Assembly (NCBI GenBank): GCA_963706325.1
Contig: CAVPLT010000004.1
Location: 672,001-736,000 of the forward strand
DNA: 64,000 nucleotides
Source: an uncultured Nitrospiraceae bacterium
GTDB taxonomy: Bacteria; Nitrospirota; Nitrospiria; Nitrospirales; Nitrospiraceae
Reading direction: 5' to 3'
Part shown: piece after piece, positions 1-64,000 of the stretch
Layout of the letters: the number at the start of each line of letters is the position of its first letter
How positions within the stretch are numbered: position 1 is the stretch's first letter
Position numbers and translations under genes: made by a program
The notes under the pieces: model-generated
Database searches by the model: none
Told to the model about the DNA's origin: nothing
The model's input: only the letters and a program-made list of their open reading frames with translations

Positions 1-367
1 CGATGGAGAGGCCTTGAGCCGACTGGACCAAGCGCTCCGCCTCTCGAAGTGCGTCCGACTGGCGGCCCTTTGCCAGCGCAGCCGCCTGCTGGGTGGCTCG
101 TGCTCGGGCTCGTTGCTTTATTGCTTGTCGACGATCTGGCGAGTCAGGAATGTCGCGGTCGTAGAAGAGGTCTACGACGCGCAAACCGAGTGCTCGGGTG
201 ATGTCTCCAAGGGAGCAGCCACTCCAGCACCGTACCAACAAGCCGCGATCTCCTTCCTTTACGCTGAGGCTTGGAGAATGGTCGTCATGGCTGGGACATC
301 GCGATTGCCAGCCTCGGGGCGTCTGTTTCGCACCGTCCACAAGTTGAAGGAAACTGTCGATGGTCAT
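1..367 (-). CDS. Primase-type zinc-binding domain protein (phage/satellite replication), runs off the left edge
   Basis: Not in the ORF track. Manual translation MTIDSFLQLVDGAKQTPRGWQSRCPSHDDHSPSLSVKEGDRGLLVRCWSGC shows the CPxHDDxxPSLS...CxxGC primase zinc motif. Its ATG overlaps the stop of 364..615. Confidence 0.8.
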   Translation of the reverse strand, partial: MTIDSFLQLVDGAKQTPRGWQSRCPSHDDHSPSLSVKEGDRGLLVRCWSGCSLGDITRALGLRVVDLFYDRDIPDSPDRRQAIKQRARARATQQAAALAKGRQSDALREAERLVQSAQGLSI

Positions 368-615
368 GATGCGGCGACTCCCTTCTCCTGGGAGTCCAAC
401 AAGCCGGCTATCGCCCGGTGAGCTTGTCGGATCAACTCCTTCTGTTCCGTAGTCCAAGGCTGCCGCCGCCACTCTCGTTCCAACCATTCAACAATTAAGC
501 GAAGGGCACGAGAGACATTGAGAGAGATGGGTATCTTGTGACTGGACTGCAGTTCACGTATAGTTTCCATTGTTCGGGGGGTCCTTTCAGTTTTGAACCG
601 CCGCGGAGGTCGCAC
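364..615 (-). CDS. Hypothetical mobile-element protein (start uncertain)
   Basis: ORF coupled to the primase zinc-finger gene through an ATGA overlap. Confidence 0.45.
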   Translation of the reverse strand: MRPPRRFKTERTPRTMETIRELQSSHKIPISLNVSRALRLIVEWLEREWRRQPWTTEQKELIRQAHRAIAGLLDSQEKGVAAS

Positions 616-654
616 TCTTCGGCGGTTTTCCTTTTACTGGATCGTGTCATTGCT

Positions 655-861
655 CTATTGGCCCGCAGTCACGCCATTCCTCAGCGCCTGACGGACCTCC
701 GCGATCGAGAAGCGTAGGCCGCGGCCCTTGACTCCTATCTTGTAGAAGGGGACCTTCCCCGCCTGCACCATTTTGTAAAAGGTGGACCTCGACAAGCCTT
801 GCGCAGCCGCGCACGCGTCGATGGGCACCAAGGGCTCCTTATTAACTTGCTCTGTCTCCAT
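655..861 (-). CDS. Excisionase/AlpA-like HTH DNA-binding protein
   Basis: GLSRSTFYKMVQAGKVPFYKIG...LRFS is a typical HTH_17 pattern; GGAGG RBS. Confidence 0.85.
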   Translation of the reverse strand: METEQVNKEPLVPIDACAAAQGLSRSTFYKMVQAGKVPFYKIGVKGRGLRFSIAEVRQALRNGVTAGQ

Positions 862-1047
862 AGAATGGCCTCCTGTTATCCGTGCGATTCACCGTGAAGC
901 GCACATACGCCAGATGTATCAGGTGAAAGCAGGGTACGTAAGATGGAGTATTACGGTTCGACTGTCGTAACGTGAAATTACATGGTGGAGGATTGCTCAG
1001 GGGAGCGTAGGGAGAGAAATTACACTGGCGGGTACGACAGCTTAGAG

Positions 1048-1839
1048 CTACGGACGGCTACCAACTCGCAACGAGTCGGGCGTTCCGGCAAAGCGGGAGT
1101 TCCAGGCACTTAACAGTCGATGAAGCACCTTTGCAGCGCTCTTACGGGAATACGGCGGACGGGCTTGCATGAGCAGTTGCATGAGTTGTCGTCTCGCCTC
1201 TTTAACACGAGGGCTTTTTTTGCTGCTATGCATGGCCCTCGCATTTTTCAGAATCGTGTCTACCTCACTCACCTTCTTCAGGCCAGCTAGTAGCGCCTGT
1301 ATGTTGTCTATGTAAACATTATCCAACTGTGCGCGTAGCTTCTCGGGAAGGGGCGTAAGCCTGAGAGATTCCATGCTCTGGTTCATACACTCCCAGTTCT
1401 GACGGTCTTCCTTAATTAGTCTGCGCTGGGCGTCATTCATTCGTTGCAACGATTCGATGCCCTTTGCGTGCGTCTCGTCGAGCTGAGCCAACGCCTTCCA
1501 AACATCACGAGCCGCGATGCCCCGTGGAACAAATTCCTGCGTGATCACGTTCCTCGTAATGGTGTCATTCACTTGCATGAGCCGCAGCTCCGCGAGATAC
1601 ATGAGTCGCCTTTCCTCGAGAACGGATTGCTCCTCTGGCACAATGCGCGGCGGTCCTTGCGGTTTAAGCCGGAGGCTTATCTTCCGCCAAAGCCGGCCGA
1701 CTTGCACCAGGATGTCTCCCGGAGAATCCTTAGCAAACGATGGGGAAGGAGCGACCTTGCTCGGAGGAGGCGTATTAGTCTTCCTAGGCTTGGAAACGGT
1801 CGCCAAGCTATTGCTGCTGAGCTTACTTTTCCTCGGCAT
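1048..1839 (-). CDS. Hypothetical protein, 263 aa
   Basis: Long ORF with GGAGG RBS and a basic, possibly HTH-like C-terminus. Confidence 0.6.
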   Translation of the reverse strand: MPRKSKLSSNSLATVSKPRKTNTPPPSKVAPSPSFAKDSPGDILVQVGRLWRKISLRLKPQGPPRIVPEEQSVLEERRLMYLAELRLMQVNDTITRNVITQEFVPRGIAARDVWKALAQLDETHAKGIESLQRMNDAQRRLIKEDRQNWECMNQSMESLRLTPLPEKLRAQLDNVYIDNIQALLAGLKKVSEVDTILKNARAMHSSKKSPRVKEARRQLMQLLMQARPPYSRKSAAKVLHRLLSAWNSRFAGTPDSLRVGSRP

Positions 1840-2113
1840 GTTCCCTCCTGACGGGCTCCTGGAAAGGGGAGGGCAGCGCCAGCACCAGGAATGCTGGCCG
1901 GACGGGGATCAGCTCGCCGTTTGCTGCCCGCTAGAGTGTAGCGTCAGGGAATCACGATGTGAAGGTTCGCTTCCTCTTACTCCTCGTTTCACAACGCTGT
2001 TCACGACAGTCCATAGTAAGTACTGCATTGCCCGCCTTGCCCTTCCTACTCCACAAAGGTACCATCGCCTTTTAACTAGGATTAAGCATTGGCAATAGAC
2101 GCCACTGAGGAAC

Positions 2114-2395
2114 ATGACCCAACGAGAAGATCAACTCCTGCGCGATGTCGTGAATGCGTTGTCCACCGCCATGGTGACAATCGTACGGGCCCTAGTGGTC
2201 CAGTCGGAGAAATCCGGGCATCCGATTAACGCGCATTCCATCGTTGCGGCGTTGAAACAGGCCGGGAGCTCGTCGCCCAATTTCTCTCATGACACTGAAA
2301 CCCGCACAATGCAGCTCACCATTCTGAAGAATATTGCCGACCAGTTGGAAAACGAGCACGCGAGAACAGAGCCGATTCCTCTGCCACCTGGCTAG
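2114..2395 (+). CDS. Hypothetical protein
   Basis: GAGGAA RBS and helical composition. Confidence 0.55.
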   Translation: MTQREDQLLRDVVNALSTAMVTIVRALVVQSEKSGHPINAHSIVAALKQAGSSSPNFSHDTETRTMQLTILKNIADQLENEHARTEPIPLPPG

Positions 2396-2420
2396 CGTTA
2401 CTCGTACCTGAAGGATTGAA

Positions 2421-2570
2421 ATGGAACCACTCCTGTTAGAACATCGTCCGCTGGCGTTCAGTGAGCTGGCGGCCATGCTGGTGCGGTATGCGCACGATGC
2501 ACAGGTGACGCAGGTCATCGAAGAGGCCTTGAGACGGCGCTTGTCCGATGCACCCCAAGGAGCCGCCTAA
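2421..2570 (+). CDS. 49-aa small protein, paralog of 24647..24829
   Basis: MEPLLLEHRPLAFSELAAMLVRYAHDAQVTQVIEEALRRRLSDAPQGAA with GAAGGA RBS; aligns by eye with the ORF at 24647. Confidence 0.6.
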   Translation: MEPLLLEHRPLAFSELAAMLVRYAHDAQVTQVIEEALRRRLSDAPQGAA

Positions 2571-2948
2571 CTCGGTGAGCGCTTCATTCGCGAGCGGGTG
2601 CCGCTTCAGGCCCAATTGGCGAAACCAGGGCGCAATCATCATGCGCGTGACGGCATTCGGATCCAGGTCCTCCAGCTCGCCGAAGTACCGTCGCAACCGA
2701 GCCGCGCGGTTCGTGCCATCCTTCATCGTCGCCAGATGATACCGACGAAAGATCTCAAACCATTCCCGTAACCGCCAGGCCGACCGGCAGCGCTCCTGCA
2801 TGACGGTATCCGTCACCACAGGGAACCGCCGGCCAGCCAAGACAGTCGGCTTCATACTGCGCACGATCGACCTTGGGATCGGTCGTCGAGGGACCAGGGA
2901 GTGTGCGTCGTGCGTACATTCGAATAGCCTTACTTGCCGACGCCTCAC
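2565..2948 (-). pseudogene. Probable truncated tyrosine-integrase N-terminal (core-binding) fragment
   Basis: LREWFEIFRRYH...LRRYFGELEDLDPNAVTRMMIAPWFRQLG...ANEALTEL resembles the SAM-like domain; no catalytic domain follows. Confidence 0.45.
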
Positions 2949-3175
2949 CCTCGGCTTGCTCTTCCTCTTCGAGTACAGCGCGTCATCACCACTTTGACCA
3001 GGTAGGTATTCGGATTGGTTTCGCGCAGGCCCTTCAATTGCTCCACCGCGTCCGCTTTGTCCTCCGTCATCAACCCAGTGGGATTAAACGGCCCGCCATG
3101 CTCATCATTGCAGCATTCCCACATCACGTGGGTGTCTTGTGCTTGAACGGTCTCTTCGCTTTGCGTCGTTATCAT
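2945..3175 (-). CDS. Hypothetical phage-like small protein
   Basis: AGGAG RBS; lies in a co-oriented run of small ORFs. Confidence 0.55.
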   Translation of the reverse strand: MITTQSEETVQAQDTHVMWECCNDEHGGPFNPTGLMTEDKADAVEQLKGLRETNPNTYLVKVVMTRCTRRGRASRG

Positions 3176-3178
3176 GGT

Positions 3179-3665
3179 CTAGCTCCTTGTGTGGGTAGAG
3201 AGTTTCGAGGCACATGAATGCACCCGATTGTGTGAACCGATGGGCTGAGCACGAAGAAACGCTTCCAGTTCGTCGAGCGTCGGGCTGCGGTCCGGAGTGA
3301 CTGTCACTGGCGTCGTTGGATCGCTCTTCCGAAAGAGTTGATACTCGCCGGAGTGTTTAGAGAAGAGTCTCGGCCGGGACTTTCGCACGACATAGCCACG
3401 TTCGGCGGCCAGCTGCCGCACGATGTTGTCGTGCAGTTCTGCAGGCGTCTTTTCCGGATTCCGCTCCCGCTTCAGGTAGATCTCAATCTCCGTCTAGCGT
3501 TGCCTCGAACTCGTCGCCCAGTAACACCCGATTGTTGACGAGATCGAGCAACCGATAGGCACCGCGATCGACGAGATCCTCTGGTTTGGGTCGTGAGACC
3601 CGACAGCCGCAACGTCTTGCCATTAGTGCCAGACGGCCCCGGTGGCGTTGTTCAATGGTGCTCAC
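3179..3665 (-). pseudogene. Frameshifted phage-like protein with an internal tandem domain duplication
   Basis: Removing one G near 3491 joins the two ORFs (FEATLD-EIEIYLKRE...IVRQLAAERG). The halves share RxxAxxxGxxV-R...GxYxL...TLDExExxL. Confidence 0.6.
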
Positions 3666-3820
3666 TTGAGTTCCCTCCTTTCCTTTGCGGCCCTCAGTCC
3701 GAAATGTTGATTGAGGAGATGTCGAATGATCCCAGACGCGCTGGTGCCAGTCGCGCGAAGGGCATCCAACTTGGATTTAATGCGGGTGGGAATCTGTATG
3801 ACGAGTCTGGACATTTTCAT
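3662..3820 (-). CDS. Ribbon-helix-helix (CopG-like) protein, 52 aa
   Basis: Not in the ORF track. MKMSRLVIQIPTRIKSKLDALRATGTSASGIIRHLLNQHF has the RHH pattern, a GGAGG RBS and a GTGA overlap with the next gene. Confidence 0.7.
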   Translation of the reverse strand: MKMSRLVIQIPTRIKSKLDALRATGTSASGIIRHLLNQHFGLRAAKERRELK

Positions 3821-3840
3821 CGTGCCCTCCAGTTCATATG

Positions 3841-3917
3841 AGATAGCGTATAGTTAATGCTATCTTAATGTCTACAATGCTGTCAAGTGATATGCAATTG
3901 AACATTCACTAGCTATC
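3841..3917. promoter_or_regulatory. Candidate RHH operator region between divergent RHH genes
   Basis: AGATAGC(3841)...GCTATCT(3859) inverted repeat plus related boxes AATGCTGTC(3876) and AGCTATC(3911). Confidence 0.55.
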
Positions 3918-3928
3918 AGGTACCTTCT

Positions 3929-4144
3929 GTGGCTTGTTCAGTGACCGACTTGGAAGGATGTGCTGTGGCTAGACCGAAATCACCTTTTGTGCGAAGACTC
4001 TTCGCTTTACGATTGAGAGAGGAATTGTTGATTGAGCTGCGACACATAGCCCTAGATCGAAAACAGCCGGCCAATCAGCTTTTGGAATCGGCGATAGAAG
4101 ATTTTCTGAAGAAGCATCGAGAGAAGAAAAAGACTTCTGTCTGA
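3929..4144 (+). CDS. Ribbon-helix-helix protein (true start probably GTG near 3965)
   Basis: FALRLREELLIELRHIALDRKQPANQLLESAIEDFLKKH. Confidence 0.75.
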   Translation: MACSVTDLEGCAVARPKSPFVRRLFALRLREELLIELRHIALDRKQPANQLLESAIEDFLKKHREKKKTSV

Positions 4145-4538
4145 CATGGCACTGAACAAGTTTGCTCTTATCCTGATACATCCTCAGCTCGTCGATTTGC
4201 ATCTTTGGGAAGCGCATACCTGTGTCGTGGAGAGGGACATTTCAAAACCAGGGACTGTCACGTCCTTCGCTCTTTCCCACCAATGAAAAAGTGGGAGGAA
4301 AACGGCTGGCCATTGAGGAAGCGTGCACAGGAGTCATGGCGGTATTGGAAAGTGAAGGCAGCGCGTTGGATTTAATTCAGCTTCAGGTGTGGAATGAGGA
4401 GATTCGGCAGTATGGACCTAACGTCCAAAACGGGTCCGAATAAACACTCCGAGAGTCAGCGATGCAGGACCGCTTGAAGAAGCAGAGCGGGAAGAAGAAA
4501 ACCTAATAGCATCCTCATGCTTCTGCGGGACAGCAACC

Positions 4539-5030
4539 ATGCAGTACCGGCTGGAACAACGAATTCATACGCTGGCACGGAACCAAGCAGGAGAGCAATG
4601 GCCACGCCCCGAGTTCACAGTAGATGAAGTTCGCTTCTTATCTTGGAATTCCAGCGGATCTCATGTCGGGCAGGAGGGACAGTATTGGTTGGCGACTACA
4701 ACTCTGGTCGCGGATACTCTCTTCAAGGCTTGGGACGCATTCTCGGAAGAACTGTCAACACTCGTCCCGAAAATTGCCACTGTCAGCCAATGTTATACGG
4801 AATATGCCGACCAGCCTGTCCTCATACTAAAGGAAGGGTACCGACACGGCATTCTTACGCTATACCGAAGAGCGCCGGGTTGTCGGGATTAACCTTCGAC
4901 AATACAGAACTGAAGGGCCCTCACACACTTACTTCAATCGTCCCAAATTCCTAAAGAATTCTATTGGTATTGGAGTGATGCAATAAACTGCACCGGCTAT
5001 ACATCCAAACTAGTCTTGGCACTGGCGGTC
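4539..5030 (+). pseudogene. Disrupted and truncated hypothetical gene, possibly HEPN-associated
   Basis: Coding-like sequence continues across frameshifts (...IPKEFYWYWSDAINCTGYTSKLVLALA) and then stops. Confidence 0.4.
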
Positions 5031-5158
5031 AGCCGGGCGCGAGATCTGGACCTGTGCGCGCTGCAAAAATGAGAAGGTGAAGAGGCGGGAGTAGTCTCGC
5101 CGGCACACACCAGTGCAGTCGTCCTTGGTCATTCACCTCCTAAATTTTGAAGGCGCGA

Positions 5159-5380
5159 ATGTTCCCTCCAAGCTTCGATCTCCATGTTGGGTTTCCGTCC
5201 TTGGTCGTCGGCGTTGCATTGTATTTTCTTCCTACCATCATTGCGTGGATGCGGGCTCACTACAATCGTCTAGCGATCTTGGCGCTGAACCTCCTACTGG
5301 GATGGACAGTCGTGGGATGGATCGTATCTCTAGTCTGGTCCTTTACTAATCCCCCACCGAGCACCAATCACCAGGCATGA
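5159..5380 (+). CDS. Superinfection immunity protein (T4 Imm-like family)
   Basis: Family signature LYFLPTIIAWMRAHYNRLAILALNLLLGWTVVGWIVSLVWS. Confidence 0.9.
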   Translation: MFPPSFDLHVGFPSLVVGVALYFLPTIIAWMRAHYNRLAILALNLLLGWTVVGWIVSLVWSFTNPPPSTNHQA

Positions 5381-5820
5381 CGGTCTTCAAGCTCGGCTTA
5401 CTCCTATTCTGGACGCTCTGGCTACTAGTCGTGTTTCTCACCAATGTGTTTGAGGGGCTCAAATTGCTCCGAATTGTGCCGCCGTATTGGAAGTTTGCCT
5501 CTCAGAATTTTCAAGCCATTGCGCAAGCGACTGGCACCTATCAGGCTCCCCCATGGATCCCGAAGATGCTATTTCTCGGGGTGCTCCTGTGGCAGTGCGT
5601 GGCACTCATCCTGTTTGGGCGAGCCGTCGTCTCAAGCTGGGCCAACTGGTCGTTGTCGATAGCTCCTGTGCACGAGGCATTCGGCGTCAGTCTTGGCCTC
5701 CTCGCAGCCTTCATGGTTGCCGATGAGATCTTTAAGCAGTACGAGGTCGAGCGCGCCCATGTCTTGTTCTTCGCTGCTCAGTTGGTCACTCTGCTAGCGT
5801 TCTACATCCTACCGGCCTAG
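5377..5820 (+). CDS. Integral membrane protein (about 4 TM)
   Basis: Hydrophobic segments; ATGA overlap with the immunity gene. Confidence 0.75.
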   Translation: MTVFKLGLLLFWTLWLLVVFLTNVFEGLKLLRIVPPYWKFASQNFQAIAQATGTYQAPPWIPKMLFLGVLLWQCVALILFGRAVVSSWANWSLSIAPVHEAFGVSLGLLAAFMVADEIFKQYEVERAHVLFFAAQLVTLLAFYILPA

Positions 5821-5848
5821 TAAACTCTGGAGAGACATTACATCTGTC

Positions 5849-6430
5849 ATGCTCCGTTTCCAGAACAAACCAGATGAGATATTTATGATTCTCCTCAACG
5901 AGGCGATAGAGGACATGATTTGCTATGTCGAAATGGATGACGATGTGGATGAACGGCAGGATGCGCTCAGAGCCTCCATGCCACGAAGCTCAGAATTATT
6001 CGATGCCAGAGGAGCCATGGATCAGCTTCGAGCACTTCGGGAATGCTGAACAGCGACACGCTCTACAAACCAACTGACTATCATTGGCTGCTGTTATACG
6101 AATGCCTGAGGTCGTATTGTGACTATTTTAACGACGAGCGCATCGGTGATCTTTACAAGCTGCATCAGATCGAGTCTATCGACTTCGGGGGACTGATAGA
6201 ATGCTATTTCTGGGACACCGACTTTCTTAACGATGACATTCCGAACGTGTCGCTTGAAGTACGGCAAATGATGGGTGTTTCGTCCGAAACGTTCGGCCTC
6301 ACGGCTGGAATGAAGCCCCATCCCGACGAGCTTACGCTGGCAGTGTGTAATGTGGAGATGGTGGATGAGTTCAAAGAGCACCGAGACACGATTTTCATCC
6401 CTGGCTCGAAACTGTATCCGATCTTTCTCG
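5849..6430 (+). pseudogene. Frameshifted acidic hypothetical protein
   Basis: ORFs 5849..6049 and 6043.. join if one base is added at GAATGC^TGAAC (about 6046); 3' end approximate. Confidence 0.55.
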
Positions 6431-6476
6431 GATCCCCAGGAAAACTAGCTTCAGCCCAAAATGGTGGCCACGTACG

Positions 6477-6665
6477 ATGCAATCACCGTCCTACTGCAAA
6501 GCCTGTTTTGCCGCCATCGCGGCCGAAGAGTTGCCTGAAGATGCGGCACGATTGCACGAGCTCGACCACTACTGGGCGATGCGCCAAGACCTCAAGCACT
6601 CACAGGGGCGATGCGCTCGCTGTGGGAAAGAGGGTGACGTGGTCTATCACGAGGCGATTGGTTGA
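6477..6665 (+). CDS. Small two-CxxC (zinc-binding-like) protein
   Basis: CKAC...CARC. Confidence 0.45.
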   Translation: MQSPSYCKACFAAIAAEELPEDAARLHELDHYWAMRQDLKHSQGRCARCGKEGDVVYHEAIG

Positions 6666-6729
6666 GGTGGAAAGCGGTGTCCGTAAACGTGGTCACACTA
6701 TGGCCCATTGCTTTAAGTCCTGGTATTAA

Positions 6730-6969
6730 TCACACCTTCAGCATCCCATAGCGTCGCGCGGCCTGAATCATCTCAGCTGCACTGGACACCCCTAATCGGC
6801 GCCTGAGGCTCTGGCGATGGCTGGAAACGGTGCCCGGGCCCACCTTGAGGCGCTGAGCAATCTGAGGGGTCGTGAGCCCAGCCACGATGGCGTTCAGCAC
6901 CTGCCGCTCACGTGCGGGGAGTTTCAATGGCTTCGTCGCGGGTATCGCGCTCTTCTTTCTCATGAACAC
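6730..6969 (-). CDS. Stand-alone LuxR-type HTH regulator
   Basis: LPARERQVLNAIVAGLTTPQIAQRLKVGPGTVSSHRQSLRRRLGVSSAAEMIQAARRYG. Confidence 0.9.
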   Translation of the reverse strand: MFMRKKSAIPATKPLKLPARERQVLNAIVAGLTTPQIAQRLKVGPGTVSSHRQSLRRRLGVSSAAEMIQAARRYGMLKV

Positions 6970-7122
6970 CCCAGATTTGCAGGAATGATCAATGGCATGA
7001 TCTTAGGCGTCTTTTCCATCTCTTTTCACTCGTCATGTTCTACGCAAAAACCCTATACATTTCCGACGCCACTCTATATAATCATATTGACTCCCCACTT
7101 CTATAGAAAGGTAGGTGCCCCC

Positions 7123-7980
7123 ATGTGTAGCCCCTCACCACCAGCCACTCCCGACTTCAAAGGCGCAGCTCAGGAACAGGGAAGTGCCAACGTCGACGCC
7201 GCCCGCGCACAGGGCAAGCTCAACAATCCCAACGTCTACAGCCCTTACGGCTCGCAAACCGTCTCCTATGACGGCGATCAGCCGACCATCACGCAATCCT
7301 TCTCGCCTGAACAGCAGGCCATCTACGACCAGGGCAACGCGACGAAGCTCCAGCTCTCTCAACTGAGCGGGCAAGGGGCGCAAGCGCTGCAAGGCGTGGT
7401 CGGCAAGCAAGTGGACTTCGGCGGGGCACCATCAGCCCCCGGCGATTACTCGTCCATGCGCAACCAGACCATCGACGCCATGATGGCGCGTCCGAAAGAG
7501 GACTACGCCAGGGCCACCGATCAAGCGCAATCCGACCTCGTGGCGGCGGGCATTCGCCCCGGCACCAAAGCCTACGACGACAAGATGCAGCTGCTCCAGC
7601 GCGGGCTGAACGACGCGAACACGCAGGCCGCAGGCAACGCCGGGATCCTGACCTCGCAGGCCTACCAGATGGATATGGACCGCCGGAAGCAGGCCATTAC
7701 CGAACAGCTCGCACAACGCCAAGTGCCGCTCAACGAAATCACCGCGCTCATGTCAGGATCGCAAGTCAGCAACCCCTTCTCCACACCAGGCTTTGCCCAG
7801 AACGCGCAAGTCGGGGCCGCGCCGGTCTTTGCCGCGCAGCAGGCTGAGCAGCCAGTGGGGATCGAGACAATAACAACGCCGATAGAGCCGCCATGGGGAA
7901 CCTCCAGAACGGCATGTTCGCATTGGGCGCGGCCGGTATCAGTGCAATGGGTGGCGGGGGGGAGGCGGCAAGGGCGGGAC
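7123..7980 (+). pseudogene. Remnant of a phage virion (ejection/pilot-like) protein
   Basis: MCSPSPPATPDFKGAAQEQG...NNPNVYSPYGSQTVSY is Q/A/G-rich like phage internal virion proteins; frameshifts after about 7850. Confidence 0.6.
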
Positions 7981-8479
7981 CACGAACAACTACTATTAGG
8001 TTACCGCGAAGGAGTGCGGATTTCCTTCCGCCTGGTCCAATCGTGGCCGTGTTCGGTGAGGGAGTTTAAGCCTATCGGTCTTTATACTGGAGGCCCTGGC
8101 GGTGGGTCATTGGAGTCTCTGCTCATCCTTGCGAGCATTGCAGTGATCTAGTAAGGACGACGCATAGTATTTGACGACGGCCAATTCCACGATGTTCATC
8201 GCTGGTCTGTCGTGCAAGGCCGGAGACAGTAGTGTCTCGCACAGTCGCGCGAAGTCTTGGATTTCTTGACGGGCGGTTTACACTTACCACACCAGCCACG
8301 TGAGCACTACAACCCAAAACAACGAGCCCACCACAGCCATTTCCCAAATCAACAAGTAATCAGTGTCATGCATCCCTGTGCCGCGTCCTTCCATGAGGAT
8401 GAGGTCAAACGGCACAGTGGAACACGGCAGGGTTGGACGTGTCGATGTGTCGAATCAGGAGGTGCTAGAAGTACGTAAA

Positions 8480-8605
8480 AGGAAGCCATGGCCTGAGATG
8501 CGACAGGAGACCGTAAGCTTGAGGAAGCAGGGCATTGCCGGCAAACATCGCGCCTATCTGCTGATCAACAATCGATCGGAAGGCAATGCGCCGCTGACGA
8601 TGGGT
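8480..8605 (+). pseudogene. C-terminal remnant of a DUF72-family gene
   Basis: PEMRQETVSL...RAYLLINNRSEGNAPLT resembles the DUF72 C-terminal motif. Confidence 0.45.
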
Positions 8606-8727
8606 TCAATGAGATCAGCGGATCGGCTTACGCGAAGAATTCAACGTCTATCGATAATGTGAAGAGAATATAAAAGCTAGGGTTTCTAGCAGCCCACCCT
8701 CGAGACGATGCCTGGTAGACTCAGGGA

Positions 8728-9234
8728 ATGTCCAATACAAAGAAGTTACCGGACGAACGCGCTTCACGCGCCTCACAGAACGTCCAAGGGTCCCCCCGCT
8801 TCCCCGCAAGAGTGACAATCCTCGTGATCGACGATGAGGAGACGGTGCGCGGCCTCTTCCGGGCGATTCTCGAGCCGGTGGGGTATGCCGTCGTGGAGGC
8901 CGAAAATGGTCAGCAGGGTATTCGTTGTTTTCGAGAGTCGCCGACAGATGTCGTGATCACCGATATGTATATGCCGCAGGGAGACGGCTTGGAAGTGATC
9001 CGCCAGCTACGACCGGCCTATCCCGCGCTCAAGATTCTCGCGGTGTCCGGCTCGGGAGGCACAGAAAACCTGCTCAGCAAGGCACGTGGATTCGGTGCGG
9101 ATGCGATTCTGTCCAAACCCGTCGGCGTAGAAGAACTGCGCGCGACCATGGCAAACCTCCTGGATCACACTGGATTGAATGGGCTTCCGCCCCTCACGCC
9201 CAGGCTACACGGCTCTAGAGATCTTCCTAGCTGA
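8728..9234 (+). CDS. Single-domain response regulator (REC)
   Basis: ILVIDDE...VVITDMYMPQGDG...ILAVSG...KP. Confidence 0.9.
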   Translation: MSNTKKLPDERASRASQNVQGSPRFPARVTILVIDDEETVRGLFRAILEPVGYAVVEAENGQQGIRCFRESPTDVVITDMYMPQGDGLEVIRQLRPAYPALKILAVSGSGGTENLLSKARGFGADAILSKPVGVEELRATMANLLDHTGLNGLPPLTPRLHGSRDLPS

Positions 9235-9342
9235 CGATCGCAAAGCGAGTGGTAGGGTGCTACACTCCATGGCACTTTGCAGTCAGCTTTCCTTACACTT
9301 TGCGCGCGTAATACCCGTCGCCGCCCATCGCATGAGGACACC

Positions 9343-9924
9343 ATGCCCCGTTTAAGTTCGACCCTGTCTCACCCCCTACCGTGGGGCAGTCACCTCTGTG
9401 CGTTCTACCGGTCTGGCGCTGACCTCCAGACGTTGGCAGGCTCCTTTATCGAGGCCGGGCTAGAGGACCATGAAGGCTGTCTCTGGATTCTTCCCGTCTG
9501 GCTCAGCGCATGGGATGCGACGACGGCCTTGCAACGCCCCATTCCACAAATTCATGACTACATGAGGACGGGGCAACTGGAACTCGTCTCCTCGAATCAG
9601 TGGTACCGGCCGGAGGCCCCATTAGACGCCGAGGCAATCTTCGCGGACTGCATGCGGAGGGCAGTCCAGATGGCACCACGTTTTGCGGGGCTACGGGTGA
9701 CGGGTGATACGTCGTGGCTGCAGTCCCCTGACCAGCGCGCCCAATTCCTCGACTATGAACACAAAGTGGGTCAGGCCACCGACAAGGCGAACATTGTGGC
9801 TTTATGTACCTACCCGGCCGCCAGTTGGGGTCCGACTGACATGCTCAAGGTGCTTGAATGCCATGACTCCCTCCTCCTGTCCGGCCAGCGTGGATGGCAG
9901 ATCGTTGAGAGAGACGGCGACTGA
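9343..9924 (+). CDS. Stand-alone MEDS-domain sensor protein
   Basis: LPWGSHLCAFY...GLRVTGDTSWL...FLDYE...ALCTYP; GAGGA RBS. Confidence 0.85.
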   Translation: MPRLSSTLSHPLPWGSHLCAFYRSGADLQTLAGSFIEAGLEDHEGCLWILPVWLSAWDATTALQRPIPQIHDYMRTGQLELVSSNQWYRPEAPLDAEAIFADCMRRAVQMAPRFAGLRVTGDTSWLQSPDQRAQFLDYEHKVGQATDKANIVALCTYPAASWGPTDMLKVLECHDSLLLSGQRGWQIVERDGD

Positions 9925-10123
9925 GAGTGTCTAGCGCCCAGCCGTGAGTTCTCCCAGTATGCTACTCAGTCATGACGTGTCTGGAGTCGCTTCAGAATAG
10001 GAGTGCGGTTCTTCGGTTCGCCACAGCGCGCAGAGTATCCTCGCCGCTGGATGAGCTGGCCATCAGGGGTCCAGGTAAGCGTCCGATGGGGACACATTCC
10101 GGATCGTCGGGAAAAAATATCTC

Positions 10124-10195
10124 CATGCCGCGACTCTACGGAAGCCGCCGTGGTGAAGGACATTCCACGGAGGATGGGAACGGCTGTCCGAGTGG
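10124..10195. repeat. Repeat A, copy 1 (copy 2 at 13285-13356)
   Basis: Identical blocks CATGCCGCGACTCTACG and AAGGACATTCCACGGAGGATGGGAAC. Confidence 0.85.
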
Positions 10196-10342
10196 TGAAG
10201 GCGAGGCGAGCGATCGTTGGCCTACCATGGGACCTTCCTCGACTTAACCCTACTGAAGTCCCCCTGGTACAGTCTCAGCCTGCAATGGGCTGGGCGGGTA
10301 CGGGGCTTCCCCTAGTGGTGGGGTCTTATCGTGTGCTGTAGC

Positions 10343-10576
10343 ATGGCACCTATGTTGGCGAAGTTCTTCAAAGCTTTCCTGGAGAAGTACACCTGTGCAG
10401 TATGCCGTCGATATCAGGCGACGCATGGGCTCCTGTGCGTCGAATGCCACTTAGACGAACGGCTATCGCTACGCGCTGGTGTCAGGTCTTCCCAGTCCAT
10501 CAACGGTGAGATGGACGGGGTCCTACCGACATTCGACTTGCCTACCAGCCACTCCACATTTGTTCAGAGCCACTGA
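10343..10576 (+). CDS. Possible small two-CxxC protein
   Basis: CAVC...CVEC; weak support. Confidence 0.3.
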   Translation: MAPMLAKFFKAFLEKYTCAVCRRYQATHGLLCVECHLDERLSLRAGVRSSQSINGEMDGVLPTFDLPTSHSTFVQSH

Positions 10577-10641
10577 TTTGCCAGGGTGTCTCCCCGTAGC
10601 GTCGAACCCTTCCGCTGCCCTCCGTAAGAGAAGGCTTAACC

Positions 10642-11049
10642 ATGCTGGGGTCTCACTACCCAACAAAACTGCTCATCATTGATGACGGCCCCGATGTCCG
10701 CAAACTACTTCGGATCATCCAGGGAGGAACCGATCTCGTCTGCACGGCTACGCCGGATACGGTCTTGGCCAGTAAAATCGCGGTGTGCGACCCGCCCCAT
10801 CTCATTCTGATGGATACAGCGTTGCGGACAGGGGATGGATTGCTCCTGCTCGACTGGTTATGTGCCAACATGCATACGAAGGATATTCCGATTATCGTCG
10901 CGACGGCACAAACGACTCCAGGATTCGATGCCTGGGTCCATGCGAAGAATAGCGTGAAAGTTCTTCAAAAGCCCTGCGCGAAGGACGTCTTGCTCGATCT
11001 GCTCCAGCAAGTGCTGGAAAAACAGGTCCGGATTAGCGGCGCATCCTAG
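10642..11049 (+). CDS. Single-domain response regulator (REC)
   Basis: LLIIDD...PHLILMD...IPIIVATA...LQKP. Confidence 0.85.
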   Translation: MLGSHYPTKLLIIDDGPDVRKLLRIIQGGTDLVCTATPDTVLASKIAVCDPPHLILMDTALRTGDGLLLLDWLCANMHTKDIPIIVATAQTTPGFDAWVHAKNSVKVLQKPCAKDVLLDLLQQVLEKQVRISGAS

Positions 11050-11250
11050 TGTGTTGTCCGCTATTTTGACGGGCCATCGATCTGCTGCCCGGCTACGAAC
11101 TCACGCGGGGGTTCCGGCGGACGGCATGACTATTTGTCCCTTCTCCCAGCCACAAGGTGATGGTTATTCCGCTCTTCGGCCATTCATGTCGTTTAAGTCG
11201 CCACTCCCGTTCAGCAGATGTGGGGAAGACTCAACCGCGCCACTGATTCG

Positions 11251-11315
11251 CCGACTTCTCTCGTCTCATTCGTTTCTTTCGTAAAGAGGAGCGGGACAGG
11301 CGGCCGGGGGATCCG
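11251..11315. repeat. Repeat B, copy 1 (copy 2 at 14011-14075)
   Basis: CCGAsTTCTyTCGTyTmATTCGTTTmTTTCGTAArGAGGAGCrGGAC...CGGCCGGGGGATCCG shared by both copies. Confidence 0.85.
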
Positions 11316-11484
11316 ACCGCCGAGGATCTCGAAGGGACCTCTAGCCGCGTCAGCTTTAGGTCGGTCACTGCCGGCGACGAATGACTAGCACTTCTTGCAT
11401 AACGGGGATCAGGGATATCCGGAGTAGACCCGCTTCCGGCGCTGGATGGTGACATGCCAACAGTGCGTATGCGAGGCGTCGTGG

Positions 11485-11868
11485 TCAACGCGGCGGATAT
11501 TGAGCATGGGCAGCCTCGCTGATTGTTTGGGTGACATACCGCTCCAAATGCGCCGCTTCGCCCGGCTGGACGAGGACCAGACGCAGGCCACACTCGAGCC
11601 CTCGCGTCCAACAGACCGAGGCCACCTTGACGAGTATCGCGCTGCTTAACCCCGGCAAGACGATCAGAAGTTCCACCACGGTCCCCCGCTGCAGAACCAC
11701 GTTCGCATCGATCCGACAGCCGTCGCGGGACAGATTCCAGAGATGCCCCGTACCCAGCAGCTGATCATTGTGAAAATAGACGGCACACTGCACTGGCAGT
11801 CGCTGATAGGTCCGAAGCTGAAAGGTTGAGGGGCGCATGGTCGGCCAGGTTGCGTGGGCGTGCGTCAT
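11485..11868 (-). CDS. PilZ-domain protein
   Basis: RTYQR (RxxxR) and NLSRDG (D/NxSxxG) motifs. Confidence 0.9.
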   Translation of the reverse strand: MTHAHATWPTMRPSTFQLRTYQRLPVQCAVYFHNDQLLGTGHLWNLSRDGCRIDANVVLQRGTVVELLIVLPGLSSAILVKVASVCWTRGLECGLRLVLVQPGEAAHLERYVTQTISEAAHAQYPPR

Positions 11869-11919
11869 AGGACATCCTCCTAGAGAGAGGCAGCGGGTCG
11901 TGCGTGCTGCCCAGGCGCA

Positions 11920-12267
11920 TCACCCGCTTTCGACCATGCGGTTTGGTAGATGGAGCCATGCGGCCATGTGATGCTGCCAGTTGGCACGGGTGAGATGGTA
12001 CCGATGACATTCCTGAAGGACCGTGGGGATGTCCAGACGATTCAAGAGCGTCGCAACTTCATGGACAGTGGGATTGCGATCTACGAGCAAGGCCTGCTCG
12101 ATCTGGATCTCTTTTTCAGGAGTTTCGTCATAGGGCATGATGGTGAAGAGATGGTCCTTCCCCTCGACTTGGCGAGACAGAATGGCGGCATGTGGGAATC
12201 GCCTCACCAAATGCCAGATGACGGCTTTCACTTTGGCCTCAACACGCCTGGCTGTCTCGTGTTCCAT
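11920..12267 (-). CDS. Hypothetical protein
   Basis: GAGGAGG RBS; co-oriented between PilZ genes. Confidence 0.6.
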   Translation of the reverse strand: MEHETARRVEAKVKAVIWHLVRRFPHAAILSRQVEGKDHLFTIMPYDETPEKEIQIEQALLVDRNPTVHEVATLLNRLDIPTVLQECHRYHLTRANWQHHMAAWLHLPNRMVESG

Positions 12268-12332
12268 TTCTCGTCGTCCTCCTCAGTGGACACATGTACC
12301 TGCACGACGATCGGACTCTCGATCCCAGGGGC

Positions 12333-12689
12333 CTAAAAACCTACGCACAGCGGCGTTTCCCCCCAACTGGAACTGAGCCGCGCTCGCTTCTCAATATGAC
12401 CAACATAAAAACGAAGCCTCAGTTGATCGTCCCCAGCCATGCGGATGAATTCAATACCCGCCTTGCCATCCTGGGCCCATCGCACAATTCCAAGGTCGAT
12501 GCGCATGGGCCGGTGCTTGTCCAGGTACACCCGAAGTTGGACGGGTTGCCCGCTTTCCAACAGGACTGCCGTCTCTATCAGACAACCGGGTACCGTCAAA
12601 TCTAAAATCTGCCCTTCTCCAACGCGTGCGCCGCAGGACAGCGTTGCCTTACACGTCGTCTTCTTCCGATCACTGTAGCGTGTCTTCAC
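12333..12689 (-). CDS. PilZ-domain protein
   Basis: RYSDR, DLTVPG, VRW...AGIEF; GGAGG RBS with GTG start. Confidence 0.9.
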   Translation of the reverse strand: MKTRYSDRKKTTCKATLSCGARVGEGQILDLTVPGCLIETAVLLESGQPVQLRVYLDKHRPMRIDLGIVRWAQDGKAGIEFIRMAGDDQLRLRFYVGHIEKRARLSSSWGETPLCVGF

Positions 12690-12829
12690 ACAGGCCTCCT
12701 TGTGTCGGTGTCGTGTGGTGCATGTTTTAAGCGTAGCCGGGGAAGGCTGGTCTGCCTATGCCACGGAGGACGGAGGGCGAGGGACTACGGAGGGAGGGGG
12801 AGGAGTGCCGAGCACTTTCGGATAAAGGT

Positions 12830-12991
12830 TCAGCGGGTGGCTTGATCCTCCTGCTGATCGAGCTGTCCAAGCCCTCGATCGACTGCACTCCACCGCGTGC
12901 TCAGCGGATGGGGGGTACGAACCCAGACCGCCAAGACGAACACCATGGCCACCATGATGCCGAGCAAGAGCGCACTGCCCAGGTGTCTCAT
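12830..12991 (-). CDS. 53-aa single-pass membrane protein
   Basis: MRHLGSALLLGIMVAMVFVLAVWVRTPHP...; ATGA overlap with the upstream PilZ-like gene. Confidence 0.5.
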   Translation of the reverse strand: MRHLGSALLLGIMVAMVFVLAVWVRTPHPLSTRWSAVDRGLGQLDQQEDQATR

Positions 12992-13287
12992 AGGTTCACC
13001 CTTTCTTCATTCATGGAGAGAGCATGGTGGATGAGTTCAACCCCGAACTCCGACTCACGAGCCCACGTGACGAGGCCCTCCATTCGATTCCGTGTCGTGC
13101 TGGGCACCTGCAGAGACAGCACCACCACCATGCCGGGACTCGCAAGAAGATGGCTTTGGACGAGGCACCGGCTGGGAGAGAGCTCCCACACCCAGCCGGA
13201 TGCGATCACGCCCTCCTGGCACAGACAGACCGTGCAGGAGATGGGAAGATCGGTCAGATCTGTTGGGCAATAATGTGAAGTTTGCAT
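12988..13287 (-). CDS. Degenerate PilZ-like protein
   Basis: GWVWELS...PGMVVVLSL...VTWARESEFGVEL; RxxxR motif absent. Confidence 0.7.
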   Translation of the reverse strand: MQTSHYCPTDLTDLPISCTVCLCQEGVIASGWVWELSPSRCLVQSHLLASPGMVVVLSLQVPSTTRNRMEGLVTWARESEFGVELIHHALSMNEERVNL

Positions 13288-13356
13288 GCCGCGACTCTAC
13301 GAGCGCCGCCCTCGAAAAGGACATTCCACGGAGGATGGGAACATGGGTACGAGTGG
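13285..13356. repeat. Repeat A, copy 2
   Basis: Shares the 17-bp and 26-bp identical blocks with 10124-10195. Confidence 0.85.
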
Positions 13357-13505
13357 GAGGCGAACCGCTCAACTCATCAGCGAAAGCGCGCTGCGTCTCC
13401 TGGCGAAAGGCGGTTGGGATGGAGCGGAGGCCCCAGAGGCGAACGGCCAGGGTCATAATAGAGCTGGCCGCTAGACACGGTTCCCGGTATACCGTCCACG
13501 CGCGT

Positions 13506-13898
13506 ATGGTGCACATTTTACTCATTGAGGATACTGAGGCCGTGCGGGGGCTATTTCGTGCGATCTTGGAACAGGCCGGCTATGTGGTGCGTGAAGCGTC
13601 AACGGGGTCAGAGGGAATTCGTCACTTTCATGAGAATCCGTCGGATGTCGTGATCACTGATATGTACATGCCGAACGGCGACGGCTTCGACGTCATAGGC
13701 GCCTTGCGACGTGAAGACCCTGCGCCGAAAATCATCGTGATGTCTGGGCAATCGAGCAAGGGGGAGATACTCAGCGCGGCCAAGCTGATGGGGGCCGACC
13801 TGATCTTAGCCAAGCCGGTGCCCATGGACGAGCTGTTGAACGCGGTCGAGACGGTCTTGGGGCAGGTTCAGGCGAGAAGACCTTCTATCGGTGAATGA
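13506..13898 (+). CDS. Single-domain response regulator, paralog of 8728..9234
   Basis: MVHILLIED...VRGLFRAILE...DVVITDMYMPNGDG. Confidence 0.9.
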   Translation: MVHILLIEDTEAVRGLFRAILEQAGYVVREASTGSEGIRHFHENPSDVVITDMYMPNGDGFDVIGALRREDPAPKIIVMSGQSSKGEILSAAKLMGADLILAKPVPMDELLNAVETVLGQVQARRPSIGE

Positions 13899-14010
13899 GA
13901 GGGAGTCGTCGGCACAGTGTCTGTCAGGCGACGGGCCGGCCACGGATCCGGACGGGATGGGGGATTTCAATATGCGAAGGCCGGGGGCCTTTTTATACCC
14001 ACACGGCAGA

Positions 14011-14075
14011 CCGAGTTCTTTCGTTTAATTCGTTTATTTCGTAAGGAGGAGCAGGACCGCCGGCCGGGGGATCCG
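14011..14075. repeat. Repeat B, copy 2
   Basis: Aligns with 11251-11315; followed by GTCGT and TTCGC short tandem units up to about 14235. Confidence 0.85.
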
Positions 14076-14543
14076 GACTGACGAGCAAGTCGACAGGCGA
14101 AGGCCGGGGGTCTGAATCGTACATAGGTCGTATATGTCGTTTATGTCGTCTACCCATTGGCAGAATGGGAGAACGCCTCCCGAGCTTTCGAGACGAAGGT
14201 CAGGGGGGCTTATTTCGCTAATTCGCTTTTTTCGCCAGTAGACGCAGCACACGAGGTTGCCGTGGAGATGTGTGTAGCTAGGCCAGGGGTTCCCTTTTTG
14301 CCATGGTGGCCCCGCCGACAAACCGGGGGGTCTTTCCTGCCAGGGAGAGCCGAAAATCTCCCCTCCATCGTTCCGGTTTTCGTCACGGTTGCGGCTAGGG
14401 GATTCCCTGGTTTCTGCTCACGCAGCTCCCCCCGGTGTCATGCTGTAGTCTCCTGTATCCGATCGTCACTATAACCACTGGAATCACTGGCCTCTAGGTA
14501 CGTGGCGTGTCGCCCTGTATCTCATGGCTGAATATTCTAATGG

Positions 14544-14592
<49 letters not shown>

Positions 14593-15197
14593 CTACTTGA
14601 CAGACTGCATGAAATGCATGTGATAGTCGTGAGTACATACCTCACACCACCTCTGACCCTTTCTCCATCATGACTTTTCCCAAGCTCCGGCATGGCTTGC
14701 GCGGGTGTGAAGAGTCTCTTCCTACCTATCCAATATTTTTCCCCAAGCCATGTTAGTGGGCCCAATAGCGTCGACGGAGCCTCCTATGCTTAAGATGAGG
14801 TGCCCTCTCACCGATGAATTTCCGTCCGTTGGATGAAATTCAGCGGTACTTTCACTACCCCTCTATTCCGCTTCGAGTCAGTCATCTCGCCTACTGTTTT
14901 CCGGCGAGGGTGGGAACTGCCAAGGCTGGCTTTGCACGATGGTGGCCACGTGCAAAGCCAGAGAATGATCCCATTGGCTTTTTCCCAATCTGCTGCGCTG
15001 ATCAAGCACCTCATAATGGTTGTGTTAATAGGAAGTGTTCGCGGCCCTAGGTCTTCTCCTAGGATCGAGGAATGTTCCAAGACGATACAATGTCACTCGC
15101 CGATGCGCAGACCTACAATGGTGTGCCTGTGCGCTTTCGGAACAAAGAGCATTTAAGATCACGTATCAATGGGACGGGCACTATTTAAAGGGGGACT

Positions 15198-16020
15198 ATG
15201 GGAATGGACATGATTGCTCTGAGAGGAACTCCTTGCCAGGGGACTGCGAAAAAAAAAACGTCTCTCTATCCGAGCCATCACGGTTCACTTGGCCCTATGT
15301 ACCCTCCTATTCGGGAGCATTGCTCCATGGGTGTCGGCTGCGGGTGAGGACGATGTGCGAGAGTCGGCCCGCCTGTTGGCGGTATTATTGGATTCTGGCC
15401 GGGTGGCGATTGGCCAAAACCAGGAATTGATCAATGACCCCGGAAAAGGGGACAAAGGTTTCACCCCAGAAGTGTTTGCGGAACAGACGATCGCCTTATT
15501 TAAAAATCGAACCGGGCATGATTTGAAAAATCTTCAGACCGCTCACATACCCACCATGGCTAAGCCATTGCTCAAAAGGCTCTTGGAGGAAAGTAAGCAA
15601 ACCGTGGCGACGTATCAAACCGTCATCAACATGAAAGGAATCAAGTACAAAGGATTGATACCAGCGACGTTCGGTACCGAGACAGGAGCCCGATTCCAAC
15701 TCTGGTCCGGCCTTTACCTCAAGCAGACCGCACCCGATCATCTTCTTCGTAACAGTAAGAACAAAGCGGATGAGTTTGAGCTAGCCGCAATGCACCGAGT
15801 GGGAAATTCAGAGTTTTCTGGCGAGGGAGATCAGATCTTAAGCGAAGTAGCGGAAGGTGGAAAGTCTCTACGTGTTCTTCTCCCTTTGTTTTATAACAAA
15901 GCCTGTTTGAGCTGCCATGGTGAGCCCAAGGGCGAGCGAGATGTGACCGGGTATCCCAGGGAAGGCGCGCAAGAAGGAAACTTGGGAGGGGCCATTAGCG
16001 TGAAACTTCCTTTGCCATGA
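15198..16020 (+). CDS. DUF3365/Tll0287-like c-type heme protein, signal region out of frame at an A10 tract
   Basis: CLSCH heme motif and LGGAISV. The RBS-preceded ATG at 15198 is in frame only if A10 (15249-15258) is A9. Confidence 0.8.
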
Positions 16021-16114
16021 GGCGAGCAGAATGAACCACCCGGCGTTTAACCTGCCTGCGTCCGTAGCGCACAGTGCTAATGCGCCTGCCATGCCTCGAG
16101 CCCTGTGAACTGCA

Positions 16115-16306
16115 TTATTGCAGTGCCTCATCAAAATAGTCAGGAGCGAAGGTCGTCCCACAACTATTGCAATGCCACTCGGGGCCTCGTGGAGTGACTC
16201 TATGCCCAGGGATTTGGGGAATAATCAAGCGTCTTTCGGGCACAACCTGCTTGTGGCAATGGGGACAATAATATGGCGGCACGGGTGTAGGGCCTTGTCG
16301 TACCAT
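16115..16306 (-). CDS. Small zinc-ribbon protein
   Basis: CPHC...WHCNSCG; AAGGAG upstream. Confidence 0.55.
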   Translation of the reverse strand: MVRQGPTPVPPYYCPHCHKQVVPERRLIIPQIPGHRVTPRGPEWHCNSCGTTFAPDYFDEALQ

Positions 16307-16519
16307 CTGATTACGGCCGCTCCTTCCAGACGAGATTACCGAACTGACTATCTCGCCGTCCTTTTTCTACGTCCAGAAAATTCTTGAAACAGGAATGGGC
16401 TGCATCATATCCCATGCGCTACTCTCGTCAGCGCAAGTCCCGCTTGGGCCAATGAAAGACTCAACAGTCCTGAGTTGGAACAATGAGCAACAGCCCTGCA
16501 GCTGCAAAGTGATCCACGC

Positions 16520-16645
16520 TTTGGACAGGAAGACCACCAACGTGCCCAGAGTCATGAGACCTATCGTCACGATAAGCGCACGGCGTCTGCATACGCGCAG
16601 TCTTGCCACAACGCACGTTTTCACGTATAAAGGCCGACCGCTAGA
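16520..16645 (+). pseudogene. Relic of a tyrosine integrase
   Basis: KTTNVPRV...RSLATTHVFTYKGRPL resembles TKNGETRTL...RRLDTQRVFLYNEKPI of the integrase at 23.4 kb. Confidence 0.45.
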
Positions 16646-16734
16646 GCGGGAGAGCAGGTCCTTTGAGAGGGAAGAGGGGAAATGAGAAGGGAGTAAAAAG
16701 GACGAGAAAGTATGAGTTGTGTATGATAGGTCGT

Positions 16735-17298
16735 ATGACCAGAGCAGCGCCAACGCAGTCTCCGCAGGATGAAAAACTACGCGAACTTATTGTTTATATT
16801 TCATGGCGCAGTAGGAAGGACCCGAACTTCGGCGCAATAAAACTTAATAAATTACTGTTTTTTGCAGACACGGCAGCCTATCGAGAATTGGGTAAATCTA
16901 TTACGGGAAGCGAATATCAACATCTGCCGGAAGGTCCATGCCCTCGGCGCATCCTGCCAGCAAGAGAACACTTGCTGAGTCAGACACCACGAGCTATCGA
17001 GTTGGCTTATCAGCAAACAGCTATCGGCAACCGACTGCACCGCATCATTCCTAAGCGAAAGCCCTATAGCATTTTTTCAAGGCCAGAAAGAGACATTGTT
17101 GACCGAATTGTAAAACACTTTGAAAGCTACACTGGCACACAACTCAGCGATCTATCGCACAAGGAACTTGGCTGGAGATTTACCACCGATTATCAAACTA
17201 TCCATCTTCGGACGTCTTGGCTGTCTCCTGAGCCTTTGACTGAAGAGCAGATACAGGTAGGCCAGCAATTAGCTCGAAAGCATGGACGTACCGTCTAA
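16735..17298 (+). CDS. Panacea-domain (DUF4065/SocA-like) antitoxin
   Basis: KLRELIVYI...KLNKLLFFAD..AYRELGKSITGSEY..LPEGPCP...LSDLSH..GW. Confidence 0.9.
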   Translation: MTRAAPTQSPQDEKLRELIVYISWRSRKDPNFGAIKLNKLLFFADTAAYRELGKSITGSEYQHLPEGPCPRRILPAREHLLSQTPRAIELAYQQTAIGNRLHRIIPKRKPYSIFSRPERDIVDRIVKHFESYTGTQLSDLSHKELGWRFTTDYQTIHLRTSWLSPEPLTEEQIQVGQQLARKHGRTV

Positions 17299-17542
17299 AT
17301 CGTATCAGCTCATCGACTCAAAAGAGTATTGCAAGGCGGCGAGGCAGCTTTATTCGCCTTTCAAGATTCGAGATGATATTCATGACCTATTCCTGCGGGA
17401 TTTTTCGGGCAATCTCAGTGAATGCCAGCAGGTGCCAGGAACCTCACTGTATGCTATTCCATTGCGGACTGTGTCACCGCTGACGATATACTTTACAATG
17501 AACGGGAATATCATCGAATTGATAGACGTGGAGCCGATTTAG
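17282..17542 (+). CDS. Putative toxin, possibly RelE/ParE-like fold
   Basis: 86 aa, overlaps the antitoxin stop; beta-helix-helix-beta layout ending LTIYFTMNGNIIELIDV. Confidence 0.65.
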   Translation: MDVPSKSYQLIDSKEYCKAARQLYSPFKIRDDIHDLFLRDFSGNLSECQQVPGTSLYAIPLRTVSPLTIYFTMNGNIIELIDVEPI

Positions 17543-17684
17543 TGAAGGAATAAGCATCGCAAATTCTACACCCTAGCTTGATAGACACATCCGTTCCGAA
17601 GTCAGCCATCACTAACCCTTCCCTTAAGCCTACTAAAAAGGGAAAGAAGCAGAATGCCTTTCATCCACGTTAAAGACTTTTATA

Positions 17685-17924
17685 TCAACGTGGATCTGCC
17701 CCTTGTTTGTCCACATATTTAAGGTTCGTCGCTCTCGCCACTTCCTCGGCCTCTGCTTTAGTGGGCAGTGTGCGATTGGAATTGCCCGCCGTGGGATGCA
17801 CGATCTCTCTTTCAGCGACCGACACCGTCACCTTGCCATGGGGCACCCATCCACCTTCGGCTCGCTCCGTAGCCCAAACTTGGGCTCGATAACCTTTATA
17901 CCGGAAAGGGGTCTGTGCGCTCAT
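17685..17924 (-). CDS. Hypothetical small protein
   Basis: GGAGGTG RBS; YKGYRAQVWA...TKAEAEE...KYVD. Confidence 0.65.
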   Translation of the reverse strand: MSAQTPFRYKGYRAQVWATERAEGGWVPHGKVTVSVAEREIVHPTAGNSNRTLPTKAEAEEVARATNLKYVDKQGADPR

Positions 17925-18195
17925 TGGGGCACCTCCACTGACATTGGCTGGCCTAGGTTTCTCCTGGCCCCTCGATACCAGTCGCCAACTTGTTTGCATT
18001 AGATTGTCGACTGTCCACCTACCTCAGAACACCCGGCACGACGAAGGAGCAGCAAAAGGGGAAGATCCGTGATGACTAAGCTCATCACGGGTCATGGAGT
18101 GTCAGGCCATTAAGGCACCAGCTTGGCACCATGTGCCAAACTGAGCGCTAGCGTCCTCCTTTAGTCGCCGCGTCGGCATGCAAGACAGTCATCGC

Positions 18196-18608
18196 TCATC
18201 GCCCGCTGAGGGACTGCTTTTCTCGGAGCCTATGGAGCTGCACGCCGAGGCGCACGGCATTCAGCAATCGCTACTTTGACACCGGCTTGATGAGATAGTC
18301 GCAGACGCCTGGTTTGCGAGAATTTCGTTGAGGAGACAATCCGAGTCGGCCGTCAGGATTAGGAAAGGGATGGTGGGGTAGTGGGTTCGAAGGTGCGCGA
18401 TCACCTCTGCTCCGTTGATTTTCGGCATTTGGAGGTCACAGATGATCGTCGCAATGTCCGCCGTCGGGCCGGAGCTCTTCATCCTGGCAATAGCGTCCTC
18501 ACCATCGGAAGCCTCCACGACGCGATACCCGGCCTTCGTCAGCATGAAGTGAACCGCATTCCGGATGTCGGGATCGTCATCGACGATCATCACCGTCGCG
18601 GCTTCCAT
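18196..18608 (-). pseudogene. Response regulator pseudogene
   Basis: REC motifs (VMIVDDD, ICDLQMP); frameshift before VCDYLIKP and an in-frame TAG after it. Confidence 0.8.
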
Positions 18609-18741
18609 CAGATATACCTCTTTACAAACGGCTTTGTTGATTCGTCGTCATACCCTCCGATCCGTTCGCGTCGCTCTTCGGTTGTTGTCACCTAGTCTCC
18701 TAACGAGGCACTGATGCCCGCCTTTCAGTATGCCGGTCGGT

Positions 18742-19029
18742 TTAGGGGTGCGTGATAAATGCCAATGTTCTCGTGTCTTTTTGCGGCGATATCGCCCCTT
18801 TTGTGCTGGAGTCCTTTTGTTTCTGCGAAAGCTTCCGCTCACACTCGCGAATCACTTCACTCACCTGTATCTTTTTCCTCAAGGAGAGTTTTTCAAAGTT
18901 CGTGGGCGTGAACACTTCGCAAGGATTGCCTACTGAGAATGCTGACTGCGCATCCATCGCTAGTATCACGCTAAAGATAAGGAAAGGTTTTATGGAGATC
19001 CAATGAAGGTGTCGTTGAGAGGTAGTCAT
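18742..19029 (-). CDS. Putative exported small protein
   Basis: GGAGG RBS, hydrophobic N-region, two Cys. Confidence 0.5.
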   Translation of the reverse strand: MTTSQRHLHWISIKPFLIFSVILAMDAQSAFSVGNPCEVFTPTNFEKLSLRKKIQVSEVIRECERKLSQKQKDSSTKGAISPQKDTRTLAFITHP

Positions 19030-19634
19030 AATGACCTCCAAGAGATGCCTAAATGAGAGGGACTAAGTTCATCAGATGTTCAAAATTTATGCATCGGCAT
19101 GGCCGATGATCGATTTCTTGAGCCCGGCTGTAGGGAAGAGGGATACGAAGGGGGAACTTCCGACTGACGCTCGTCCGTTCGCAGTGGCGGTGGCTTACTC
19201 GATCGACACGATCACGGAGGCACTTCCCAATGTGTCGTGTGACTGAACCCACACGCATGAGCGACATCTCCTCTTAGCGATTCGTGATCGAGAGCGCCGT
19301 GCACCATAGACGCATGCACGTTGGGAAAGTAACAGAAGCAAACGATCACCATAAGTAGACTCTACCCACTGCTTTACATGACGACCTGATCATCTCGATA
19401 CGTGCAAGTTAGCGACCTGCCGCGAACTCTCCAGGCGGGATCAGATAGAAAAGCATGAGATCGTTGAGAATCCTGCCCCCTATATAGAAAATACGGCACC
19501 GGACTCACGTGAATCTAAAAAGATACTTCTCGTATCTCATCAGATACCAAACTCCTGATGAGGAAGGCAGCAAGATTCACGGCAGGGCGAGCTAAGCCTG
19601 TGCTGAGTGTAGGTTCCGATTTAAGCGTGCCGCA

Positions 19635-19650
19635 TGGTACAGGGTTTGCT
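19635..19650 (+). promoter_or_regulatory. Sigma54 (-24/-12) promoter
   Basis: TGGTAC-AGGGT-TTGCT, one mismatch to TGGCAC-N5-TTGCW. Confidence 0.7.
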
Positions 19651-19690
19651 TTGTACCTATCGCATCAGTCAATGCGAAAGGAAGAATGAA

Positions 19691-19768
19691 ATGCATGCCA
19701 TGGTGACCGTTTCACTCGTGACCCTGCTAGTCAGTGGGCTCGCCATCATGAACGTCTGGAGGTCCTGA
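19691..19768 (+). CDS. Putative 25-aa membrane peptide
   Basis: MHAMVTVSLVTLLVSGLAIMNVWRS; AAAGGAAG upstream; first ORF after the sigma54 promoter. Confidence 0.45.
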   Translation: MHAMVTVSLVTLLVSGLAIMNVWRS

Positions 19769-19875
19769 GACCGTTCGATACGTTCCAGGCCAACCGGTTC
19801 TCCTGCGATTCGCCACGCCAACCCTGAAGGAGGAGCGGTCCATGTCTCACCGAGGCGTCTGCCACACAACGTACC

Positions 19876-20250
19876 ATGCCGCGACTCTTAGTCGTCGAAG
19901 ATGATCCCGATCAATCTCGGATGCTCTGTGACCGTCTGAAGCTGTACGGCTATGCCGTGGGTTGTGCGAACGACGGCCCGGTAGCCTTGGAGATGCTTCA
20001 GACTGATTCCTTTAACGGTCTCCTGCTCGACCTGAACCTTCCCACCATGCCAGGACACCGTGTGCTGGGACAGGCCCGGCATGCCCGTCCCGATCTTCCC
20101 GTCCTCATCATGTCCGCTTCGCTGGGTAGGATTTGCACGCTGAAGGAAGCAGGGCCCACCGCGTGTACCTATCTCGTGAAGCCCTATAACAGTAGCGAAC
20201 TCAAACAAGCCTTGGTGAAGTCCTTCGGTCCGCGCCCGGAGGCGATATAA
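19876..20250 (+). CDS. Single-domain response regulator
   Basis: LLVVEDD...LLLDLNLP...VLIMSA...LVKPY. Confidence 0.9.
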   Translation: MPRLLVVEDDPDQSRMLCDRLKLYGYAVGCANDGPVALEMLQTDSFNGLLLDLNLPTMPGHRVLGQARHARPDLPVLIMSASLGRICTLKEAGPTACTYLVKPYNSSELKQALVKSFGPRPEAI

Positions 20251-20262
20251 CATTGAACACCA

Positions 20263-21450
20263 ATGCTTGGAAGAAAAGGCGATATGACTGATGAGGACCA
20301 GCACCTGCCTGCCCCGGACCTGCACGGCAAACTAAAAGAAGGGGAGGAGTATTTTCTTCGCGTGCTGGAGGGCGTGCAAGATTATGCCATCCTCATGCTC
20401 AGTCCCGAGGGCCGGATCTTGACCTGGAACGCAGGCGCCCAAGCGATGAAAGGGTACCGGGCACAGGACATCATCGGCCAGTCGTTCTCGCGCTTTTATA
20501 CCGAGGCCGATCTGCAGGCCCAAAAGCCCAGTAAGCTACTAAAGGTCGCGGCACGAGACGGCCGGGTATCCGATGAAGGCTGGCGAGTGCGCAAAGACGG
20601 ATCGCGCTTCTGGGCCTTTGTGGTGATTACCGCGTTCTATGACGAGACTGCCACAGTGCAGGGCTATGCGAAGATCACCCGCAATATGACCGAACCCCAC
20701 GAGACCATGCAACGCTTGGAAACGGCGAATCAGCGGCTGCGCGAGCTCGACGAGGCCAAATCGCTCACCATCTCCGTTGCCTCGCACGAGCTGCGTTCCC
20801 CCTTAACGTCGATCAAAGGATATGTGGAGAACCTCCTCGAAGGGGTCGCCGGGCCGTTGCCCGACAGGGTCCTGTACTATTTGACGCGCATCGATCACAA
20901 CGTCGATCGCGTGATCCGCATGACGAACATGTTGTTGGATCTCTCTCGGATTGAGTTGGGTCAGATGCCTGTGCAACTCGGCACGGTCTGTACGAAAGAG
21001 GTCATCACCAACGTGCTCCAAGATTTAAAGCCGCTCGCGGAAAAAAAGGCCATTACGGTGCAAGCGGAGGATCTGGTAGACGTGCCCGTGAGAGCCGACC
21101 GGCATAAATTAGAGCAGATCGTCTGTAACCTGGTTCATAACGCACTCAAATTCACCCCAGAGCGAGGGCACCTCATCATTCGATCCAATGTGACGACCGA
21201 CCACCGTCTCACGATTACCGTCGAGGATACCGGCTGTGGGATTCCACGCGAGTATCACGAAAAAGTCTTTGAGAAATTTCATCGCGCCCCCTCGCCGGTT
21301 CAAGAAGGCTCTGGCCTCGGCCTCGCGATTACCCGGAAGCTGGTCGAACTCCAAGGCGGCACCATCTCGCTCGAAAGCGAGCCGGGCCGCGGGAGCCGGT
21401 TCTGTGTGTCACTGCCTCAAGCCGTAGCGCAGCCTCACGCTCCCCACTAA
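20263..21450 (+). CDS. PAS sensor histidine kinase (start possibly 20284)
   Basis: PAS (WNAGA...RVRKDGSRFWA), H-box SHELRSPL, N/G boxes NALKFT, DTGCGI, GSGLGL. Confidence 0.95.
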   Translation: MLGRKGDMTDEDQHLPAPDLHGKLKEGEEYFLRVLEGVQDYAILMLSPEGRILTWNAGAQAMKGYRAQDIIGQSFSRFYTEADLQAQKPSKLLKVAARDGRVSDEGWRVRKDGSRFWAFVVITAFYDETATVQGYAKITRNMTEPHETMQRLETANQRLRELDEAKSLTISVASHELRSPLTSIKGYVENLLEGVAGPLPDRVLYYLTRIDHNVDRVIRMTNMLLDLSRIELGQMPVQLGTVCTKEVITNVLQDLKPLAEKKAITVQAEDLVDVPVRADRHKLEQIVCNLVHNALKFTPERGHLIIRSNVTTDHRLTITVEDTGCGIPREYHEKVFEKFHRAPSPVQEGSGLGLAITRKLVELQGGTISLESEPGRGSRFCVSLPQAVAQPHAPH

Positions 21451-22139
21451 ACGTCCACTCTCCCATTCCATCATCGCGAACGACTACAGTGATCGGCTTC
21501 TCGTCTGGCGCAATGCACTCTGCTGACTGGCAATTTGCTGCGGCGGATGTTACGGGGAAGATGCAAGGAGCTTGTGTCTGTATGGCACATGGTTGGAGAG
21601 GCTCCTAGACCGCTGATTGCCTATCAAGCACCAGCCTCAGAACGCGTGGCCAACGCAGCGATCTTTAGGTCTGGTGCAAGGTGGTGCCAGCTAATGGCTC
21701 GACCTGTGATTGGACAATTTGAAGGCAAAATAGGTAATCCAGGGGTTCACGACTGGGCACTCGCGCCACTACACCGGCTAGAGCCAAGGTTAGCCCTTCA
21801 CATCTCGGTGGCAGCATCGTACCAATCCCATTCTTTCTATCCCTATTTCCTAACACTAGGCTAACACCTACCCCCCTCATGGTCACTCCCTGCCACCCGC
21901 CATTGGTTTTGGTACCATCTGGGAAATGCGCGGTGAAAACAAAAGGGCGGGACGTTTCCAGCTTTGCCGCCGGTGGTTACTGCCTCGGGTGCCTGACATG
22001 CTCATGACAGGGAACATCCAGGCCCGTTGCGTCCTGCTTCCAACCGGGGGAGGTCCGGAAGTGCCCTGTGAAAACCTGCGCTTTTGGCCTTACCGAATGG
22101 GTAAGCGTTCAAAAGGGATGAGTGAGAGCGAGGCTAGCC

Positions 22140-22343
22140 ATGAATGAGCAGATATCCATGAGAAAGCTGTTAGGCGTTGCGGAAGGCGCACAGTACACAG
22201 GCCTCTCTATTCACACCGTCTATGCGATGGTAAGCCAGCGGCGTATCCCTTACGTGACGGTGGGGAGGCTGGTGAAGTTTGATGTACCCATGCTGGATGC
22301 CTGGATACAGAAGAACACGGTCATGCCGATGCCGCCTAGATGA
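22140..22343 (+). CDS. Excisionase-family HTH protein
   Basis: LLGVAEGAQYTGLSIHTVYAMVSQRRIPYVTVGRLVKFD...LDAWI. Confidence 0.9.
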   Translation: MNEQISMRKLLGVAEGAQYTGLSIHTVYAMVSQRRIPYVTVGRLVKFDVPMLDAWIQKNTVMPMPPR

Positions 22344-22629
22344 GCCTAGGAGTGGGGAAGTGGAAGTAGGCGGGGGGCCCCCTCGCCACCCATCCCTTCT
22401 CAATTCACATCAGGCTATTGCAGGAGATAAAAGGCCAAGACACACAGGGCAAAAACGAGGCTCGCAACCGCAAGCTTGAGGTACCAGAGGTTATTGTAGT
22501 CGGTCTTATTGAATGTATTGGTGTAGCGGTTGCGTTGGTTCATCCCATTGCACTCCTAGGACCATTGTACCGGACCGCTAGGCATAAGAGAAAGCCTCTG
22601 CCAGAGTGGTAGACGTAACGCTACCATCC

Positions 22630-22847
22630 TATTATTCACACACACCTAAAGGAGTGGCGCGAGAAGCGGGGGTTGTCCGTTCGCAAGCTGGGCGAACTGG
22701 CAGGCGTGCATTACGTCTCGATCGTCCGTATGGAATCCGGGAGACTTGACCGCCAGCTCACAACCGTTCCTCAAGCTGTGTGAGGCATTAGGCGTTACGC
22801 CCAATCAACTTTTAGGGGTGGCCACTAAGCCACGGAAAGGAAGGTAG
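22630..22847 (+). pseudogene. XRE-family HTH regulator pseudogene
   Basis: HLKEWREKRGLSVRKLGELAGVHYVSIVRMESG...[frameshift]LKLCEALGVTPNQLLG; no clear start. Confidence 0.75.
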
Positions 22848-22851
22848 TCCG

Positions 22852-23810
22852 ATGGGACTGACAAAACACAGGGACAGCTACTATGTGGAGTTTCCCGTGG
22901 ATGATGGCAAACTTTATCCCTTGCTATTGGCGGTGGGGGCGGACTCAAACGCTGGAAGGTCGGTTGTGTCAATAAGACGATGGCAAAGCAGCAGGAGGCG
23001 ATCATTAAGACGCAACTCCTGACTGCTCAACTCACAAGCCCTGCGAAGGCTCGTGCGGAATCGACCACCTTTAGGCAATGGGCACACCAGTATTTCCAAC
23101 TAGCCGAGGTAAAAAAATCAAAAGCTACCGCATGCGATGTGATTACGTTCGCAACTTGGTCAGTTTTTTTGGGCAATAATTCCCTTGGAGCCATTACGCC
23201 ACAAGACGTGCGCCTGTATCGGCAACAGCGTGTAGGGCCCAATGGTAGGCCCTTGGCGGTTCAAACCATCAACCACGATCACACTGCCTTAGTGCACATG
23301 CTCAATGTGGCCAAAAGCCCGCAATTTAGTCTGATTAAAGATAGTGGCCCGACGTAGACATGTCACGCAAGGAGTTTACGTTGCGGCACACGAAGAATGG
23401 AGAGACACGTACGCTGCCTATGACCCCAGATGTGTATAGAATCTTCACGGATCTATGGCAGGAGCGGAGACTAGACACTCAACGTGTCTTCCTGTACAAC
23501 GAAAAGCCGATCCGGGATGTGAAGACCGCCTTTCAGAAGGCGTGCCGTCGGGCGGGAATCACCAATTTCCGGCTTCACGATCTCCGGCACACGGCGAGTA
23601 CCAGTCTGAGGCGGCAGGGGTGGACGCAATGACTGCAATGAAGATCGTTGGGCACAAGTCAGAGCACATGCATAGGCGGTACAATACTGTGCAGCCTGAG
23701 GACCTTCGCCGGGCCGTCTCGCACTCGGCTTCGTATCAAACTAACACGGTAATAACACCAGGCTCGTTGTCGTATGGTGCTGAAAACCCAAGTGCTTGTT
23801 TTTCTAACGT

Positions 23811-23820
<10 letters not shown>
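22852..23820 (+). pseudogene. Tyrosine integrase pseudogene (frameshifts plus an internal deletion)
   Basis: MGLTKHRDSYYVEF..., TINHD, TKNG, FRLHDLRHT, IVGHKS..M..RY; the catalytic Arg-I region is missing. Confidence 0.9.
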
Positions 23821-23887
<67 letters not shown>

Positions 23888-24646
23888 AGTACTGAACATG
23901 TTACGAGGCAAACCGATCGAGTGGAATCGCCTGTGTAGAATCAGTGTAGAAAAGTCCGGGAGGGCGAATAGAAATGTCTAATGGCGAAGACACTCTGCGG
24001 GACATCATCGGTACATTTTCAGTAGTGATCGTGGATTAGCGAAGTATCTAGAGAGGAGCGGTGACAATTCACGCGCAGGCAGTTTGCTACCGTCCTAAGG
24101 GCTGGAAAAGCGCAAACAAATCACCGGACGGTCTAATGATACAAGCGATTCTTGAAAACATTGCTATAGACATGGGTGGTGAAAACGTCTCCTCATCGGA
24201 CAATTGACTTTTCCACCAGCACCCATCCTCCACGATCTGGTTCTATGAGCTGATCACAAACGTGGCAAAGGCCCGAACTATTCCGCCCACCTCTCATCGA
24301 TGTTCTGAATCTCTTCCACAGTAGGGCCTAATCGATCACAGGCGTCCTTAAATGCCTGTCCCGCTAGCTCAAGCGCTCGACGCTTGTGCGGTGCGGCCAG
24401 GGCTTGGATCACCGGCATGCCTGCCCCATGGCATCCGTCGCGGTCGTCATCTTTTCTGTCCCTTCTTGCAAGCCTAGGATGAGGGCTGGATTTGATCGGT
24501 TGAATCGCTCATAATCTCCTTTCTTGAGATAGGTAGTTACTCTGCCTAGTCACTCCATCGTGCCTCTCACCCCCCCTCACTTCCCTGCCTGCAAACTAGG
24601 GGTTGCCGTAGGTCACAATGCACCCCCATGAGCGCCAGAGTATCGA

Positions 24647-24829
24647 ATGCAACATGAACCGGTCACCACTCCGCCGCTGACGTTGCCTGAGCTCGAAGAC
24701 ATGTTGACCCGGTATGCCGAGAATGCCGACGTGTCTAAGGTCATTAGGGATGCCATGGAAAAGCGTCTCTCGGGTGTGAGGCCTGATGAGCACTATCCCA
24801 GTCACTCCATCCCCTCATGCGATGAATAA
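24647..24829 (+). CDS. 60-aa small protein, paralog of 2421..2570
   Basis: PLTLPELEDMLTRYAENADVSKVIRDAMEKRLS. Confidence 0.55.
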   Translation: MQHEPVTTPPLTLPELEDMLTRYAENADVSKVIRDAMEKRLSGVRPDEHYPSHSIPSCDE

Positions 24830-25334
24830 TGATAGGCATGCTAGCTCTTTTATGTCCCTGCTTCTCCATCGTCGCTCATCTTTTGTCTGACTGGTCCCGT
24901 CTGGATAGCAGCGACCTGAAGGGACCGTCCGATTTCCACGAAACCTTGAGACCTCGTGTTTTCGGGATCGAGCAATTACACACGCACACAGGCGTCGGCG
25001 AGCTGGCGCACCGCGGTACGAATCTCCTTACACACAGTTTGCATGTCCGCAATTAAGACCGGCGACACGTGCTCTTCGTCACCCTTTGATGTTGGTAAGT
25101 CACGCAATAGGCTCCTTACTGGTTGTGGGAAACACCCCCTCATAGGGGCCTGCAGGTGGACCTGCACGCGGTCATGGCTTTACGTTGTCAATCGGCGACA
25201 TGCTCAGAATAATCTCTTGATAAGGAGCACAACTTGAGGCCGGGAAAAGTTGAGAATTCCCACATAGAAAACCCACAAACTTTTCAAGCCTTTTCGAGTG
25301 CCCTGGACGTCTCGCAGAAGCCGCAGCGGCCAGC

Positions 25335-25705
25335 TGGGGCTTGCTGCCGAACCAATGACTGAAACTGCGTGGCTACGCAGATCTGCTGGTCAAGGCTCAC
25401 CCAAAGCACAGAGCCTTCTCGGCATTGCGTATGAGCAAGGCGCTGGTACGGAGCAAAGCGATGCAGAATCTCTTGCCTGGTACATGAAAGCTGTGAATGG
25501 CGGTAATGCCGACGCGCAAGGCAATGTTGGACGAATGTTTCCCCTCGTTTAGGTGCAGCAAGGCACGAAAAAAAGTGATTGAGCGGAACAAAAAGCAGCA
25601 GTGAACGGCAGCCTAATCGCGACACCTTACGAAATCTTCATTGCGAGCGGAAAGTGTCGAGCAAAACGATGCCGAGACCTACAAGTGGTTCTCAAAGCGC
25701 CTGAT
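25335..25705 (+). pseudogene. Sel1-repeat protein remnant
   Basis: WLRRSAGQGSPKAQSLLGIAYEQGAGTEQSDAESLAWYMKAVNGGNADAQ, then disrupted. Confidence 0.75.
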
Positions 25706-25843
25706 GAAATTAATTACGACTTCGAGGGGAGAGGAGTCGAAAACAACTACGCCAGGGCAGGGGAGCATACGATTCTTATCTGCTACGCTGTTGTATTTAG
25801 TTAGCTGGTATTTTAGCGATACACTTTACTATGCCCTTTGATT

Positions 25844-26743
25844 TCAGCCCGAAGTTTCCAATCGTTTTAATAACTGGCGCGAATTTTTAAGAGCATACCC
25901 CTCCCGATCATTGTTGAAATAAGCCCATACGTGCTTAGCTTTGCTCTGACGAATTTTCTTAGCCCACTCCTCCAATTCTTCATCGCGGTAGTCGTGGCGA
26001 TACCACTGCTTGGTACCATGAAACCGAACATAGATATCATCGGCTGTTTTGATTAAATCGTCAGGCAATCGAGGGCCGCTACAAGAGCAAAAGATTATAT
26101 TGTGTTCACGAAAGGCTTGATAAGCCTTTTCATTCCACCAGCTTTTATGACGAAATTCGACCACGTTCCGGCGAGTAGGGTCCAGCTGGCGCACAATCGA
26201 TTTCAAGCGTGCTGGAGTGTACTTAAAACTTGGAGGGAGCTGGAACAGGAAGCACCCCATGCGGGGGCCCAGAAGATCCGCTATCAACCCAAAATCACGG
26301 ATTAATTCCTGAGTGCCCTTGAAGCGTTTGATATGGGTAATGAGTTCACAAACTTTGACGGTGTAAGCAAAATTATTGTCGGCGGCTTGTCTTTCCCATA
26401 TTTTCACGGTCGCCAGCGTGGGCCAGGAGTAAAAGGGCGCATTAAGTTCAACGGTTTTGAACGTTCTCGCATAGTGTGAAAACCAAGCAGTTGTCGGAAG
26501 GTCTTGCGGATAAAATACTCTTCGCCAATGCCAATAAAACCAGCCTGAACATCCTATAAAGGATTTTTGGCCTCTTAATTGGGGCTTTTTATAGGCGATT
26601 TTATTGGCTTCATCATAAGCAACTCTCAACTCATGCATATTTGCAGCGTGTTTTATATTTGCAACACGTTGTTTTTCACGTCGCAATTCCCGCTTGGCTC
26701 TTCGTTCTTCTTTGGTGAGGACTGATTTTGTTTTGGTAGGCAC
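25844..26743 (-). CDS. DUF72 (YecE-like) protein
   Basis: IGCSGW.Y.HW...TVELNAPFY...LFQLPPSF...VEFRHKSW...YVRFHG...YFNND. Confidence 0.95.
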   Translation of the reverse strand: MPTKTKSVLTKEERRAKRELRREKQRVANIKHAANMHELRVAYDEANKIAYKKPQLRGQKSFIGCSGWFYWHWRRVFYPQDLPTTAWFSHYARTFKTVELNAPFYSWPTLATVKIWERQAADNNFAYTVKVCELITHIKRFKGTQELIRDFGLIADLLGPRMGCFLFQLPPSFKYTPARLKSIVRQLDPTRRNVVEFRHKSWWNEKAYQAFREHNIIFCSCSGPRLPDDLIKTADDIYVRFHGTKQWYRHDYRDEELEEWAKKIRQSKAKHVWAYFNNDREGYALKNSRQLLKRLETSG

Positions 26744-27058
26744 GCTTCACCCTGTGTTAGCCAGTTTTCTTCGCTTCCATCCCAGGTTTCATAACAACCT
26801 TCATACAGGCATCATTTTATCTCAGAAAGTTCTGTACATCTCAGCTCCCTTCCGTGCTCACTGTACGAGCAATTACAAACGACGGATCAATTGCATGTCC
26901 TGTTTCCTGTCCATTGAAACCAACAAACTCAGCGCCCTTGCAGCCCCTGCATTCCGGTACGTTTCGCATCGAGCCCTCACCGCCGGTGGACCCTAGTCAG
27001 AGAACTAGGGCCTCAGCTAGCTTGCCGCCATCGACCATCCTCCTCTAAGGTCAACAAT

Positions 27059-27346
27059 ATGAAACCTCAATCGACTGATCATCTCATTGCGGATACGCTC
27101 GCCATAGGAATGGAGATTCGACAGCATCTCGAAGATCGGCGCAGGCGACTGACGCCTTTGCAGATGGAGGCTTTAACGAATGCCGTCACTGCCATCCACA
27201 ATTATTTCATGTCCTGGAAGGCGCACGAATTAGCCTGTCGGGACACCATGTTGCTTCCCGACTCCACCGTTTCGCGAAGTGCCCATAGGGAAAATCCACG
27301 CGGTTCTGCGAGCTCTCCTCGAAAGCGCCGTTTAAAAGCTTTGTGA
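27059..27346 (+). CDS. Hypothetical protein
   Basis: AAGG RBS; preceded by a CTAG-N8-CTAG box. Confidence 0.55.
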   Translation: MKPQSTDHLIADTLAIGMEIRQHLEDRRRRLTPLQMEALTNAVTAIHNYFMSWKAHELACRDTMLLPDSTVSRSAHRENPRGSASSPRKRRLKAL

Positions 27347-28076
27347 AGCTGGAGTTGTAGCGAGATCCGTTGCCAGAGAGAGGCAATTCCGGATCAGGAA
27401 GATAGTGCTGAGGGGTGTATTATTCAGAAAGCCACTAATGGACGTTGACGAGAGGAGCCTCGCACACGATCCGAGGCGCGCTTCTGCCCACAGCGGAGGA
27501 AAAACCAACGCTCAAACTCCTGTTGAGCAAACATGGTGGCAGGCTTCGGTGCTGCCATTTGAAAGTCAGCGCTTTCATGGCGACTGCAGTCACTCCTCAC
27601 CGAGTGCTAGGAGACGATGGCAGGTGCTTGATATTCTAACTTTTTTTGTTCCACTCCAATCCTCTCATCGACTCACATCCGGATCTAACCCACCGTCCAA
27701 GGATCCATCCGCCTATAGCGCCAATCACCGCGCCCACTCCCACACCCACCCCAAAACCTAAAATAAGATTGGAGTGATCCACTCATAACCTCCTTGAAGG
27801 TACGTGCACGGCAATCAATGCTGTCTTTGCCGTGCAGGATAATTACAGGCAAACAGCGCAGCGGCTTCAGATTTCACGGGCTCGCGGCACCCACCCTCCG
27901 CGCACATCTAAAATAATGCCCCTCCCGGTCCTTGCCTAGCTAGGACATATCCTGGACATCATGGCGTGAAAAGCGTTGGAAAATAGGTGGGGAGAAGGTC
28001 ATTTCGGCACGTGGAGCGACTCCACCAAGGTAAAGCATTCGTTCGTCCTTTCAATGCAAGAAATCACTTGCTAAAT

Positions 28077-28565
28077 TTATGAACCGCGAACTGCCGCCTC
28101 GATTGCAGCGATGTCGATCTTTCCCATTTGCATCATCGCATCGAAAGAGCGTTTGGCGACGGCGGGATCGGAACTGGTGACCGCTTTTGTCAGCGCCACC
28201 GGCGTAATCTGCCAGGACAGTCCCCATTTGTCTTGGCACCAGCCGCACTCACTCTCCTCACCGCCATTCCCTACAATCGCGTTCCAGTAACGATCGGTTT
28301 CGGCTTGGTCGGTAGTTGCGATCTGAAATGAGAATGCTTGGTTATGCTTGAAGGCGGGTCCGCCATTGAGCCCGAGGCAGGGAATCCCCATCACGATAAA
28401 CTCGACCGTGAGTACATCCCCTTGCTTGCCGGAAGGGAAGTCTCCCGGTGCCGTATGTATCGCGCCAACAGATGAATCGGGAAAGGTCTCAGCATAAAAC
28501 CGCGCCGCGTCAACGGCGTCGCGATCATACCAGAGGCAAATCGTGTTCTTTGCTGGATTGGTCAT
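28077..28565 (-). CDS. VOC/PhnB-like (3-demethylubiquinone-9 methyltransferase family) protein
   Basis: CLWYD...LNGGP.FK...CGWCQDKWGLSWQI; AGGAGG RBS. Confidence 0.95.
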   Translation of the reverse strand: MTNPAKNTICLWYDRDAVDAARFYAETFPDSSVGAIHTAPGDFPSGKQGDVLTVEFIVMGIPCLGLNGGPAFKHNQAFSFQIATTDQAETDRYWNAIVGNGGEESECGWCQDKWGLSWQITPVALTKAVTSSDPAVAKRSFDAMMQMGKIDIAAIEAAVRGS

Positions 28566-28661
28566 ATTATTCCTCCTTTGGGTCCGCGAATGAACGTGAA
28601 TCAAGGCCAAATGATAGGGGGCAGTGACCCCTCAGATGCAATGCTAAGTAAGCACTCTCAA

Positions 28662-29069
28662 TCAACCATCTTTCTTTGTCGCCGCCGGAATGTCCGCGGG
28701 AAAATCCGACATTTCAAAGACCTGTCGAATCTCAATCACGTCGCCGTTCTGTGCCGGGCAGCGCTTCATCCAATCGACGACCTGTTGCTTCGATGCGGCT
28801 TGCAGCATCCAATAGCCGCCGACCACTTCCTTGGCTTCGACAAACGGGCCGTCCGTCACAGTGGACTTTCCTCCAGAAAATGCCAAGCGCGCACCGGTCG
28901 TCAGCGGTTGCAATCCGTCCAGCGAAAGGAGCGCGCCGGCCTTCTCCAGCTCATCGTTAAATGTGCCGATCTTCGCCATCATCTCTGCATCCGGCGTGAA
29001 ATGCGGATCCGTTTTCTGGCCGTTTTTCGGCTGGTACACCGCTGGAATCATAAAAACTAAGAATCGCAT
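28662..29069 (-). CDS. YciI/DGPF-family protein
   Basis: TDGPFVEAKEVVGGYW. Confidence 0.95.
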   Translation of the reverse strand: MRFLVFMIPAVYQPKNGQKTDPHFTPDAEMMAKIGTFNDELEKAGALLSLDGLQPLTTGARLAFSGGKSTVTDGPFVEAKEVVGGYWMLQAASKQQVVDWMKRCPAQNGDVIEIRQVFEMSDFPADIPAATKKDG

Positions 29070-29110
29070 ATGGTTTATCCTTTTGTTGGATTGTTGGAAT
29101 TTACCTATTA

Positions 29111-29136
29111 GTCGATGGAGGGCGCTGAAATCGACA
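29111..29136 (-). promoter_or_regulatory. ECF42-type promoter
   Basis: Minus strand TGTCGA-N16-CGAC just upstream of the DGPF gene. Confidence 0.75.
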
Positions 29137-29698
29137 TTGCGCAGACTAACGGAAAATTGGGAGGTTTCTACGGGGAGAGCAGGTTTCCGGGAGCATGAGA
29201 CCGTCTATCCCTAAGGGGATGTCATTGCTCAGTTCACAGCTGATCGAGCTTAAATAGAAGTATGACGTCAACTGCCGACTTTACTCCGCTTGACTCCCAA
29301 TTTTGCTCCCGATTCCCATTTATACGCAATCTCAATCAGATGCCCAGGCAGGACCAGTCTGATAATTCCGGCTATCGTCTTCGCAAAAGAACTCGCTGAG
29401 GATCGACGGTAGAGCGGGTGGTGCCTCGAGGATCGGCTGTTGAAGTGATGTAGTGCAGATGCGATGCAGGAGGTTCATGAAGTTCGTGCCCACGATTCCC
29501 CGCGATATGTCGGTGTGATATGGCACGGATGGGAATGATCAACTAGGGCAAACTCCAGATTGTCAGACCGTCCTACTCACCCTATAAGTACCAATAGTTA
29601 TCGGGATGTAGGACGACCAGGCATCGGTTGCGTCTATTTCTTTCTTCCTATTCTCAGCAGCGTCCAGCCAGAACCAATTGGCTTGTTTATCATCCAGC

Positions 29699-29902
29699 TC
29701 ATTGGGGCGGATTAATTGGCCCGCACCACTCCCCATCCCACGCGGATCCTTCGTGGTTGGTGCTACCCGGTCGAAATACAGATTGCACCTCGAATCTCGT
29801 GCCGTCCCGGGACAAACCGACGTGAACGGCCTCAGGCTCCATATTTCTCTCTCGGAACCAATACCAACCTTCGAGTGTTGGCTTTTGTAGAGTCCATTTC
29901 AT
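29699..29902 (-). CDS. Small Trp-rich phage-like protein
   Basis: MKWTLQKPTLEGWYWFR...GEWCGPINPP. Confidence 0.6.
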   Translation of the reverse strand: MKWTLQKPTLEGWYWFRERNMEPEAVHVGLSRDGTRFEVQSVFRPGSTNHEGSAWDGEWCGPINPPQ

Positions 29903-30558
29903 GCGGGCATGCTACCGTGAGCGGTGCATGAGGACAAGCAGACAATCCCTACGTAGCACCCTGGCGTGAAAAGGTTGTGAAATGAGTGAGGAAGAAGGGG
30001 GCGGAGTAGCCAACGCGTCCTCGTCTTTAACGTTTGGCGCTCGTCTCTCGAGGATCGTCGGGATAGGTGTGCGGGTTTTCCCGCTTTGTGCAGGTCAGCG
30101 TCTCTGTTTCAGAGAGGACGTTACCAACACCCTTAGGTGGAAGATGGCGTGTCAAAATTCCCGGTGGTTCGACACCTTCTTCTATGCATCCTGGGCAGAC
30201 ATCTTTTTCTTTCATAATCGCCCTTCCTTTATTAGGTTCATGCAGGTGCCAACTTCAACGGGGCGGCCCCACAGTCCCTCGGACGGCTCTACCGATGCGC
30301 GTCTCGAGAGGCCAGGAGTTCGTGTGGTCCGTAGCGACATGTGCTTGGTAGTCCAACCTTGGGAATGATAACCAGGGTCATCCATACAAGATTGCATCCC
30401 CAACCCGTTAACAGTTGACTCCCATCTGCTACCGTGGCCTATCTACGTTAATCCCACCCTAGCACACATCAACGCCCGGTATCCCCTTGTTCTAAGCCAC
30501 TTTTGCCGTTATCATTCTCACTCGTTCTTAATCACGGTGTCGTCCGAACGGTGTTTTA

Positions 30559-30596
30559 GGCTGAGGGTCGTTGGTTCGATTCCACCGGACGCACCA
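30559..30596 (+). mobile_element. Degenerate tRNA-Arg 3' duplicate (att site)
   Basis: GCTGAGGGTCGTTGGTTCGATTCCA-CCGGACGCACCA versus tRNA 23850-23887 (1 indel, 1 substitution). Confidence 0.9.
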
Positions 30597-30615
30597 TCAT
30601 CATCCTTTGCTAGCC

Positions 30616-33567
30616 ATGCCGCTTCTTGTGCGATATCGAACCATCTTGATTGTCGTGTGCGGAGTCCTCGGATTCTACGCGCTGCTCGGCTTTGTCGGCG
30701 TGCCCTATGCGGTGAAAGCCTATGGAGTGCCGGCGCTGTCCGAGCGTCTGCGTCACCCCGTCCTGTTAGGCGATATTCGGTTCAATCCATTCACGTTTGC
30801 TCTCGTGGTGTCGTCATTCGAGATTCAGGAACCAGATCACACGCCGATGCTGGCTTTTCAAGAATTGTTCGTGAATTTTGAGGGGACTTCACTGGTTCGC
30901 TCGGCGTACCTGTTCGATGAAATCCGACTCACCCGTCCGTTAGGCCTTGTGCACATTCGATCCGACGGCAAACTGAACTTACTGGAGCTTTTTCCTCCGA
31001 GCACGGAGACGCAGGTTGTGACGGCAGACGAACCGACACCGGGAGCAAACGCGAAGGCAGAACGGTTGCCGCCGGTAGACATTAGTCGCATGAGTATACG
31101 GCAAGGAGTGATCGAGTTTCGGGACGATACCAAACGGAAACCGGTCTCAATCGATATTGTACCTATTGAAATTACGCTGCAGAATTTCAGCACCAGGCCC
31201 GGCGATGAGAATGCCTATGCTTTTTCAGCCGAATTTAGCGAAGGGGAGGTCCTTTCTTGGGAAGGGAGTATTCATCTGGACCCATTGGAATCGAGCGGGC
31301 GCTTCTCGCTTGCCAATGTCAAATTGAATACCTTCTGGCCAAGCCTTCGTGATCGATTCCGTTTCGATATCCTCAGCGGGGCGGTCATGCTCGAGGCGCG
31401 GTATCACTTTGATACGTCGGCGGCGCCGATCAACCTGCAACTGTCCGACGGCAAAATCATGCTGTCTGATTTCCGATTGGCCGCAAGTGGGGAACGGCAT
31501 CCGATCGTAAACGTTCCGTCGTTGACGCTGGAGGCTATTCGGCTGGACCTTCCCAAGCAAGAGCTGGAGATGCAGACGATCAGTCTCACCGGCGCAGACG
31601 TGCGAATCTGGATGGCGGCTGATGGAGTGATCTATCCCGTGCCGCTGTTCGATCCGGTGGCGGAGGATTCTGCCCCTACTCGGCAGGCGCCCGGCCCTGC
31701 GCGGCCGTGGACGGTGGATGTGCACAAGGTTGCCGTCACGAACACCCACGTGTCATTCGAGGATCGTCGCCTGAAAACACCTGCGATGCTGATTATCGAC
31801 GATTTGACCGTGACCGTCGACGATCTCCATGTGCCCTTCAAACGACCGCTGCCGATCGCCGCCAAACTTCGTCTGAATTCGCAGGGGACGATTGAGAGCA
31901 AGGGCACAGTACAGCTCGATCCACTGCAGGCCGATCTCACGATGGCCCTGTCCCAGATCGGCCTCCGCCATTTTCAGCCCTACGTTGATCGGTCGGCGCA
32001 TGTCGATGTAAAAAATGGTGAGTTCCAAATGACCGGAGAGCTGCGCTACCGGAGCCGTCACGAATCAGAACCGCTGTTGCGCTATACCGGGCAGATCGGG
32101 GTGCAGAATCTGAGTCTCATCGATCGCGCGACACAGCAAGAGTTTCTCGCCTGGTCGACACTCGGGTTGAACAAGGTCGACTTGGAGCTTGCGCCGACCA
32201 AGGTCAGGATTGGGGAAATTGCGCTACGCGAGCCGTCAGCCAAATTCATGATCGCTAAAGACGGCTCCACGAACATTGCTCACGCCCTGCGCGCGCCGGA
32301 TCAAGGCGCCCAGCAGCCGAGCGTGTCGCCTCCCGTCAGTGCGGCGGCCAAGAATGAAGCTTCCCCCGCTCCCGCTGCCATTCCCATCACCATCGATCTT
32401 GTGACACTGTCGAAGTTGTCTGCGACGTTTGTGGATGAGTCGATTCAACCGGCAGTGAGCACGGGGATTCAGGACTTCGGCGGGACCATAAAAGGCTTGT
32501 CATCCAGGCAGCTGTCGAAGGCCAAGGTATCGCTAGCCGGGAAAGTCGACAAAGTGGCGCCCATCACAATCCAGGGGCAGATTAACCCGCTCACTGAGGA
32601 TGCCTTTACGAATCTCACGTTCCTATTCCAAGGCCTGGATCTGACTGCTGTTTCTCCCTATGCGGGAAAGTATGCCGGATACCCTATTACCAAGGGCAAG
32701 CTCTCGCTCGATCTTAAATATCAGGTATCAGAGAAGCAATTAGTCGGAGAGAACAAGGTGTTGGTCGATCAATTTACGTTCGGAGAGAAGACTGAGAGCC
32801 CCGACGCTACGAATTTGCCGGTGCGTCTCGCGGTGGCGTTGCTGAAAGACCGGCGCGGCGTGATCGATATCGATATGCCGGTGCGTGGGGATTTGAATGA
32901 GCCGGATTTCAGATACGGAGGGGTCCTGCTCAATGCGCTGCTCAACGTGATCACCAAGGTGGCGACGTCTCCGTTCGCGGCGCTGGGAGGACTTGTGAGC
33001 GGCGGGGGAGAAGATCTGCAGTTTATCGAGTTCCAGGTCGGCGTAGACACGCTGGAGCGCGCCGAACAACAGAAAATCGAGTCCCTCGCCAAAGCGCTGC
33101 AAGAACGACCTGCTTTGCGTGTCGAAGTCATCGGCGCAGCCGACCTCACGCGTGACCGAGATGCGCTGGCCCTGCAAAAAATGAGTGCGGAAGTTCAGCG
33201 ACGCTTTACAAAAGGCGGAACGAAGAATTTGCAAGCGGTCGTCTCTCAGGAGCGCGAGTTCGAATTCTTAAGCGATCTCTATGCGGAGAAATTGGGGAAG
33301 CAACCGACCAAGCGGGAAGAGGTCACCGGAGGAAAAGCTGTTGAACGGGTGCTGTCGGTGGATGAACTGCTCCAGCAGCTGATTCCCTCCATCAGCGTGG
33401 AGGAATCGGAATTGCGATCGTTGGCACAAGGTCGTGCGAAAACGATTCGTGAACAGCTGATCGCGCCGGGCCGACTACCGGAGGAGCGCGTGTTTCTCGT
33501 CGAGCCTGAATTGATCCACTCAGAAGGAACGCAGGTTCGAAACCGGTTGAACTTGGCTGGGAGCTAA
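30616..33567 (+). CDS. DUF748-domain (AsmA-like) protein
   Basis: N-terminal TM, FNPFT, SPYAGKYAGYPITKGKL, LAVALLKDRRGVIDIDMPVRGDLNEPDF. Confidence 0.93.
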   Translation: MPLLVRYRTILIVVCGVLGFYALLGFVGVPYAVKAYGVPALSERLRHPVLLGDIRFNPFTFALVVSSFEIQEPDHTPMLAFQELFVNFEGTSLVRSAYLFDEIRLTRPLGLVHIRSDGKLNLLELFPPSTETQVVTADEPTPGANAKAERLPPVDISRMSIRQGVIEFRDDTKRKPVSIDIVPIEITLQNFSTRPGDENAYAFSAEFSEGEVLSWEGSIHLDPLESSGRFSLANVKLNTFWPSLRDRFRFDILSGAVMLEARYHFDTSAAPINLQLSDGKIMLSDFRLAASGERHPIVNVPSLTLEAIRLDLPKQELEMQTISLTGADVRIWMAADGVIYPVPLFDPVAEDSAPTRQAPGPARPWTVDVHKVAVTNTHVSFEDRRLKTPAMLIIDDLTVTVDDLHVPFKRPLPIAAKLRLNSQGTIESKGTVQLDPLQADLTMALSQIGLRHFQPYVDRSAHVDVKNGEFQMTGELRYRSRHESEPLLRYTGQIGVQNLSLIDRATQQEFLAWSTLGLNKVDLELAPTKVRIGEIALREPSAKFMIAKDGSTNIAHALRAPDQGAQQPSVSPPVSAAAKNEASPAPAAIPITIDLVTLSKLSATFVDESIQPAVSTGIQDFGGTIKGLSSRQLSKAKVSLAGKVDKVAPITIQGQINPLTEDAFTNLTFLFQGLDLTAVSPYAGKYAGYPITKGKLSLDLKYQVSEKQLVGENKVLVDQFTFGEKTESPDATNLPVRLAVALLKDRRGVIDIDMPVRGDLNEPDFRYGGVLLNALLNVITKVATSPFAALGGLVSGGGEDLQFIEFQVGVDTLERAEQQKIESLAKALQERPALRVEVIGAADLTRDRDALALQKMSAEVQRRFTKGGTKNLQAVVSQEREFEFLSDLYAEKLGKQPTKREEVTGGKAVERVLSVDELLQQLIPSISVEESELRSLAQGRAKTIREQLIAPGRLPEERVFLVEPELIHSEGTQVRNRLNLAGS

Positions 33568-33584
33568 GCGAGTCGATGCGGTTA

Positions 33585-33953
33585 CTAAGGTTTTGGCTGG
33601 TAGCGCATCCGAGTGCCGTGCAGCAATGAGAGTTCGATCTCGCTCGCACTCAACTCGCTAGGGAAGTAGACGCCGGAGATTTTGGCCGCGTTGATGCTCG
33701 CGCCTTCGAGCCGGGCATGGCGGAAATCGATTCCGCGTAGATCAGCTTGTCGAAAGTATGACTCGCTAAAATCCAATCCATCCGTCTCGAGGCCGCGTAG
33801 ATCGAGGCTTCGTAGATCACATCGGGTGAGGTCGACCTGTTCACCCGCAGCCCGTTTGACATTAAACTCTTTAATGCAGCCTTCGCGGAGCAAGCGATAC
33901 ATGGGATCGCTGGAGATTCGTAGCGCCGTTGGGCCAGGCTTTGGTTTTTCCAT
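33585..33953 (-). CDS. Pentapeptide-repeat protein
   Basis: CDLRS LDLRG...ADLRG IDFRH ARLEG ASINA AKISG. Confidence 0.9.
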   Translation of the reverse strand: MEKPKPGPTALRISSDPMYRLLREGCIKEFNVKRAAGEQVDLTRCDLRSLDLRGLETDGLDFSESYFRQADLRGIDFRHARLEGASINAAKISGVYFPSELSASEIELSLLHGTRMRYQPKP

Positions 33954-34161
33954 AGGAACTGCTCGGCTGTCTGAGTTCTCTATCGGAGACCTAAGAGAAA
34001 ACTTGAATGTGATCAGCTCAGGCAGCTGCGCCTATCTGGCGGCGGCATTTGACACACATCTTCCGCTTGCGCCGCACTCATGAGAAACGGTACTCTTGAT
34101 CGCTGACTTGGCCTTATCCCGCTGCATAGTACACATCCGGTCGAACGAGAAGGAGGATATC

Positions 34162-34797
34162 ATGGGACTACGATTGGGCGACGAAGCCCCGAACTTTACC
34201 GCCGAGACGACGGAAGGGACCGTTAATTTTCACGAATGGTTGGGGAATGGGTGGGGCATTTTATTTTCTCACCCCAAGGACTTTACACCGGTTTGCACGA
34301 CCGAGCTGGGCTACATGGCCAAAATCAAAGGGGAATTCGACAAACGTGGCGTCAAGATTCTGGCCATCAGCGTGGATCCGCTGGATTCGCATCGCGGCTG
34401 GACGAAAGATATCAATGAGACGCAGAACTGCACGGTGACCTATCCCATCATAGCCGACCCGGAGAAGAAGGTGGCGAACCTCTACGACATGATCCACCCG
34501 AACTCGTTGGATAGCATGACGGTTCGATCGGTATTTGTGATTGGGCCGGACAAGAAAATCAAGTTGATGCTGACCTATCCTGCCTCCTGCGGGAGGAATT
34601 TCGACGAGTTGTTGCGGGTCGTCGATTCCCTGCAGTTGACCTCGAAATATAAAGTTGCGACTCCAGTCAATTGGAAGGATGGACAGGATTGCATCATCAC
34701 CCCGGCGGTCAATGACGCCGAAGCCAAGACCCTGTTTCCCAAAGGGTTCAAAGCCATCAAGCCGTATCTTCGAGTTACGCCGCAGCCGAACAAGTAA
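34162..34797 (+). CDS. 1-Cys peroxiredoxin (Prx6)
   Basis: FSHPKDFTPVCTTELG; AGGAGG RBS. Confidence 0.96.
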   Translation: MGLRLGDEAPNFTAETTEGTVNFHEWLGNGWGILFSHPKDFTPVCTTELGYMAKIKGEFDKRGVKILAISVDPLDSHRGWTKDINETQNCTVTYPIIADPEKKVANLYDMIHPNSLDSMTVRSVFVIGPDKKIKLMLTYPASCGRNFDELLRVVDSLQLTSKYKVATPVNWKDGQDCIITPAVNDAEAKTLFPKGFKAIKPYLRVTPQPNK

Positions 34798-34822
34798 CGC
34801 ATTTCCAGACGGGCACGTACAT

Positions 34823-34856
34823 AAGGGGAGCCGGCCTCAGGCCGGCTCCCCTTGTT
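34823..34856 (+). terminator. Intrinsic terminator-like hairpin
   Basis: AAGGGGAGCCGGCC-TCA-GGCCGGCTCCCCTT. Confidence 0.8.
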
Positions 34857-35082
34857 GCATTGGCCCCAGTCGTGCGAATTTTTCCCACCATCGAAGTGAC
34901 CAGGGCGACTTCTTGTTAGCGACCTCCACATCAATTCGGCATCCATACCAGAGCGCGGGGTCTGATGCCCAGTGATCCCTCGACGTGATACTGCTTTCCA
35001 CTGATGAGAAGCTGGGACGGTTTCACGGGTACTCGAAGCCAAGTTTAACAATGGCTGAGGGCAGGATGCTCACGAAATCGGG

Positions 35083-37272
35083 TCAAACCAAGAGAAGCCC
35101 TGCTTGGCGGATCGTGTGCCAGGCGCGGGTATGGCTAAATCGATCAAAGCCTTGCGCGCCGGTGGTGGGAAACTGTTGGCGCGCCTCCGCAAGACGTGGG
35201 TATTCGGTGGTTGTCCGTTGAGGCGACGGAGCCGACTCCTGAAGCAGGGCAACCAGCCAGGCTGCGTGACGTGGTGACAGGGTGAGGGAGAAATCTTCGG
35301 CACGAGTCGGCAGGATGACGCGGGTCCGCGTCGCTCCGAGTGGCGTCATTACCGGCCCCCCGCCGATCCACACGCAGCGGCGTTCGGCGGTCAGAGGCAC
35401 GGAAGGAGGAAGGGCCAGTGCTGTGCTCAGCCAGCGTCGCGCGACTCGGGGAGGTTTCACGGCTTGCGAAAACCACCGTTGTACGGGGACGTCGAGCCCA
35501 GCCTGTTCGAGGTAGTTGAGCAGCGCGGCACGCAATCCCTCGCCCAGCCAGGACGGGCAGGTGGCTGTGAGATCGGCATGGCGAAGATCATTTTCGGCGA
35601 AGCCTTCGAACGTCGGTCCGAGAATGGTGAGACCTTCCGCGGCCGGATTCAATCCAATGGGGCTATGGGCCGTGGCCGTGAACTTGTGCCAGAAGGCAGA
35701 TTGCAGGAGATCACCGGCAAAGAGTTGCCGGACGCGCTCAAGTGAATCCACGGTATCCGCAATAGTCTCACCGGGACAGCCATACATGAGATAGGCGTGA
35801 ACCAGAATGCCGGCTTCACGAAACGCGGCTGCAACCCTCGCCGTCTGGTCGACGGTAATTCCCTTTTTCATTCGCTCGAGCAGGCGATCGGATGCCGCTT
35901 CGAGGCCGGCTGTGAGAGCGATGCAACCCGACGCCGCCAACAGTCGAGCCAGATCCGGCGAAAAGGCTTCTTCGAAACGAATGTTGCCCCACCAAGTTAT
36001 GGTCAATCGTTTCTCCAGCAGTCGGAGCGCCAAAGCTTTCAGGGCGGCAGGGGGCGCGGCCTCGTCGACGAAATGAAAGCCCCGTTGCCCGGTCTCGCGC
36101 ACGAGGCCCTCGATCCGTTCAATGAGCAGGTCCGTGGGAGTCTGTTCATAGCGCGCAATATAGCTCAGGCCTATGTCGCAGAACGTGCATTGCTTCCAGT
36201 AGCAGCCATGGGCGACGGTGAGCTTATTCCAATGGCCTTCCGACCAGAGCCGGTGCATCGGGTTCAGACTGTCGAGAATGGAGAGATAGCGGCGCAGCGG
36301 CAGGCCTGTGTATGTCGGCGTGCCCAACTCATGTATGGGCACGTCCGGTTCGGGACTCCCGTCACAGAACTTGACGGTGCCATTGATGCAAAGAAACGTG
36401 CGGCGAAGCAAGCCGTTCGAGCGGCCGCCTGCCAAATGGTCCAGCAGACATAAGAACGGACGCTCGCCGTCGTCGAGGGTGACATAGTCGACAAGCGTGA
36501 ACAGCCGAGGGTCTTCCAGGCGCCGAAGTTCCGTATTGACGTAGCCGCCGCCCAGGACAATACGAATACCAGGTCGCTGTACTTTGAGCGCTTGAGCAAT
36601 TCGCAACGCGCCGAAGAGATTGCCCGGAAAGGGGACGGTCAGGCCGACGACGTCGGGGACGGTACGATCGATTTGCGGCCAGAGCGCGTCGAGTAACAGG
36701 TCGTCGGTGAGACTTAGTGGCTGGGCCAATGCCTGCTCGATGTGGTCGAATGAGGAGGCGGCTTGCGCGATCTGCTCGGCATAGCGGTTCAGAAATAAAT
36801 GGGGAGCCACGGTTTCATGCAGCAGGTCCGTGAGATCTTCGATATAGAGGGTGGCCCGATGACGGGCCCTGTCAGACGGTGACGTGGATCGGCTATTTCC
36901 ATGAGGGCTCTGACCGGCAAAGCGAGGACCTTCCGGAAGAAATCCCGTTCGGGCGAGGTGCGGAGCGAGCATGGGATCCTGTCCCTGGAGGAAGGCGATC
37001 ACTGGTTCGATCGTGGCGAGGTAGGCATCTTCGAGCGCAAGAAACTGTTGAACCTCTCCACGCCATGACCCGCCGGCTTGCCTGATTCTTTGAAACGCCT
37101 GACGGAGCCCTGCCTGCGAGAAGAGGCGGAGCATCATCTCAAGACCGAGGTCTGCCTGAGCGGCCTCATAACCGCGGGAGCGCAAAAATCCCGTCAACTG
37201 GGCCGTAGAGGGATAGGGCGTATTGAGTTGAGTCAGGGGAGGAATGAGCAGCAGCACTCGCGGCAAGGCCAT
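35083..37272 (-). CDS. B12-binding radical SAM protein
   Basis: PPLTQLNTPYPS; GCYWKQCTFCD (CxxxCxxC); FHFVDEAAPP. Confidence 0.93.
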   Translation of the reverse strand: MALPRVLLLIPPLTQLNTPYPSTAQLTGFLRSRGYEAAQADLGLEMMLRLFSQAGLRQAFQRIRQAGGSWRGEVQQFLALEDAYLATIEPVIAFLQGQDPMLAPHLARTGFLPEGPRFAGQSPHGNSRSTSPSDRARHRATLYIEDLTDLLHETVAPHLFLNRYAEQIAQAASSFDHIEQALAQPLSLTDDLLLDALWPQIDRTVPDVVGLTVPFPGNLFGALRIAQALKVQRPGIRIVLGGGYVNTELRRLEDPRLFTLVDYVTLDDGERPFLCLLDHLAGGRSNGLLRRTFLCINGTVKFCDGSPEPDVPIHELGTPTYTGLPLRRYLSILDSLNPMHRLWSEGHWNKLTVAHGCYWKQCTFCDIGLSYIARYEQTPTDLLIERIEGLVRETGQRGFHFVDEAAPPAALKALALRLLEKRLTITWWGNIRFEEAFSPDLARLLAASGCIALTAGLEAASDRLLERMKKGITVDQTARVAAAFREAGILVHAYLMYGCPGETIADTVDSLERVRQLFAGDLLQSAFWHKFTATAHSPIGLNPAAEGLTILGPTFEGFAENDLRHADLTATCPSWLGEGLRAALLNYLEQAGLDVPVQRWFSQAVKPPRVARRWLSTALALPPSVPLTAERRCVWIGGGPVMTPLGATRTRVILPTRAEDFSLTLSPRHAAWLVALLQESAPSPQRTTTEYPRLAEARQQFPTTGAQGFDRFSHTRAWHTIRQAGLLLV

Positions 37273-37323
37273 CCGAGGGAAATACCACACTGCAGGGTGT
37301 GCCTGCCAGCGACCCGACGGAGT

Positions 37324-38667
37324 TTACTTGGTCGTTTCTTCCCGAACTGCGCGCATCGAAGACTGGATGAAATAGCCCGTCCAGCGTTTGATGTGAAAGT
37401 AATCGGTAACCTGGTTGGACAACTCGGCGCGTGGTACGGCGCGGACAATGGTCAGCTGGGATCCTCCCGAAAGGTCGATGGTAGTCGGGTTCTCTCTCGT
37501 GGCAGCCGGATCGTTCAGCAAGACGAGGGGCTTGAGGCGGGTTTCAAAATTGATATTCAGCACGAGTCCGAGGGTCCCGTCAGAAAGCGTGACCACGGTT
37601 CCGGGAGGGTACACTCCGAACGTTTGAATCATTGCCACGACAACCTCGGGCGCAAACAGGTGTTGCTGATGCTTGTACATCTTAGCCAAGGCCTCAGCCG
37701 GGCAGATGGCTTGCGCGGGGTCCGGGTGATTGATCAGCGAGTCGTAGTGGTCGACGGCGCTGACGATTCTGACTGAGAGCGGAATCTGTTCGCCCTTCAG
37801 CTTCTCCGGATAACCGGACCCATCAAGCCGCTCGTGATGGCTGCGAATAATGTCCAGGACTTCCTCAGGAAAGCCGGTGTAACGCCTGAGCATGTCGATG
37901 GCGTGGAAGGGATGCAGTTGGTACTCTCTCGTCTCCCGATGCGAAAGATTGCCTCGGTTTCGTAGGATGCGGCCCGAGATGCGCTGCTCGCCGATATCGA
38001 GCAGCAGTCCCGCCATGCCGATCAGGTGGAGGGACTCCTCCTGGATATCAAAATGTTGGGCGACCATCATCGAAAGAGTCGAGACATTCAGGGAATGAAG
38101 GACGTTAAAATTCTCGAGCTCTTCCGGATCGAAGGCGCTCGCCACCATACCGGCAGCCTCAGTGTTGGTCAGCAGAGTGCTGAGCCCATTGATCATTACT
38201 TTTGCATTACGCAAACCTTCTGGAGATCCGCTCGAAAGGTCGCGCATCATCTGCGAACTGCGTTGGATGACTTGTCGGTAGGCTTCGGATGCCAATTCGA
38301 CCGCCTGATGGTAGTCAGTGGCAGTCGGCATTTCTTCCTCGCTCAACGTGATCGTGCCATCGGCTAAGGCGGCATCCGCTGCCGTTTCTGAAGCCGGTTC
38401 CGAGATTGAAGCGGAAAGGCTCGCGACAGAATTGGTCGTGGTGGAAGGATCTGATTCACGGGGATGCACCAGGACCGTGGAGAGCCCAAGTCCGCGTATG
38501 GTTTTGAGCTGGTGTTCTGACGCGATTCTGAACGATCGCCGAGGAAACGGGTGCTTGAACCATGAGCAATTCAGGTCGACATACATGCCTACCTTGAGAG
38601 ACTCCGGACGAACGGTGATCGTTTCTGGGGCGGTGTCCTTCGACTGGCGATCTGACCTGAGCGACAA
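37324..38667 (-). CDS. DUF3391 + HD-GYP domain protein (HD motif degenerate)
   Basis: LKVGMYV...WFKHPF; HHERLDGSGYP; GLLLDIG in place of GLLHDIG. Confidence 0.9.
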   Translation of the reverse strand: MSLRSDRQSKDTAPETITVRPESLKVGMYVDLNCSWFKHPFPRRSFRIASEHQLKTIRGLGLSTVLVHPRESDPSTTTNSVASLSASISEPASETAADAALADGTITLSEEEMPTATDYHQAVELASEAYRQVIQRSSQMMRDLSSGSPEGLRNAKVMINGLSTLLTNTEAAGMVASAFDPEELENFNVLHSLNVSTLSMMVAQHFDIQEESLHLIGMAGLLLDIGEQRISGRILRNRGNLSHRETREYQLHPFHAIDMLRRYTGFPEEVLDIIRSHHERLDGSGYPEKLKGEQIPLSVRIVSAVDHYDSLINHPDPAQAICPAEALAKMYKHQQHLFAPEVVVAMIQTFGVYPPGTVVTLSDGTLGLVLNINFETRLKPLVLLNDPAATRENPTTIDLSGGSQLTIVRAVPRAELSNQVTDYFHIKRWTGYFIQSSMRAVREETTK

Positions 38668-38763
38668 AACCTTCCCCTCTCGCTATGCACTAACCTAATG
38701 GCTGGTTGGTTATGGTTACTCCTGGTCTCTATCGGCCGAGGGGGACAAAATCTGTAGGAAAGG

Positions 38764-39918
38764 CTACTTTTTCCCGACCAGGCGTACAAACTCCAGACTG
38801 GCATTTCGTATCTTGGACGGCTCTCGGCGCACGTCACTGCCGAGAATGTACACAACATCATGGCCATAGAGTTCTGCCATCTCATGGATGCGAGAGGCGG
38901 CCATTCTCCCTGCCGCGGTCGGAAATATAGGAGGACAGGCGCCGAACGGCCGGCGACAGGATGCCGCAATGTCCCGGCAGTCGCCTTCTGAGATCGGGTA
39001 CGCGAGTCCGAATGTCGGATAGATGGAAATGTCGGCGCCGGCCAGGCGGGGGAAGAGCCCGAAGAGGACTGAAGGAGAGATGCCGCTGTCCGGCGAGACG
39101 TAGTGGCTCCCGAGAAAGTCCGGATGCGAGATGAGAGGGAGCGAGAGGGAGGGAGTCGATGCCAGGGAAGTCATGACGTCAAATCCGACGAGGCCCGGAC
39201 AAACCAGCAGGGCGCCGGCCCCCGCTTTCCGGGCCATGCTCGCTTGCTTCATGAGAATCGGCCAGGGACCAGAAACATGCGGGGCGTAGAGGCAGGGTTT
39301 TCCAGTGCGGCGTGAGGCTTCGCTGACGGCCTCAGTGCATTGTGCAATCCGATCCGCGAACCGGCAGAAGGGTTGATCTCCGAGGCTTTGATCATCCTTG
39401 ATCATGTCGACTTCCCCGAGCGCGAATTCTTGGGCCAGGTCGGCCAGTTGCCTCGGAGAGCATCCCAATGGCTTCAGGACGGCACAGACGAGCGGCCGTG
39501 TCGGGACGTGAAGCAACTTGCGAAGGCCCGGCGTTCCGAAGCGAGGGCCGGCCATCCGCGCCACGCTATTGTCCGGCAGCGACAGGTCTGTGAGGCGGAC
39601 TCGCCCTTGTAAGCCGGCCATGCCGAATGTCATATGCAACAGAGTACTGACGGATCCGTCGAGAAGCTCAGTGGGAAAACTGAGGGAGGCGCGAAAAAGC
39701 TCGGGGCTCAAGGATGCCAGTTCCTCCACATGGCCCAGCAGTTGTTCTCGAATCGCCCCCGGTGGAATGACGTGATTTGCCGCCTCGACGGTTTGGTCGA
39801 TACAGAGAAGATCCGCGCGCTCGCGTGCCTCTATAGCCGATCCTCGGATGTGGTACTCCACTGAAAAGCGTTGTCCCGACAACCGCAGGTCGCTTTCCGG
39901 CGTAGGATGATGAGGCAT
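38764..39918 (-). CDS. RuBisCO-like protein (form IV)
   Basis: GPRFG..GLR.LL...RPL...LKPLG...VDMIKDDQ; no small subunit or CBB genes nearby. Confidence 0.9.
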   Translation of the reverse strand: MPHHPTPESDLRLSGQRFSVEYHIRGSAIEARERADLLCIDQTVEAANHVIPPGAIREQLLGHVEELASLSPELFRASLSFPTELLDGSVSTLLHMTFGMAGLQGRVRLTDLSLPDNSVARMAGPRFGTPGLRKLLHVPTRPLVCAVLKPLGCSPRQLADLAQEFALGEVDMIKDDQSLGDQPFCRFADRIAQCTEAVSEASRRTGKPCLYAPHVSGPWPILMKQASMARKAGAGALLVCPGLVGFDVMTSLASTPSLSLPLISHPDFLGSHYVSPDSGISPSVLFGLFPRLAGADISIYPTFGLAYPISEGDCRDIAASCRRPFGACPPIFPTAAGRMAASRIHEMAELYGHDVVYILGSDVRREPSKIRNASLEFVRLVGKK

Positions 39919-40073
39919 ACCTGGCTCCTTCTAAGTTGCAGTCCTGCAGGCGAAGAGGGTACCGTATTTCCGCTCAGCTCGGTAGTCCCTCGACGCGCTG
40001 CAAAACTGTTTGTTCGGCCGATGAGTGGCATAGGGAGCACCATGGGAAAGCAGGAACGAAAGGACATTAATTC

Positions 40074-40853
40074 ATGATGTATTGTCCCGCCGGCCCTGCA
40101 ATCATCCTTCTGGCTGCGATGGTCATGTGGTGCGATCGCGCCGTCGCAGAACGTCTGCTTGATCTCACCTACGCGTTCGATGAGACAACGCAGGTCTGGC
40201 CGAGCAATTCTCCTTTCCATCGGGACTCGATGGTGCGGGGAGGCACGACGACTGAAGCCTGGTATGCGACGGGACAGGTGGCGCTATCCGAACATGCCGG
40301 AACCCATATGGACGCTCCCGTTCATTTCGCGCAAGGGGAAGTGGGAATTGATGGGATTCCGCTTGAGCGCCTGGTAGGACCGGCTGTGGTGATTGACGTA
40401 CGAACTTCGGTAGCCGCCGACCGTGATTACCGCATGTCGCTGGAAGACATTCAGCGCTGGGAGGTCCGACATGGACCAATACCAGCCGGCGCGGTCGTCA
40501 TGATGCTGACAGGGTGGGGCGTCTATTGGACGGATCGCGAACGCTATTTCGGCACGACTACCCCGGAGCTTCCTGCGACGCTTCACTTTCCAGGGTTCTC
40601 AAGGGAAGTAGCCGAATTCTTGGTGGCCGAACGACACATCCACGGAATCGGGATCGACACGCCCAGCATCGACTATGGTCCTTCTCAGGATTTTGTGGTC
40701 CATCGAATCATAAACAGCGCGGGTCTGTATGGTCTCGAAAATGTGGCGCAGCTCGAGGAGCTCCCTCCGTCCGGCGGAAGTCTGATGGCCCTTCCCATGA
40801 AAATTGCCGGTGGTACCGGGGCGCCGGTGCGTATCATCGCCATTCTTCCGTAG
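40074..40853 (+). CDS. Cyclase/kynurenine-formamidase family hydrolase, exported
   Basis: HAGTHMDAPVHF, GIGIDTPSID; signal-like N-terminus. Confidence 0.92.
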   Translation: MMYCPAGPAIILLAAMVMWCDRAVAERLLDLTYAFDETTQVWPSNSPFHRDSMVRGGTTTEAWYATGQVALSEHAGTHMDAPVHFAQGEVGIDGIPLERLVGPAVVIDVRTSVAADRDYRMSLEDIQRWEVRHGPIPAGAVVMMLTGWGVYWTDRERYFGTTTPELPATLHFPGFSREVAEFLVAERHIHGIGIDTPSIDYGPSQDFVVHRIINSAGLYGLENVAQLEELPPSGGSLMALPMKIAGGTGAPVRIIAILP

Positions 40854-40907
40854 CAATTGGTCGAAAAGTCTGCCGGACATGTTTTTGCGCAGGCTGCTGA
40901 TCATGCC

Positions 40908-41486
40908 ATGAACCTCTGCCGACTATTCAGCGATTTCAACTGTCCTTTCTGTTATGGGATGCACGAGCATCTTCATGGCCTTGGCCTCATGCGGCAAGTG
41001 TCTTGGCACGGCGTGCAGCATGCACGCCATCTTCGCGTGCCGATGGCGGTATGGTCGGGACACCTGGCGGTGGAGTTGAAGCAGGAAGTGGAGGTGGTGC
41101 GACGGCTGGCGCCGGAGGTACCGATTACGACGCCAAGAGGGAAGCCCAACAGCGGTCCCGCGCTTGCGGCGGCGGCGCGTGCGTTGACCCTTGATCCCAC
41201 AAGAGCCCAGGCCTACATACGATCCCTGTATCGATTATTGTGGGTCGAGGGGCAAGACATCTCCGACGAGCATGTGCTGCAGCGTGAAGCCGACCGTCAT
41301 GGTTTCGTTTCCGCCCAGATAGTCGGAGCAACGGCCATCGAGATCGCCTCAGTGTTGAGCGCCTGGGAAACGCTGTGGGTCGAGACGGAACATCAGGGTG
41401 TGCCGCTTCTCGAACGATCGGATCATGCCCTGCTCGCTGGTCTCATGCCCGCCGATACCATCCGACAATTTCTCGCCGAAGCATAG
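40908..41486 (+). CDS. DsbA/FrnE-like thioredoxin-fold protein
   Basis: FSDFNCPFCY...GVP. Confidence 0.85.
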   Translation: MNLCRLFSDFNCPFCYGMHEHLHGLGLMRQVSWHGVQHARHLRVPMAVWSGHLAVELKQEVEVVRRLAPEVPITTPRGKPNSGPALAAAARALTLDPTRAQAYIRSLYRLLWVEGQDISDEHVLQREADRHGFVSAQIVGATAIEIASVLSAWETLWVETEHQGVPLLERSDHALLAGLMPADTIRQFLAEA

Positions 41487-41643
41487 CTAGGATTCGACCG
41501 GCGTTCATCACGGTCGCCAGCCTCACGTCACTCTTGCGCACGAATGTCCTAATCAGTTTGTCCCCCAGATTCCTCATGGTATGAGTGGGAGGACGAGAGC
41601 TCGGTCGGTATTGCCAAGCCCGTTTTCTACACTGGGGTGATCC

Positions 41644-42393
41644 ATGAAATCAGCAGATCTATTGTTGGCTGCATGCATAGGTAGTTGTGTTCTGTTCGGT
41701 GCCGGTGTTTCTGCTGCCCTGGCGGCCAATCCTGCTGCCAGCGCGAGTAAGGCTCCCGCACCGGGGGCCGATGTAACCCCTGCACAGGATAAGACCGAAT
41801 TCTATGTGAGTCTCTACATGCAGGGCAGTTATCCACTCAATCGTCCGGTTAGTTTGCAGGATGACCCCTTTACGAATACCGACGTACAGGGTGGATTGGG
41901 CGGGGGACTAAAATTCGGTATCTTCCCGGCCATCACTGGGCGGATTGTCGGGTTAGAGGCTGAACTCTCCGGCCTTGATGGAAGGGTGGATGCGCCCACG
42001 GCCACGGCAGGCGGCGTGACCCGTAGCGCGAATTTTCGTCTCCAATCCATCAATGCCATGGCCAATCTGTTGCTGCGTTATCCCGGCGAGGTCATTCAGC
42101 CGTACCTCGGTGTCGGGGCGGGGGTGTCCGGAGGATTTGCCCGGGATTTAAATCTCCAAAGCAGCACCATCGGGGTGATCCGTGAGAATGCGGCCGATGG
42201 TGCCTTTGCCTACCAGTTTATCGGGGGTATTCGCGCGAATGTCAGCGACCGGCTGTTTCTGTTTACGGAATACAAGTACTTCGTGGCGAATTACCAATGG
42301 GAAAGCGAATTCCCCAATGGCGCGCATGGGCCATCCTTCACATTAAATTATCGTACCCATCTCATCTCTGGCGGACTCGGGTTCCGGTTCTAA
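41644..42393 (+). CDS. Outer-membrane beta-barrel protein
   Basis: Signal peptide, QPYLGVGAG, FTEYKY, C-terminal GLGFRF. Confidence 0.88.
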   Translation: MKSADLLLAACIGSCVLFGAGVSAALAANPAASASKAPAPGADVTPAQDKTEFYVSLYMQGSYPLNRPVSLQDDPFTNTDVQGGLGGGLKFGIFPAITGRIVGLEAELSGLDGRVDAPTATAGGVTRSANFRLQSINAMANLLLRYPGEVIQPYLGVGAGVSGGFARDLNLQSSTIGVIRENAADGAFAYQFIGGIRANVSDRLFLFTEYKYFVANYQWESEFPNGAHGPSFTLNYRTHLISGGLGFRF

Positions 42394-42641
42394 TCTACCT
42401 CTCTCGCGTCCTCCCCTCCCTGTGCGGTTTGCTGATCATGCCTCCAAGTCTTCCTTCAGTCGAGCCAGGCATCTTGGCGTCCTGATACAGTTCCTTCAGC
42501 TCTGTTCGTTTCGATGAGAACTGAAGCAGAGCCTCTCATCGGAGACCTGTGCTGATCGCCACGCGCTTGCAGTGCAGCACGGGTGAGGCATATGATAATC
42601 CATCTCTCGTCCGCTCATCCGGCTCCATGGAGGAACGAGCT

Positions 42642-43925
42642 GTGTTCTGGGACACGCGGCACCCTTCGCAGAAACCAGAGCGTCTCTGTTCGTTCTGCGG
42701 TAATCGCCAGGAGGCTGGTCAGCATCTCATTACCGGTCCGAAGCCATACACCTGCCATTCATGCGAGACGACCTCGGGGCTCTTCATCTGTGAAGAATGC
42801 GTCCAGCACTGCGTCCTTTCTCTGAGCAACGACAAGCATAACGAAACAGAGGATTCATCCTCATTCCTGCCGCTCGTGATCCCCAAGCCGACCGATATTA
42901 AAGCGATGCTGGATGATTTCGTCATCGGGCAGGATCACGCCAAGAAAGTCCTGTCCGTTGCGGTCCACAATCACTACAAGCGCATCGCGAACCGTGAGCG
43001 GCTCAAGCACGTTGACCTTCAAAAGGGCAACATCCTGATGATTGGATCGACCGGAACCGGGAAGACGCTCCTCTCGCAAACGCTGGCCCGCATCCTTCAT
43101 GTGCCGTTTACCATCGCGGATGCCACGGCGCTGACGGAGGCAGGGTATGTGGGGGAGGATGTGGAAAACATCGTCCTCAAGCTACTACAAACCTGCGAAT
43201 ACGATGTCAACCGCGCCCAGTCCGGCATCATCTACATCGATGAGATCGATAAGATCAGTCGGAAGTCTGAGAATCCATCTCTGACCCGCGACGTGTCCGG
43301 CGAGGGTGTTCAGCAGGCGCTGCTGAAGCTGGTCGAAGGGACGATCTGCAATGTACCGCCCAAAGGCGGACGGAAGCACCCCGAGCAGGATTATATTCGT
43401 GTGGACACGACAAACATCCTGTTTATCGCCGGCGGGGCGTTCGTGGGATTGGATCAGATCATAGCCCAACGCACGATGCCGAAGCGGCTGGGGTTCGAAG
43501 CCATAGGTGCCGCAGGCGAGATCGACGGGCACACCGACATATTGCGTAGCGTGCAAACCGAGGATCTATTGAAGTTTGGACTCATTCCCGAGTTCGTGGG
43601 CCGATTTCCTGTTCTGACCACCCTTGCAGACCTCGATGTGCCGGCGCTCATTCGAGTACTGACTGAACCTCGCAACGCGCTGGTGAGGCAGTATCAGGCC
43701 CTCTTCGAAATCGAGGGAGTCGAACTTGAGTTCACTGATCCTGCGGTGAAGGCCATCGCCCGCCGGGCGGCCGTCATGAAAACGGGGGCTCGGGCGCTAC
43801 GTACGATTCTGGAAGAGGTGATGCTAGACCTGATGTATGAGATCCCGGCGTTGGGCGGAGTGAAATCCGTCGTGATCACGGAAGAGGTCATTGCCGGGAT
43901 TGGGCAACCGCAGATTCTTACCTGA
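42642..43925 (+). CDS. clpX: ATP-dependent Clp protease ATPase ClpX (paralog-like)
   Basis: CSFC zinc domain, [19 protein letters not shown] and LGF loops; GTG start after GGAGGA. Confidence 0.95.
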
Positions 43926-44073
43926 GATTCCCCACTACGAACGGTCGCCCGCGATTGGTCGTCTCGACCCGATCGTGGGCTGCACAGGAGACAAAGCCTG
44001 CTCATCCCTCAAGGCCTCTCCTCCCCGAGGGAAAGAAACGGCTTGGGGTCCTCCATAAAAAGGGAATCCGCAA

Positions 44074-44241
44074 TCAGGCTGCGTGTCTGGCTCGCGTTCC
44101 ATGCGCGACGGTTTCGACGTGGCGACCACCGGTCGCAGACGAGCCTAGCCGTCTCTTCTCAGATTCACTCTCACTTGCCATGGACCAGGCAAGCAGCCAG
44201 ACCAGCGCAACCATGGTTCCGAATCCAATAATCTCTACCAT
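44074..44241 (-). CDS. 55-aa single-pass membrane protein
   Basis: MVEIIGFGTMVALVWLLAWSMA...; GGAGGTG RBS. Confidence 0.65.
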   Translation of the reverse strand: MVEIIGFGTMVALVWLLAWSMASESESEKRRLGSSATGGRHVETVAHGTRARHAA

Positions 44242-45243
44242 AGGGCACCTCCGTTTCCTGAACGACGGGACGGATCTGGAAGACGCAGACGGCATCAGGC
44301 ATTTTATCAGGGCATGAGAGCCAACTCATGTCTCTGTGGTTTCGTTGAACGATCTTTCTACGCGACCGACTTGCTTCTATCGTGCTCCAAACCTTACGGA
44401 TAATAGAATCGAAGACATCTAAGATTGCAGCAAAGGCACAGGGCCAGCCGCTACATCTAGGCCGCCTGCCGCGATCTGGCTGAAGGTTGCGCAACCGCCT
44501 GACCCGACTCATCAGCCTTATCGGTCGTCAACTTGGGCGACCCCTTTGACTTAGAGTACAAGATGTCCACACAAATGAAGAGGGTGATCACCATTGCCAA
44601 GAGACCGAGCACGATTCCCCAATAGACTTCAGACATTGGTCACTCACTCGCGCGAAGCCGCACGAGTCCTTTGTGTACGCGTCTTGTCGCCAGGGTGCCT
44701 GTCGTTCTCGTCTGCGGGGTGCCGGACCTTGACGCGTGTGGGGGTGGGTGATTCGCTACAAGCGATTCAACAAAAGACCATACAACATGAGGTGATCGAG
44801 ACGGGGCTAACTGTAGGCGGTGACACAGACGCATCACCGGGCCTGTCCCTGGAACTATTGATAACGTCGCCTCGAATGGATAGGGGGCACTTTTGCAGTT
44901 GTGCAGCCCCTGTCTATGCCGGTTGTCGGCGATGACGCGAGCGTAGAGGCTGTGGTGGATTATTCCTGTGAGCGCACGCCTGCCCACTGGTGACAAGTCG
45001 GTGCCATGCCTAAGAAGAGTGCGGGTGAGAAGAAGGTTACACCTAGCATGTCCGTCCCGTTGAAATTGCGCTTTACGGAAGAACATGCTTCCCACCTCCA
45101 GAACGAGGCGGAACGTAACGAGTCTCTATCTTATTCCCTCATGAAATACCGGTCAAGGGGTGGGCTGGATCATGTGTAGTGAGCCGGGGTACATCACAGG
45201 GTGCGTATCTTATCTAGAGAGGAAAGAGCGATTCGAGCTTACT

Positions 45244-45642
45244 TCAAAGGATTTCACCGGAAGGGGGAACGGACTGCTGTGATGGCTTGGACGACTTAAA
45301 ACGAAGCGTAAATTCCTGCTGATCGGCGTCGGGCGAAAGACTGAATGATCCTTCGGCGGTGAGATGCTCCTGCGAATGGGACTTGCCCTGCGGAAAAAGT
45401 TTTAGACGGAATTCGCCTGATCGCCGAGACTCCAGCGCGGGCAGGTTTCCTTCCACTTCCACATATTCCCGTACCCTCGCCAAGGCTTGATCGAACAATT
45501 CGTGCAAAAGTTTTTCAGGCGTCGTCTTATCGAGCAGGTCACTCGCCACACGACTTAGATCTAGACCCAACAGGGGACGATCCTCTGCCGCAAATACCGG
45601 TGTGGCGGCGAGAAGCAAGGCAGTGAGGAGAAAGGCGACCAT
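45244..45642 (-). CDS. Exported hypothetical protein
   Basis: Signal peptide ending VFA. Confidence 0.75.
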   Translation of the reverse strand: MVAFLLTALLLAATPVFAAEDRPLLGLDLSRVASDLLDKTTPEKLLHELFDQALARVREYVEVEGNLPALESRRSGEFRLKLFPQGKSHSQEHLTAEGSFSLSPDADQQEFTLRFKSSKPSQQSVPPSGEIL

Positions 45643-45721
45643 GGATTCAGTCTATCCACCGGCAGAAATTCAGTCAAGCCCAAGATGGGAGAACTTTCAC
45701 TGAGAATGGTGATGAGGCACA

Positions 45722-46894
45722 TTAACAGCGAGCGAGCAGCTTTTCATTCCGGTTCCACTGGGATACCGTGCCGCTGCTGTCGGTCAACTCCATCTTGTCC
45801 TGCGCCAGAACCAGCATGAGGAGCGGGGGAGTTTTGCTCTGGGCTACGATCAGTTTGAAGCGGTCCTGGTCCGGTTCGATCCGGCCGGTGTGGGAAGTGG
45901 CCTTGTAGAACTCCGATACATTTGCTGAGGTAATCGTCCAGACGAATTCTTCTTGGCGATCGACGAATTTGGCCGAGCCTTCCCATGTGCCCACAAGCGC
46001 AGGTTCAACCGGCGTCATCCGCTTCACTGTCATTTTATGCGGGACGGTACCGAACGATTGCCAGAGAAGGGGATCGAACTTATTCGGTACTTGCTTCTTC
46101 GGAAGCTTGGTCCAGGTAACGTTCAGAATACCGGTTGTCGAGAACGTATTGCTTTCAGCTATCTGATAGGTTCCATGCAGAATCTCTTGGTACGATTCGG
46201 CGTGCCAGCGCCCTCGGTCCGCCACCACCGTCCCCGGCATTACCACGGCTGTTGTGAGGGTCCAATCGGCACGCTCGCTCAAGGCAAGATGGCCCTTGCC
46301 ATAGATCAATCCTACGGGGACACAGCCATACCAATCTCCCGACCATTGGGGGGATGCTTGGGCCAATCCCGAATCCGATGCGGCGGTTGCCACTGCACCC
46401 GAGGGACGTGGGCCTGCAAGTCTTGTTGCGGCGACCTTCGCGAGGTTGGTAACAGCCGCTTGAGGATTGCCTTGTTTGGGCGAGGAAAGCGAGAGTGTAA
46501 CCAGCGCGTTATCCTTTAAGAAAGTCAGCTGAATGCCACCGATGGGAGATCGAAGGGTGAACGCTCCATCGCCAATTCCAGGGATTGGTTGGTGGCCGGT
46601 TTTTGAGCGCTGGTCGTTGAAGACGCTCTGCTTGTTCCCGCCTTGTCCCGGATCAAATTCCACCGTCACCGTCTCCTCTGGATTGCGTTTGGCCTGATAG
46701 AGGCATTGCCGATCGTTTTGCTGCCGGCCGGTCGCAACCGGCGTTCCTATCGCCAGCTCGACATCCGCTTCTGTCACGATTAAACAGGCGTTCAGATTCG
46801 TAGAGATCACATCGGAGGACTGGGAGCACCCCAGGACCATAGCCCACGCAATCACAAGGCAGAAGGGGAAGCGTTTCGAGGAGATGATGGACAT
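45722..46894 (-). CDS. Putative lipoprotein
   Basis: Lipobox VLGC; PIPGIGDGAF motif. Confidence 0.8.
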   Translation of the reverse strand: MSIISSKRFPFCLVIAWAMVLGCSQSSDVISTNLNACLIVTEADVELAIGTPVATGRQQNDRQCLYQAKRNPEETVTVEFDPGQGGNKQSVFNDQRSKTGHQPIPGIGDGAFTLRSPIGGIQLTFLKDNALVTLSLSSPKQGNPQAAVTNLAKVAATRLAGPRPSGAVATAASDSGLAQASPQWSGDWYGCVPVGLIYGKGHLALSERADWTLTTAVVMPGTVVADRGRWHAESYQEILHGTYQIAESNTFSTTGILNVTWTKLPKKQVPNKFDPLLWQSFGTVPHKMTVKRMTPVEPALVGTWEGSAKFVDRQEEFVWTITSANVSEFYKATSHTGRIEPDQDRFKLIVAQSKTPPLLMLVLAQDKMELTDSSGTVSQWNRNEKLLARC

Positions 46895-47009
46895 GGAACG
46901 GTCAGTCTAGGAGGCGCTCCCGCAAATAGCAAGTTTCAGTGCCAGGCACAACCTGCGAGAGAGCAATTTCCGACCGGCGGTCGATGCGCCGTTGTATACG
47001 AACAGGCGA

Positions 47010-47435
47010 TTATGTCTGACCTGGGACAAATTTCAGTGAAACGCCGTTGATGCAGTATCGGAGTCCTGTGGGCTTTGGGCCGTCATTGAAGATATGCCCT
47101 TGATGCCCGTTGCAGCGGGAGCAGTGGACTTCGGTACGTGTCATAAAGAATTTGGAGTCGGTGCGGGTCTCGACCACGCGAGGATCCATCGGCTGCCAGA
47201 AGCTCGGCCACCCGGTGCCGCTATCGAATTTATGCTCCGACGAATAGGCGGGGAGACCGCAGCCGGCGCAGTGGTAGACACCGGCTTGATGGTTGTCATT
47301 AAGTGGACTTGTAAACGCCCGCTCGGTATCCTCATGCCGCAGCACTTGATAGGCCGCGAGGGACAGCAGTTTTTTCCACTCGTCGTCAGTCTTGGCTATT
47401 TTCACAATGGGGCCGATGTCGATTTTGTCGCCCAT
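47010..47435 (-). CDS. msrB: Methionine-R-sulfoxide reductase
   Basis: KFDSGTGWPSF...GHIFNDGP.PTGLRYCING. Confidence 0.97.
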   Translation of the reverse strand: MGDKIDIGPIVKIAKTDDEWKKLLSLAAYQVLRHEDTERAFTSPLNDNHQAGVYHCAGCGLPAYSSEHKFDSGTGWPSFWQPMDPRVVETRTDSKFFMTRTEVHCSRCNGHQGHIFNDGPKPTGLRYCINGVSLKFVPGQT

Positions 47436-47551
47436 ACTTCCCCCCCCTCAATCAGAATGGCTGATGAGACACAGGATCATGGATTGACGTTACCATGCCT
47501 CTGTCTCATCAGCCAATGGGCTGTTACAGGCCCTGACTACTCGGACAGCCC

Positions 47552-49951
47552 TTATGACCCGACGATGGAGGTTCCGGCCGCCACTTCAGGCTGAGGTCCA
47601 GGGGTCGGATCCTCATGGAAGGCGGCCTGGAGCACTTCATCCAAGCGTTGGACCAAAAAGACCTGTAAGTCTTCACGAACTTCCGCAGGAATCTCTTTCA
47701 GATCCTTCTCATTCGCCTTCGGCAAAATGATGCGCCGGAGGCCAGCTCGATGAGCCGCCAAGACTTTTTCCTTGATACCGCCCACCGGCAACACCAGCCC
47801 GGTCAGACTGATTTCTCCGGTCATGGCCGTGTCACTGCGCACCGGCTTACCCACATAGGCGGAAGCCAGCGCAGTCGCCATCGTGATACCGGCCGAAGGG
47901 CCGTCCTTGGGAATAGCGCCGGACGGCACGTGGATATGCACGCCATTCCGTTTGAAGCGGGAAATGTCGAGGCCCATCGCCTCGGCATGGCTCCAGAGAT
48001 AGCTGCGCGCGGCGCGCGCCGATTCCTGCATCACGTCGCCCAGCTGACCGGTCAGCGTCATGTCGTGGCTTCCCGGCAATAAGCTGGTTTCGATATACAG
48101 CACATCACCGCCTGTCGGAGTCCATGCGAGACCGGTGGCGACACCGGCCGGCAAGTCCTTCCGCGCTTCTTCCGGTTGGAACCGTTCCTGACCCAGCCAT
48201 TCGTCCAGCAACGTCGCTGTAATATCGACCGTGGCCGACGCCGAATCAGCTGCCTGATCCGCCAAGGTCACGGCGACTTTTCTCGTCAGGCGTCCCAACA
48301 TTTGCTCCAGCTGCCGCACCCCTGATTCTCGGGTATAGCGGCCGATGATTTGATCGAGCACTGCTTCAGGAAGATTGATATCCTCCGTCCGCAGCCCAGC
48401 CTCCTTCAGCCGTCTTGGCCAAAGGTACCGAACGGCGATCTCGCGCTTTTCCCGCTCGCTATATCCGTTCAGCCGGATGATCTCCATGCGATCCAGCAAC
48501 GGTTGCGACAGAGTCTCCAGCGTATTCGCCGTCGTGATGAAAAATACCTTGGACAAATCGAACGGCAAATCGAGGTAGTGGTCGCGGAACGTATGGTTCT
48601 GCGCCGGATCCAAAACCTCCAGCAATGCCGCCGCCGGATCGCCGCGGAAATCGCGTCCGAGTTTATCCACTTCGTCCAGCATGATCACCGGATTGTTGAC
48701 TCCGGCGCGTCGCACCGCTTGAATGATACGGCCGGGAAGGGCTCCGACATACGTGCGCCGGTGGCCGCGCAGCTCCCCTTCGTCATGCAGTCCGCCGAGG
48801 CTGAAGCGTTCGAACGTGCGGCCCATCGATTTGGCGATGGACTGCCCTAAACTGGTCTTGCCCACACCTGGAGGCCCCACCAGACAGAGGATCGGCGCTT
48901 TGGCGGCAGGGTTTAACTTTAGCACCGCCAAATGCTCTACGATCCGTTCTTTCACTTCCTTGATGCCGTAGTGATCCTCATTCAAGACCTTGCGGACATG
49001 CGCGAGATCGAGATGTTCCTCCGATGACTTGTTCCAGGGCAGTTCGAGCACCAGTTCCAAGTAGCTCCGAATCACTTGATGCTCGGGAGAGGCGCTCGGT
49101 GTCTTGGCGAGACGCGCGAGTTCACGGTCCGTCTCTTTCCGCACGTGGTCGGGAAGATCGGCCTCTTGAATTTTTGATCTCAATGCGCCGACTTCATCTT
49201 CCTCGCCGCTACTCTCGCCCAACTCTTGCTGAATCGTCTTGAGTTGCTCGCGTAGGAGATACTCCCGCTGAGTCTTGCCCAGCTTCTCTCGGGCCTCGCC
49301 CGCGATCTTGTCCCTCAACTGAAGGATTTGCACCTCGCGCGACAGCGCGGCATAGAGCCCACGCAACAGGTCTGCCCTCGTGGCCGCCTCGAGCAATTGT
49401 TGCTCGCCGTCCAACGTGAGATTCAACAACGAAGCGATGCGGTACGCCAGGACGACCGGGTCCTGCTCGGTCCCGAGAGCCGCCACCGCTTCATGGACGC
49501 CCGGCGTCTGAATCAGCTTCGGCAGCTCGGTGATGATGTCAAGAATCGCCCGGTGCAACGCCTCGACTTCCGTGCTCTGTTCACTAGGCGGAGGCAACTG
49601 TTTCCCGCGCGCCTGCAGAAACGGATCGACTTGATCGAGCTTCAGAAGCACGAACCGCTCTAATCCCTGGATCAAAATATTGTAATGACCTTCCGCAGCG
49701 CGAGCCGTCTGTTTGATGACGGCCTTTGTGCCGATGGTATACAGATCCGCCAGCAAGGGTTGGTCGGTTTGCGCATCCCGCTGAGCCACGACAAGCAGGG
49801 TCTTATCTTCGGTTTTCAATGCCGCTTCTACGGCTGCGACAGAACGGTCACGTCCCACGGTCAAGGGCATCATCGTGCCTGGGAACAACACCGTTCGCTT
49901 CAGCGGCAGTACGGGTAGATTCGTGAGTATCGGGGCATTCGAATCGTTCAT
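47552..49951 (-). CDS. lon: Lon protease
   Basis: [42 protein letters not shown]. Confidence 0.97.
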
Positions 49952-50248
49952 ATCATCCTCCGGTATGCTCGGATGGTCATGTGCTGAGGGCTGCGCGAGT
50001 GGTACCCACGTCACACTTACGCTCGTTCTTGTCGGTTAAGATAGCCATAAGACCGGATGAGTCAAGCGCAGGCTTTGGAAGGGTAGTCCATCGATCGCAA
50101 TTGCCGGAGCGGTCGCGTGAAACCCATGCTTGGTAGCGAGGATGGCACCACCGCGAGAGTGATGACCCGCTTAGCAATAGTTGAAAAAAGTTGTGGGGCC
50201 TTCAAACACTCCGAGAGCGCCGAGTCGGAGAGAACTCGGCGCGAGCGT

Positions 50249-50487
50249 GCAGAATGGTCAAAAGGGCCGTCCAGCGAGGCCGCAGCGAGGTCCACGGCGC
50301 GAAGAATAAAAAGCGCCAGGATTGTGGACGCCGGCGAGTCGGTGAGCCGGCCATGTCTGGAGGCGATGCGTAGTCATTTTTACCCGCCCTCCCTGAGCCT
50401 GCCGAGACAGGCCCTTGGCCCATGGGTGATACGTTGAGACTCTGAACGATGCGAGAACAAAGCTGGCGGACATTTTCACCATTCTGC
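50249..50487. repeat. MITE-like palindromic repeat, long form
   Basis: Terminal inverted repeats GCAGAATGGTCAAAA / TTTTCACCATTCTGC; arms homologous to 56168-56291. Confidence 0.85.
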
Positions 50488-52523
50488 TATCGGTCGATGA
50501 AGAGGCTGCCCTGGTTCTCGATGTAGACTTTTCCATTGAGCCGCTCCGGATGAGCGCCGGCGGTCGGTGGCGGGACAGAAGAATAATCGTCCCGGCCATC
50601 AAGATCAAAGAATGCGCCGATGCTGGCATCCGCGCCATGTCCCAGCCCACGACCGACGGCATACTGGTCCGCGCCGCCTTCTTCGATAAATAGTCCCCAT
50701 CCTCCGAGGTCTCCCATACCGAGCCCCGTCGAGGCCGGCAGGTCGTAGAAGTCGCTCGCCGTACCTCCGTCAATGGCAAGGGCCACGCTTCCGTCCCAAG
50801 CCGCACCGCCGTTGTAGAACGGCCCCTTAGAGCCATAACGGTCCTTACCCTGATAGTCGATGAGCAGGCCGACGCCAAAGTGGGCGGCCGTGCCATGCCC
50901 ATACCGGGCGGCCTGATGATCGTCGTCACCGTTAAGATCCAGCTTTACGCCAAGGCCGAAAAAATATCCGTGGCCTTGAGAAAAATTGGCGCTCCGATAA
51001 CGATCCTGTCCGTCCAGATCAATCAACAGTCCCCAGCCCCCTGCGAGACTCAGCGCGCGTTGCGCCGGATCCTTCGTGAAGACGCGGAGCCCCGCCCCCG
51101 TGCCTAATCCAAAACAATCGTATTGATACCCGGCGTCATGAGGTTGCGCATCCGGGGCATCGGCCGCGTTGTAGGCGCTGGGATAATGCCCGCCGCATTC
51201 ATACGAATCATTTCCAGCCACATCGATGACGGCGCCCACGCCCAACGGCGCGCCGAAACCCAGCGCATAGCCGAAACTGGTATACCGATCGTCGCCGGCG
51301 CGATCCACCAACAAGCCGAACCCGCCGAACGCTGCGCCTTGCGTAAACCGGTTGCCTTCGTAGATATCCTGTCCTCCTCCATCATACAGGATGCCGAGGC
51401 CCGCGAGGCCTACCCCGCCGGAGCCGGGTGACAGGCGATAGGTATCGTTGCCGCTGTGATCGATGAGGATGCCGATTCCTGCCCGGCCCGTGGCAAGCCC
51501 AAGCGGGGATGGCTCATAGGTGTCATTCCCGCTCAAGTCGATGACGATGCTATTGCCGAGATCACTGGTAGAGCTGGCGCCGATGGACCCGCGGTAGGTG
51601 TCGTTGCCGCCGAGGTCGATGATCAGCGCGGCACCCTTCTCGAGATCATAGGTATTCGGGCCGCGGCCGCCGATGATGACCAGTCCGTAGGGGGTCTGCT
51701 GCGCCAGAAGCACCTCCCCGGTGATGCCGCGAATGGTATGGGTGACGTGGGTTCGATTGTGAAACACAATGTCCAACTGCTGCAAAAATTTCCGGTTGCC
51801 CAGTCTCGCCAGTCGTTGCGCGGCCGTGATCAACGATCCGTAGTCGACCTGTTGCATCAATAGGGTGGCATATCGGACGGCGGCTTCCGCGTCGGTAAGC
51901 TGGGCCGGTGGCGTGATTTGAGGAATGAATCGTTCTACGAGAGGAGGGCCTTGGGTAAATAGAAACTCTCGATCCTGAGGAGACAAATGGCGGAGCGCAT
52001 GTTCGCGGTCTTGATAGGCGTCCTCAAGGGCTTCCATGAGAAAGCCGAGGATATCTTCCCGCGCGAGGGTCACAGGAAAGGTGAGTGGCCTAAAGGGTGT
52101 CGCGGTGCGATCCATACCGCCTTCTAGGATATCGATGACAGCCGGAAGTCCTTCGACGCCCGATTCCGCGGCTCCGGCGGCCAACAGACCGGCTTGCTCC
52201 ACCGTCGAGAGCCCGTCCCACGGATCGGCGAGTGTGCGCAGCGCGAGACCGCGTTTGAATTTGGCAATCTTATTGGTCTGGTCCGCCAAGCCGGCGCGAA
52301 CCGCCGGGAGAGCAGTATTGAGATTGTCGCGCAGATCAGGTTCAACGATCGCCTGCATCCGCGCCGTCAGCGCCTGTTGCGCGCGATCCAGCGGTCGGTC
52401 GGGTGTCCGGGTGGCGGAAAAGAGGTGGGTAATCTGCCCACAGCCGCCCATGAGCAGCCAGAGGGCCATGAGTGGCACGAGGGAGGCTACTCGGCTAGTG
52501 AAGCGGCGCAAGTCTAGGCTCAC
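50487..52523 (-). CDS. Lipoprotein with many DxxGxDxY repeats (start approximate)
   Basis: Lipobox MGGC; repeated IIDLGGNDTY, IDLSGNDTY, DRAGDDRY units. Confidence 0.85.
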   Translation of the reverse strand: MSLDLRRFTSRVASLVPLMALWLLMGGCGQITHLFSATRTPDRPLDRAQQALTARMQAIVEPDLRDNLNTALPAVRAGLADQTNKIAKFKRGLALRTLADPWDGLSTVEQAGLLAAGAAESGVEGLPAVIDILEGGMDRTATPFRPLTFPVTLAREDILGFLMEALEDAYQDREHALRHLSPQDREFLFTQGPPLVERFIPQITPPAQLTDAEAAVRYATLLMQQVDYGSLITAAQRLARLGNRKFLQQLDIVFHNRTHVTHTIRGITGEVLLAQQTPYGLVIIGGRGPNTYDLEKGAALIIDLGGNDTYRGSIGASSTSDLGNSIVIDLSGNDTYEPSPLGLATGRAGIGILIDHSGNDTYRLSPGSGGVGLAGLGILYDGGGQDIYEGNRFTQGAAFGGFGLLVDRAGDDRYTSFGYALGFGAPLGVGAVIDVAGNDSYECGGHYPSAYNAADAPDAQPHDAGYQYDCFGLGTGAGLRVFTKDPAQRALSLAGGWGLLIDLDGQDRYRSANFSQGHGYFFGLGVKLDLNGDDDHQAARYGHGTAAHFGVGLLIDYQGKDRYGSKGPFYNGGAAWDGSVALAIDGGTASDFYDLPASTGLGMGDLGGWGLFIEEGGADQYAVGRGLGHGADASIGAFFDLDGRDDYSSVPPPTAGAHPERLNGKVYIENQGSLFIDR

Positions 52524-52635
52524 ACGTCTCTTTTGAGAACCGTACGGGCCTTGGGGGGGCTGTTGAAAAGAAATGTCCGACAATGGGGTGACGGTCACAG
52601 GCTCTCTCAATAGACGCCCGTTGTCGTGGCGCCGA

Positions 52636-54162
52636 CTACACAATAGAGGGACTGTCATCCGGTGGCAAGAGGCCCGCGTCCCGGAGGCACTCGTCCGCCC
52701 AGGCGCGAATGTCGTGAGTGGCCAAATACCCGCGCATCCGGCGCATGCGGTCCCGGCGTTCCTCCACCGGCATCTCAAGCGCCTGACGGATCGAATCGGC
52801 CACGCCCTCCAGGTCGTAGGGATTGATGACCAGGGCATCCGTGAGTTCTTCCGCGGCGCCCGCCAAATGGCTCACGAGCAACACGCCCTTCTCTTCGGCC
52901 TGGCAAGAAACATATTCCTTCGCGACCAGGTTCATGCCGTCGTAGACGGAACTCACCAAAGCCAAGTCGGCTATCCGGTAATAGGCGGCGAGAGTGTCCA
53001 CGCCGATGCGCCCTTCCCGAAACTCGATCGGTCGCCAGCGCGACGCATCCCGGCTGCCGGGACGAGAAATGCTGCCGTAGCGGACATTGATATCGTTGGC
53101 GGTCTCACGGATGATTTCCCGGTAGCGCCGATAGGTTTCGACATCGTCCCGGGACGGGACCGCAATCTGGATGAAGGTGAATTTGCCGCGATAATGGGGG
53201 TACTGCTGAAAAAACGCATCGATCGCCCAGAATCGTTTCAGGAGTCCTTTGGTGTAGTCGAGGCGATCGACACCGAGCCCGATGCGGGTGTCGGGCTGAC
53301 AGACATGGAGGTTGCGCAGAACCTCCATCGCTCGTCCGACTTGCGGGGATTGCGCCCGCTCAGACCACGCTTGAAATCCGACACTAATGGGCCGGGCCAC
53401 GAGACGAGTCGTATGACCTTTATACTCGATGTGATGATCATCGGCTCGTACCTCGCCGCTCAAAAAATCTTTCGCGCATTCGACGAAGCAATGAAGAAAC
53501 GTCCGCGTTTGAAACATGACGAGGTCCCCGGCCAGCAGGGAATCGATCAGTTCGCGGCGTTCAGGGAGGATGCGAAAAGCATCAGGCCCGGGCCAGGGCG
53601 TGTGCCAGAAGGTCGCGATCGGCTGCCGGGGCAGCGAGGTTTTAATCAGGCCGGGGAGGAGCGCCAGGTGAAAGTCGTGAATCCAGACAAAGCCGGGTTT
53701 GGTTCGTAATTCGTCGATCACGGCTTCCGCAAAGCGCGCGTTCATAGCCTGGTAGGCGTGCCAGAATGTTTTTCGATAGGCGACCCGATCCAGGGTGAGG
53801 TGACACAGAGGCCACAGCACTTGATTGGCATACCCTTGATACCCGCCCTTCACTTCATAGGGTTCCAGCCATACGCGGCGCAGACGGTAAGTCGGGGAAT
53901 CGGGCGGCACCTCGATGGCCATGGTCTGGTCCACGACATCGCGATCTGCTTTGCCGCTGCCCCAGGCAATCCACGTGCCGCCCAAACGACGCATCACCGG
54001 ATCGAGCGCCGAGATCAGGCCGCCGGATGTTTTTTCCCAAATAAGGTGATTCTTGACGAGGCGATGTTCGTACGGTTCGCGGTTTGAGACAATAATCAAA
54101 CGAGAGAGGGACAGCTCGTCCTGCGACTGAAGTTCCTCCAGGGAAGCGTGAGACGTGTTCAT
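52636..54162 (-). CDS. otsA: Trehalose-6-phosphate synthase (GT20)
   Basis: IVSNREP, WIHDFHL, GVDRLDYTKG, DGMNLVAKEY. Confidence 0.95.
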   Translation of the reverse strand: MNTSHASLEELQSQDELSLSRLIIVSNREPYEHRLVKNHLIWEKTSGGLISALDPVMRRLGGTWIAWGSGKADRDVVDQTMAIEVPPDSPTYRLRRVWLEPYEVKGGYQGYANQVLWPLCHLTLDRVAYRKTFWHAYQAMNARFAEAVIDELRTKPGFVWIHDFHLALLPGLIKTSLPRQPIATFWHTPWPGPDAFRILPERRELIDSLLAGDLVMFQTRTFLHCFVECAKDFLSGEVRADDHHIEYKGHTTRLVARPISVGFQAWSERAQSPQVGRAMEVLRNLHVCQPDTRIGLGVDRLDYTKGLLKRFWAIDAFFQQYPHYRGKFTFIQIAVPSRDDVETYRRYREIIRETANDINVRYGSISRPGSRDASRWRPIEFREGRIGVDTLAAYYRIADLALVSSVYDGMNLVAKEYVSCQAEEKGVLLVSHLAGAAEELTDALVINPYDLEGVADSIRQALEMPVEERRDRMRRMRGYLATHDIRAWADECLRDAGLLPPDDSPSIV

Positions 54163-54363
54163 ACGTATCCAGATTCCTCTGTGGGCAGTCGTGAACCGGT
54201 GCGCAGGACCTTCCACTGAAAATAAGAGTCTTTCACGTAGGTGTCAAGCGACGGGTCGTCAGTCCTGTAGGCTGAAATGTATTGCGCCATGGTGCGCCTA
54301 GCGAATGTTCCTTCGCGAACGACGCGGAACTCACCATGCCTCATGAACCACAACGAAAAGTGT

Positions 54364-55548
54364 TCAGCGGTCGCGAAGGGGTTGGTCTTGGGCGCGGGGT
54401 TTACGATGGCTGCCTGCCACCATGCGGAACTCGAAGAGGCGGCATTCGATCGCTCCGTTGAACAGCGGGACACGCCGAGAAGGGGCCAAGCGCAAGAGCC
54501 CAGGAAGTTTGAGGTCGGCAGTAAAGATATGTACGGTCCAGCCGGAGTAGCATTTCTTCAATTGGTCGCCGAACTGCGGATAGAAGGCACGGAGCGCCTC
54601 GGTGTCTCCCATGCGATGACCGTAGGGAGGATTGGTGATGAGGATACCTGTTTCGGCCGGCGCCGGAAGTTGCAGCACGTCTCCCTGATAGAGAGTGACA
54701 GCCTCAACGATACCGGCGATGGTGAGATTCGCTCGTATGGAGGCGAGCGCCTGGGCGCTGTGGTCTGCAGCATGGATCAAGCCCGGCTTGGCCGATAGTT
54801 CCGCGGCCTTGAGTTCGTCGCGCAGCGCTTTCAAGGTACCGGCCTCAAACGACAGCAATTTTTCAAACGCAAAGTGCCGACCGAATCCCGGCGCCACCCG
54901 ACGGGCCATTAAGGCGGCTTCGATGACGAATGTTCCGCTGCCGCACATGGGATCAAACAGCACGGTCTCCGGCGTCCATTTCGCAAGACGCAGCATGCCG
55001 GCTGCGAGGTTTTCCCGAATCGGCGCTTCACCTGCCGACTTCCGCCAGCCTCGTTTGAAGAGCGGATCGCCGGATGTGTCCAAGTACAGGGTGCAGGTCG
55101 TCTGATCTAAAAATACGGCGATGAGAATGTCCGGCGCATGGGTGTCGACGACCGGGCGCTTGCCCCTGGCATATTGAAACCGATCGCACACAGCATCCTT
55201 CACCCGCAGGGTCACGAAGTCTAAACTCTTCAAGGCGCAGTGGTGGGCGCTCACCTTGACCTTGATGCTATGTTGCGGGGTAAACCAATCCTGCCAGCGG
55301 ACCGCCTTGGCCGCGTCATACACGTCATGCTCATCGCGATAGGGCGCTGCGGCAATGCGCAGCAGAATGCGGCTGGCCATGCGGCTCTGCAAATTCACGC
55401 GGTAGCAGAACGCGAGTGTGCCACAAAAGGCGACACCCCCGGCCGTTGCCGCGATATCGGATGCGCCTAAATCTTTCAGCTCATCGGCAAGAACGGCCTC
55501 GAGCCCGCGCGGGCAAGGTGCAAAGAAGGCGTGGTTTATGCTATCCAT
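54364..55548 (-). CDS. THUMP-domain RNA methyltransferase (RlmL-like)
   Basis: CPRGLE, DTSGDPLFKRGWR, APIRENLAA, DPMCGSGT, NPPYG. Confidence 0.93.
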   Translation of the reverse strand: MDSINHAFFAPCPRGLEAVLADELKDLGASDIAATAGGVAFCGTLAFCYRVNLQSRMASRILLRIAAAPYRDEHDVYDAAKAVRWQDWFTPQHSIKVKVSAHHCALKSLDFVTLRVKDAVCDRFQYARGKRPVVDTHAPDILIAVFLDQTTCTLYLDTSGDPLFKRGWRKSAGEAPIRENLAAGMLRLAKWTPETVLFDPMCGSGTFVIEAALMARRVAPGFGRHFAFEKLLSFEAGTLKALRDELKAAELSAKPGLIHAADHSAQALASIRANLTIAGIVEAVTLYQGDVLQLPAPAETGILITNPPYGHRMGDTEALRAFYPQFGDQLKKCYSGWTVHIFTADLKLPGLLRLAPSRRVPLFNGAIECRLFEFRMVAGSHRKPRAQDQPLRDR

Positions 55549-55576
55549 TCTTTTCGCGGCGTGATCAGGAGTTGTC

Positions 55577-56119
55577 ATGAAGTTTTGCTCTGAATGTGGG
55601 GCCGGGTTGTCGTCAAAAATTCCCCCGGGGGATAACTTGCCGCGATTTGTGTGCGACACCTGTCAGGCCATCCATTACATCAATCCAAAAATCGTTGCCG
55701 GGTGCATTCCCGAGTGGAAAGACGAAATCCTGCTCTGCCGAAGGGCTATCGAACCGCGTCTCGGCCATTGGACCTTTCCCGCAGGGTTCATGGAAATCGG
55801 AGAGAGTACCGAGCAGGCCGCGATGCGCGAAACCATGGAAGAAGCCCATGCCGACGTGGAAATCACGTCGCTGTACGCCGTGTTGAGCCTGCCTCGCATC
55901 AGCCAAGTCCATATGGTCTTCCGGGGGACGATGCGCACGCCGGACTTTAAGCCCGGCATCGAGAGCCTCGACGTGCGGTTGTTTGCCTTGAAGGACATAC
56001 CATGGGAGGACCTGGCCTTCCCGGTGATCCACGAGGCTCTCGAACGCTATGTCGCGGATGTAGCCCGCGGCACCTTCACCATGCATTTCGGCAGCGTCTT
56101 TCCCCGAATGAAATCCTAA
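55577..56119 (+). CDS. Nudix hydrolase with N-terminal zinc ribbon
   Basis: MKFCSECG...CDTC; Nudix box GFMEIGESTEQAAMRETMEEA. Confidence 0.95.
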   Translation: MKFCSECGAGLSSKIPPGDNLPRFVCDTCQAIHYINPKIVAGCIPEWKDEILLCRRAIEPRLGHWTFPAGFMEIGESTEQAAMRETMEEAHADVEITSLYAVLSLPRISQVHMVFRGTMRTPDFKPGIESLDVRLFALKDIPWEDLAFPVIHEALERYVADVARGTFTMHFGSVFPRMKS

Positions 56120-56167
56120 CTCGCATTCGATGCATATCTCGCTGTCGACACATCGGGAGCTATCCGA

Positions 56168-56291
56168 CAGGATGCTCAAAAAGGTCGTCCGGCGCGGCCG
56201 CAGCAATGCGAGGGGGCGAGGCGTACCCTCGCGGTACGTTGAGCATCCGAGCGATGCGAGAACAAAGCCGGCGGCCTTTTTCAGCATCCTG
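56168..56291. repeat. MITE-like palindromic repeat, short form
   Basis: Terminal inverted repeats CAGGATGCTCAAAAAGG / CCTTTTTCAGCATCCTG between convergent genes. Confidence 0.88.
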
Positions 56292-56293
56292 AG

Positions 56294-56602
56294 CTAATTG
56301 TTGCTGGGCATGATGAGCCCCAACTCACCCGGCGGGGGATGCACGAAGCTAAAGCCCTTCGCCTCCTGAAAATCCACCGTCATTCCGGTCGTGCGGTGCA
56401 CGCTGGCGCGATCCAGCGCAATCGTTAATCCCTCGATGTGTTGCACTTGGTCTTCTTCCTGAGCCGCGGGTTCCAATGTGATTGCCAAGGAGAGACGATT
56501 GTCATCCAGGTCGCGCAGCGTAATCCGGACGACCGGATCATCCGGATGTTCCTTGATGAGTTTCCGCAAGCGTTCGATGGCGGTCCAGGTCAGGTTCAGC
56601 AT
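56294..56602 (-). CDS. HesB/IscA-fold protein lacking cysteines
   Basis: LNLTWTAIERLRKL...VRI...EDQVQHIEGLTIALD...GMTVDF...GFSF. Confidence 0.7.
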   Translation of the reverse strand: MLNLTWTAIERLRKLIKEHPDDPVVRITLRDLDDNRLSLAITLEPAAQEEDQVQHIEGLTIALDRASVHRTTGMTVDFQEAKGFSFVHPPPGELGLIMPSNN

Positions 56603-56605
56603 GAA

Positions 56606-56881
56606 TTACGTATGCAAAGGTCGGTGAGGCGGCGCCGCGTTCTGGATATGGTGAATGTCCACGAGCTGTTCCGTGCGATCGATCGAATAGAAAATCCGCC
56701 AGTCGCCCACGGCATATTTGTGGATGGCCGGCAAATCGGCAGCGACCGGTTCATGCCGCAGATTCTCTACATTGGAAGCCAACCATTTGGTTTTGTCGAA
56801 CAGCCGTTGCGCCATGGCGGGATCGGCAGCACGCAAGTCGGTAATGACATCAGGCCGGAACGCTAAACGAAACCACGGCAT
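56606..56881 (-). CDS. RelE/ParE-family toxin-like protein
   Basis: KTKWLASN...HEP...KYAVGDWRIFYSID. Confidence 0.8.
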   Translation of the reverse strand: MPWFRLAFRPDVITDLRAADPAMAQRLFDKTKWLASNVENLRHEPVAADLPAIHKYAVGDWRIFYSIDRTEQLVDIHHIQNAAPPHRPLHT

Positions 56882-56885
56882 CGCG

Positions 56886-57104
56886 TTACCACCGCAGGCC
56901 GAGTTTATCGGCCACTTCGTCGCCCGTCAGACGTTCGGTAGAGGCCAGGGATTGCTTGAGGCGGTCGCGTATAGACTCGCCCAGTGGCGCACCCAGATCG
57001 GGGTCGCCCAGCAAGACCCGCAGCCGATCGTCGACGATCCCTTCGACCAGTTGCTTCAATTCGGCCAGGCTCAGGTTGGAGATGGTGATGGTCGGCTCGG
57101 TCAT
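56886..57104 (-). CDS. Putative antitoxin
   Basis: 72 aa, acidic, DPDLGAPL...EVADKLGLRW; directly upstream of the toxin; GGAG RBS. Confidence 0.75.
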   Translation of the reverse strand: MTEPTITISNLSLAELKQLVEGIVDDRLRVLLGDPDLGAPLGESIRDRLKQSLASTERLTGDEVADKLGLRW

Positions 57105-57373
57105 AATCACTCCTAAATAATATTTGGAGCATACGGGGCTAGTCCTGGGAATTGCAAGCAAGATAGGGGATGAGGGTGGAGCATCACGGTGGACCGATAA
57201 AAACTGGTGATGGTGCTTGTGTGGGAGGGATTGAAGCAGTATTCTTCCGGCGGGCAATAGGAAAAACCAATGCACAGTTCTTCTCTGATCTACGTCAGGT
57301 TAACAGATTTGGACCCTCTACATTCAGAAGTAGAAATTCTACCTTCGTGGGATAGCGTGAGGATGACCACGTT

Positions 57374-59610
57374 ATGATTCGCCGCATTGAGCAAATCAAA
57401 GCGTTCGGGGTTTTCGCGGACCTTCGGTGGCCTGCTACTCTCCCAGATTTCAAACAGTTCAACCTAATCTACGGTTGGAACTATTCAGGCAAGACGACAT
57501 TGTCTCGTGCCTTTCGATGCTTTGAGCAGAAGAGGCCGCATGCAGACTTCGCTGACGCACAGGTGGAGCTTAAGTCTGAGGACGGAACGGCTCACCACCT
57601 GTCCTCTCCGCAAGCCGCCCCATTGTTTCGGGTCTTCAACAGTGACTTTGTTCATGAGAACCTTGCCTTCGATGAAGGAATCGCAAATCCGATTCTGGTT
57701 CTGGGATCCGAAGACATAGCGAGACTTGAGAAGTTGGACGCTAAGAAAGCCGAACGGGAATCTACGGCCGTGCTGATCGAGGCAAATAAGCAAAAAAAGG
57801 ATGAGAAGGAAAAGAAAATTGAGAGAGCATTCACAAAGGATGCACGTGATTTGATTAAGAATCCGCTGAGTGTGCCTAATTATGACAAAACACATTTCGA
57901 ACGTGAGGTTACCGCGTGCAAAGAAACCCCCAATACCTATCTACTGAAGGATAAGGCGTTGCAGAAGTGGCTTTCCGTTTATTGCTCCACCGACAAGAAG
58001 CCTGAACTTTCCACCAAGGTGGTTTCACTCTGCTCTGTTGGGGATCTTGTGAAGAAGTCGACCGCACTTCTTAAGCGGGTCGTAACGACAAATGCCCCAA
58101 TCCCCAGGCTAAAAGAGAACCCGATCCTTGAGAATTGGGTCAATGACGGCCGGCCTCTACACGAAGGAGAAAGCACATGTCAGTTCTGTGGTCAACTACT
58201 GCCACCCGCCCTTCTGAGCCACCTGACTGGGCATTTCTCAGCAGACTACGAAAACTTGATGTCGGAACTAGACATCTTGTTGAATGCAATTCAGGTTGCT
58301 CAAGACCAGCAGTTAGTGCTCGACCATAGATCCGATTTCTATGCCGAACTCTCAGAACGATTCATCGATGCGAAAAACCGATTAGATGAACACTTGAAAG
58401 TTCGGAGCTCCGCGCTTGAGGCCCTCGAGAAAATTCTGATTGCAAAGCGAACCAAGGCATTTACGAGTCTTCTGTGCCCCGTGGTTGAAGATCCTGCGCA
58501 TCAAATTGCCACAGCAATTGAGGAAATCAACGCAATCATCGCTGAACACAATAAACAGACGACGCAATTCGACAAAAGACGTCGAGAGGCATTCAGTAAT
58601 CTCGAAAGGCACTATGCCGCGTCGTTCGTTCTGGATCAGCACTACAGCGATCATCTTCAGGAAATGGTTAGTCTCAACGCCATTATTACTGAACAGAATG
58701 AAAAGCTCTTCGCCCTAGACGGTGAAATCCGCGACCTCGAAAAGGCAGTATGTGAAGCCTCGAAGGGGGCAGAGAGAATCAATGAGCTACTCGGCCTGTA
58801 TTTCGGAAAGAATGACCTGCGCATAGTCGTGTCCGCTGACAATCGCTTTCAAATTACCCGAGCAAATGTGGTAGCGCGGAACTTGAGTGAAGGGGAGAAA
58901 ACCGCCATTGCGTTTGCCTATTTTGTGATCCACGTTCAGGATGAGAAGTATCCTTCGGATGGCCTGATTGTTGTCATCGATGATCCCATATCGAGCCTGG
59001 ATGCGAACCACTTGTTCAACACATACGCACTAATTAAGACTCAGTTAGCGGACTATCGCCAGCTCTTCGTATCGACTCACAGCTTTGAGTTCTACAACCT
59101 AATCCGGGAGTGGGTAGCAGAAGATGAGGGCAAGGATCACGCAAAGAAACCACAGGCTGGATGGAAAAATGGGGAATATTTCTTGTCAGACGGACCGTCG
59201 ATGGAACTTCGGCATTGGAGGAAATTCCCAGAGAACTCCTGCGCTTCAAGTCGGAGTATCACTATCTTTTTTCAATGCTTTGCCGGTTTCACAAAACGAG
59301 GTCGGGAGACTTCGACTGCATTTTCAACCTGCCAAACATCGTGCGGCGCTTCATGGAAGCTTTCGGCGGTATCATGATCCCATTGTCAACCGGACTAAAA
59401 GGAAAGATGACGCGCCTTTTTACTAACGAGGTTGAGCGGGAGCGCGTATGGAAATTCATCAATCATTATTCGCACAATGCTACCATCACGCGCTCACTAA
59501 ATATTCCCGATACTAGTGAATGCGTTGCTGTTGTTGATGCTTGCCTGAATGCGGTCAGGGCTTGGGATGATGAGTATTTCTCGGACCTTGAGAAAGAAGT
59601 CACAGGTTAA
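57374..59610 (+). pseudogene. RloC-like (AAA_13) ABC-ATPase/zinc-hook/HEPN protein, split by a 1-nt frameshift
   Basis: YGWNYSGKT, CQFCGQ hook, LSEGEK, DDPISSLD, STH; second frame has NIVRRFMEAF...FINHYSH; break at the A5 run near 59165. Confidence 0.85.
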
Positions 59611-59658
59611 CCAACGCTTAATGCTAGCGGTCGCGCGTAGCTCGAGCACCTTTCCAGC

Positions 59659-60255
59659 TTAAGTGGGCTTACTCTCGCACCGCTCCCCATCCGACGCCTC
59701 GCACGAACAATTCAAACAGCCATGGACGGAACAGGTGCCGCAGGCCCGTTCGATTTGGCGACGAAGCGCCGCCCTGGCTCGATGCACGCGAACTGCGGCG
59801 TTTTCGGCGGTAATGCCTGACTGCTGAGCCAAGTCTTTCAGTTTGCCTTCCTCCAGGTCCACGATCCGCAGAGCCTCGCGGTATTCTGGCTTCAGCGTCT
59901 CCAGCAGGCTGGACACGCATTGGCAGATCTCCTGACGCAATTCCGCCTCTGGTTCCTGAACATCCGGAAATTCTCTCCCCCAGGCTTCCATCGTTCGCGC
60001 GGCGGCGGAACGCTGCCGGTAATGATCGATCACGGCGTTGCGGAGAACCCGATAGAACCAGGCCACGGCCTTTTCGTCCTGCACATCGCCGCCCCGCTCC
60101 AGTCCACGCGTAAAGGCCGTTTGTAAAATATCTTCAGCCACGGCTCTCGATTCCACACGCCGCTCCAGGAATGCCAGGAATTCCTTGTGTCCCTTCACCA
60201 GTAGCGCGATGGCCTCGGGCGAAAGGGTTGTCGATGGGGTCGATTCGAGGCTCAT
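59659..60255 (-). CDS. CorE-like (Cys-rich, metal-responsive) ECF sigma factor
   Basis: AEDILQ, WFYRVLRNAVIDHYR, inter-domain CQC, C-terminal CGTCSVHGCLNCSC; no anti-sigma gene adjacent. Confidence 0.9.
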   Translation of the reverse strand: MSLESTPSTTLSPEAIALLVKGHKEFLAFLERRVESRAVAEDILQTAFTRGLERGGDVQDEKAVAWFYRVLRNAVIDHYRQRSAAARTMEAWGREFPDVQEPEAELRQEICQCVSSLLETLKPEYREALRIVDLEEGKLKDLAQQSGITAENAAVRVHRARAALRRQIERACGTCSVHGCLNCSCEASDGERCESKPT

Positions 60256-60285
60256 GGGAGCAGCTTACCAAACTATTTGCGGAAC

Positions 60286-60311
60286 TGTAAGGTTTTTGGG
60301 AGGCCTCCGTC
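60286..60311 (+). promoter_or_regulatory. ECF-type promoter for the metallothionein-like gene
   Basis: TGTAAG-N16-CGTC. Confidence 0.7.
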
Positions 60312-60360
60312 AGCCTCTGTGACGACGCAATCACGCGCCGCATATCAAAGGAGACCGGCC

Positions 60361-60522
60361 ATGGCTGACATCAAAAAATCCACCTCGCAGAAGATCGCAA
60401 AGGCAAGCTGCTGCGGAACCTGCGATTGCGCTTCCTGTGCCTGCGGGTGCCAGGCAAACGCCTGCCGCTGCGAGCAAACGAACTGCCAATGTGGATGCCG
60501 CAAACAAACCTCTGGTCGGTAG
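60361..60522 (+). CDS. Metallothionein-like peptide (53 aa, 12 Cys)
   Basis: MADIKKSTSQKIAKASCCGTCDCASCACGCQANACRCEQTNCQCGCRKQTSGR; AAAGGAG RBS. Confidence 0.85.
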   Translation: MADIKKSTSQKIAKASCCGTCDCASCACGCQANACRCEQTNCQCGCRKQTSGR

Positions 60523-60531
60523 GCTGGTGAT

Positions 60532-60560
60532 GCCCCGCCCGCCGGATTCTGAAGGGCGGG
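60532..60560 (+). terminator. Hairpin after the metallothionein-like gene
   Basis: CCCCGCCC...GGGCGGGG stem with a long loop and no U-tract. Confidence 0.4.
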
Positions 60561-60768
60561 GTCAATAACCAACCCAAGCGGTCTGTCGTGCCTGAGAAGC
60601 ATTGTGAGGATGTCGCCGCTCACGTATCATGCGTTCTCACATGAGATTCGGCTGTATGAAAGTTGGTGAACAGTGCCGACGAGCAGACGGCCAGGGAGTG
60701 CAGAAACTTGCCGACGGGAGTCCCATGCGGTAGATACTTCCTATCTGTGATGCAGGAGAACTGATCCC

Positions 60769-61230
60769 ATGCAGGGTTTAGAATTAAAAGTCCCTCCACT
60801 GGCTCTCCTTCTGTTCGCAGGTGGATGCATGTGGGTGGTCGCCTGGGCGGCGCCGGCATTTGCGTTTGCCTTTCCCGCCCGTTTTGTTTCCGCAATGGGT
60901 GTGGTGGTCATCGGGATCGCTATAGCAGGCATGGGTGTGTTTTCATTCAACCGGGCTAAGACCACCGTCAATCCTATGAAGCCCGAGTCCTCGTCCGCTC
61001 TGGTCGTGAGCGGCATCTATCAACTGACACGCAATCCCATGTATCTGGGCATCTTGCTGTTGCTGCTCGGCTGGGGCATATTCCTCTCGAACGCGCTGGC
61101 GTTCCTGATTCTTCCTGGATTCGTCCTGTATATGAATCGTTTCCAAATCGAACCAGAGGAAAGGGCGCTCACCCATATATTTGGACAAGAGTTTGTGACC
61201 TATCGTAATCAGGCCCGAAGATGGATATAA
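60769..61230 (+). CDS. Isoprenylcysteine carboxyl methyltransferase-family membrane protein
   Basis: TTVNP...LVVSGIYQLTRNPMYLG...IEPEERAL...RRWI. Confidence 0.92.
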   Translation: MQGLELKVPPLALLLFAGGCMWVVAWAAPAFAFAFPARFVSAMGVVVIGIAIAGMGVFSFNRAKTTVNPMKPESSSALVVSGIYQLTRNPMYLGILLLLLGWGIFLSNALAFLILPGFVLYMNRFQIEPEERALTHIFGQEFVTYRNQARRWI

Positions 61231-61323
61231 CCCGGCGTATGATGATTTCGTGGTAAGTCGATGGTTAGCCATGGGCAACGTTGTTCGAAGCGCTTCAATG
61301 ACATTATCGAAACCTCGCTCCTA

Positions 61324-62583
61324 ATGCGGTTCATTCACGCGTCAGACCTCCATATCGACAGCCCCTTGCGCGGCCTTGACCGTTACGAGGGCGCGCCGGT
61401 CGAGCGGTTGCGGACTGCGACCCGCAGCGCGTTTGAACGGCTGATTGATACCGCCCTCGCTGAGCGCGTGGACTTTGTGCTCTTTGCCGGCGATATCTAT
61501 GACTGCGATTGGCAGGACTTTCATACCGGCTTGTTTTTTCGCGGACAGCTGGTTCGATTAGAGCGCGCCGGGATCCGCGTATTCATCGTCCAGGGCAATC
61601 ACGATGCCCAAGGTGTCATCTCTAAGCAGTTGGTTCTGCCGCCGAACGTCACGGTATTTTCCAGCCGCACTGCCCAGACAGTCAGGCTCGATGAGCTCTT
61701 GGTGGCGATCCATGGCCGCAGCTTTCCTGAGCGCGAGGTGAACGAGGATCTCGTCCCTGCTTACCCGGCTCCGGTCCCTGGTTTCTTCAACATCGGCATG
61801 CTGCACACGAGTCTGACCGGTCGCGCCGGCCATGATACCTATGCGCCGACGGATCTGCCGACGCTACTCAGAAAAGGCTACGACTATTGGGCGTTGGGCC
61901 ATGTCCATGCGCGCGAGGTACTGAGCGAACAGCCACGCATCGTCTTTCCCGGCAACCTTCAGGGCCGGCATGCCAAAGAAACGGGCGGCAAGGGATGCGA
62001 GTTGGTCACCGTGGAGGGCGGCCGTATCGAAGCCGAGTTCGTCGTCCTCGATGTCGTTCGGTGGAGTCAGGTAGACGTGCTGCTCACTGGCGTGGATCGG
62101 CTGGAGAGCCTGAGCGAGATGTTCCATCACGCGCTGGAGCCGGTGCTGACCGGAGCCACCGACCGATTGCATGCCGTCCGTGTGACCTTGACCGGCTCGA
62201 CTGCCCTACATCGGATGGAAGCCGATCAGCCAGGCACCTTGGCCGCGGCCATGCGTGCGGCGGCGCAGGATATCAGTGAGGCAGAAGTCTGGATCGAACA
62301 GGTGCGGCTTGACCTCTCCACGCCGGTGGACCGTGCTCAGTCTGCGGAACGGCAGGATGCCGTGGGTGAATTGGTTCGTCTAGTCGATTCGATCCTGGGC
62401 GATGAGGCGGAGCTGATGCGCCGAGCGCAGGTTGAACTGGGTGAGCTCCTCAGTTCGATTCCGCAGGAAGTTGCTTCAGGAGATGTGCCGAAACTTGATG
62501 ATGCAACGGAACTGAGGGGCCTGGTGCTGGATGCCGAGGCCACGGTGTTGGCGCGCCTGAGAGCGATAGGGGAAGGCGCATGA
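61324..62583 (+). CDS. Mre11/SbcD-like metallophosphoesterase nuclease (YhaO-like)
   Basis: SDLHIDSP, AGDIYD, GNHD, MLHT, WALGHVH. Confidence 0.95.
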   Translation: MRFIHASDLHIDSPLRGLDRYEGAPVERLRTATRSAFERLIDTALAERVDFVLFAGDIYDCDWQDFHTGLFFRGQLVRLERAGIRVFIVQGNHDAQGVISKQLVLPPNVTVFSSRTAQTVRLDELLVAIHGRSFPEREVNEDLVPAYPAPVPGFFNIGMLHTSLTGRAGHDTYAPTDLPTLLRKGYDYWALGHVHAREVLSEQPRIVFPGNLQGRHAKETGGKGCELVTVEGGRIEAEFVVLDVVRWSQVDVLLTGVDRLESLSEMFHHALEPVLTGATDRLHAVRVTLTGSTALHRMEADQPGTLAAAMRAAAQDISEAEVWIEQVRLDLSTPVDRAQSAERQDAVGELVRLVDSILGDEAELMRRAQVELGELLSSIPQEVASGDVPKLDDATELRGLVLDAEATVLARLRAIGEGA

Positions 62584-64000
62584 GATTTCTTCGGCTGTTG
62601 TTGCAGGCCTACGGACCCTTCACCAATAAAGTCGTAGACTTTTCGATCGGTCACCCCAATTTGCATCTCATTTACGGGCCCAATGAAGCTGGGAAATCGT
62701 CGGCGCTGCGGGCCATGATAGACCTCCGATTCGGTATTCCGCCACGCAGCTCGGATGGCTTCGTTCATGCCGCGGGTGATCTACGTATCGGCGGGATTTT
62801 TGTTGATCAGGCGGGAGAGCGAATTGGCTTGGTCCGCCGGAAGGGTAGGGGTGCGACCCTCGCTCGTCTTGATGTCGAGACGGAACAGCCGGATACGACT
62901 CTGACAGTAGAGAGCCGATGTGAACGGGAATTGACCGGCGGGCTGGAGCGCGCCGAGTTTGAAGCCATGTTCGGACTCAACCATGCTCGTCTGCGCGAAG
63001 GCGGTCAAGTGCTGCTGAGCGGTGAGGGAAATCTAGGGGCAACTCTCTTCGAAGCGAGCGCGGGAACCAGCGGCATCGGGGATCTGTTGGCGGCCTTGGA
63101 AGTCGACGCGAAGAAGCTCTATAGCCCGCACGGTCGCGCGCAGAACGCGGTGATCAATGAGGCGCGCCGTCATCTCGATGAGCAGCGGCAGGCCTGGCGT
63201 CAGGCGCAGACGAAACCCGCCGATTGGCAGGCCCTGAATCGCACACATGAAGTCGCCGCGGCTGCGCTCGACGAGGTGACGAACACCTTGGAGCAGTTAC
63301 GCCGGCGCGAAAATGAACTGACGGAGCTGCGCACGGTTGAGCCATTGCTGCGAGAGCACGATCGTGTGGCGGCCGAGCTGCAGACTCTCGCCGCGATTCC
63401 GGACCTCACAGAGAACTTCCGCGAAGAACGATTGGCGGCCGCACAGGCCTTATCCCATGCGCAGCGAGATGTGAGAGAGGCCGAACGTGAACTCGACCGG
63501 TGCGCTCGCGCGCTCGATGCGCTGGTCCTTGAGCCGTTACTCCTTGAGCATGCAGACGCAATCGAACGATTGGTCTCCGGGGTCGCCGCTGCGGCTCGCC
63601 ATCGCATCGAGGTGCAACAACAGGATGCCGTCATGGCGAAGATTGAGAGTGACCTGGCGACAGCGGTTGCTCGGCTTGCACCGGGACGAGCTCTTGGTGA
63701 ACTGCTATCCATCATTCCTTCTGCCGCCGACCGCGTGGCGTTGGATGACCATTTGATTCAGGTAAGTCGACTGGGGGAACGACTCGATGGGTACCGGCAG
63801 CGTGCCGAGATGCTGGACCAGGCTCTGAGGCCGGACATTGATCAGCCCACGGTGCTGCTGGACCAGGCGGTCATGCAACGGCTGGCGGCGGCTGTTCGAA
63901 CGGGGCAATCGCTGGGTGACGTCGTTCGACGAACCACTGATGCCGATCGGCAGCTTCGGGAGCTCGATCGCAAGCTTGAACAGGCGCTGTCGGATTTAGG
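62580..64000 (+). CDS. YhaN-like (AAA_27) coiled-coil ATPase, runs off the right edge
   Basis: Not in the ORF track. MRFLRLLLQAYGPFT...IYGPNEAGKSS...FGIP; ATGA overlap with the nuclease gene. Confidence 0.92.
   Translation, partial: MRFLRLLLQAYGPFTNKVVDFSIGHPNLHLIYGPNEAGKSSALRAMIDLRFGIPPRSSDGFVHAAGDLRIGGIFVDQAGERIGLVRRKGRGATLARLDVETEQPDTTLTVESRCERELTGGLERAEFEAMFGLNHARLREGGQVLLSGEGNLGATLFEASAGTSGIGDLLAALEVDAKKLYSPHGRAQNAVINEARRHLDEQRQAWRQAQTKPADWQALNRTHEVAAAALDEVTNTLEQLRRRENELTELRTVEPLLREHDRVAAELQTLAAIPDLTENFREERLAAAQALSHAQRDVREAERELDRCARALDALVLEPLLLEHADAIERLVSGVAAAARHRIEVQQQDAVMAKIESDLATAVARLAPGRALGELLSIIPSAADRVALDDHLIQVSRLGERLDGYRQRAEMLDQALRPDIDQPTVLLDQAVMQRLAAAVRTGQSLGDVVRRTTDADRQLRELDRKLEQALSDL

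Follow-up and report, generated by a model that had tools for sequence, protein, structure and literature searches.

The window (the whole 64,000-nucleotide stretch of DNA that was analysed) contains two genes that stand head to head across a gap of 105 bp (60256-60360), one for an ECF sigma factor and one for a 53-aa peptide with 12 Cys residues. The divergent arrangement, the size and Cys content of the peptide, and its lack of His and aromatic residues (Phe, Trp and Tyr are absent) had been described in an earlier note on this DNA and are all in the sequence, as are the ribosome-binding site and the promoter-like motif that it had placed before the peptide. The features of the pair are the following:

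59659..60255, minus strand: CorE-like (former ECF44) ECF sigma factor gene, 198 aa (PF04542 and PF08281)
59677..59742, minus strand: C-terminal Cys-rich domain, Cys172 to Cys193, with Ser176 at the metal-specificity position
59917..59925, minus strand: linker CxC motif, Cys111 and Cys113, invariant in 12 of 12 aligned sigma factors
60262..60270, minus strand: predicted extended -10 element (TGG-TAAGCT), 6 nt before the sigma factor ATG
60286..60291, plus strand: predicted ECF -35 element TGTAAG, in 24 of 24 genus loci
60308..60311, plus strand: predicted ECF -10 element CGTC, 16 nt past the -35 element
60324..60339, plus strand: short 5' leader hairpin, 5 pairs, one mismatch in the source genome
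60347..60353, plus strand: ribosome-binding site AAAGGAG, kept in the genus alignment
60361..60522, plus strand: 53-aa, 12-Cys metallothionein-like peptide gene
60531..60564, plus strand: GC-rich hairpin past the peptide stop codon, no U tract (-26.6 kcal/mol, z -3.2)

The sigma factor gene and the peptide gene

A domain scan of the sigma factor found sigma2 and sigma4 only, which is the architecture of an ECF sigma factor. In NCBIfam, TIGR02937 was matched above its cut-off and the SigZ models below theirs, the best match being SigZ (103 bits vs. a cut-off of 168.65). The earlier note had called the protein CorE-like, with a CxC motif between the domains and a Cys-rich tail, and the motifs that define this group are in place: Cys111 and Cys113 in the linker, and six Cys residues (172, 175, 180, 183, 185 and 193) at the C-terminus. 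Compared by residue numbers, the 3-5-3-2 spacing of the first five is that of CorE Cys181, Cys184, Cys189, Cys192 and Cys194, and the four invariant C-terminal Cys residues of the CorE-like group are present together with the equivalent of Cys189. By its sequence features, the sigma factor fits the CorE-like group, and it is the only CorE-like sigma factor found in the source genome. Position 176, equivalent to Ala185 of CorE and Cys174 of CorE2, is Ser; a change of this residue, which follows the second Cys of the domain, is reported to switch CorE2 to copper (PMC4937300). The position was Ser, Ala or Thr in 66 of the 66 patterned relatives (of 68 rows) and never Cys, and the window sigma factor, having a non-Cys residue here, matches the copper type in this respect, as opposed to the Cd/Zn type of CorE2. 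In the window, the pair is flanked by an AAA_13 gene with a frameshift and by a gene of the PEMT/ICMT family; neither encodes an anti-sigma factor, the window domain scan found no anti-sigma-like neighbour and none was common among the loci described below, as the earlier note had stated for this locus.

The Cys residues of the peptide follow the pattern CC-x2-C-x-C-x2-C-x-C-x-C-x4-C-x-C-x4-C-x-C-x-C, and by composition (small, Cys-rich, CC and CxC runs, few aromatic residues) it falls in the metallothionein class. We searched 61 related genomes, of which 30 had a match to the sigma factor at E up to 1e-20, and read the 26 loci with the closest sigma factors (72-100% identity, the source genome included). 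The peptide stands head to head with the sigma factor in 24 of these 26 genus loci; of the other two, one meets a contig edge after 20 codons and one, with a sigma factor of 72% identity, has no peptide. A search with the peptide matched 26 of the 39 genus genomes, in a single copy each, and 25 of the 25 that were checked adjoin the sigma factor by coordinates. All 12 Cys residues are invariant in the 24 genus peptides, and the basic tail is kept too. In the 23 copies of equal length, dN/dS was 0.20 over the whole peptide and 0.076 in the Cys core (codons 17-46), whereas the alternative frames contained stops in 4-15 of the 23; the N-terminal 16 residues are variable (dN/dS 0.48). The peptide ORF is therefore a real gene, being present in 24 of 26 loci with all 12 Cys residues invariant, and its Cys core is under purifying selection.

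The start codon lies 7 nt downstream of the ribosome-binding site; longer in-frame starts (67 and 81 aa) were ruled out by the ribosome-binding site, the leader length and the relatives, which leaves the 53-aa start. An exact look-up, which a longer mis-started form would escape, found the sigma factor in a collection of 15 billion proteins and did not find the 53-aa sequence, in line with the expectation in the earlier note that gene callers would miss or mis-start the peptide. Near-identical contigs cover the peptide gene in three RNA-library runs from two studies (four runs, one probably DNA, with shares of 0.07-0.15, found using this stretch, the contigs carrying neither strand nor level), which hints weakly at its transcription; near-identical RNA cover over the sigma factor gene was absent, which is uninformative.

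Searches for known relatives gave little. The peptide had no match in Pfam or NCBIfam, and none among Pfam metallothionein models and PDB sequences at E up to 10; an Rfam search of the region also returned no match. The metallothionein HMM test that the earlier note had proposed came out negative, with PF02069 (SmtA/BmtA) matching 0 of 36 family members, but it is a weak test because a His-containing metallothionein-like ORF of the same genome itself reaches only E 0.22. The neighbours of the peptide in the ESM Atlas were unnamed clusters of 45-52 aa (0.82-0.85, low recognition), a language-model lead to Metallothio_5 was weak (rank 20, 0.76), and the AlphaFold model (pLDDT 54, pTM 0.28) was too poor for a fold search.

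The pair lies between conserved anchors (window 55577-62583, loci L001-L026), with an Mre11-like phosphoesterase gene on one side (22 of 26 loci) and a ParE-type TA pair with a Nudix gene on the other. The genes directly beside the pair vary (restriction, TA and AAA genes), and both of its flanks look like an insertion hotspot. The AAA_13 gene of the window (57374-59610, plus strand) matches the PADLOC candidate defence family PDC-S06, has a low GC content (~49%) and is split by a frameshift into overlapping ORFs (57374-59377 and 59161-59610), which is either a real lesion or an assembly error. The PEMT/ICMT-family methyltransferase gene downstream of the peptide (60769-61230, plus strand) occurs whole or as a remnant in 11 of the 26 genus loci, and no motif of its own was seen there; the same family stands beside three myxobacterial CorE-like sigma factors in Table S4 of PMC4937300.

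Linkage of Cys-rich peptides to CorE-like sigma factors

Against 1.84 billion representatives, the peptide profile had 35 matches, of which 32 entered an alignment of 36 rows and three, being frameshifted or run-on forms, were left out. The 36 members have 9-12 Cys residues each; His occurs in 9 and an aromatic residue in 3, at scattered positions, and no His or aromatic column is invariant. The likeness to eukaryotic metallothioneins that the earlier note had drawn thus stands for composition and is not borne out by a Pfam or PDB match or by a general absence of His. With a DNA pattern for the Cys core we found at least 119 stretches (39 of these loci spanned only ~0.7 kb), at least 27 of which are real peptides (ribosome-binding site, >20 bits) and 92 of which are repeats. 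Among the matches listed, 27 of 27 real peptides have a CorE-like sigma factor within 1.2 kb, compared to 0 of the 92 others; 24 of the 27 are head to head with it and 3 lie downstream on the same strand. Ten of the 27 listed are Nitrospira records, which overlap the genus set and are not independent of it, and 17 are from Acidobacteriota, all 17 of which adjoin a CorE-like sigma factor. The named records with these peptides carry the label Nitrospira, which places the genus, by its relatives' labels, as Nitrospira. The linkage of sigma factor and peptide is conserved across two phyla, and the conserved linkage in other genomes on which the earlier note had staked its reading was found. With antisense shadows set aside, the sigma factor is the only neighbour to recur in more than 3 of 13 acidobacterial loci. 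The peptide family is rare and patchy, given that its profile was found in 10 of 401 genomes in an even draw of its own phylum, all of this genus, and in 1 of 401, the centre genome itself, in an even draw of the acidobacterial phylum.

In a tree of 36 selected rows, the genus sigma factors nest inside the acidobacterial ones (branch support 98/92). Transfer from Acidobacteriota was considered, but acidobacterial monophyly survived an AU test (p = 0.143), and we therefore claim no donor. A pair 85% identical to that of the window (L167) lies on a short contig binned as acidobacterial, next to a Nitrospira-type neighbour gene, and is possibly a case of mis-binning or recent transfer.

The earlier note had also suggested a scan for small Cys-rich ORFs beside CorE-like sigma genes. 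We drew loci by their sigma factor, 30 from Acidobacteriota (family of G439) and the best 30 of 42 myxobacterial matches, each spanning +/-1.5 kb around the sigma factor. The acidobacterial draw gave 15 loci with a peptide only, 11 with CopA only, 0 with both and 4 with neither; the myxobacterial draw (best 30 of 42) gave 5, 20, 0 and 5, respectively. In the 60 loci together, a small Cys-rich ORF was found in 20 (background 0.0016 per 600 bp), a CopA-like pump in 31, and both in none. Some of the 15 acidobacterial peptides repeat finds of the pattern scan, and one of them belongs to the L167 pair. Since 12 of the 15 peptide-less acidobacterial sigma factors form one clade, the mutual exclusion of peptide and CopA rests on few independent events, and it holds for the +/-1.5 kb that the loci span. 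The core spacing of the window peptide recurs in 6 of the 20 draw peptides and the others differ, CorE-linked peptides being 23-106 aa long with unrelated Cys spacings. Small Cys-rich ORFs beside CorE-like sigma factors, with 7-26 Cys residues in spacings other than that of the window, were seen at L174, L175, L177, L188, L190-L193, L244, L252, L253, L259 and L262, the one at L259 being a 106-aa, 26-Cys repeat form. An order-level draw around one myxobacterial record yielded 1 sigma factor in 193 genomes.

Promoters of the pair and partner genes of the motif

The motif TGTAAG-N16-CGTC, 49 nt upstream of the peptide ATG, occurs with a spacing of exactly 16 nt in each of the 24 genus loci, while the sequence of the spacer varies, and TGTAA[G/T]-N16-CGTC precedes the peptide in 17 of the 17 acidobacterial loci among the matches listed; its chance occurrence is ~4e-5 per 100 bp. 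With a matrix built from the 17 acidobacterial sites only, the window promoter ranked top in the source genome (36.7 bits vs. 13.2). On the opposite strand, the predicted extended -10 element stands at the same spacing from the sigma factor gene in 23 of 24 genus loci; of the 14 acidobacterial loci with a head-to-head pair, 11 have it 5-8 nt ahead of a start codon, compared to a background of 0.007 per 120 nt. The sigma factor transcript is thus likely to be leaderless and made by the housekeeping sigma factor, as judged from these conserved elements, in line with the weak or absent autoregulation reported for CorE and CorE2. A sigma-70 promoter scan of the region listed neither promoter. In 23 of 24 genus loci, a fixed 18-nt spacing separates the ECF -35 element from a possible housekeeping -35 element on the opposite strand, but the corresponding spacing in Acidobacteriota (10-35 nt) is not conserved; that an overlap of the two -35 elements might serve self-repression is speculation. 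The leader hairpin, a structure picked by eye, is paired in 93.7% of cells, with two-sided changes at 2 pairs (16 sequences), compared to 8-53% in slid controls. An inverted repeat like the 3' hairpin also occurs in the genus loci, and a terminator scan did not list the hairpin at 60531..60564.

In the 39 genus genomes, the strict motif has 44 matches, compared to 3 for a reversed control. Twenty-five of the 44 are peptide promoters, and 18 of the remaining 19 sites were read: 6 stand before copZ-copA-like operons, 9 before DUF4396 operons (one with a multicopper oxidase), 1 before a decayed DUF4396 operon, 1 at a contig end and 1 before an unrelated gene, the operon families having been confirmed on representatives and assigned elsewhere by shared sequence. 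The motif also precedes copZ-like or DUF4396 genes at 4 of 4 distant paralogous sigma factors, and cupredoxin and CPC-type ATPase genes are among its partners. In four genomes (G021, G026, G027 and G035) the copZ-copA-like or DUF4396 operons with the motif are distant and only one CorE-like sigma factor was found, so that these operons are likely driven in trans. Two more copies of the motif occur in the source genome, one ahead of a DUF4396 gene (C4:663109) and the other ahead of a lipoprotein gene (C7:76957); the genome also encodes a CopA-like pump, near which no such site lies. Going by the motif, the window sigma factor probably also reads these two distant promoters. A one-gene regulon, suggested by the first genome matrix, was rejected because that matrix had missed the TGTAAT-type site. 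Of the minimal two-gene circuit described in the earlier note, the adjacent pair is real; with two more motif sites and one CorE-like sigma factor in the genome, and copZ-copA-like operons behind the motif in relatives, the circuit is probably not strictly two genes.

At the lipoprotein site (L199:958-2103, G000 C7:76957 onward), a CorE-class promoter precedes a conserved uncharacterised lipoprotein gene, and the DUF4396 gene and paralogous sigma factor of relatives are reduced to a remnant; the lipoprotein, which has no family in Pfam, turns up repeatedly in predicted copper operons. Some acidobacterial pairs have beside them a gene for an exported DUF4177-repeat protein (L061:1668-2252, also L059 and L063), which at L061 carries its own copy of the motif.

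In myxobacteria, TGTAA[GTC]-N16-CGTC was found in 15 of 30 CorE-like loci (best 30 of 42 matches; reversed control 0), mostly before copA, copZ or a small Cys-rich ORF; the Polyangia record L116 we take to belong to Myxococcota. As far as sequence comparison goes, the motif tracks CorE-like sigma factors in three phyla. Its TGTAAC form agrees with the tested CorE promoters as described in text (AAC, then G 16-18 nt on), the published consensus standing in a figure; ECF238 as a whole has been reported to lack a conserved promoter.

Proposed mechanism, alternatives and known systems

We consider it probable that a copper-activated CorE-type sigma factor drives an adjacent 53-aa metallothionein-like copper sink from TGTAAG-N16-CGTC. 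The proposal starts from the two genes, their linkage in two phyla, the purifying selection that acts on the Cys core, and the motif with its place before copper-handling genes. The sigma factor would be made at a steady low level from its leaderless transcript and would need no anti-sigma factor; copper would bind its own Cys motifs and activate it; and the activated holoenzyme would open the promoter of the peptide. The peptide, translated from a short mRNA with 5' and 3' hairpins, would fold around metal-thiolate clusters and act as a cytoplasmic copper sink, in place of the CopZ/CopA pump that other members of the sigma family control, until lower free copper ended the response. Copper is the likely signal, as judged by sequence, because genes of the copZ-copA-like, DUF4396 and multicopper-oxidase types lie behind the motif and because the sigma factor carries the copper-type residue. 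In the CorE precedent, Cu(II) turns the sigma factor on and Cu(I) turns it off (PMC3107203). A Cu(I) sink therefore need not give simple negative feedback, and could lengthen as well as end the response. The peptide may also be partly redundant, given the CopA-like pump, a second metallothionein-like ORF and a DUF326 protein in the genome. The second ORF (L197:1568-1729, G000 C4:798567-798728) is Cys/His-rich, with 53 aa and 8 Cys residues, has a weak full-length match to the prokaryotic metallothionein family PF02069 (E 0.22), and has no CorE-class motif upstream. The DUF326 protein (L198:955-1359, minus strand, G000 C4 about 810951-811358) is Cys-rich with four repeats, and we take it to be probably a cytosolic copper storage protein.

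The same wiring could answer to Zn/Cd, another soft metal or metalloid, or thiol oxidation, with the peptide as a Zn/Cd store or redox buffer. CorE2 senses Cd/Zn with a near-identical domain, CorE and its targets are reported to respond weakly to Cd and Zn, and the P1B pumps at the motif sites were identified from HMA and CPC signatures; yet the specificity position is never Cys in the 66 patterned rows, the motif stands before genes of the copZ-like, cupredoxin, multicopper oxidase and CPC-type ATPase kinds, and a CorE target was reported not to be induced by oxidants, and we regard another signal as unlikely. It is distinctly less probable that the peptide regulates the sigma factor or serves as its metal chaperone, contacting the Cys domain of that factor to strip or deliver metal as a soluble off-switch more than a bulk store. 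Such a role would suit the strict adjacency (27 of 27 among the matches listed), the conservation of all Cys residues and of the basic tail, and the lipoprotein reported to modulate the CorE2 response. However, 15 of 30 acidobacterial and 25 of 30 myxobacterial loci (the latter the best 30 of 42) have no such peptide, the range of lengths (23-106 aa) and unrelated Cys spacings of the partner peptides fits bulk chelation better than a fixed interface, and CorE and CorE2 operate with no anti-sigma factor in the published work.

The variable 16-residue N-terminus (dN/dS 0.48) ahead of a conserved Cys core recalls a bufferin- or ranthipeptide-like precursor that would give rise to a modified or exported metallophore, the enzymes being encoded elsewhere, and bufferins are copper-protective Cys peptides under an ECF sigma factor (PMC11626156). 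We think this very unlikely, as the composition of the peptide includes no hydrophobic signal stretch, a radical-SAM motif is absent in 52 loci, no neighbour besides the sigma factor recurs beyond the acidobacterial frequency given above, and no modifying enzyme lies behind the motif sites read. TG-x-AA-C...CGTC-type promoters are common among ECF sigma factors. With TGTAAC reported for ECF235, another ECF sigma factor might read the promoter, the adjacency being inherited synteny, but pair and motif are retained in more than one phylum, in three gene arrangements and between different flanks, a third phylum also has the motif concentrated at its CorE-like loci, and most of the 9 genus genomes without a strict motif also have no close sigma factor, all of which leaves this explanation a very small chance.

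Beyond the window, we extend the proposal of a copper-activated sigma factor with an adjacent copper sink only tentatively, at somewhat less than even chances: an unrecognised family of bacterial copper metallothioneins may be an alternative output of CorE-like sigma factors in Nitrospirota, Acidobacteriota and Myxococcota, in which the same sigma clade and promoter would drive either a CopZ/CopA pump or a Cys-rich sink, peptides of unrelated Cys spacings having been recruited independently into a portable cassette of ~900 bp, with TGTAA[G/T/C]-N16-CGTC as the general CorE-family promoter. The pair adds a candidate metallothionein family with a sigma-factor switch, and it may account for the role of a Nitrospira CorE-like sigma factor with no listed metal neighbour. 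The motif offers a promoter consensus for a sigma group reported without one, from which regulons become predictable. The module is compact and could be put to use as a part in copper biosensing or bioaccumulation, and it bears on copper buffering in nitrifiers and soil acidobacteria.

The closest described systems are CorE and CorE2 of Myxococcus xanthus (former ECF44; ECF238 or ungrouped), which have the same sigma2-sigma4 architecture, linker CxC and C-terminal Cys domain (PMC3107203, PMC4937300). The window sigma factor resembles CorE in its identical Cys spacing, in having no anti-sigma neighbour, in the copper-handling genes behind the same promoter class and, likely, in not being autoregulated. 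Whereas the tested targets of CorE and CorE2 are pumps, an oxidase, a chaperone and a CDF exporter (CorE is reported to control P1B ATPases, an HMA protein and a multicopper oxidase), the adjacent predicted target in the window is a tiny Cys-rich peptide. In a survey of 67 CorE-like sigma factors (PMC4937300), the term 'metallothionein' appears in none of the four supplement files searched; Table S4 of the survey lists Nitrospira defluvii NIDE1902 with an opposite-strand metallophosphoesterase upstream and no small metal-binding neighbour. A metallophosphoesterase neighbour of this type also occurs in 22 of the 26 genus loci, and by analogy NIDE1902 is likely an orthologue of the window sigma factor whose peptide was missed. 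No CorE-like sigma factor paired with a metallothionein was found in the titles and abstract starts searched, figures and subscription papers lying outside their scope (further ECF, metallothionein and copper literature: PMC7826278, PMC6851896, PMC7558416, PMC13578184, PMC10141476, PMC8999054); both parts are of known kinds, and the pairing is apparently undescribed.

The characterised bacterial metallothioneins are few (SmtA-type and MymT) and repressor-controlled. SmtA and BmtA have conserved His ligands and an aromatic zinc-finger core, and SmtA-type metallothioneins are under SmtB/ArsR control. The window peptide resembles SmtA, BmtA and PmtA (PF02069) in being small and Cys-rich, and the SmtA type likewise sequesters metal in the cytoplasm; unlike SmtA, the peptide family has no conserved His or aromatic residue, the SmtA zinc-finger fold is not supported, and no SmtB/ArsR repressor adjoins the pair among the window neighbours, the sigma factor being the only neighbour shared across loci. 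MymT, the mycobacterial copper metallothionein, was likewise a small, formerly unannotated Cys-rich ORF and is a Cu(I) sink; it is under the CsoR-family repressor RicR, whereas the window peptide is predicted to be under a sigma factor. Library scans of Pfam, NCBIfam and PDB gave no sequence link to MymT. Bufferins (Caulobacter BufA, SigF/NrsF; PMC11626156) are ECF-controlled Cys peptides that buffer copper, as proposed here, but they carry a Sec signal, MNIO-made thiooxazoles and an anti-sigma factor, none of which was seen at the window pair. Animal and fungal metallothioneins share with the peptide ~23% Cys in CC and CxC runs, an absence of aromatic residues, and no predicted metal-free fold; HMM and PDB searches with the peptide returned no match to them at E up to 10.
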